Below, in pieces: positions 1-32,000 of a stretch of DNA of 32,000 bases (position 1 is the stretch's first letter; each line of letters starts with the position of its first letter). Source of the stretch: an uncultured Chloroflexia bacterium (GTDB taxonomy: Bacteria > Chloroflexota > Ktedonobacteria > Ktedonobacterales > JADMIN01); NCBI GenBank assembly GCA_963718915.1, contig CAVRAI010000015.1, positions 660,001 to 692,000 of the forward strand, read 5' to 3'. Both the position numbers and the translations under genes were made by a program. The notes under the pieces were generated by a model. The model did not search any database, was not told where the DNA came from, and saw only the letters and a program-made list of their open reading frames with translations.

Positions 1-209
1 GAGGAAAAGCGGCAAATGTACTATGAAAAGCAGCAAATTCCCCAGCGCTGACGAGAAACGGTATCACGCTTGATTTCCGAGCTGTTTGTATGCCAAAAAT
101 ACAGTGGCACAAGCTTTCAAAAAGAGGCAATTCTGGCGTCCGGGCATTTTCTCGCTATGCTCTAGCCGCACGCTGTTCTCCATCCGTAGCAGGACTGGTA
201 AGGCGAATA

Positions 210-2075
210 ATGGCCGACTATCGTCAGCAGTCAGAGAATCCGCGCAAGCAACTTGCTCGCATTTTCAACACGACAGTCAGTGACAAGGAAGTCGGCTCCT
301 GGCTCATCACTGAAGATTTTTTCTCCAGCGATGTTAGCGCACCACTCCGACCAGACTCTGCGGCGGTACGGGGACGCACACTCCGTGCGGTTGCATGGCA
401 GTTGATCGAGGACCATAACCGCCAGTTTATCAAAGGGTCCACAAAATCAGTGTGCGCTAATGAGAAGTGCGCGCAATGGACGAAACTGCGCCAATGGCAT
501 CTCATGGCGCTCCTCTATTCCTGGGATGATAACGCGGGTTTGCAGCGACCGAAGAGTATCAAAGAGCTTTACAATATTGGCAAGCGCGCAAAAGCGGAGC
601 GCAAGCGGGTCCGCAACCCGGCAGGTAAACGACGGACGCCCGATGAGTCACTATTTGACGATCCTTTTGTGGGTCAAGGATACAGCGAGAGAACATATGG
701 CAGCGCCAAGGCCGCCGTGTTCGACGCACTCTATGAGCATCTGTGCGATCCCGATGACCCGATCATCCGCAGAGCGCTGAGGGCGTTGGCGGGGACACCG
801 CCTGCTTTGGTGGCAGTCCGCCAGGAGATAACCCTGCCCGCGTCCTCATCCTCATTGGATGTGGCGTCGCCAAGCCAGACATCTGCTTCACCACTGGAAA
901 ACCTCGATCCAGCGCCAGCATATTCCGGCGATGTTCCGGCAATTCTCTACATAGACGAAACGACCATCCCAGGGCGGGATGCTACAACCCTGCCACGCAC
1001 GTTCCGCCCTCCCCGATTCATGCGGCAGTGGCGACTCTGGTTGCAAGTCATTGGCGCTATCGCTGTTCTCTTTGCCTGCCTCATCACCACAGGGGCGCCG
1101 CCATTCGTCAGTACCCTGACATGGAGAAGCGCAGAGTTGTCTGGTTGGCTGATAGCTCGTCAGGGGATAGCGCGCGAACCGCCGATCCTTGCGGTGGTAA
1201 GTTTACGCAGTGGCGACTGGCGTGCGCTCTGGCCACCTCAAAGTGTCATAGACGGGCAGACACAGGTCACTCAATTCTTGCCAGGAACCAACTCAGTTAC
1301 CGCGCCCGCATTCACAGCGAGGGGCAACCAGATTGCATTCGTTGCCAGGGATAACAATCAGGTTGCGGCCATTTATAAGGCGACGCTGGTGATAGGGTCG
1401 GATGGCTGGCCAACGATTGCCGGAACTGGTCCACAGAGGCTCGTGGAGTGTAACTGCGGCGCCGTGACATGGACACCCAGCGGGCAATGGCTTCTCTATA
1501 ACAGCCCTGGGGGATTGATGGCTGTCGCAAACGATGGCACACGCACACGCACCATCACCACCAATGGCCGAGATGGCTGGCCCGCCTGTTCACCGGATGG
1601 CCACTACCTCGCCTATCAACGCGATCAGCATGGCATTGTCGTGATCCCCACGATGGACTGCCTGCCCGATGCTCATTCCTCCGAGCAGATGCGCTTTCTC
1701 AATGGGTACACTCCGGCGTGGAACCCGTCATGGTCGCCGGATGGGCGATCATTGTCCTTTGTCTCCAATGCGGCAGGGCACAGCGCTGTATACGTCGTCC
1801 CGTTCACCAGTTTCGCGGATCATCTCCAGTATCTGGTTCGCGACTCCGCACAGGTAATAAGCAACTTCGGCTGCGGGAATCCCGTCTGGGCGCAACGAAT
1901 AGCCTCTGTTGGGATTAGCGTGCCTCCTGCCGTCGTCTTCGGCTGCGACCGCCCGACGTCCGATGAACATCATGGCACATTGGGCGTCAGTTCTGGTCTC
2001 AGCATACCTCGATGGAGCTCATCACTCAGCGAGGGTATTATGAACCGCGACAGTTTGTGCTGGATACCAGCGTAG
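210..2075 (+). CDS. Single-pass membrane protein with a basic N-terminal (cytoplasmic?) region and a C-terminal PD40/TolB-like beta-propeller
   Basis: ORF 90..2075. Codons 90-209 are AT3-rich and look non-coding, so ATG 210 (MADYRQQ) is preferred, but the start is uncertain. There is one hydrophobic helix (WRLWLQVIGAIAVLFACLITTGA). Downstream are repeated W-[TS]-P-[SD]-G motifs (WTPSGQWLLY, CSPDGHYLAYQRD, WSPDGRSLSFVSN) typical of PD40/TolB blades. Confidence 0.6.
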   Translation: MADYRQQSENPRKQLARIFNTTVSDKEVGSWLITEDFFSSDVSAPLRPDSAAVRGRTLRAVAWQLIEDHNRQFIKGSTKSVCANEKCAQWTKLRQWHLMALLYSWDDNAGLQRPKSIKELYNIGKRAKAERKRVRNPAGKRRTPDESLFDDPFVGQGYSERTYGSAKAAVFDALYEHLCDPDDPIIRRALRALAGTPPALVAVRQEITLPASSSSLDVASPSQTSASPLENLDPAPAYSGDVPAILYIDETTIPGRDATTLPRTFRPPRFMRQWRLWLQVIGAIAVLFACLITTGAPPFVSTLTWRSAELSGWLIARQGIAREPPILAVVSLRSGDWRALWPPQSVIDGQTQVTQFLPGTNSVTAPAFTARGNQIAFVARDNNQVAAIYKATLVIGSDGWPTIAGTGPQRLVECNCGAVTWTPSGQWLLYNSPGGLMAVANDGTRTRTITTNGRDGWPACSPDGHYLAYQRDQHGIVVIPTMDCLPDAHSSEQMRFLNGYTPAWNPSWSPDGRSLSFVSNAAGHSAVYVVPFTSFADHLQYLVRDSAQVISNFGCGNPVWAQRIASVGISVPPAVVFGCDRPTSDEHHGTLGVSSGLSIPRWSSSLSEGIMNRDSLCWIPA

Positions 2076-2202
2076 CTTGCCGACTGACATCATCTACTTG
2101 CGCCTGATGACAGGACTTTTGGTAACGTTTCCTTTTTGCGCTGCTACCATGAGAATGCTCTAGACAAGCCTCTTTTGGGGTGGTCGGCGCGTGTGGTTCA
2201 GC

Positions 2203-2231
2203 TTGATTCTTTCGTACAGGCGTTCTATAAT
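2203..2231 (+). promoter_or_regulatory. Sigma70-like promoter candidate for uvrA (TTGATT-17 nt-TATAAT)
   Basis: ttgatt at 2203-2208 and tataat at 2226-2231 with exactly 17 nt between them, about 135 nt upstream of the uvrA ATG. Consensus match only, no experimental support. Confidence 0.4.
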
Positions 2232-2366
2232 ATACAGGTTGTCATCCTGCCCGGAGGCGCCATACAACGCCCTCCCACCGGGCGGTTTCCGTCTGTATGC
2301 ACATGCTGAAACACTCTGGCATTATTTCGTGTTATTCCCTGTTAGAAACATCATTGAGGGGCGCCC

Positions 2367-5471
<3,105 letters not shown>

Positions 5472-5483
5472 GGGAATATATTC

Positions 5484-5855
5484 GTGGGCAATGAGCGGGT
5501 AGTCTGGACGACGGGCGCGGGGCAGATTCGCTACTGTAGCAGGTGTGGCAAGCCTGAGGGCGAGTGCCGTTGCCGTGAGGAGCGCCGCCTGGGCAACGCA
5601 TCTGCCCCCCCGCGCGATGGCTTCGTCAGGCTCTCGCTTGACCGCAAGCAGCGACGAGGTAAGGCCGTCACGATTATTGCGGGCCTCCCTGGCGATCTCG
5701 CCCAACTGACCGCGCTTGCCCAGGAGTTCCGCAAGCTCTGCGGCGCGGGCGGCTCGCTTAAAGACGGCAATATCGAGCTACAGGGCGATCACCGCGACAA
5801 GCTGGAGGCGCGGCTGGTAGCGCTGGGCTATAAAATCAAGCGCGTTGGCGGCTGA
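5484..5855 (+). CDS. yciH: SUI1/eIF1-family translation initiation factor homolog (YciH-like)
   Basis: GTG start 13 nt after the uvrA stop. N-terminal Cys cluster (CSRCGKPEGECRC). C-terminal SUI1 fold signature: GKAVTIIAGLPGDLAQLTALAQEFRKLCGAGGSLKDGNIELQGDHRDKLEARLVALGYKIKRVGG. Confidence 0.85.
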   Translation: MGNERVVWTTGAGQIRYCSRCGKPEGECRCREERRLGNASAPPRDGFVRLSLDRKQRRGKAVTIIAGLPGDLAQLTALAQEFRKLCGAGGSLKDGNIELQGDHRDKLEARLVALGYKIKRVGG

Positions 5856-5858
5856 TTC

Positions 5859-6191
5859 ATGCTCCCCTATGCGCCTGATGAGCTGACCGTTCGCTGGTCG
5901 CCTGTCTACCAGCCGGAGTGGGACGAGACGCCTCAGGCCTATGTGGACGCGGGGATCGTCGGCGTTGGTCGGAGCCGTCGGCTGGCGAAGGCGCAGGATA
6001 CACATCGCGCCTTCAAGGCGTATCTGGGAGTCCAGCATTGGGATCCCTCGCGCTGGAATCTGCCCGGCGAGGAGCGCGCCATCTTCTTCCTCTCGCTCTT
6101 CCGCGACAACCGCACGCTGGCGCTGCGCACCTACCCCACGATTCCCGCCGCGCTCGCCGCACTCTACGCTGCCTGGAACGCTCTCGCCTGA
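5859..6191 (+). CDS. Hypothetical protein (110 aa)
   Basis: ATG 4 nt after the yciH-like stop. GC3-rich codon usage matches neighbouring genes. No motif I recognise. Confidence 0.55.
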   Translation: MLPYAPDELTVRWSPVYQPEWDETPQAYVDAGIVGVGRSRRLAKAQDTHRAFKAYLGVQHWDPSRWNLPGEERAIFFLSLFRDNRTLALRTYPTIPAALAALYAAWNALA

Positions 6192-6330
6192 AGCTGTGCC
6201 ACGTGCTACAGTGTCAGATGGGAGTTGCCCGCACAAAGGCGCCTCCATTGCGTAAACACATCGAGGCTCCGGCGTCACCATACAGAGACGATGGCGCGTC
6301 CGCCAGCCTGCCATAGTCAGGAGGCAGCAT

Positions 6331-8223
6331 ATGTATGCGCAATCCGGGACACACAGCCATGGCGCATCGAACGGCGTAAGGCGTCTGCGCATTGCCCTGG
6401 CGCAGATCAACGTGACGGTCGGCGCGCTCTCGGCGAACGTCGAGCGCATCGTTCGCGCGGCCCGCGAGGCGCGCAAGGCAGGGGCGCAGATAGCCATTTT
6501 CCCCGAGCTGGCGATACCCGGCTACCCACCGGAAGATTTGTTGCTGCGGCCAGGATTCGTCGCGGATAATCTCCACGCGCTGGATGACGTCTGCCGCGCC
6601 ACTGCCGACCTGCCCGGCATGACCGTCCTTGTGGGCTTCGCCGACCGGGGCGCCGACCTCTACAACGCTGCGGCGATTCTCCGTGAGGGCGCCTGCCTGG
6701 ATGTCTACCACAAACACTTCCTGCCCAACTACAGCGTCTTCGACGAGGATCGCTACTTCCAGCCCGGCGAGAGCGCTCCGTGCTATCTGATCGATGGCGT
6801 GATGGTGGGCATCTCGATCTGTGAGGATATCTGGTATCCGGGCGGCCCGCCGACGATTCAGGCATACGCGGGCGCGGAGGTTTTGCTGAACCTCAGCTCG
6901 TCGCCGTTCTTCGTGGGTAAGCAGGCCGGACGCGAGCGGATGCTGGCCACGCGCGCCTCGGATACCGGCTCCATCGTCGCCTACTGTAATCTTGTCGGCG
7001 GCCAGGATGAGTTGATCTTTGACGGCAATAGCGTCGTCTTCGACGGCCAGGGCGAGTTGATCGCGCGCGCCAAAGCCTTCGAGGAGGATCTGCTGCTGGT
7101 TGACCTGGATATCGAGGATGTCTTTCGCACTCGCCTGCACGACCCGCGCCGTCGCAAAGAGAAGCTTGATCGGCAGAGCGCCGTGCCCGCGCCGCTGGCT
7201 ATTGGCGGCGAGGCGGCTCATGCCCATTTGTCACCGCCGCCCATCGCCGCACGGATCGAGCCGCTGCTCTCACGCGAGGAGGAGGCCTACCGCGCACTGG
7301 TGCTTGGCGTCCGTGACTATGTGGGCAAGAATGGCTTCTCCTCGGTGGTGATTGCGCTCTCCGGCGGTATAGACTCGGCGCTGACGGCGATGATTGCCGT
7401 GGACGCGCTGGGCGCCGACGCCGTGACGGGCGTCTCGATGCCGTCGCGCTACTCGTCTGATGGCAGCCGCGACGACGCGAAGACGCTGGCCGACAACCTT
7501 GGTATTCGCTATCTGACGCTGCCCATCGAGCCGGTATTTGCCGACATGCTGGATGTCTTGCGGGGACCGTTCGAGCTATTTCCCTCGTCGTCTACCCTGC
7601 CCGAAGAGAACCTTCAGGCGCGCATCCGGGGCAATCTGCTGATGGCGCTCTCGAATCGCTCCGGGGCGATAGTGCTGACGACGGGCAACAAGTCGGAGAT
7701 GGCCGTTGGCTATGCGACGCTCTATGGCGACATGGTGGGCGGATTCGCCGTCCTCAAAGATGTCTTCAAGACATTCCTGTATGATCTGGCGCGCTGGCGT
7801 AACGCTCAGGCGGGTCGCGACCTGATTCCCGAAAACACGATCATCAAGCCGCCCTCGGCGGAGCTGCGTCCCGACCAGAAAGATACGGATTCGCTGCCGC
7901 CCTATGAGGTGCTGGATCCCATCTTGCAGGCGTACGTCGAGGATGACCGCTCGCCCGCCGCGATTGTTGATATGGGCTACGATGCGGTAACGGTGCAGCG
8001 TGTCATAAAAATGGTGGAGCGGGCGGAATACAAACGGCGTCAGGCGCCTCCAGGCGTGAAGATTACCGAGCGGGCGTTTGGACGTGATCGCCGCCTGCCC
8101 ATCACCAATGGCTACAGTAGCGGAACGGGGTCGCCACGCACGAACGATATACACGGGCCAGCCGAGACAACGCGCGCACGCGCCAGCGCCAATGGTGGCC
8201 GTCACGCGCGCCGTGGCAGTTAG
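6331..8223 (+). CDS. nadE: Glutamine-dependent NAD+ synthetase (CN-hydrolase domain plus NAD synthetase domain)
   Basis: AGGAGG at 6319-6324, 6 nt before the ATG. N-terminal nitrilase-type triad context (FPELAIPGY, HKHFLPNY, ISICEDIWY). C-terminal ATP-pyrophosphatase SGGIDS motif (ALSGGIDSALTA). About 35 aa of extra basic C-terminal tail. Confidence 0.95.
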   Translation: MYAQSGTHSHGASNGVRRLRIALAQINVTVGALSANVERIVRAAREARKAGAQIAIFPELAIPGYPPEDLLLRPGFVADNLHALDDVCRATADLPGMTVLVGFADRGADLYNAAAILREGACLDVYHKHFLPNYSVFDEDRYFQPGESAPCYLIDGVMVGISICEDIWYPGGPPTIQAYAGAEVLLNLSSSPFFVGKQAGRERMLATRASDTGSIVAYCNLVGGQDELIFDGNSVVFDGQGELIARAKAFEEDLLLVDLDIEDVFRTRLHDPRRRKEKLDRQSAVPAPLAIGGEAAHAHLSPPPIAARIEPLLSREEEAYRALVLGVRDYVGKNGFSSVVIALSGGIDSALTAMIAVDALGADAVTGVSMPSRYSSDGSRDDAKTLADNLGIRYLTLPIEPVFADMLDVLRGPFELFPSSSTLPEENLQARIRGNLLMALSNRSGAIVLTTGNKSEMAVGYATLYGDMVGGFAVLKDVFKTFLYDLARWRNAQAGRDLIPENTIIKPPSAELRPDQKDTDSLPPYEVLDPILQAYVEDDRSPAAIVDMGYDAVTVQRVIKMVERAEYKRRQAPPGVKITERAFGRDRRLPITNGYSSGTGSPRTNDIHGPAETTRARASANGGRHARRGS

Positions 8224-8281
8224 CGGATAATGCGGCATATGATACCAAATCCCTTTGGGTCATTGTCACATCAAGGAGGCA

Positions 8282-8352
8282 GGCCGTAGTGTGAGCGCTA
8301 CGGCGAATGCTGCGTTGCGGCGGGAAAATTCGCCGTTGCCTTCAGGCTACGG
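8282..8352 (+). repeat. Intergenic double-hairpin repeat, family 2, copy 1
   Basis: gccgtag..ctacggc hairpin, then a ggcgaat..attcgcc hairpin, then gccttcaggc. A second copy at 29036..29097 has the same flanks. Lies 59 nt after the nadE stop. Confidence 0.7.
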
Positions 8353-8406
8353 CATGCTTCCTCGCTACACAGGTTTGCCAGGCTTGGTATGAGAGGAGGT
8401 ATGCGC

Positions 8407-9312
8407 ATGACGCAGCAGGATGTGATGGCTCTGCGCGAGCTGCATGCCTCCGATGAGGGCGGCATCCGGCACATTCTCGATACCTCGGAGTATGTGCATT
8501 TTCACTTTGATCTCGACCAACTCTCACGATTGGTCGAGCGCTACCCCGCCGTCGGGGCGTTCAGTGTGCCTGCCGGGCCACTCGGTCGCGTAGCGGGGGG
8601 AACGCTACAAGCCTTCCTGCTCGTTAACTGGCTGGCGCCGCCGAGCGCGTGGCTGGGCGGCTTTGGCGTCACCTGGAGCCAGGGTGAGCGCTTCGAGGAG
8701 TATCTCGATCCGCTGTTGGAGCAGATAACGCGGCGGATAGTGGCGCGTGGCGCGCAATCGCTCTACTATTCTGGCGGCGACATCGACAACGATTGGCTCG
8801 GCGAGAGCCTATCGAAGCGCGGCTTTATGCTAACCAGTCTGCTGCGCTCCTATGACAAGAGCGACTTTGCCATCCCCTCGGAGGGCAATACACAGGTGCG
8901 GGTGCGCCATTTTGCTCCTGATGATGTGCCGGGCGTGGTGGCTGTAGAGCAGGCATGCTTTGCCCCGCTCTGGCAGCGTGACGCGGCTGATATACTCGAT
9001 GTAGCCGCAACGTACCCCTACTTCGTCGTCGCCGAGGATGAACATGGGATCGTTGGCTATCAGTTCAATACTGTGGATGCCGTCACGGGCTATCTGGTGC
9101 GCATCGCGGTGCATCCGCGCGCATGGGGTACAGGCGTCGGCACGCGGCTGATGGCCGAGGCGGTGCGCTATTTCCAGCAGCGCCGTGTCTGGAAGATCGT
9201 CCTCAACACCGAGGAAGAGAATTACCGCGCCCACGCGCTCTACGAGTGGTTCGGATTCCAGTTGATCGAGCCGCGCGGGTTCGTCCTTGGCCGCGATATC
9301 GCACAATCCTGA
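8407..9312 (+). CDS. GNAT-family N-acetyltransferase (two-domain)
   Basis: ORF from 8389. AGGAGG at 8393-8398 fits ATG 8407 best (8 nt spacer). C-terminal acetyl-CoA motif RIAVHPRAWGTGVGTRLMAEAV plus ALYEWFGFQ. Confidence 0.8.
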   Translation: MTQQDVMALRELHASDEGGIRHILDTSEYVHFHFDLDQLSRLVERYPAVGAFSVPAGPLGRVAGGTLQAFLLVNWLAPPSAWLGGFGVTWSQGERFEEYLDPLLEQITRRIVARGAQSLYYSGGDIDNDWLGESLSKRGFMLTSLLRSYDKSDFAIPSEGNTQVRVRHFAPDDVPGVVAVEQACFAPLWQRDAADILDVAATYPYFVVAEDEHGIVGYQFNTVDAVTGYLVRIAVHPRAWGTGVGTRLMAEAVRYFQQRRVWKIVLNTEEENYRAHALYEWFGFQLIEPRGFVLGRDIAQS

Positions 9313-9327
9313 AGGAGAAAATCGCCA

Positions 9328-10368
9328 GTGTTCATCGTCGACGCGCATGAAGATATCGCCTCGAATGTGCTGCACCACGGGCGCGATGTGCGCCGGAGCG
9401 TCGCCGAGACGCGCGCCATCGAGCAGGCCGCTACCTGGGAGCCGGGAACATATCATTCCGAGACGGCGATGATTGGCCTGCCCGATCTGCGGCGTGGTGG
9501 CGTTGGGCTGGTCTGTGCGACGATCTTCGTCTTCCCTGGTGAGGCGGAGGCGATGGTGGACGATGGCCTGGCGCAACTCCGCTACTATGCTGAGCTGGCC
9601 GAGTCCACACCTGGCGTGCGCATCATCACGAACCGCGCCGCGCTGGATGGGCTGGTGAGCGACTGGCAGGTCGCGCCAACGCCTGACGAGCGCCCGGTGG
9701 GCTTCGCTCTGCTTCTGGAGGGCGCCGATCCCCTGCGCAGTCCCTCCGAACTGGCGGCATGGCACGCCGAGGGACTGAGGATTGTCGGGCCAGCATGGCG
9801 GGGCACACGCTACGCTGGTGGCACGGGGATGCCGGGCGGGCTGACCGACCCTGGTCGGGGGCTGTTGCGCGAGATGGCGGCGCTGGGGATGATTCTGGAT
9901 ATCAGCCACCTGGCGGAGCAGAGCGTCTGGGATGCGCTGGATGTCTTCAATGGCGTGGTAATTGCCAGCCACGCCAACTGCCGCGAGTACGTCCCCACCG
10001 ACCGCCAGCTCAGCGACGAGACGATTCGCGCGCTGGCCGAGCGTGATGGCGTGATTGGCGCGGTGCTGCACAATGCCTTTCTCGTCGGCGGCTACGTCCG
10101 CGGTTCCGGTGTCCCTGTCCACCTGGATGCCGTCGTGCAGCATATCGACCGCGTCTGCCAGCTGACCGGCAGCGCCCGCCACTCCGCCATCGGCAGCGAC
10201 TTCGACGGCGGCGCGGGCGTCGAGTCTACCCCCGTAGAACTGGACTCCGTAGCCGACCTGGGCCGCATTGGCGACGCGCTCAGCGAACGAGGCTATAGCG
10301 CGTCCGATGTCGAGGGCATCCTTGGGGGCAACTGGCTGCGGGTGCTGCGGCGCGGGCTGCCGGAATAA
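9328..10368 (+). CDS. Membrane (renal-type) dipeptidase family protein, peptidase M19
   Basis: GTG start with AAGGAG at 9312-9317. Motifs VDAHEDI (metal-binding HxD position), ISHL, IASHANC, IGSDFDGG, consistent with the M19 fold. Confidence 0.8.
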   Translation: MFIVDAHEDIASNVLHHGRDVRRSVAETRAIEQAATWEPGTYHSETAMIGLPDLRRGGVGLVCATIFVFPGEAEAMVDDGLAQLRYYAELAESTPGVRIITNRAALDGLVSDWQVAPTPDERPVGFALLLEGADPLRSPSELAAWHAEGLRIVGPAWRGTRYAGGTGMPGGLTDPGRGLLREMAALGMILDISHLAEQSVWDALDVFNGVVIASHANCREYVPTDRQLSDETIRALAERDGVIGAVLHNAFLVGGYVRGSGVPVHLDAVVQHIDRVCQLTGSARHSAIGSDFDGGAGVESTPVELDSVADLGRIGDALSERGYSASDVEGILGGNWLRVLRRGLPE

Positions 10369-10385
10369 ACGAGGCGGGCGGTTAA

Positions 10386-10438
10386 AACCGCGCCTGAATG
10401 GCCTGTGGCCACAAAACCCGCCTACGCGGGTTGCAGAG
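10386..10438 (+). repeat. Intergenic double-hairpin repeat, family 1, copy A
   Basis: aaccgcgcctgaatGGCCtgtGGCCacaaAACCCGCctacGCGGGTTgcagag. Related copies at 22703..22754 (+) and 24362..24424 (-). Lies 18 nt after the dipeptidase stop. Confidence 0.75.
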
Positions 10439-10771
10439 TAGACTCGTGCCGTTCCCATTAGAGAAGGTGGCGTCTTAGATCGAGGGCCAGGGCGGTGTCA
10501 TCGCGGGCATCGCCAGCCTGCACATCGACGAGAACGAGCAGACGGAATCGCTGCGAGCGCGTTATCACTGCGTCCAGGCTGTGCCGGACATGTAACGTTG
10601 TTGTTTGGTTGACTCCAGGTTCACTGCTACGGTACTCCCTTGCGTTTGGGTATGCGCAGCACTGCCGACCATGGGCACGTACAACTTCGGTTGATGGCGC
10701 GGGGTGTGTGGGAGAAGTTGAGGCTGACGTTCGTAAGTCCATTCACTTTCGCGCTCAACGGAGGAGACACC

Positions 10772-11152
10772 ATGTTGTCAGATCGTCCCATCCATACGCC
10801 ACTTCCAGCAACAGACATGGAGCGTGCCCGCCGATTCTATGCCGAAAAGCTCGGCATGACCCCGGAGACCGAATTGCCAGACCCGCGTGATGGTGTGTTC
10901 TACCGCTGCGGCGGCACGCGATTTCTGCTCTTTCCCTCACAGACGCCCTCTTCGGGAACTCACACGCAGATGACCTGGCTGACGGACGACATCGAGGCTG
11001 AGGTGGCTGCTCTCCAGGCGCGTGGCGTCGTCTTTGAAGAGTATGATTTGCCGGGCCTGAAGACCGTCAACGGTGTCGCGACGATTGGCGAAAGCAAGGG
11101 CGCCTGGTTCAAGGACAGCGAGGGCAATCTGCTCGCCCTGGGCGAGTTCTGA
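10772..11152 (+). CDS. VOC (glyoxalase/bleomycin-resistance/dioxygenase) family protein
   Basis: ORF from 10640, but GGAGGAG at 10761-10767 precedes ATG 10772 (MLSDRPIHTPLPATDMERARRFYAEKLGM). The C-terminal WFKDSEGNLLAL is typical of VOC domains. Confidence 0.8.
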   Translation: MLSDRPIHTPLPATDMERARRFYAEKLGMTPETELPDPRDGVFYRCGGTRFLLFPSQTPSSGTHTQMTWLTDDIEAEVAALQARGVVFEEYDLPGLKTVNGVATIGESKGAWFKDSEGNLLALGEF

Positions 11153-11298
11153 CCGGCTGTGATGGCAGGGTTTGCCAAACCGTTATCCCTTGTGGCGCAT
11201 ACGATAGTTAGGCGGCGCGCAATCCGCTCGGCCAGCTCGCCGCTCCATAGCTACTGCGCTATCGACCACGTATGCGCCAAACTAACAGGAATCTGCGA

Positions 11299-11307
11299 TG
11301 ATATAAT
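11299..11307 (+). promoter_or_regulatory. Extended -10 promoter candidate (TGaTATAAT) for the TA operon
   Basis: tg at 11299-11300 and tataat at 11302-11307, about 43 nt upstream of ATG 11350. No convincing -35. Confidence 0.35.
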
Positions 11308-11349
11308 CAGGCAGTAACCATGCCGCAGTAATTCATGGAGGGCAAAGCT

Positions 11350-11670
11350 ATGGCTGTAGAGCGCAAGATAGATGGCGCGACGCTGCCAGAATCCTTTCAG
11401 GAGATGGTCGAGGAAGCCGCTGAGCAAGGTCAGCCGGTGGTCATCGAACGTTTCGGTCAGGTTCTTGGCGTGGTGATTAGTCCAGGCGATTTCGCATTGC
11501 TCATGGCTCGTAAGCGCGCACTCGCTGAACTGGGCGATATCGTTGAACAGGTGCGCGCCAGATTTGCCGATCTTCCAGAAGATGAAGCAATAGCCGAGGC
11601 TGAACGCGCCGCACTGGAGACGAGATCTGAGATGCGTGCGGAGCGCTTGACAGAGCAGGCTGATAAATAG
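11350..11670 (+). CDS. Phd/YefM-like type II antitoxin
   Basis: ORF from 11335. GGAGGG at 11336-11341 favours ATG 11350. The N-terminal segment QPVVIERFGQVLGVVISPGDFALL resembles the Phd/YefM core. Acidic helical C-terminus. Its stop TAG overlaps the GTG of the PIN gene by 1 nt (taGTG). Confidence 0.7.
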   Translation: MAVERKIDGATLPESFQEMVEEAAEQGQPVVIERFGQVLGVVISPGDFALLMARKRALAELGDIVEQVRARFADLPEDEAIAEAERAALETRSEMRAERLTEQADK

Positions 11671-12008
11671 TGGACGTTGCTGTGCGCGCTGTCTATGACA
11701 CCACAATTCTGGTTTCAGGCATTGTCGCCACAAAAGATCCTATTGCCCTCCTCATCAATGCTGTAGTCCGCGGACAGATTGAGTTGATAATTTCGCCATA
11801 CATCCTCGAAGAATTGCGGCGTACACTTACTAGCAAGCAATATTTTCGTGATCGCATTACAGAGGCAGATCGAGAGACATATCTATCGCGGCTTGAAGCG
11901 GTGGCAACGCTCATCACGCCGCACCGCGTAATCTCTGGCATAGTAACTGACCCAAATGATGACCCAATAATCGCTCTCGCCACAAGCGCTCGGGTCAATA
12001 CCTTGTAA
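11670..12008 (+). CDS. PIN-domain toxin (TIGR00305-like), frameshift-truncated; the C-terminal remnant continues in another frame to 12109
   Basis: Conserved acidic positions VYDTTILVSG, ILEEL and DPNDDPIIALA are present. The canonical C-terminal YLVTGDKRVL...ILTAREF is encoded in a different frame at 11999..12109. Confidence 0.8.
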   Translation: MDVAVRAVYDTTILVSGIVATKDPIALLINAVVRGQIELIISPYILEELRRTLTSKQYFRDRITEADRETYLSRLEAVATLITPHRVISGIVTDPNDDPIIALATSARVNTL

Positions 12009-12260
12009 CGGGCGACAAGAGAGTCCTGGCGGTAGGTGAATATGAAGGCGTAAAGATTCTCACGGCTCGTGAGTTCTACGACATCGTGAGTCAGCAAGCA
12101 AGCTCATAAAGCCCGGGTGGTTTACTTGCCATTCGCTTCCACTTCGTCTTCTCGCCAGTGGAATGACGTGGTGCATGCCCGCAGTGAGTTGCCGTCGTGG
12201 TACACTAGCCGAGCAAGTGGATGTAGCCCAACCACGTAGATCCAGCAGACAGGCGGAGCG

Positions 12261-14228
12261 ATGGCGAGCGAAGAACAGACCGACGAGGCGCTGCGCGAGA
12301 TCGTGCGGGGCGACTTCGAGCCTGGCGGCATCCTCGCGCAAACGCTGCCGGGCTACGAGGAGCGGCCCGCGCAGGTGACGATGGCGCAGCGCGTCGCCGA
12401 TGCGCTCGAATCGGGCGACCACCTGATAGCTGAGGCTACAACGGGAACTGGCAAGGGAATCGCCTACCTCATACCCATCATCCGCTCCGGCAGAGTCGCC
12501 CTCATCAGCACCGCCAACAAGGCCCTCCAGGAGCAGCTCTTCTACAAAGACATCCCGTTTGTCCAGAAGCACGTCGCCCCATTCGAGGCGGCGCTGGTCA
12601 AGGGCATGGGCAACTACCTCTGCCTCGACCGCTTCACCGAGGAGGAATCGTTCCAGCAGCTGACCGGCGATCTTGCCTTCAAGGCGATGGTTGGACAGAT
12701 GGGCGACTTCGATCAGTGGAACGGCGACCTCGATCTGCTGGATATCCCATTGCGCAACGAACTGCGCGGGCGTATCGCGGGCGATAGCGACCAGTGCGCC
12801 TGGCGTAACTGTCCGCACTTCCACGACTGCTACATCCGCGAGATGCGCGAGCGCGCCCGGCAGGCGCAGGTGATCGTCGTCAACCACACACTGCTGCTGC
12901 TCGACGCCGCGATGGAGGGCTTTCTGCTGCCCGAGCGCGATGTCATCGTCATCGACGAGGCGCACCATCTGGAGGAGGAGGCCACCCGTGCCTTCACCGT
13001 CACCGTCTCCCCTGGCCGCGTGCAGAGCCTGCTCGCGCAGCAACGATTGCGCGCGCATGCCGATCCACTGGTCGTCCAGGAGACACTGGCCGCCCATCAG
13101 CGCGCGTGGGATGCGCTCGCCCGCGTTGCCAGGCCCGACGCGAAGGGACGCCAGCATCTGAGCGAGCCGCTGGAAGAGGGACTCGCGCTCGCCTCGGCGA
13201 TTGATGATCTGGCGACCAGTCTGCTGCGCAACCGTCCCATCACCGTCGAGGGCAAAGAGGAGCAGCTCTACGAGAAATTGGTCAAGCGCACCCGCAGCCT
13301 CGCCAAAGATGCGCGTATCGTCTTCGGCGTCAAGTCGCCCGATGAGCGCGTCTACTATCTGGAGAAGGTGGGCGGCACGCGCCGTCGCGAGGTTCAGCTT
13401 GCCGCATCGGCCGCGCCGCTCTCGGTCGCAGACCTGCTGCGCGAGAAGCTCTTCGACCGCATTCCGACTATTGCTACCTCGGCGACTCTGGCGGTCAATA
13501 GCCGCTTCACCTTCTTCCGCGAGCGTGTCGGGCTGCCCAAGTCACCCGAAATCGTCTTGCCGCATACCTTTGACTACCGTACGCATGCGCTGCTCTACGC
13601 GCCGCGACTGCGCCAGGAGCCAGCCTTTGGCGCGGCCAGCGGCCCCTATCTGGATGAGCTTGCGCGCGAGATGGCGGCGCTGGTCGAGGCATCGGAGGGG
13701 CGGGCGTTCCTGCTCTTTAGCAGCTTCAGCGCGCTCGAGGGCGTGCTGGCGCGTATCGAGGAGCAATTGCGTGACGACAATTATACCGTGCTGGTGCAGG
13801 GACGTGACCTGAACCGCATCGCTCTGCTTCAGGAGTTCAGGACGAGTCCGCGTGCGGTACTCTTTGGCCTCAAGAGCTTCTGGGAGGGCGTGGACGTACA
13901 GGGTGAGGCGCTCTCGCTGGTGGTGATCGACAAGCTGCCTTTCGATCCGCCCGATGATCCGGTGCATGAGGCGCGCGTCGCGAAGATGAAAGAGGCGGGT
14001 GTCAATTGGTTCGGCGAGTATGTGCTGCCACAGGCGATTCTGCGGCTGAAACAGGGCATTGGGCGGTTGTTGCGCACGCGCGACGACCGCGGCGTGATGG
14101 CGATTCTCGATAAGCGGCTCTACAGCAAGAGCTACGGACGCGAGGTGCTGGCAGCCCTACCGCCCGCCCGTCGGACCACCGATATCGAAGACGTGCGCGC
14201 ATTCTTCGCGAATGATGGGACGGACTAG
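12261..14228 (+). CDS. dinG: ATP-dependent DNA helicase, DinG/XPD (Rad3-related) family with an Fe-S cluster domain
   Basis: Walker A AEATTGTGKGIAYLIP. DEAH box VIDEAHHLEE. Four cysteines between motifs I and II (YLCLDRF, DQCAWRNCPHFHDC). C-terminal helicase motifs (FWEGVDVQGE, VIDKLPF, QGIGRLLR). Confidence 0.9.
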   Translation: MASEEQTDEALREIVRGDFEPGGILAQTLPGYEERPAQVTMAQRVADALESGDHLIAEATTGTGKGIAYLIPIIRSGRVALISTANKALQEQLFYKDIPFVQKHVAPFEAALVKGMGNYLCLDRFTEEESFQQLTGDLAFKAMVGQMGDFDQWNGDLDLLDIPLRNELRGRIAGDSDQCAWRNCPHFHDCYIREMRERARQAQVIVVNHTLLLLDAAMEGFLLPERDVIVIDEAHHLEEEATRAFTVTVSPGRVQSLLAQQRLRAHADPLVVQETLAAHQRAWDALARVARPDAKGRQHLSEPLEEGLALASAIDDLATSLLRNRPITVEGKEEQLYEKLVKRTRSLAKDARIVFGVKSPDERVYYLEKVGGTRRREVQLAASAAPLSVADLLREKLFDRIPTIATSATLAVNSRFTFFRERVGLPKSPEIVLPHTFDYRTHALLYAPRLRQEPAFGAASGPYLDELAREMAALVEASEGRAFLLFSSFSALEGVLARIEEQLRDDNYTVLVQGRDLNRIALLQEFRTSPRAVLFGLKSFWEGVDVQGEALSLVVIDKLPFDPPDDPVHEARVAKMKEAGVNWFGEYVLPQAILRLKQGIGRLLRTRDDRGVMAILDKRLYSKSYGREVLAALPPARRTTDIEDVRAFFANDGTD

Positions 14229-14229
14229 C

Positions 14230-14646
14230 ATGGCAGCGAACAGCGTACTCTTGTGGGTGATCTCGCCGTTAGTCTGCGCCGTCGCGCTGCTGCTGGCCGC
14301 CTGGCGCATCGCGCTACTCTACCGGCCGACGGGCGTGCCATGGTGGAAGCGCAAGCGGATTATCGCGCCGATTGTGCTGGCTGTCGCGGCGCTCGTGCTT
14401 GCCTTCAAGGCGTGGACAGCCTGGGCGCCGCTCAACCTCTCGCAGGACCAGCTGAACAGCCTCGATTTCGCCGGGTTGCGTATCTACCAGCAGCAGGTAT
14501 CGGACGCCGCCAGCGCGTATACACCATGGGGCGTGGCCATCGTGCTACTGACAGTGGCGACGCTTGGCGCGGTCATCATCTCGATCACCAATGATCCACC
14601 CGTCCCCAAACAGGACGATCAGGATGACAACCGCCAACCGGAGTAG
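14230..14646 (+). CDS. Small membrane protein (about 3 TM helices), hypothetical
   Basis: ORF from 14212. ATG 14230 lies 1 nt after the dinG stop. Hydrophobic segments LLWVISPLVCAVALLLAAW, IIAPIVLAVAALVLAF and WGVAIVLLTVATLGAVIISI. Acidic C-terminal tail. Confidence 0.55.
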   Translation: MAANSVLLWVISPLVCAVALLLAAWRIALLYRPTGVPWWKRKRIIAPIVLAVAALVLAFKAWTAWAPLNLSQDQLNSLDFAGLRIYQQQVSDAASAYTPWGVAIVLLTVATLGAVIISITNDPPVPKQDDQDDNRQPE

Positions 14647-14668
14647 GTTTTTGGCTGTGATACAAGGT

Positions 14669-15118
14669 TTATGTGAGATCCGCAATCAAATCGTCTGATG
14701 GAGGCCAACGCCCTGCTTCAACCCAGAATTGGCGAGCGGCGACGATAAATCCATTGTTGAGACGAAGCGCCTCGACTGTAGCGCGGCCAATCAGCGTACG
14801 GCCCAAAATGCGCTCGCCCGCAGCCGACCAAGAAAAATGTTCGATCCAACGCTGCGTCCGTGGATTGAAGAGTGGTGCGCTTTCGCTCGTAAGAGGGTCT
14901 GAGGCCTGAACGCGATCTCCTTTGAAGTCATTGCAGCGCGAGCATGCCAGCCAGAAATTCTCGCGGATTGTTGCGCCGCCCAATGTTTCGGGTATGAGAT
15001 GGTCGATGTCTAGCGGCATACCCAGAAAGGCCTCTGGCGCATGGCAATAGCCACAACGCGCCCCCGAATCCTCGCGGATCTGTCGACGTAGCTCAGCGGA
15101 AATATGCGTTCGCGACAC
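14669..15118 (-). CDS. HNH endonuclease family protein
   Basis: GTG start. HNH/zinc motif CGYCHAPE...DIDHLIPETLGG...NFWLACSRCNDFKGDR. C-terminal FNPRTQRWIEHF...GRATVEALRLNN extension. Confidence 0.85.
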   Translation of the reverse strand: MSRTHISAELRRQIREDSGARCGYCHAPEAFLGMPLDIDHLIPETLGGATIRENFWLACSRCNDFKGDRVQASDPLTSESAPLFNPRTQRWIEHFSWSAAGERILGRTLIGRATVEALRLNNGFIVAARQFWVEAGRWPPSDDLIADLT

Positions 15119-15121
15119 GTC

Positions 15122-15580
15122 TCAAGGCTCCCTTGTCGCTCCAGTATTTGGCTCTGAGGAGTCGGTAATTGTATATGGCGAGGGTAAACCGCGCCACTTG
15201 AGGAGCACAGCAGCGTATGCTTTCTTCAAGACGAGGATATCAGCGTCCTGCAGCAGACGGTCAAGGTCCGCCTGCTCGTCAGTTGTGAGTGGGCGTTCGC
15301 GCTGCATTTCGCGGAGCGTGGCAAGCTGTTCATACTGGGTGTTGGGCATTGTCGCTTGCGCGACCTGCTGAAGCGCATCATCGCTCAGCGATTCGAGGGC
15401 TAGCAGCGCATCACGGAGAGCAGGTGTCAGGTCGTCGGGAAGCTGTGGCAGGCTGGATGTTAGTGTCTTTATGATGAGTCGTTCCAGCGGCTGGCTCGTC
15501 AGAGAGGCAAGTCGTTCCAGGCGGCGATACAGGTTATCCGGCAGATGGATGGTAATGGTAATAGCATCGTCAATCGCCAC
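15122..15580 (-). CDS. Hypothetical protein with an RHH (CopG/Arc)-like N-terminus; partner of the HNH gene
   Basis: GTG start. ITITIHLPDNLYRRLERLASLTSQPLERLIIKTL fits a strand-helix-helix pattern, followed by a helical acidic region. Its stop is 3 nt before the HNH start codon. Confidence 0.6.
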   Translation of the reverse strand: MAIDDAITITIHLPDNLYRRLERLASLTSQPLERLIIKTLTSSLPQLPDDLTPALRDALLALESLSDDALQQVAQATMPNTQYEQLATLREMQRERPLTTDEQADLDRLLQDADILVLKKAYAAVLLKWRGLPSPYTITDSSEPNTGATREP

Positions 15581-15628
15581 AGTTCTACCCTGCTTTCAAC
15601 GATTCCAAAGCGCTTCCATGGCATTGTA

Positions 15629-16087
15629 TCATGTGGCAACTCCCACGCCGACGACCACCGCCATCGCATGCTCGTGGGTATCGGAGATGCTTACGTCGAA
15701 GGCGACGAGTCCCAGCAGGCGCGCGCGGTCGGCTGCAGCTCCGTGCAATTGCAACCCGGGTTTGCCGGTGGGTAGGCGGATGATCTCGATATCATGCCAG
15801 TGAATCGCGCCGATGCCAGTTCCCAGCGCCTTGGCGCATGCCTCCTTGGCCGCGAAGCGCCCCGCCAGCCGATGGACGCGCCCCTTTGCCTGGTTCAGTT
15901 CGGTCTCGGTAAAGACCTTGTGGAGAAAGTGGTCGCCGAAGCGCTCCCATGTGCGGACGAGCCGCTCCACCTCCACCAGGTCTACGCCCACGGTCACCGC
16001 CAGGGGCGCTGCTGGAAGTTGAAGCGGCTCGCCAGGTGCGCCAGACTGCGCTGGCGCATCGGAAGACTCGGCGTCTCCCGTGGTCAT
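15629..16087 (-). CDS. acpS: Holo-[acyl-carrier-protein] synthase (4'-phosphopantetheinyl transferase)
   Basis: GVDLVEVERL...FTETEL...RFAAKEACAKALGTG...HWHDIEI...GKPGLQLHG...ISDTHEHAMAVVV. The ATG overlaps the ugd stop (ATGA, 16084-16087). About 30 aa of N-terminal extension. Confidence 0.9.
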   Translation of the reverse strand: MTTGDAESSDAPAQSGAPGEPLQLPAAPLAVTVGVDLVEVERLVRTWERFGDHFLHKVFTETELNQAKGRVHRLAGRFAAKEACAKALGTGIGAIHWHDIEIIRLPTGKPGLQLHGAAADRARLLGLVAFDVSISDTHEHAMAVVVGVGVAT

Positions 16088-17577
16088 TTGCCCCGTCCAT
16101 TACTACTGCTCGAAGCTTTGGCTTTGCTCACCGAGCGTGTGGTTCGCGCAGTAGCAACGGCAGTCTTTGCCTGCGCCGCGATCCCGCCATTGCCCTGGCC
16201 GTTACTGTGGCTTTTCCCATTACTGTGTCCATTGCCGTTGCGGCGCTCTACCCCGTGGCCGATGCCATGGTAGCGGAAGCCCAACCGGCGCATCTCCGTC
16301 GGGTCGTAGAGATTGCGTCCGTCAATCAGCACGCGCCCCTCTTCGCGCGGGAGCATCTCATCACGCAGTCGCGCGAAGTTGATGTCACGGAAACGCTTCC
16401 ACTCGGTGATGACGAGGATACCATGCGTACCACGCGCGGCCTCATACTCATCCTCACAGAAGGTCAGCCCCGCGCCCGGCAGCACCTGCCGCGCCGTCTC
16501 GGTCGCCACCGGGTCGAAGGCGCGCACGTTTGCGCCAGCCTCCAGCAGCCAGCGAATGATAAGGATTGAGGGCGCCTCGCGCATGTCGTCGGTATTATCC
16601 TTGAAGGCCAGCCCCAGGACGGCGAACGTCTTGCCCTCCAGGCTGCCGGGGCCGCCGTGCTCCTGCTCCAGCTTGTCGATGACGACGTGGCGCTGGTCGT
16701 CGTTGATCTTCATCACTGCGTCCAGAAGCTGTGGGTGCAGTCCCGCCTCGCCTGCCATGTGCGCCAGAGCCTTCACGTCTTTCGGGAAGCACGAACCGCC
16801 GTAACCCAGGCCAGCATCCAGGAAGGCGCGCCCGATGCGCTTATCGTAGCCCATCCCGGCGGCGACTTCCTTCACATCGGCGCCCAGGCGGTCACAGATG
16901 CGCGCCATCTCGTTGATGAACGAAATCTTGGTTGCCAGGAAGGCATTCGAGGCGTATTTGATCATCTCGGCGGTATAGAGATCGGTGATGACTATCGGCG
17001 CGCGCACCGGATGATACAACTGCGCGACCTTATCAGCCGCCGCACGATCCGTCGAACCGAGGACGACGCGATCAGGTTGGAGAAAGTCCTGGACGGCAGA
17101 GCCTTCGCGCAGGAACTCGGGGTTGGACACGACCGACACCTTGAGCGATGTATTCACCAGATGCTCGTGGATGATGGCCGAGACCAGATCGCCGCTGCCA
17201 ACTGGCATCGTGCTCTTGTTGACGATGATCGCGTCGTTACGCAGGTGCTCGGCAATCGAGCGCGCCGCAAGCTCGACGAACGACATGTCGGCGCCGTCGC
17301 CACCCTGCACCGTCGGCGTATTGACCGCGATGAAGATGAATTCGACGTCCTTCATCGCCTCCGCGTAGCTGGTAGTGAAGCGCAGCCGCTTTGCGTCCAC
17401 GTTGCGCGTGACCATTGGATGCAGGCCCGGCTCATAAATAGGAAGCTCACCGGCCTTCAATCGCTCGATCTTCGTGGCAACTACATCCAGGCAGGTGACC
17501 TGATTGCCCAGATCGGCCAGACATGTGCCAGTGACCAGGCCAACGTACCCTGTCCCAACAACACAGATTTTGCTCAT
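16084..17577 (-). CDS. ugd: UDP-glucose 6-dehydrogenase
   Basis: N-terminal Rossmann motif ICVVGTGYVGLVTG. Catalytic-Cys motif GYGGSCFPKDV. UDPG_MGDP_dh C-terminal domain. About 50 aa of extra N/G/S-rich C-terminal tail. Confidence 0.95.
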   Translation of the reverse strand: MSKICVVGTGYVGLVTGTCLADLGNQVTCLDVVATKIERLKAGELPIYEPGLHPMVTRNVDAKRLRFTTSYAEAMKDVEFIFIAVNTPTVQGGDGADMSFVELAARSIAEHLRNDAIIVNKSTMPVGSGDLVSAIIHEHLVNTSLKVSVVSNPEFLREGSAVQDFLQPDRVVLGSTDRAAADKVAQLYHPVRAPIVITDLYTAEMIKYASNAFLATKISFINEMARICDRLGADVKEVAAGMGYDKRIGRAFLDAGLGYGGSCFPKDVKALAHMAGEAGLHPQLLDAVMKINDDQRHVVIDKLEQEHGGPGSLEGKTFAVLGLAFKDNTDDMREAPSILIIRWLLEAGANVRAFDPVATETARQVLPGAGLTFCEDEYEAARGTHGILVITEWKRFRDINFARLRDEMLPREEGRVLIDGRNLYDPTEMRRLGFRYHGIGHGVERRNGNGHSNGKSHSNGQGNGGIAAQAKTAVATARTTRSVSKAKASSSSNGRGK

Positions 17578-17763
17578 TCCAGTTATTTCCTCAACAACCT
17601 CTTCAGCGTCTTACTTCGCATGCCGCAAAGACGTTCCAGTGTACAACAGGATAACGGCGAGGGAGTCAGCTTATCCCTCACATCAGGTGAAACCAGCGAC
17701 CCCCAGCCCGGTAACGGCGCTGGTACGACGCGACCACGCGATGATATCCACAAGGCTGCCGGT

Positions 17764-18462
17764 TCAGCCTCCGCGCACGAACGGATTCATGCGCCGCTCT
17801 TCGCCGATGGTGGTGGCCTCGCCGTGACCTGGGAGAACCAGCAACTCGGCTGGCAGCGGGTAGAGACGTGTCAGAATACTCTCGTAGATTGCGTCTTCAT
17901 CTCCTCCAGGCAGATCGGTTCGTCCGATACCACGCCGGAAGAGCGTGTCGCCCGAAAGCAACCACGCGCTATCTTGCGCCTCCTCAGCATCCGGTGCGTC
18001 CGAAGCGTCCCGCGGCTCATACAACAGACAGATGCTGCCGGGCGTATGTCCTGGTGTAGCAATCACCCGCAGCCTTAGTGTACCCACCTCGACCAACATA
18101 CCCTCTGTGATAGTACTATCCGGCAGGGCCAGGCGCTCCGGGAGCGGATAGCCGAACTGCTCGCCCCAACCGCGCGCCTCGCGGCTGTACAGGTACTCAT
18201 CCGCTGGATGCGCCAGCACTGGAACGGGCGCATCCAGTCCGGCTAGCAGCGCCTCAGTCGCGCTGATATGGTCAAAGTGGCCGTGTGTATGCAGAATCTT
18301 TACCACCGACACGCCGCGTTCGCGAATCCGCGCCAGAATCCGCTCAGCCTCGTCGCCCGGATCAACCACCATCGCCGCCTGTGTCCGCGGGCAGACGACC
18401 AGATAGCAGTTCGCATCCAGCTCGCCGACGGCGAACCCCTCGATCATCGAGTCGTCTCCCAT
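17764..18462 (-). CDS. MBL-fold metallo-hydrolase (glyoxalase II-like)
   Basis: ORF to 18501, but AGGAG sits 6 nt upstream of ATG 18462 (MGDDSMIEGF). Metal motif HTHGHFDH, TPGHTPGS, later GHG. Confidence 0.85.
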   Translation of the reverse strand: MGDDSMIEGFAVGELDANCYLVVCPRTQAAMVVDPGDEAERILARIRERGVSVVKILHTHGHFDHISATEALLAGLDAPVPVLAHPADEYLYSREARGWGEQFGYPLPERLALPDSTITEGMLVEVGTLRLRVIATPGHTPGSICLLYEPRDASDAPDAEEAQDSAWLLSGDTLFRRGIGRTDLPGGDEDAIYESILTRLYPLPAELLVLPGHGEATTIGEERRMNPFVRGG

Positions 18463-18760
18463 GGGATGCTCCTGTCGGGTTAAAATCATGAACGGATACA
18501 AGGTGTGATGGTATCTGGCGCTGGTACATCATGGACGGCAGCCGACGGTCTGGCAATCGTCGCGCGTTATGCATTGTATGGCATATCGTCGATGCTCGTC
18601 ATGTATGCGTCATGCGTGTGTTATGTGTGCGTTATGTGCGTGGGCCGTCCCACTCGTTGACAGCGGCTGGCTCGCTCTCCGATAATGTGAGATGACAGGC
18701 GTGGAGGAGCGTCCCGTGGGGGAAGCGATGGCGCGCCGCGCAGGGAGAGGAATTGCAGGG

Positions 18761-19903
18761 ATGAGTCACTTCCCTTTGGCATATTTCGTTCTGAATCTTG
18801 ACCCCATTCTGGTGCGCTTTGGCCCGTTCGCCGTCCACTGGTACGGCATCGCCTATGTCGTCGCCATCGCCGTCGCGTTGTTTGTGATCCTGCGCTGGGC
18901 GCGGCGCGAGGGCATTCACGACGACCAGATTTGGGGGTTGTTTATCTGGGCCGCGATTGGCGGGTTGATTGGCGGGCGACTCTATTTTGTCCTGCAACAG
19001 CCTGATCTGGTCGAGAAATATCTGCTCAATCCCATCAACATCATCGCCGTCTGGAACGGTGGCATGGCGTTCTTTGGCGCAATCTTCCTCGGGTCAGCGA
19101 TACTCTTCATCCTGGCGCCGCGCTACGGGCTGGACCGCTGGATTGTGCTGGATGGCGCCGCGCTCTTCGCGGCGGTTGGGCAAATCTTCGGGCGTTTCGG
19201 CAACATCGTCAATGGCGATATTCTTGGCAAGGCTGCTGGCGGGGCCGTCACTCTGCCGTCGGGCGTCTGCGCCAATCTCAGCGCGCCATGCTTCGCGTAT
19301 GTGCCCGACCCGCATATCCTGCCATGGGCGCTAGTTTATCTCAACCCCAACAACAGCTTTGTCCCACTGGGCGTGCCATTTCAGCCTGCCCAAGTCTACG
19401 AGATACTCTTCAATCTGGTGGCGCTGGCGCTGCTCTGGCCGCTTCGCCATCGTTTGCCGAAGGTGCGCGCAGGTCTCTTCTTCACGCTTTATCTGGCGCT
19501 CTATGCCATCAGCCAGTTCTCCGTCTTCTTCTTCCGCGCAACGGAGCCGACCACGCCCTTCCTCGGCATCAGCGGATTGAAGCAGGCGCAGTGGACCGCG
19601 ATTATTGTCTTCCTGCTCTGCATCCCACTGGCGATTTTGGTGTTGCGGGTCTCGAAGCCCTGGCCGTTCTCGGATGCGCGTCCCGTGCCATGGCCGAATT
19701 TTTCCCCCGTTGACCAGCAATCGCCCGCGCGCAACCCCGCCGCGAATGCGTTGATTGCGCCGCCCGCACGCCAGCGCGGGGCGATTCCGAGCGCGGCAAC
19801 ACCGCCGCCCTCCGACCTACCGCCGTGGCAGCCGACGCGCCCGACCGGAGGGCAGTTGCGCAATTTGTTCGGCGATATGGCGCGCACAAGCTCGAGCCAG
19901 TAG
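18761..19903 (+). CDS. lgt: Prolipoprotein diacylglyceryl transferase
   Basis: ORF from 18692; ATG 18761 (MSHFPLAYF) is preferred. Motifs FAVHWYGIAYV and GQIFGRFGNIVNGDILG (Lgt GRxGN signature). Multiple TM helices. About 85 aa P/A-rich C-terminal tail. Confidence 0.9.
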   Translation: MSHFPLAYFVLNLDPILVRFGPFAVHWYGIAYVVAIAVALFVILRWARREGIHDDQIWGLFIWAAIGGLIGGRLYFVLQQPDLVEKYLLNPINIIAVWNGGMAFFGAIFLGSAILFILAPRYGLDRWIVLDGAALFAAVGQIFGRFGNIVNGDILGKAAGGAVTLPSGVCANLSAPCFAYVPDPHILPWALVYLNPNNSFVPLGVPFQPAQVYEILFNLVALALLWPLRHRLPKVRAGLFFTLYLALYAISQFSVFFFRATEPTTPFLGISGLKQAQWTAIIVFLLCIPLAILVLRVSKPWPFSDARPVPWPNFSPVDQQSPARNPAANALIAPPARQRGAIPSAATPPPSDLPPWQPTRPTGGQLRNLFGDMARTSSSQ

Positions 19904-19927
19904 CTACTAGCCGCAAGGAAAGTCTGG

Positions 19928-20596
19928 ATGTCATCGCATACTGCCCGCGCCTATCCGCTCCCGGATCACCGCTGCGTCTTCTGCGCGCACGCCGCGCTAG
20001 ACGTGGTACTGGAGGAGACGACGCATTTTCTGGTCATTGCCGATCACGCGCCCCTTGCCGAGGGCCATCTGCTGATCGTCCCGCGCGACCACTACGCCTG
20101 CTACGGCGCGCTTCCAGTGGAGTTCGACGACGAGGCGCGTGAACTGCGCGCGCGCGTTACCGACTTTCTGACGGCTGCTTACCGCGCGCCAATCTACTTC
20201 GAGCACGGTGTTTTCCGTCAGACAGTCTTCCACGCGCACCTGCACGCGCTGCCCCTGGGCGCGGCCAGTCCGGGTTTCGTCGCGGAGATTGGCGGCATCG
20301 GAAGCCCTGCCCCCTCGCCAGACGCTCTGCGCGCATGGTACTCCGAGCAGGGCCACTACTTCTACCTTGATACGGAGCGGGGAGATTCAGGCACGCGCGA
20401 GCCGCTGCTCTTCCCCGCCGACCTGGAGGTCTATTTCCAGGTCATGGGCACACTCCGCGCTCATACCGCGCAGACCGCGTCGTGGATTCCTCCCGCGCTC
20501 CGTCAGATGCAGGGCGCAGAGAAGATGCGCGCGCTGGCCGCCGCCTGGCGCGAGTACTTCGGGATTGCACGAGCAATGCAAGAAGGCGCAGACTGA
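19928..20596 (+). CDS. HIT-family nucleotide hydrolase/transferase with a C-terminal domain of about 100 aa of unknown function
   Basis: CVFC near the N-terminus, HLLIVPRDH, and the histidine triad FHAHLHALP. The remainder has no motif I recognise. Confidence 0.8.
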   Translation: MSSHTARAYPLPDHRCVFCAHAALDVVLEETTHFLVIADHAPLAEGHLLIVPRDHYACYGALPVEFDDEARELRARVTDFLTAAYRAPIYFEHGVFRQTVFHAHLHALPLGAASPGFVAEIGGIGSPAPSPDALRAWYSEQGHYFYLDTERGDSGTREPLLFPADLEVYFQVMGTLRAHTAQTASWIPPALRQMQGAEKMRALAAAWREYFGIARAMQEGAD

Positions 20597-20718
20597 TGAT
20601 GCATCCCGCGCAAGCGGCAACGCAGGTAGTTGGTGAACGGTTCGCGACCTGAAGACTGCGACTCATCCTGGCCCTGCTGTATCCACTTGCTTGTCACTAC
20701 ACAACGGCTGTTCGCTCG

Positions 20719-20727
20719 TGCTATACT
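20719..20727 (+). promoter_or_regulatory. Extended -10 promoter candidate (TGcTATACT) for the first TIR-WD40 gene
   Basis: tg at 20719-20720 and tatact at 20722-20727, about 42 nt upstream of ATG 20769. The homologous position upstream of the second gene reads gcgcTATACA (22785-22790). Confidence 0.3.
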
Positions 20728-20768
20728 GAATGCACTCTTCACCCTCAGTAGAGCAAATGGAGTGTAGT

Positions 20769-22619
20769 ATGGCAACTTCGAGAACCCACCACAAGCGCGT
20801 CTTCATCAGCTATTCGCGTGCCGACAGCGCCACGATAGACCGCCTGGAGGCTGAACTCATCAGTTATGGCTTCAAGACCTGGGTTGATCGCCAGCATCTG
20901 GAGGGTGGCGACAAATGGGCAGAGAAGATTGAGCAGGCTATTCAAGAGTGTGATGCCGTCGTTGTGGGTCTCTCGCCGGATGCTGTCGCGTCTCCCTGGG
21001 TAACCAATGAACTGTTTTATGCCCAGCAGTTGGAAAAGACGATCATTCCTGTCTTGCTACACCCAGTGAAGCGTATTCCTCTGCTGATCGTCGCTATTCA
21101 GTATATTAGTATGCATGTGGATGAGTCGCAGGGCCTGCAACAACTGCGCCTGCGCCTGCTGCGTCTCGGCGAGCATGCGACAACGACAGGATCAGCGCAT
21201 CCAGCGTTCTCGCAGACATCTTCCCATCGCATTGCCTCTACTGCCCAGGAGCATAGCGGTGAGCCAGCCGCTCAACTGGTGGCGCTGCCAGCCGCCGCGC
21301 CTACCGCCGATCTCAACGACTTGTTTCAACAGGGTTTCGCGGCCAAAGCACATGGGGATCTCGAACAGGCAGAGGCGCTGCTATCGCAGGTAGTCGAGCG
21401 CGATGCGCGGTTCGGCGATGGTGTTGCCGCCCAACAGTTGGAAGAGACGCGGCAGCAATTGCTCCCGCCGCAGCTTGCCCGCTTACGCCAGCAGGGACGG
21501 CAGGCGGAAGCAAAGGGCGCATGGGCTGAGGCGATTGGCGCCTGGAAGGCTCTGCTTGAGCGAGTACCTGATGATGTCGAAACGCAAACCGCGCTGGAAC
21601 GAGACCAGCAGAACCGGGATGCCAGCTGGCTCTATTCCACCGCGCGTGACCTGGTGCAGAAGGGCGATTGGTCTGCCTTCCAGGAAATGTGGCGCCTGCT
21701 CCACGAACGTGCTCCGTTCTATGGCGATCCAGATGAGGTATTCGCGTTGGTACCACCAGAATATGTACGTGGCGCTGTGCTGCTTACTCTAGCGGGACAC
21801 ACCAATGCGGTAGCGGGCATTGCCTGGTCGCCCGACGGAACACGGCTTGCCACTGCCAGCAAAGATCAGACGGTGCGCATTTGGGAAGCAGCAACTGGCA
21901 AACAGCTTATCGTCTGCAAGGGGCACACCGGTTACGTGACGAGTGTCGCCTGGTCGCCCGACGGGCAGCGACTCGCCAGTTCATGTGACGATAACGCGGA
22001 TAGAACCGTGCGCGTCTGGGAAGCTGCGACAGGAAACCCGCTGGTCGTCTGTTCGGGGCATACTGGTGGAGTGAGTAGTGTCGCCTGGTCGCCCGATGGG
22101 CAGCGACTCGCCACCGCTAGCGTAGATCAGACCGCGCGCACCTGGGAGGCCGCCACTGGGAAACCACTGCATATCCTGCAAGGCCATACCGAAACAGTGT
22201 TTGGTATAGCCTGGTCGCCCGACGGGCAACGACTTGCCACCGCCAGCGGGGATAAAACCGCGCGCACCTGGGAGGCTGCTACTGGGAAACAGTCGAACAT
22301 CCTGCAGGGCCATACCGCAACGGTGAATGACATATCATGGGCGCCCAATGGCCAGCATCTGGCTACAGCGGGTTGGGATTACTCCGTACGGACATGGGAT
22401 GCTAATAGCGGCAAGCAGATTCTCGCCCTGCAGAATGCTGACAAGATGGCATTTGGAGTAGCCTGGTCACCCGACAGCTATCGACTTGTGAGTTGCGATC
22501 ATCATGTACACGTGTGGAATGCTAGTACTGGTAAACTCTTGTTCGATTGTCAGGGTCAAAGTGAGGTGACTTTTAGCGTCGCCTGGTCTGCCGGACGGCG
22601 AGCGTATCGCCACTGGTAG
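20769..22619 (+). CDS. TIR domain / TPR-like helical region / 7-blade WD40 protein; apparent frameshift in the last blade, corrected reading frame ends at 22653
   Basis: ORF from 20730. GGAG at 20759-20762 favours ATG 20769. TIR_2-like VFISYSRADS...WVDRQHLEGGDKW...SPWVTNELFYA. Blades carry GHTxxVxx[IV]AWSPDGxRLA and VR[IV]W. Confidence 0.9.
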   Translation: MATSRTHHKRVFISYSRADSATIDRLEAELISYGFKTWVDRQHLEGGDKWAEKIEQAIQECDAVVVGLSPDAVASPWVTNELFYAQQLEKTIIPVLLHPVKRIPLLIVAIQYISMHVDESQGLQQLRLRLLRLGEHATTTGSAHPAFSQTSSHRIASTAQEHSGEPAAQLVALPAAAPTADLNDLFQQGFAAKAHGDLEQAEALLSQVVERDARFGDGVAAQQLEETRQQLLPPQLARLRQQGRQAEAKGAWAEAIGAWKALLERVPDDVETQTALERDQQNRDASWLYSTARDLVQKGDWSAFQEMWRLLHERAPFYGDPDEVFALVPPEYVRGAVLLTLAGHTNAVAGIAWSPDGTRLATASKDQTVRIWEAATGKQLIVCKGHTGYVTSVAWSPDGQRLASSCDDNADRTVRVWEAATGNPLVVCSGHTGGVSSVAWSPDGQRLATASVDQTARTWEAATGKPLHILQGHTETVFGIAWSPDGQRLATASGDKTARTWEAATGKQSNILQGHTATVNDISWAPNGQHLATAGWDYSVRTWDANSGKQILALQNADKMAFGVAWSPDSYRLVSCDHHVHVWNASTGKLLFDCQGQSEVTFSVAWSAGRRAYRHW

Positions 22620-22653
22620 CGCTGGTGGCGCCGCGCGGGTGTGGCGAGTATAA
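21795..22653 (+). repeat. Tandem coding repeats (about 126-nt period, 7 units) encoding WD40 blades
   Basis: The recurrent string gcctggtcgcccga[ct]gg appears at about 21826, 21949, 22084 and 22210, with degenerate copies later. Units 3 and 4 share long identical stretches (accgcgcgcacctgggaggc). Confidence 0.85.
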
Positions 22654-22702
22654 GCGGCGCGCGCGGGATTAGCCGCAGCATAAGAGATGCGCTGGCGGCT
22701 CA

Positions 22703-22754
22703 AGCCGCGCCTATGGGCCGTTGGCCGCAAAGCCCGCCTGCGCGGGCTGCAGAA
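22703..22754 (+). repeat. Intergenic double-hairpin repeat, family 1, copy B
   Basis: agccgcgcctatgGGCCgttGGCCgcaaAGCCCGCctgcGCGGGCTgcagaa. Lies 49 nt after the frame-corrected stop of the first TIR-WD40 gene. Confidence 0.75.
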
Positions 22755-22834
22755 ACAGATGTAAATGTGATTGCGCGCTGGCGCTATACACTAAAAGCGT
22801 CTTTCGCCCTCAGTAGCGCAAGCAGGAGCGTGGC

Positions 22835-24289
22835 ATGAGTGCAGCCGCGAATAGTCCCACCAACGTCTTCATCAGCTACTCGCGCGCCGACAGCGCCGCC
22901 ATAGACCGTCTGGAAGCCGAACTGATCGGCTTCGGCTTCATAACCTGGGTTGACCGTGAACATCTGGAGGGCGGCGACCGTTGGGCGGCGCAGATCGAGC
23001 GCGCCATCCAGATGAGCGATGTTGTTGTGGTTTGTCTCTCGCCAGACGCTGTTAATTCACCCTGGGTGACCAATGAACTGTTTTATGCGCAGCAACTAGG
23101 CAAGCCAATCATCCCGATACTGCTGCATCCAGTAGCGCGCATTCCACTGTTGCTGGCTGCCATTCAATACATCGACATGCAGGCAGATGAAGCACGGGGA
23201 GTTCAGCAATTGCGCCTCCGGTTGCTGCGCCTCAGCGGGCAGTCTATCGCAGTCGAACCAGAGCAATCGACACCCACGATTGCACACAACATCGCTCCAA
23301 CTCCCCAGCCATATGCTAACGATCCTCTAGCTCAATCTAATTATAGCGACCCCAGTACCTCCCACAGTTCAACACCCTTAGTTCACTCGGCTGCAACCAT
23401 ACTTAAGGTGTGCCTGAGTGACATGTTAAATGAACTTGCGGTCGCGTGGTCGCCCGATGGTCAGCGGCTGGCAATTGGGGGTAGTGAGGTAGTGATACAG
23501 ATCTGGGATGTGGCAACGAGAAAATCGCTTGTAACCTGTGAAGGTCATACAGGGTCAGAACATGAGGTAGCATGGTCGCCGGACGGGAAGCGACTGGCGA
23601 GCGCGAGCGGAGATTCGACAGCCCGAATCTGGGATGTTGATACAGGGAAATCGCTGCTCACCTACCAAAACCACTTTTTCGGCCATATGCCAGTGGGTGT
23701 GCAAAGTGTGGCGTGGTCGCCCGATGGAAAGCGGCTGGCAAGCGCAGGTCAAGATGCGAAGGTGCAAATCTGGGACGCGGATTCAGGAGCGACTCTCCGC
23801 ACCTGCTGGATCCATACGAAGGCTGTCGTTGGAGTCGCGTGGTCGCCTGATGGGAAGCGGCTGGCGAGCGCAAGCCTGGATCTCACGGTGCGGATATGGG
23901 ATGCCACAACGGGCGAGCCGCTGCTCACGTGTCGGGGCCATAGCGAAGCGGTATTTGGGATAGCGTGGTCACCTGATGGAACGCGATTGGCGAGCGCAAG
24001 CGCGGATCACACAGTGCGAATATGGGACGCAAGGTTGGACCAACCGCCGCTGCTCCTCTGCCTAGGCCATGCTAAGGACGTGTTAGGGGTGGCATGGTCG
24101 CCTGACGGGACGCGGCTGGCAAGCGCGAGCATGGATCAGACGGTGCGAATCTGGGATGCCGCAACGGGCGAGCTAGCGCTTACCTATCAGGGCCATACAG
24201 GCGACGTACAGAAAGTCGCGTGGTCGCCCGATGGGAAGTGGCTGGCAAGCGCAAGCGCTGATGGAACAGTGCGCCTGTGGCAGATGTAG
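22835..24289 (+). CDS. TIR domain / 7-blade WD40 protein (paralog of the upstream gene, no helical spacer)
   Basis: AGGAG at 22824-22828, 6 nt before the ATG. TIR segment is 97/123 identical to the upstream paralog by hand alignment. Seven AWSPDG[KTQ][RW]LA blades. Ends ...GTVRLWQM. Confidence 0.92.
   Translation: MSAAANSPTNVFISYSRADSAAIDRLEAELIGFGFITWVDREHLEGGDRWAAQIERAIQMSDVVVVCLSPDAVNSPWVTNELFYAQQLGKPIIPILLHPVARIPLLLAAIQYIDMQADEARGVQQLRLRLLRLSGQSIAVEPEQSTPTIAHNIAPTPQPYANDPLAQSNYSDPSTSHSSTPLVHSAATILKVCLSDMLNELAVAWSPDGQRLAIGGSEVVIQIWDVATRKSLVTCEGHTGSEHEVAWSPDGKRLASASGDSTARIWDVDTGKSLLTYQNHFFGHMPVGVQSVAWSPDGKRLASAGQDAKVQIWDADSGATLRTCWIHTKAVVGVAWSPDGKRLASASLDLTVRIWDATTGEPLLTCRGHSEAVFGIAWSPDGTRLASASADHTVRIWDARLDQPPLLLCLGHAKDVLGVAWSPDGTRLASASMDQTVRIWDAATGELALTYQGHTGDVQKVAWSPDGKWLASASADGTVRLWQM
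23426..24289 (+). repeat. Tandem coding repeats (about 126-nt period, 7 units) encoding WD40 blades
   Basis: The recurrent string gcgtggtcgcc[cgt]ga[ct]gg[ag]a[ac]gcg[ga]ctggc[ga]agcgc appears through the array. Confidence 0.85.
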
Positions 24290-24361
24290 GAGACACCCGC
24301 CTGGTTCCCGCTCTCCTTATGCGAGTCAGCCGCGCCCACGCCGAATTGCCTCGATGCACTC

Positions 24362-24424
24362 TGGCGAGTCCGCGCAGGCGGACTTCGTGGCCGAGCGCGA
24401 GCGAGGCCGTTCAGGCGCGACTTT
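24362..24424 (-). repeat. Intergenic double-hairpin repeat, family 1, copy C (inverted, with a 9-nt larger first loop)
   Basis: The reverse complement reads aaagtcgcgcctgaacGGCCtcgctcgcgctcGGCCacgaAGTCCGCctgcGCGGACTcgccag. Sits between convergent stops at 24289 (+) and 24445 (-). Confidence 0.7.
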
Positions 24425-24444
24425 AGTCGCCCGCGCTCGTTCCA

Positions 24445-25407
24445 CTATCCCTTCACCGAGCCGGCCAGGATGCCGCGCACGAAGTAGCGTTGCAGGCTGA
24501 AGAAGATCACCAGCGGCAGCGCCATCGAGATGAAGGCGGCGGCGGTCAGTACCTCGTAGTTGGTGCCGAACGAGTTGACCAGGTTGGCGATGGCCACCGT
24601 CATCGGTGCGCGATCGGGAGAGCCACCCAGCAACACCAGCGCCACCAGCAGGTCATTCCAGACCCACATGAACTGGAAGATCACCAGCGAGGCCAGCGAC
24701 GGTATCGCCAGCGGCAGCAGGATCCGGAAGAAGATGCGCAGATGCGACGCGCCGTCGATTCGCGCCGACTCCATCAGGTCGCCTGGCAGCGCGCCAAAGA
24801 AGCTCCGTAACAGGTAGATCGCAAACGGCAACCCATACGCCGTGTGCGCCAGCCAGATACCCACGAAACTGCCCGTTAGCCCAACATTGGTCAGGAGCTG
24901 GAAGATCGGAATCAGCGTCATCTGAACCGGCACGACCAGCAGCGCCACAATCGCCAGGAAGATCCAGTCGCGTCCCGGAAAATGCATCCAGGCGAAGGCA
25001 TAGGCGGCGAAGGCGGCCACCAGCACCGGGATGATCGTCCCTGGGATGGAGATAATCAGGCTGTTGATGAAGGCCGTGCCGAAATCCTGCGTCTCAAGCA
25101 CGTGCTGGTAGTTTTCGAGGGTGAAATGCCAGGGTGGTATCAGACCCTCCCACCAGCCGCTGCTGTGAATGGCGACGGGAGTGCGGAATGAACTGATGAA
25201 CAGCCCAAAGGTGGGCACTGACCATAGTAGCGCGATCAGCACGACCAGGAACGTCAGCAACCCACTATTGACGCTGCGTATCAGCCGCTCGCGCGGAGTA
25301 AGCGTGCGTATAGTGGGCTGCGCCAGGGCGCTCGGTTTGTCGCTTGACAGATCAATATCGGTGGTAATATCCGCCGGGGAGGCTGGATTCTTGCCTATGC
25401 CGCTCAT
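24445..25407 (-). CDS. Carbohydrate ABC transporter permease (MalG-like)
   Basis: Six or more TM segments. EAA loop ESARIDGASHLRIFFRILLPLAIP. Its start overlaps the upstream permease stop by 4 nt. Confidence 0.9.
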   Translation of the reverse strand: MSGIGKNPASPADITTDIDLSSDKPSALAQPTIRTLTPRERLIRSVNSGLLTFLVVLIALLWSVPTFGLFISSFRTPVAIHSSGWWEGLIPPWHFTLENYQHVLETQDFGTAFINSLIISIPGTIIPVLVAAFAAYAFAWMHFPGRDWIFLAIVALLVVPVQMTLIPIFQLLTNVGLTGSFVGIWLAHTAYGLPFAIYLLRSFFGALPGDLMESARIDGASHLRIFFRILLPLAIPSLASLVIFQFMWVWNDLLVALVLLGGSPDRAPMTVAIANLVNSFGTNYEVLTAAAFISMALPLVIFFSLQRYFVRGILAGSVKG

Positions 25408-26324
25408 CGCTGCGCCTCCTGTATGCGGAATCGACGGATGTTGAAGATCATAATCGGCACGATTGCCACCAGCAGCACGACCGCCAGCGCGCTTGAGATG
25501 CCATTATCATTGAAAATGAGAAGCTGGTTGTAGAACTCGACGGCGATGACATTGGTATTGAAGTTGCCTCCGGTCATCACATACACAATGTCGAATATCT
25601 TGAGCAGGTTGATGATCATCGTCGTCGCGACCACGGCAATCGTCGGGCTGATCATCGGTACGATGATGCGGAAGAAGATCGACAGCTCGCCCGCGCCATC
25701 CACCCGCGCCGCCTCCAGCACATCCGTGGGCACGCCTTTGAGCGCCGCCGAGAGGATCACCATGCAGAAGCCGGTCCACATCCACACGTAGACGACGATC
25801 AGCGCGATATTGTTACCGGCGCCGACGAGCCAGGCCTGTGGCGGGAAACCGAGGCGGGTGATAAACGCGTTGAGCAGACCAATCTGATCACCAGAGGCGT
25901 TGTAGTCGTAGACAAACTTCCAGATGACACCAGCGCCTACGAACGAGATCGCCATGGGAATGAAGATCGCTGCCTTGGCGGCGCTCTCGATGCGCACGCG
26001 ATCCATCAGCACAGCGATAATCAGCCCGAGCGCCACCGTCGCCGCGGTGCCCAGTACCAGCCAGAGCAGGTTGTTGCGCAGCACGATCAGCGTATTGGGA
26101 CTGGTGAAGATCTTTTGGAAGTTCTCCAGGCCGACGAACTGGCTCGAATCGAAATTGAACAGGCTGGTCCAGAGCGTGGAGATGACAGGATAGAGTAGAA
26201 ACACCACGACAAACGCTACCGCCGGGGCAATCCAGATCCAGGCGATGAGCGCGTTGCGTATTTTGACTCCAAATGGCGACCGGTTACTTTGAGCCGGTGG
26301 CTCGTGGGTGGCAGCAATAGCCAT
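25404..26324 (-). CDS. Carbohydrate ABC transporter permease (MalF-like)
   Basis: EAA loop EAARVDGAGELSIFFRIIVPMISP. Multiple TM segments. Confidence 0.9.
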   Translation of the reverse strand: MAIAATHEPPAQSNRSPFGVKIRNALIAWIWIAPAVAFVVVFLLYPVISTLWTSLFNFDSSQFVGLENFQKIFTSPNTLIVLRNNLLWLVLGTAATVALGLIIAVLMDRVRIESAAKAAIFIPMAISFVGAGVIWKFVYDYNASGDQIGLLNAFITRLGFPPQAWLVGAGNNIALIVVYVWMWTGFCMVILSAALKGVPTDVLEAARVDGAGELSIFFRIIVPMISPTIAVVATTMIINLLKIFDIVYVMTGGNFNTNVIAVEFYNQLLIFNDNGISSALAVVLLVAIVPIMIFNIRRFRIQEAQR

Positions 26325-26342
26325 AGCGTGGCCCCTTCCCAG

Positions 26343-26371
26343 GCGGACGTGGGAAGTTGGCCCACGTCCGC
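26343..26371 (-). promoter_or_regulatory. Intercistronic stem-loop between the SBP and permease genes
   Basis: Perfect 11-bp stem gcggacgtggg / cccacgtccgc with a 7-nt loop. An alternative 7-bp pairing, cttccca (26335-26341) with tgggaag (26350-26356), overlaps it. Confidence 0.5.
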
Positions 26372-26395
26372 GATGCCTGGTAACAGTTGGGGGAA

Positions 26396-27799
26396 TTAGT
26401 GATACGCCGTAACGGCAGTGGATTCGATGTTGCCGAGCACAGTGTTGAGTTGGCTCGAATCCTGAATGTAGGTGAGCAGGCCCTTCCAGAAGTCCGTCTG
26501 CACCTGAGCGGGCATCAGGTCGCCCGCGCCATACTTGACGATTGGCGCGCTGGTGAGCATCTTGACCGACGCCTGCGATACCGCATCAGGATAGTCGCTG
26601 ATGGGCACGTTCTTGTTCACCGCCGTGAAGCCACCGCGCTTCACCCAGATGGCCTGCGCATCAGCCGTCGCCAGATACTTCACCAGCTGGTGTATGGAGT
26701 CCCCATTCCTCATAGCGACTACCACATCAGCGCCGACGGTAATCGCGCCTTTGTACTGGTCGTTGATCGTCGGGAACGGGAAGAAGTTGAACTCGGTCTC
26801 CGGCTGCAGCTTCGGGAATTGAGTGGTGATGAACCCTTCGGTAAAGTCGCCCAGATAGTACATGTACGCTGTCGGTGGCGACTGGAAGGGGGCGTAGCTG
26901 GCAGGCTGGAAGTTGGTCGCCAGAATAGACTGTGGCGAGCCGTTGATGTAGTGGTTGCCGTGAGCAATCTGCCCGAAATACTGGAAGGCGTTCTTCACAC
27001 TGGCGTCGGTCCAGGGGATCGTATGAGCGACCCACTTGTCATACTGGGCCGGGCCAGACTGGTTGGCGAAGATTTGCGCTACCCAGTCCGCCGATGGCCA
27101 GCCACTGGCCGCGCCACTTTCGACACCCATCGACCAGGGATACTTGCCCGATGAGGCGATGGTGTTGGACAGAGTAATCATATCCTGCCATGTGGCGGGT
27201 GTCGTGTAGTTGTTGCTCGTGAACTGCGCTGGATTGTACCAGACGGTCCCCTTGTTGGCTGCTTTGAAGAAGATGGCGTACAGCTTCCCGCCGTAGGAGC
27301 CGAGGTCAATCCACGACGATGCATAGTCGTTGTGGATCTGGTTCATGTCGAGGAAACTATCTAACGCTAACAGCTTGTGCTGGGCGGCGAGTTCCTGCAT
27401 TTTCCCAGGGTTCGGCAGAATGGCGATATCCGGGGGATTGTTGCCACGGAGCAGAATGGTCAACTGCGCATTCACGTCGCGGGTCGCGGTGATATTGACT
27501 GTGATACCAGTCGACTGGGTAAAGGGCGCAACCACTGCCTTGAAGGAGGCCTGCTCTTCGCCACCCCAGGTCGTTAAGAGGCTTAACGTCTTTGTGCTGT
27601 TGGTGGGGATGCTGCTGGCGCTGGTGGTACCTCCACAGGCCGCCAGCAGCGCTGAGACAGCGCTGAGCGAGAGTCCGAGCGCCACGGCACGCTGGATAAA
27701 TGCGCGCCTGCTGAGGCCGTGCTTCTGATAATCCGTGACGAGACCTTCAATCGCTGCTTCCTGTGAGGCATTCTCCTCGAGTTCATCCATGTGTGCCAT
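26396..27799 (-). CDS. ABC transporter extracellular solute-binding protein (family 1, sugar), Tat-type lipoprotein signal
   Basis: Twin-arginine motif SRRAFIQ followed by the lipobox LLAACGG. The size (467 aa) and W/Y-rich sequence are typical of CUT1 SBPs. Confidence 0.9.
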   Translation of the reverse strand: MAHMDELEENASQEAAIEGLVTDYQKHGLSRRAFIQRAVALGLSLSAVSALLAACGGTTSASSIPTNSTKTLSLLTTWGGEEQASFKAVVAPFTQSTGITVNITATRDVNAQLTILLRGNNPPDIAILPNPGKMQELAAQHKLLALDSFLDMNQIHNDYASSWIDLGSYGGKLYAIFFKAANKGTVWYNPAQFTSNNYTTPATWQDMITLSNTIASSGKYPWSMGVESGAASGWPSADWVAQIFANQSGPAQYDKWVAHTIPWTDASVKNAFQYFGQIAHGNHYINGSPQSILATNFQPASYAPFQSPPTAYMYYLGDFTEGFITTQFPKLQPETEFNFFPFPTINDQYKGAITVGADVVVAMRNGDSIHQLVKYLATADAQAIWVKRGGFTAVNKNVPISDYPDAVSQASVKMLTSAPIVKYGAGDLMPAQVQTDFWKGLLTYIQDSSQLNTVLGNIESTAVTAYH

Positions 27800-28053
27800 C
27801 GGTTTCCCTCTCTGTACACGGCTTTCAGTCCATTCAGGTGATAAGCCGGTGCAACCCTCGCGCTACAGAGACGCTCAAACATTGAGCGGGGGCATCTTGG
27901 CCCGTATGCTGATTCCTAGCAAAATGCATGCCTGATACCATGACTGGAAGGGGAGACGTACTACGAGCTACGCACTGCTTACATGCTCTGGCGCTGTCCT
28001 GTGCGCCTCCTGAAGTGTCCCTCTACAGTGATATACGTCGTCTTTCCATGATT

Positions 28054-28081
28054 TTGCACAGGACTCAGTTCGCGGTACAAT
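28054..28081 (+). promoter_or_regulatory. Sigma70-like promoter candidate for hbd (TTGCAC-16 nt-TACAAT)
   Basis: ttgcac at 28054-28059 and tacaat at 28076-28081, about 62 nt upstream of ATG 28143. Confidence 0.35.
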
Positions 28082-28142
28082 ACTGTCTGGCGCGCACCGC
28101 GCCCAATCATGACGAGCAGATATCCGAGGAGGGTTGAGATCA

Positions 28143-29003
28143 ATGGCGATCAAGAAAGTTGGTGTGGTCGGCGGCGGCCTGATGGGCAGCGGCATCGCCC
28201 AGACGGCGGCGCAGGCGGGCTATGATGTGCTGCTGGCCGAGGTGTCGCAGGAGCTACTGGATCGCGGCATGGGTCGCATCAACGGCGCGTGGGATATGCT
28301 GACGAAGAAGGGCAGGATCACCGAGGAGCAGGCCAGCGAGTATCGCGGGCGTATTCGTGGCACACTGGATATGCGCGACTTCGCCGACCGCGATCTGGTG
28401 ATCGAGGCGATCATCGAGAACATGGATGAGAAGAAGAAACTCTTCTCGGCGCTGGACGGCATCGTACCAGCGGGAGCAATTATCGCCAGCAACACCTCGT
28501 CGCTGCCCATCATCGAGATGGCGTCGGTGACGAAACGGCAGGAGAACATCGCTGGGCTGCACTTCTTCAATCCAGCGCCGGTGATGAAGCTGGTCGAGAT
28601 CGTGCGCACCATCGCCACCAGCGACGAGACGACCGAGGCGCTCCGCGAGTTCGCGCAATCGCTCGGCAAGACGCCAATCATCGCCAAGGATACCGCGGGC
28701 TTCGTCGTCAACTTCCTGCTCATCCCCTATATGCTCTCCGCCGTGCGCATGTATGAGAATGGCCTTGCCACTATGGACGACATCGATACGGGCATGAAGC
28801 TGGGTTGCGGCTACCCGATGGGGCCATTCGAGCTACTGGACTATGTTGGCCTGGATACCACGCTCTACGCCGCTGAGGCGATCTACCATGAGTATCCCGA
28901 CCCGGCCTACGCGCCGCCGACCCTGCTGCGGCGTATGGTGCAGGCAGGCCGCTATGGTATGAAGACGGGCAAGGGCTTCCGCGAATACGCCGAAAAGCGC
29001 TAA
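28143..29003 (+). CDS. hbd: 3-hydroxybutyryl-CoA / 3-hydroxyacyl-CoA dehydrogenase
   Basis: ORF from TTG 28134. GAGGAGGG at 28125-28132 fits ATG 28143. NAD-binding motif KVGVVGGGLMGSGIA. HFFNPAPVMKLVEIV. C-terminal 3HCDH domain. Confidence 0.92.
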   Translation: MAIKKVGVVGGGLMGSGIAQTAAQAGYDVLLAEVSQELLDRGMGRINGAWDMLTKKGRITEEQASEYRGRIRGTLDMRDFADRDLVIEAIIENMDEKKKLFSALDGIVPAGAIIASNTSSLPIIEMASVTKRQENIAGLHFFNPAPVMKLVEIVRTIATSDETTEALREFAQSLGKTPIIAKDTAGFVVNFLLIPYMLSAVRMYENGLATMDDIDTGMKLGCGYPMGPFELLDYVGLDTTLYAAEAIYHEYPDPAYAPPTLLRRMVQAGRYGMKTGKGFREYAEKR

Positions 29004-29035
29004 CAGTAGTGTCCGCTAGCGTTGCTGTTGGCGCT

Positions 29036-29097
29036 GGCCGTAGCGTTTACGCTACGGCGAATTTCCCGCTCATTCGCCGGGGCCTTCAGGCTCCGGC
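29036..29097 (+). repeat. Intergenic double-hairpin repeat, family 2, copy 2
   Basis: GCCGTAGCGtttaCGCTACGGC, then GGCGAATttcccgctcATTCGCC, then gccttcaggc. Lies 33 nt after the hbd stop. Confidence 0.7.
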
Positions 29098-29175
29098 AGG
29101 CGCCCGAATTATCACAACGGCGCCAGACAGCTATACCAGGCGCTCCCTGGGCGCCGGAACAGGAACGGCACAGCT

Positions 29176-30366
29176 ATGACTCTCGAAGATCGCGACATCG
29201 TTCTCCTGAGCGGCGCCCGCACGCCATTTGGCGTGTTCATGGGGTCACTCAAGGATATCTCCGCCATTGATCTGACCACCACAGCCGCCACAGCCGCCAT
29301 CGAGCGCGCCGGGGTGGATGCCGCCGACATCGATCAGGTGGTCTTTGGCAACGTCATGCAGACCAGCGCCGACGCCATCTATTTCGCGCGTCACGTCGCC
29401 CTCAAAGCGGGTGTGCCCATCGAGGTACCCGCGCTGACGGTCAACCGACTCTGTGGCTCCGGCTTGCAGGCTATCGTCTCGGCGGCGCAGTCGCTGCTGC
29501 TAGGCGAGGGGACCATCGCGCTGGCGGGTGGCGGCGAGAATATGACGCAGGCGCCGTTCGTCATTCGTGGCGCGCGCACCGGCCTTGCCCTAGGCGAGCA
29601 TCCGCTCGAAGACTACCTCTGGGAGGCGCTCACCGATAGCTATATTGGCTGTGGCATGGCGATTACCGCCGAAAATCTGGCCGAGAAGTATGGCCTCTCA
29701 CGCGAGCAGGTGGACACCTACGCCCTGCGCAGCCAGGTGGAGGCGCGAAAGGCCCAGCAGAACGGCCTGTTCGCTGATGAGATCGCGTCAGTGACAGTGA
29801 CCGACCGCAAAGGCCGCGAGACGGTCATCGATCAGGACGAGGGCATTCGCGAGACCTCGATGGAGGCGCTGGCGAAGCTGCCCGCGCGCTTCAAGAAGGG
29901 CGGCGTGGTGACGGCGGGCAACGCCAGCGGCATCAACGATGCGGGCGCGGCGGTCGTGCTGGCGACGGGCGCGGTGGCTAAAGAGCGCGGGCTGAAACCC
30001 CTGGCGCGCATTGTCTCGTGGGGTATTGTCGGCGTGGAGCCGGACATCATGGGCATCGGGCCAGCTCCGGCCATTCGCCAGGCGCTCAAGCGCGCCGATA
30101 TGACGCTGGATCAACTGGATCGCGTGGAGGTGAATGAGGCGTTCTCGGCGCAGTATCTGGCTGTCGAGAAAGACCTCGGTCTGGATCGCGAGAAGACCAA
30201 CGTGCATGGTGGCGCGGTCTCGCTGGGTCATCCGCTCGCCGCCAGTGGTACACGCCTGGCAATGACGCTGGTGAACGAGCTACGACGCAACGGCCTGCGC
30301 TATGGCGCCGCGTCGCTCTGCATCGGCGGCGGCCAGGGAATTGCCGCCATCTTCGAAGCGCTATAA
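29176..30366 (+). CDS. Acetyl-CoA C-acetyltransferase (thiolase II)
   Basis: Active-site Cys VNRLCGSGLQA, NEAFSAQ, GGAVSLGHPLAASG, C-terminal CIGGGQGIA. Confidence 0.95.
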   Translation: MTLEDRDIVLLSGARTPFGVFMGSLKDISAIDLTTTAATAAIERAGVDAADIDQVVFGNVMQTSADAIYFARHVALKAGVPIEVPALTVNRLCGSGLQAIVSAAQSLLLGEGTIALAGGGENMTQAPFVIRGARTGLALGEHPLEDYLWEALTDSYIGCGMAITAENLAEKYGLSREQVDTYALRSQVEARKAQQNGLFADEIASVTVTDRKGRETVIDQDEGIRETSMEALAKLPARFKKGGVVTAGNASGINDAGAAVVLATGAVAKERGLKPLARIVSWGIVGVEPDIMGIGPAPAIRQALKRADMTLDQLDRVEVNEAFSAQYLAVEKDLGLDREKTNVHGGAVSLGHPLAASGTRLAMTLVNELRRNGLRYGAASLCIGGGQGIAAIFEAL

Positions 30367-30386
30367 CTACTCCCCCAATACGAGAA

Positions 30387-30425
30387 CTGGTCTGGGATGT
30401 TTGCTTCCACAGGCTCCCAGACCAG
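30387..30425 (+). terminator. Stem-loop after the thiolase gene (terminator candidate, no U-tract)
   Basis: Perfect 11-bp stem ctggtctggga / tcccagaccag with a 17-nt loop, starting 21 nt after the stop codon. The lack of a T-run lowers confidence in intrinsic termination. Confidence 0.4.
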
Positions 30426-30656
30426 AGCATCCTGCCATGCGCCAGAGTATAGTCGCCCCGGCTCGCTGGTTCACATCAGATGCCGGGATACACAGGACGC
30501 TCACCTTCATGATATACTCGTTATACTGCTTTCCCGGTGACATGCGCCCGCGCCGATGGATGCGCCCCGCGTGTTACGATACGTCACCACGCAATGATCG
30601 CGGGTGATGGTGCTACGCCGCGCTGACGCACATACGCTCACACGGATCGGAATATT

Positions 30657-32000
30657 ATGGCGACATCACAAGATTCTGGAGACAGTAAGCAGTCTGGGCC
30701 AGTTCCCAACGAATCTCCCAACCTCGACGAGGAGCCAACGGTGGTGCTGGGCATGGGCGCCGGTTCGGATGCGGCCACGGGAGAGTTGACGCCGCCCGAA
30801 GGGATCTCCTCGCCACCACCGATTCCCACGCCAACGCTTGACGGCGATGGCGTGCTGGTCACGCATCTGGGCGAGCCATCGAAGGCGGCTCACGTTGCGG
30901 GCGTGGCACGCGCCGCTCAGGCGCGCGCGCGTCAGGATGTTGCCTCGATAGCCGCTGGCCTCTCGGAAATCGCCGCCGCCATGCACCGCCTCGCCGGTTC
31001 GCTTGAGCCAGCCGCCGAAGGGCAATTCTCGGCTAATCTGAGCGATCCGCGCACCCGCCTGCTGGCGGAAGCGCTCGAGACCGCGCGCGCCGCCGATCTA
31101 CGCCTGGCGCAACTCGAGCATGCGCTCAAGCGGCTGAGTTCCTCGGTGCAGACCGCACAGGATAACGTCGCGGCGCTCCAGAACGAGCGCGAGCGGCTCT
31201 CGATGCTCTACCAGATTGCGCAGGATCTCAATACCTCGCTCGATCTTGACGACGTGCTGAGCCGTGTGCTCGACCAGCTCATCGACGTGGTGCATGCCGA
31301 GCGCGGCTTCCTGATGTTGCGCGACGCCTCAGGCGGGGATCTGCAATTCGCGGCGGCGCGCGGAGCCGATGGCCATCCGCTGGCCCAGGGTGATTTTGGA
31401 TTGAGCCGCAATATTGTGCGCGACGTCTGGGAGCGCCAGCGCCCGCTGCTGACCATCGATGCTCAGATGGATGAGCGGCTGCGACAGCACGAGAGTGTCG
31501 TGATTCAGGGTATTCACTCAGTCATGTGCGCGCCGTTACGGGTGCGCGGTGGCGCGGTGGGCGTCGTCTATGTGGATAGCCGGACGGAGCGCGCGCTCTT
31601 CGACAACGCGCATCTCGATCTGCTCGCCGCTTTCTGCAATCAGGCCGCCATCGCCATAGACAATGCCCGGCTCTTCGAGGATCTGCGCCACCATGTGCGT
31701 GAAATCACCGCGATGAAGACCTACATGGAGAATATCTACGCCTCCATTGCCAGTGGCGTCATTACCGCGGATACGGCTGGCATGGTGACGACCTTCAACC
31801 GGGCGGCTGAGGGCATATTTAACCTCGTCGCGTCCGGGGCTATCGGGCGGTCGTATCAGGAGGTGCTGGCGAGCATCGGCGACCCGACACTTGCCCATAT
31901 TCTCTTCCAGGCGATCAACGGCACGGCGGCGACGCTGGGGCATGAGGTGACGCGCACGTTACCCCAGCGCGGTGAGGTGAGCCTGCGGCTGAATGTCTCG
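30657..32000 (+). CDS. GAF plus PAS domain signalling protein, 5' partial (runs off the window)
   Basis: Not in the ORF track because there is no stop in the window. My translation from ATG 30657 stays open for 448 codons. It has a P/S-rich N-terminus and a coiled-coil (LRLAQLEHALKRLSSSVQTAQDNVAALQNERERLSMLYQIA). The GAF part reads LDDVLSRVLDQLIDVVHAERGFLMLRD...VMCAPLRVRGGAVGVVYVDS. A PAS-like part follows (MENIYASIASGVITADTAGMVTTFNRAAEGIF). Confidence 0.8.
   Translation, partial: MATSQDSGDSKQSGPVPNESPNLDEEPTVVLGMGAGSDAATGELTPPEGISSPPPIPTPTLDGDGVLVTHLGEPSKAAHVAGVARAAQARARQDVASIAAGLSEIAAAMHRLAGSLEPAAEGQFSANLSDPRTRLLAEALETARAADLRLAQLEHALKRLSSSVQTAQDNVAALQNERERLSMLYQIAQDLNTSLDLDDVLSRVLDQLIDVVHAERGFLMLRDASGGDLQFAAARGADGHPLAQGDFGLSRNIVRDVWERQRPLLTIDAQMDERLRQHESVVIQGIHSVMCAPLRVRGGAVGVVYVDSRTERALFDNAHLDLLAAFCNQAAIAIDNARLFEDLRHHVREITAMKTYMENIYASIASGVITADTAGMVTTFNRAAEGIFNLVASGAIGRSYQEVLASIGDPTLAHILFQAINGTAATLGHEVTRTLPQRGEVSLRLNVS

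Follow-up and report, generated by a model that had tools for sequence, protein, structure and literature searches.

Tandem NTPase-less TIR-(TPR)-WD40 fusion genes at a variable locus of a Ktedonobacterales chromosome, candidate NAD+-cleaving sensor-effectors

Two neighbouring genes in a Ktedonobacterales (Chloroflexota) chromosome encode NTPase-less TIR-(TPR)-WD40 fusions. They were analysed within a window of 32,000 nucleotides, the whole stretch of DNA under study. The host is a filamentous soil-type bacterium of the order Ktedonobacterales. The two adjacent ORFs (20730/20769..22619 and 22835..24289) are both on the + strand and are separated by a gap of 215 nt. The features of the locus are listed below.

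20698..20727, + strand: sigma-70-like promoter match 5' of gene 1 (weak evidence)
20730, + strand: alternative upstream ATG of gene 1
20769..22619, + strand: gene 1 in its assembled form, a TIR-TPR-WD40 protein of 616 aa (ORF; identical public call P0005; 3' end truncated by a frameshift)
20796..21161, + strand: gene 1 TIR, aa 10-131 (Pfam TIR_2; AlphaFold2 pLDDT mostly 80-90; SPARTA and SARM1 TIRs among Foldseek matches)
21009..21011, + strand: GAA codon of gene 1 Glu81, candidate catalytic residue, in the W77-x-x-x-E81 motif, inside SPWVTNELFYAQ
21174..21272, + strand: gene 1 disordered linker, aa 136-168 (pLDDT <50)
21312..21710, + strand: helical domain of TPR type in gene 1, aa 182-314, made up of seven helices (pLDDT >90, all-alpha; absent from gene 2)
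21780..22653, + strand: seven-repeat WD40 propeller of gene 1 (degenerate blade 6; blade 7 runs on in the +1 frame)
22083..22325, + strand: 126-bp tandem period in gene 1 (84% DNA identity between neighbouring WD40 blades)
22589..22591, + strand: one-base insertion in gene 1 blade 7 (C-terminus restored by removing one base)
22835..24289, + strand: gene 2, TIR-linker-WD40, 484 aa, intact (ORF; identical public protein P0001; AlphaFold2 model)
22862..23242, + strand: gene 2 TIR, aa 10-136 (Pfam TIR_2, E 2.5e-27; pLDDT >90)
23075..23077, + strand: GAA codon of gene 2 Glu81, candidate catalytic residue, inside SPWVTNELFYAQ
23246..23428, + strand: gene 2 linker modelled at low confidence, aa 138-198, lacking a TPR domain (AlphaFold2 model)
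23432..24286, + strand: gene 2 seven-bladed WD40 propeller, aa 200-484 (seven repeats; at least 28 strands in the AlphaFold2 model, pLDDT ~97)

ORF and Pfam analyses confirmed that both same-strand genes begin with a TIR_2 domain, as the original prediction held. The start of gene 1 at 20769 is backed by the public 616-aa protein P0005, an upstream GGAG and a 5' leader homologous to that of gene 2. The promoter match upstream of gene 1 is not significant, because one site was found by the scan whereas shuffled sequence averages 1.5. No terminator or operon evidence pointing either way was found for the two genes.

The TIR segments of the two proteins share 97 of 125 aligned residues (73% identity at the nucleotide level); an earlier alignment by hand had counted the same 97 identities, but over 123 positions. 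The gene 1 TIR scored 96.5 bits against the Pfam TIR_2 cut-off of 28 (E 2e-27). As predicted, the two GAA codons encode residue 81, counting from the starts at 20769 and 22835, and this residue occupies the position of the catalytic Glu of TIR NADases, as it aligns with the corresponding Glu of SARM1 ('WVHKE'), Cat1 and 7uxr. E81, W77, Y15, R17, D40 and G47 do not vary across 17 members of the family. TIRs that serve purely as adaptors often lack the catalytic Glu. Foldseek searches with this TIR returned 1,422 matches at E <= 10, the best 50 of which are described here. All of these 50 are TIR-domain proteins, and the top structural matches among them are NADase TIRs that oligomerisation activates, those of SPARTA TIR-APAZ (E ~2e-5), SARM1 and Cat1; non-catalytic TIRs, such as Hydra TRR-2, TLR1 and MAL, also feature among the 50. 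Both TIRs keep catalytic-type residues and, judging from sequence and modelled fold, are candidate NADases.

In each protein the TIR is fused to a seven-bladed propeller, as had been proposed. WD40 repeats (PF00400, E 5e-62 in gene 1 and 2e-72 in gene 2) number seven per protein, blade 7 of gene 1 being cut in the sequence as assembled. The repeat scaffold is conserved, and the most variable repeat positions occur in the GHTxxVxxV and SxDxT motifs, which we take to be top-face loops of the propeller. Variable hotspot sites are a reported pattern of young prokaryotic WD40 proteins (PMC5587647), which the conserved scaffold, the variable positions and the similarity of adjacent blades seen here match. 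While the two TIRs are 78% identical, the two propellers are only 44-50% identical, and different ligands would thus be possible.

The extra spacer of gene 1 is a genuine TPR domain. The TPR-like nature of this spacer had been recognized correctly, but the helical region had been put at about 215 aa; in the AlphaFold2 model the structured part covers ~135-150 aa and follows a disordered linker of ~35 aa. TPR_2 or TPR_14 was matched in 9 of 14 family members (best E 1.8e-9), the family profile matches consensus TPR structures, and the gene 1-type TPR region is conserved across 29 proteins; the TPR copy of gene 1 itself scores below threshold in profile searches. A Pfam search of residues 133-202 of gene 2 yielded no match. 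Pfam results are overall as expected (TIR_2, WD40 and, via family homologues, TPR, with no P-loop NTPase). The motif search found no Walker A motif in either protein, and no NTPase family was among the matches reported for them by Pfam, NCBIfam and PADLOC, so that no cryptic NTPase turned up in these profile collections. None of the best 50 of 1,422 Foldseek matches carries an NTPase description, and the inter-domain region of gene 1 is modelled by AlphaFold2 as disordered and all-alpha. Profiles, motif search, model and Foldseek agree with the original claim that neither a Walker A motif nor an NTPase lies between the TIR and the WD40 propeller.

The true C-terminus of gene 1, PDGERIATGSAGGAARVWRV followed by the stop codon at 22651-22653, sits in another frame, and blade 7 is therefore mostly lost in the sequence as assembled. 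When one base is removed, the C-terminus reads SPDGERIATGSAGGAARVWRV followed by the stop, as in orthologues. Together with the degenerate blade 6, the frameshift implies that part of the presumed module may be decaying. It is conceivable, if somewhat unlikely, that gene 1 is a duplicate in decay (pseudogene), which would leave gene 2 as the only functional copy, the tandem being a transient birth-and-death state that arose via unequal recombination between TIR-coding repeats. In addition to the damage to blades 6 and 7, the N-terminus of gene 1 (MATSRTHHKR) diverges from the family consensus (MSAAANRPTS). In the 5' region/TIR, gene 2 is closer than gene 1 to the relatives L005 (81% versus 73% amino acid identity) and L003 (77% versus 72.6% nucleotide identity), and L005 shows the single-gene state. 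Yet the frameshift could be an assembly error, a point on which the public call P0005 is not independent evidence because it stems from the same assembly, and the remainder of gene 1 forms an uninterrupted ORF of 616 codons in which TIR and TPR residues are conserved. Decay of gene 1 is in any case compatible with the explanation that we favour below.

The locus lies between syntenic housekeeping genes and is not a defence island. Lgt and HIT genes upstream and a sugar ABC transporter downstream are in conserved synteny, and no PADLOC-type neighbours, tRNA or mobility genes were found around the locus. Housekeeping synteny, the lack of defence-type neighbours and the possible partial decay of gene 1 were counted against an immune reading. 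At this fixed locus, copy number and architecture differ between relatives, with two genes in the window, a single short one in L005 and a long one in L003. The expected variation in gene content among orthologue neighbourhoods was thus observed; neither conserved pairing nor a defence island was found, and the idea of a conserved two-gene module fails, as the closest relative carries just one gene here, of the short form. Identity to the closest relative is 80-94% for flanking proteins, 73-81% for the TIR and ~45% for the propeller. Propellers that evolve much faster than the flanks, and a gene content that varies, were counted in favour of the proposed sensor-effector role.

The base composition of the locus had been described from two spot GC values (0.517 and 0.75), which are right but unrepresentative, as the GC content of the genes is 0.58-0.59 versus 0.57-0.68 for the neighbours. 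A real compositional contrast is seen in GC3, which is 0.605 at the locus versus 0.68-0.81 for the neighbours. GC3 is low across the whole family (0.52-0.61 versus 0.68-0.83) and could simply reflect low expression.

TIR+TPR is a conserved Ktedonobacterales cassette, the C-termini of which are swapped, and may be a WD40 propeller, a PQQ propeller, an FHA domain, a zinc ribbon, or none. The original description as a minimal two-domain module does not hold in this clade, where TIR+TPR is the constant unit and WD40 one of several C-terminal modules. FHA and zinc-ribbon versions fit ordinary signalling as well as immunity. TIRs related more distantly to this one are joined directly to FGS, CHAT or SIR2 domains, and the literature (PMC8195603) regards such domains as sensor or effector components in the conflict systems of multicellular bacteria. 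TIR-WD40 fusions without Walker A are also found in Anaerolineae, Cyanobacteria and Proteobacteria; on sequence grounds, the NTPase-less TIR-WD40 design is not rare and extends to several phyla. The Anaerolineae genes (~450 aa) adjoin a type II restriction-modification system, which provides weak context support, from distant relatives, for a conflict role, the adjacency reflecting shared synteny within one lineage and no independent co-occurrence. PADLOC and NCBIfam models cover only the TIR, far below family cut-offs, and no named defence system with this architecture was found in PADLOC, NCBIfam or the literature searched, as the original prediction had supposed.

By analogy with known systems, we tentatively favour a single-chain sensor and effector, in which a ligand at the propeller top face clusters the TIRs and NAD+ is then cleaved. 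The proteins would form a lineage-specific family featuring a constant N-terminal TIR, usually followed by a small TPR module, and an exchangeable C-terminal binding module, and would operate without an NTPase switch. The variable top face of the propeller would bind a protein ligand, probably multimeric or repetitive, of foreign or non-self origin. Binding would raise the local TIR concentration, and TIR-TIR contacts would complete the active site around Glu81, leading to NAD+ cleavage; the TPR module may keep the TIRs apart or pre-oligomerise them. Through either NAD+ depletion or an ADPR-derived signal, the cell or filament compartment would cease to grow or die. We infer here an NADase activity, assembly driven by a ligand, and a role in conflict or immunity. 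Direct activation, in which a ligand drives the assembly of a TIR or TIR-like NADase without any need for NTP, has precedents in Swarozyc and, going by structure titles, in SPARTA.

It is improbable that the proteins are a non-enzymatic scaffold for signalling. The TIR would then do no more than mediate homotypic interaction, like that of animal TLR adaptors, WD40 and TPR would be scaffolds, and the proteins would organise a regulatory or developmental complex of the cell's own in this filamentous, sporulating bacterium. The invariance of the Glu and of the W-x-x-x-E motif across the family argues against such a role, as do the NADase TIRs that head the best 50 of 1,422 Foldseek matches; moreover, the low propeller identity relative to the flanks and the variable gene content would be unusual for a core regulator. 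The housekeeping flanks, conserved synteny and seemingly vertical inheritance would nevertheless suit it, as would the lack of defence neighbours at the locus, the FHA (phosphopeptide-binding) and zinc-ribbon tails of cassette relatives, typical of signalling proteins, and the non-catalytic TIRs found among the same 50 matches.

TIRs of Thoeris and plants make signalling nucleotides. A WD40-triggered TIR could likewise make a messenger of the cADPR-isomer or His-ADPR type for an unlinked effector, with no killing by depletion, but we consider this more improbable still. The PADLOC ThsB and NCBIfam Thoeris type III ThcB4 models partly match the TIR, and Pfam ThsB_TIR matches occur in cassette relatives; however, ThcB4 scores only 45 bits against a cut-off of 220, the nearest folds among the best 50 of 1,422 matches are depleting NADases, and neither a ThsA-like protein (SIR2, SLOG, Macro) nor another receptor candidate is encoded beside the locus, be it in the window or in L003 or L005. 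An obligate sensor/helper hetero-oligomer of gene 1 (TPR) and gene 2, reminiscent of paired plant TIR receptors, would fit the closely spaced same-strand tandem, the homologous 5' leaders and TIRs more alike than propellers, but is very unlikely, as the closest relative carries a lone short gene at the locus, in another relative the long form is found there and a zinc-ribbon paralogue lies elsewhere, at an unrelated site, and gene 1 is frameshifted.

The single-chain design that we favour can be compared with several known systems. TIR-NLR/STAND sensors (bNACHT, Avs, PADLOC 'TIR-NLR', TIR-NB-ARC-WD40/TPR proteins from multicellular bacteria) likewise feature an N-terminal TIR and a C-terminal WD40/TPR presumed sensor, and both designs are over-represented among bacteria of filamentous or multicellular habit (PMC7159879, PMC8195603). 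In these sensors, however, a P-loop NTPase, absent from the proteins of gene 1 and gene 2, separates effector and sensor, and the PADLOC TIR-NLR model matches gene 2 only (E 0.044, TIR alone). Fungal HET-E/NWD WD40 NLRs similarly combine high internal WD40 conservation with few hypervariable positions, and possibly have a self/non-self role in a filamentous organism, as may hold here, but feature a NACHT NTPase and other N-terminal effectors. 'Highly repetitive' WD40s show ~70% or more internal identity (PMC5587647), which is moderate in the present propellers.

SPARTA (short pAgo + TIR-APAZ) provides the closest solved fold among the best 50 of 1,422 matches (8i87/8isy/8spo; TIR alignments of ~130 residues, 24-27% identity), and the PADLOC models of pAgo-associated TIRs rank with the best domain matches. 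Structure titles state 'tetramerized activation', with NAD+ bound and no NTPase. Gene 1 and gene 2 lack APAZ and an Argonaute partner, and whereas SPARTA senses a guide RNA-target DNA duplex, their candidate sensor is the WD40 propeller. SARM1 matches this TIR in fold and has the same motif positions (SY.R, D...LE.G and W...E), the residues of which we take to be catalytic; helical-repeat and oligomerisation domains replace the NTPase switch in the same chain. SARM1 differs in being an animal protein regulated by NMN/NAD+, in which ARM and SAM are N-terminal to the TIR, and in the absence of WD40. Thoeris ThsB is also a TIR protein proposed to sense infection, and its partial model matches are offset by the missing ThsA partner and the low ThcB4 score; to our knowledge, ThsB proteins carry no WD40 propellers.

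Swarozyc, like the present design, combines a TIR-type NADase and a C-terminal binding domain in one polypeptide without NTPase. Its DUF4062 TIR-like NADase with auxiliary domain assembles on the multimeric phage portal, leading to NAD+ depletion and abortive infection (bioRxiv 10.64898/2026.05.01.722283). Swarozyc differs in having DUF4062 instead of PF13676 (TIR-only relatives of the proteins described here match only TIR_2 and TIR), another auxiliary domain, and defence-gene neighbourhoods in Enterobacteria. It is the best mechanistic precedent for the mode of action proposed for the two proteins.

Two adjacent genes in the window encode proteins in which an N-terminal TIR domain is joined to a WD40 propeller with no NTPase in between:

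20730/20769..22619, + strand, gene 1 ORF (TIR-TPR-WD40), with two candidate starts
22835..24289, + strand, gene 2 ORF (TIR-linker-WD40), the exact product of which is public (P0001, 484 aa)

The public gene 1 protein (P0005, 616 aa) is called from position 20769 and is encoded on the same 1.04-Mb contig as P0001. This call, the presence of GGAG upstream and the homologous leader support 20769, not 20730, as the probable start of gene 1. The 25 nt preceding each start codon (20744-20768 versus 22810-22834) share the pattern CTCAGTAG.GCAA..GGAG.GT...ATG. Since the leaders of the two genes are homologous, the duplication took in both the leader and the Shine-Dalgarno sequence. The TIR segments exhibit 73% nucleotide identity, and the propellers are 44-50% identical.

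Both proteins genuinely belong to the TIR_2 and WD40 families. At the N-termini, where the original prediction had placed TIR_2 domains, Pfam PF13676 scores 96.5 bits in gene 1 (E 2e-27) and 96.2 bits in gene 2 (E 2.5e-27), well over the gathering score of 28 bits. The 97 identical residues formerly counted between the two TIRs are correct, but they are spread over 125 aa rather than 123. A beta-alpha TIR core is found in the AlphaFold2 models of both proteins, and Foldseek matches it to solved TIRs with a probability of 1.00. Solved structures retrieved by sequence search include Cat1, the bacterial TIR 7uxr, the SARM1 TIR, a plant TIR and AbTir. By fold, the TIR is most similar to SPARTA TIR-APAZ (E ~2e-5), SARM1, Hydra TRR-2, a Bacillus cereus TIR and Cat1.

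Residue 81 is a glutamate in each protein, as had been proposed, and is encoded by GAA at 21009-21011 (gene 1) and 23075-23077 (gene 2) within SPWVTNELFYAQ. In this W-x-x-x-E motif, E81 is aligned with the Glu of SARM1 'WVHKE' and with the equivalent Glu of Cat1 and 7uxr. Residues Y15, R17, D40, G47 and W77 correspond to SARM1 'SYRR', 'IDVEKLEAG' and 'W', and these residues, together with E81, are invariant in 17 family members. In SARM1, their equivalents line the NAD+ site. Judging from these alignments, the TIRs of genes 1 and 2 look to be of the predicted catalytic (NADase) type.

The WD40 family (PF00400) is matched at E 5e-62 in gene 1 and 2e-72 in gene 2, with seven WD repeats per protein, in agreement with the seven-blade propellers anticipated for both. 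The AlphaFold2 model of gene 2 consists of the TIR (aa 10-136), ~60 linker residues of low confidence and a seven-blade propeller with a pLDDT of ~97; in gene 1, a frameshift disrupts blade 7. Adjacent blades are up to 84% identical in DNA. Tandem 126-bp repeats of WD40-blade DNA occur at 22083-22325 in gene 1 (84% matches, 1.9 copies) and at 23812-24256 in gene 2 (69-72% matches, ~3 copies), and their sequences point to blades that recently underwent duplication or gene conversion. Variability among the repeats is highest at positions within GHTxxVxxV and SxDxT, which we take to be the top-face loops of the propeller. Young prokaryotic WD40 proteins show the same pattern of variability (PMC5587647). 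A 661-aa ORF at positions 90-2075 of the window also features beta-propeller repeats, of the PD40 type, and has a GC3 of 0.60, low like that of the TIR-WD40 genes.

The frame of gene 1 is shifted within blade 7 by a one-base insertion at 22589-22591, a feature absent from the original prediction. As assembled, the gene ends in ...SVAWSAGRRAYRHW. The next (+1) frame reads PDGERIATGSAGGAARVWRV, with a stop at 22651-22653, and corresponds to the conserved C-terminus of the orthologues; deletion of one base at 22589-22591 yields a 627-aa protein in which blade 7 is complete. The extra base could be an artefact of the assembly or reflect a real truncation; P0005 does not separate the two because this public call derives from the same assembly. 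In addition, blade 6 of gene 1 is degenerate and the N-terminus is atypical. Gene 1 may thus be a decaying duplicate, a somewhat unlikely scenario that is compatible both with the explanation that we favour below and with its rivals.

The assertion that no NTPase lies between TIR and WD40 holds at the level of motif, profile and fold. The Walker A regular expression [AG]xxxxGK[ST] is absent from both proteins, and no NTPase family occurs among the Pfam, NCBIfam and PADLOC matches obtained with whole proteins and isolated inter-domain segments. Foldseek alignments to PDB entries cover the TIR part alone (~130-150 columns), and no NTPase description is found in the best 50 of 1,422 matches (E <= 10). 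A cryptic NTPase was rejected, as the Walker A expression, Pfam on the isolated spacer, AlphaFold2 and Foldseek all gave no trace of one. The central P-loop NTPase located between effector and repeats in STAND/NLR proteins is therefore missing. Similarly, Walker A is found in the TIR protein of none of 78 related genomic loci.

The region between the two domains of gene 1 was modelled with AlphaFold2 as part of aa 1-332 (pLDDT 81, pTM 0.76). The model comprises:

aa 10-131, TIR domain
aa 136-168, disordered stretch
between the disordered stretch and the helical domain, short conserved strand LVALP
aa 182-314, all-alpha domain of seven helices, pLDDT above 90

The gene 1 spacer by itself falls below the gathering score of TPR families (TPR_6, 23.9 bits versus 26.3). 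Among 14 homologous spacers, however, 9 match TPR_2 or TPR_14 (best E 1.8e-9), and the spacer family profile matches consensus TPR structures such as CTPR3 (E 1.2e-9). The spacer is a TPR repeat domain. The earlier description of a TPR-like spacer of ~215 aa was right as to kind, but the structured part measures only ~135-150 aa.

TIRs of this type are very common, as evidenced by the 51,012 representatives detected library-wide by phmmer with the TIR alone at E <= 1e-3, 129 of which reach E <= 1e-30. The close relatives (>= 50% identity) are Ktedonobacterales proteins. The top-scoring TIR relatives in a library of 1.84 billion proteins (P0123-P0134) are 1,200-2,300 aa long and carry 5-7 tandem TIRs with ~30-34% identity. 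A profile of TIR plus spacer retrieved 29 proteins, of which 13 reach E <= 1e-60. Twelve of the latter keep the TIR+TPR cassette over 75-100% of its length with 39-69% identity; the remaining one is gene 2 itself, which lacks the spacer (52% coverage). The C-termini differ:

no further domain recognised, 357-503 aa
double zinc ribbon, 430 aa
TPR/PD40, 505 aa
PQQ propeller, 572 aa
FHA, 481-529 aa
WD40, 616-709 aa

[quoted passage not shown] NTPase-less TIR-WD40 fusions also occur beyond Ktedonobacterales, according to Pfam:

TIR_2+WD40, Anaerolineae and Thermoflexus, ~450 aa
TIR_2+WD40, Hyphomonadaceae, 1,031 aa
TIR_2+WD40, a weaker case, a gammaproteobacterial genome, 1,162 aa
multi-TIR+WD40, Microcystis and Microcoleus

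In the Hyphomonadaceae locus (L019), a ~1,063-aa ORF that may be a paralogue (15772-18963) is located 2.7 kb downstream of the 1,031-aa gene, and an ORF with a guanylate-cyclase domain lies directly upstream. In Anaerolineae, the ~450-aa TIR-WD40 gene adjoins a radical SAM gene and a restriction-modification system of the NgoMIV type, an adjacency that represents shared synteny in one lineage. In Anaerolineae and Thermoflexus genomes (L006 8738-12207, L012 9995-13489, L007, L008 and L013), the TIR-WD40 gene has an NgoMIV-type restriction enzyme beside it in two loci and an N6/N4 DNA methylase in five; a radical SAM gene is present in seven loci.

The suggestion that the genes might sit in a defence island is not borne out. 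The upstream neighbours encode UvrA, NadE, a GNAT protein, an M19 dipeptidase, DinG, UDP-glucose dehydrogenase, a metallo-beta-lactamase-fold protein, Lgt and HIT, and the downstream neighbours two ABC permeases, a solute-binding protein, a 3-hydroxyacyl-CoA dehydrogenase and a thiolase; these are housekeeping genes, and the sole PADLOC match among neighbours in the window is the generic DinG profile, 6.5 kb away. The matching gene, a DinG/XPD-type helicase at 12261-14228 (PADLOC 'typeIV_DinG', E 7e-130), has no type IV Cas genes nearby. A type IV CRISPR role was rejected, as the profile is generic and Cas partners are missing; the gene is probably a housekeeping DinG. The gene for NadE, a glutamine-dependent NAD+ synthetase (6331-8223), lies 12.5 kb upstream of the two genes whose products putatively cleave NAD+; most likely it has a housekeeping function and is close to them by coincidence.

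The order ACPS, UDPGDH, MBL, Lgt and HIT followed by a TIR gene is conserved in two Ktedonobacterales MAGs, although gene content at the TIR position differs. In GZL_HY_2_bin.35, a long TIR-TPR-WD40 gene (P0010, L003 6287-8149) is located at the contig end. The same genome features, on contig 104 (L002 427-1719), a TIR+TPR paralogue ending in double zinc ribbons, which adjoins haem-biosynthesis genes (ferrochelatase-, HemA- and HemC-like ORFs). In SMAG_U3883, the closest relative, a single short TIR-WD40 gene without TPR (474 aa, L005 10001-11425) is followed by a DinB_2 gene (L005 11465-12169), which is absent from the window, and then by the same ABC transporter. Compared with SMAG_U3883, the proteins of the window are 80-94% identical in the flanks, 73-81% in the TIRs and 45% in the propeller; at the DNA level the flanks are 84-92% identical and the propeller regions do not align. 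The 5' region and TIR of gene 2 are nearer to the relatives than those of gene 1, yet the ancestral TPR is held by gene 1, which suggests recombination among paralogues.

A horizontally acquired island was rejected. Searches of the window revealed neither tRNAs nor Rfam families, mobility genes are lacking, and synteny of the flanks extends to two relatives. GC3 ranges from 0.52 to 0.61 in TIR-family genes and from 0.68 to 0.83 in flanking genes at all four loci (window 20769-24289, L005, L003 and L002) from three genomes. Low expression, turnover or foreign origin may account for these values. Because low GC3 is family-wide and extends to syntenic orthologues, it is no proof of recent import. 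The spot GC values cited originally are correct but unrepresentative of the genes.

Building on an architecture and a residue conservation that are observed, we infer the NADase activity, trigger and biological role of TIR-WD40 proteins as follows. The best-supported reading, which we hold tentatively, is that of a single-chain sensor and effector in which ligand-clustered TIRs cleave NAD+. The variable top face of the propeller would bind a protein ligand, probably multimeric, and binding would cluster the TIRs, which the TPR module may restrain or pre-organise; TIR-TIR contacts would then complete the Glu81 site, leading to NAD+ cleavage. An unlikely alternative is that these proteins are non-enzymatic scaffolds in endogenous signalling, a role that suits the housekeeping neighbourhood and the relatives with FHA and zinc-ribbon tails. 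Still less probable is a Thoeris-like signal generator working with an unlinked effector; no ThsA-type effector is found beside the TIR genes in the window (Lgt, HIT and ABC permeases), in L003 or in L005. An obligate pair of long and short genes is very improbable, given the relatives with a single gene.

A broader and quite doubtful reading sees the TIR+TPR cassette as a portable stand-in for the STAND switch that works independently of nucleotides and accepts exchangeable detectors. The TIR would be kept inactive or pre-oligomerised by the small TPR and the preceding invariant LVxLP strand, and Ktedonobacterales would attach WD40, PQQ propeller, FHA or zinc ribbon as C-terminal detectors. 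A germline repertoire of one-protein innate sensors would arise at fixed chromosomal loci through birth-and-death turnover and recombination, and spacer-less copies in it, such as gene 2, might serve as partners or decoys.

TIR domains are an executioner of immunity common to bacteria, plants and animals, and the comparative-genomic literature largely places them behind an NTPase switch. If the sensor-effector reading is true, a catalytic-type TIR joined directly to WD40 shows how far ligand-driven clustering can replace that switch, and adds one more testable single-gene candidate to NAD+-based cell-suicide systems. The Ktedonobacterales family combines a conserved TIR+TPR cassette and swappable C-terminal detectors with fast evolution at a fixed, housekeeping-flanked locus, an unusual place to seek defence genes. 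If these proteins are ordinary scaffolds, they warn that not every bacterial TIR with the Glu should be taken for an immune NADase.

Thoeris, SPARTA, CBASS TIR-SAVED, retron-TIR and TIR-NLR were rejected as assignments, since matches are partial, restricted to the TIR and below cut-offs, and partner genes are absent. Thoeris needs a ThsB-type TIR with a ThsA-type effector (SIR2, SLOG or Macro) next to it, a combination not found here, and the ThcB4 model matches the TIR only in part (45 bits versus a cut-off of 220). Short pAgo systems (SPARTA) pair TIR-APAZ with an adjacent short Argonaute; in contrast, PADLOC Aga_TIR aligns over ~3-133 only, i.e., the TIR part, and the window has no pAgo neighbour. 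CBASS and Pycsar effectors (TIR-SAVED, TIR-STING and PycTIR) feature a SAVED or STING sensor with a cyclase nearby, whereas here SAVED_TIR is matched over its first 94 positions only (TIR part) and no cyclase gene is present in the window. TIR-only and short relatives match TIR_2, TIR and ThsB_TIR alone at E <= 1e-6.

A literature search ('TIR-WD40' and anti-phage terms) found no paper naming or testing an NTPase-less TIR-WD40 protein, and TIR is unmentioned in a survey of prokaryotic WD40 proteins. Older comparative-genomic surveys recorded fusions of WD40 or TPR repeats to bacterial TIRs. Swarozyc, in which a TIR-like NADase with an auxiliary domain depletes NAD+ upon assembly on the phage portal (bioRxiv 10.64898/2026.05.01.722283), has a DUF4062 TIR-like domain, unlike the proteins described here, and the resemblance is one of design, not of family. 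Together with SPARTA, structures of which are titled 'tetramerized activation ... bound with NAD+', it provides a precedent for NTP-independent activation. By analogy, NTPase-less TIR-WD40 proteins may represent a widespread, uncharacterised form of the assembly-activated TIR effector, here equipped with a propeller as the sensor.
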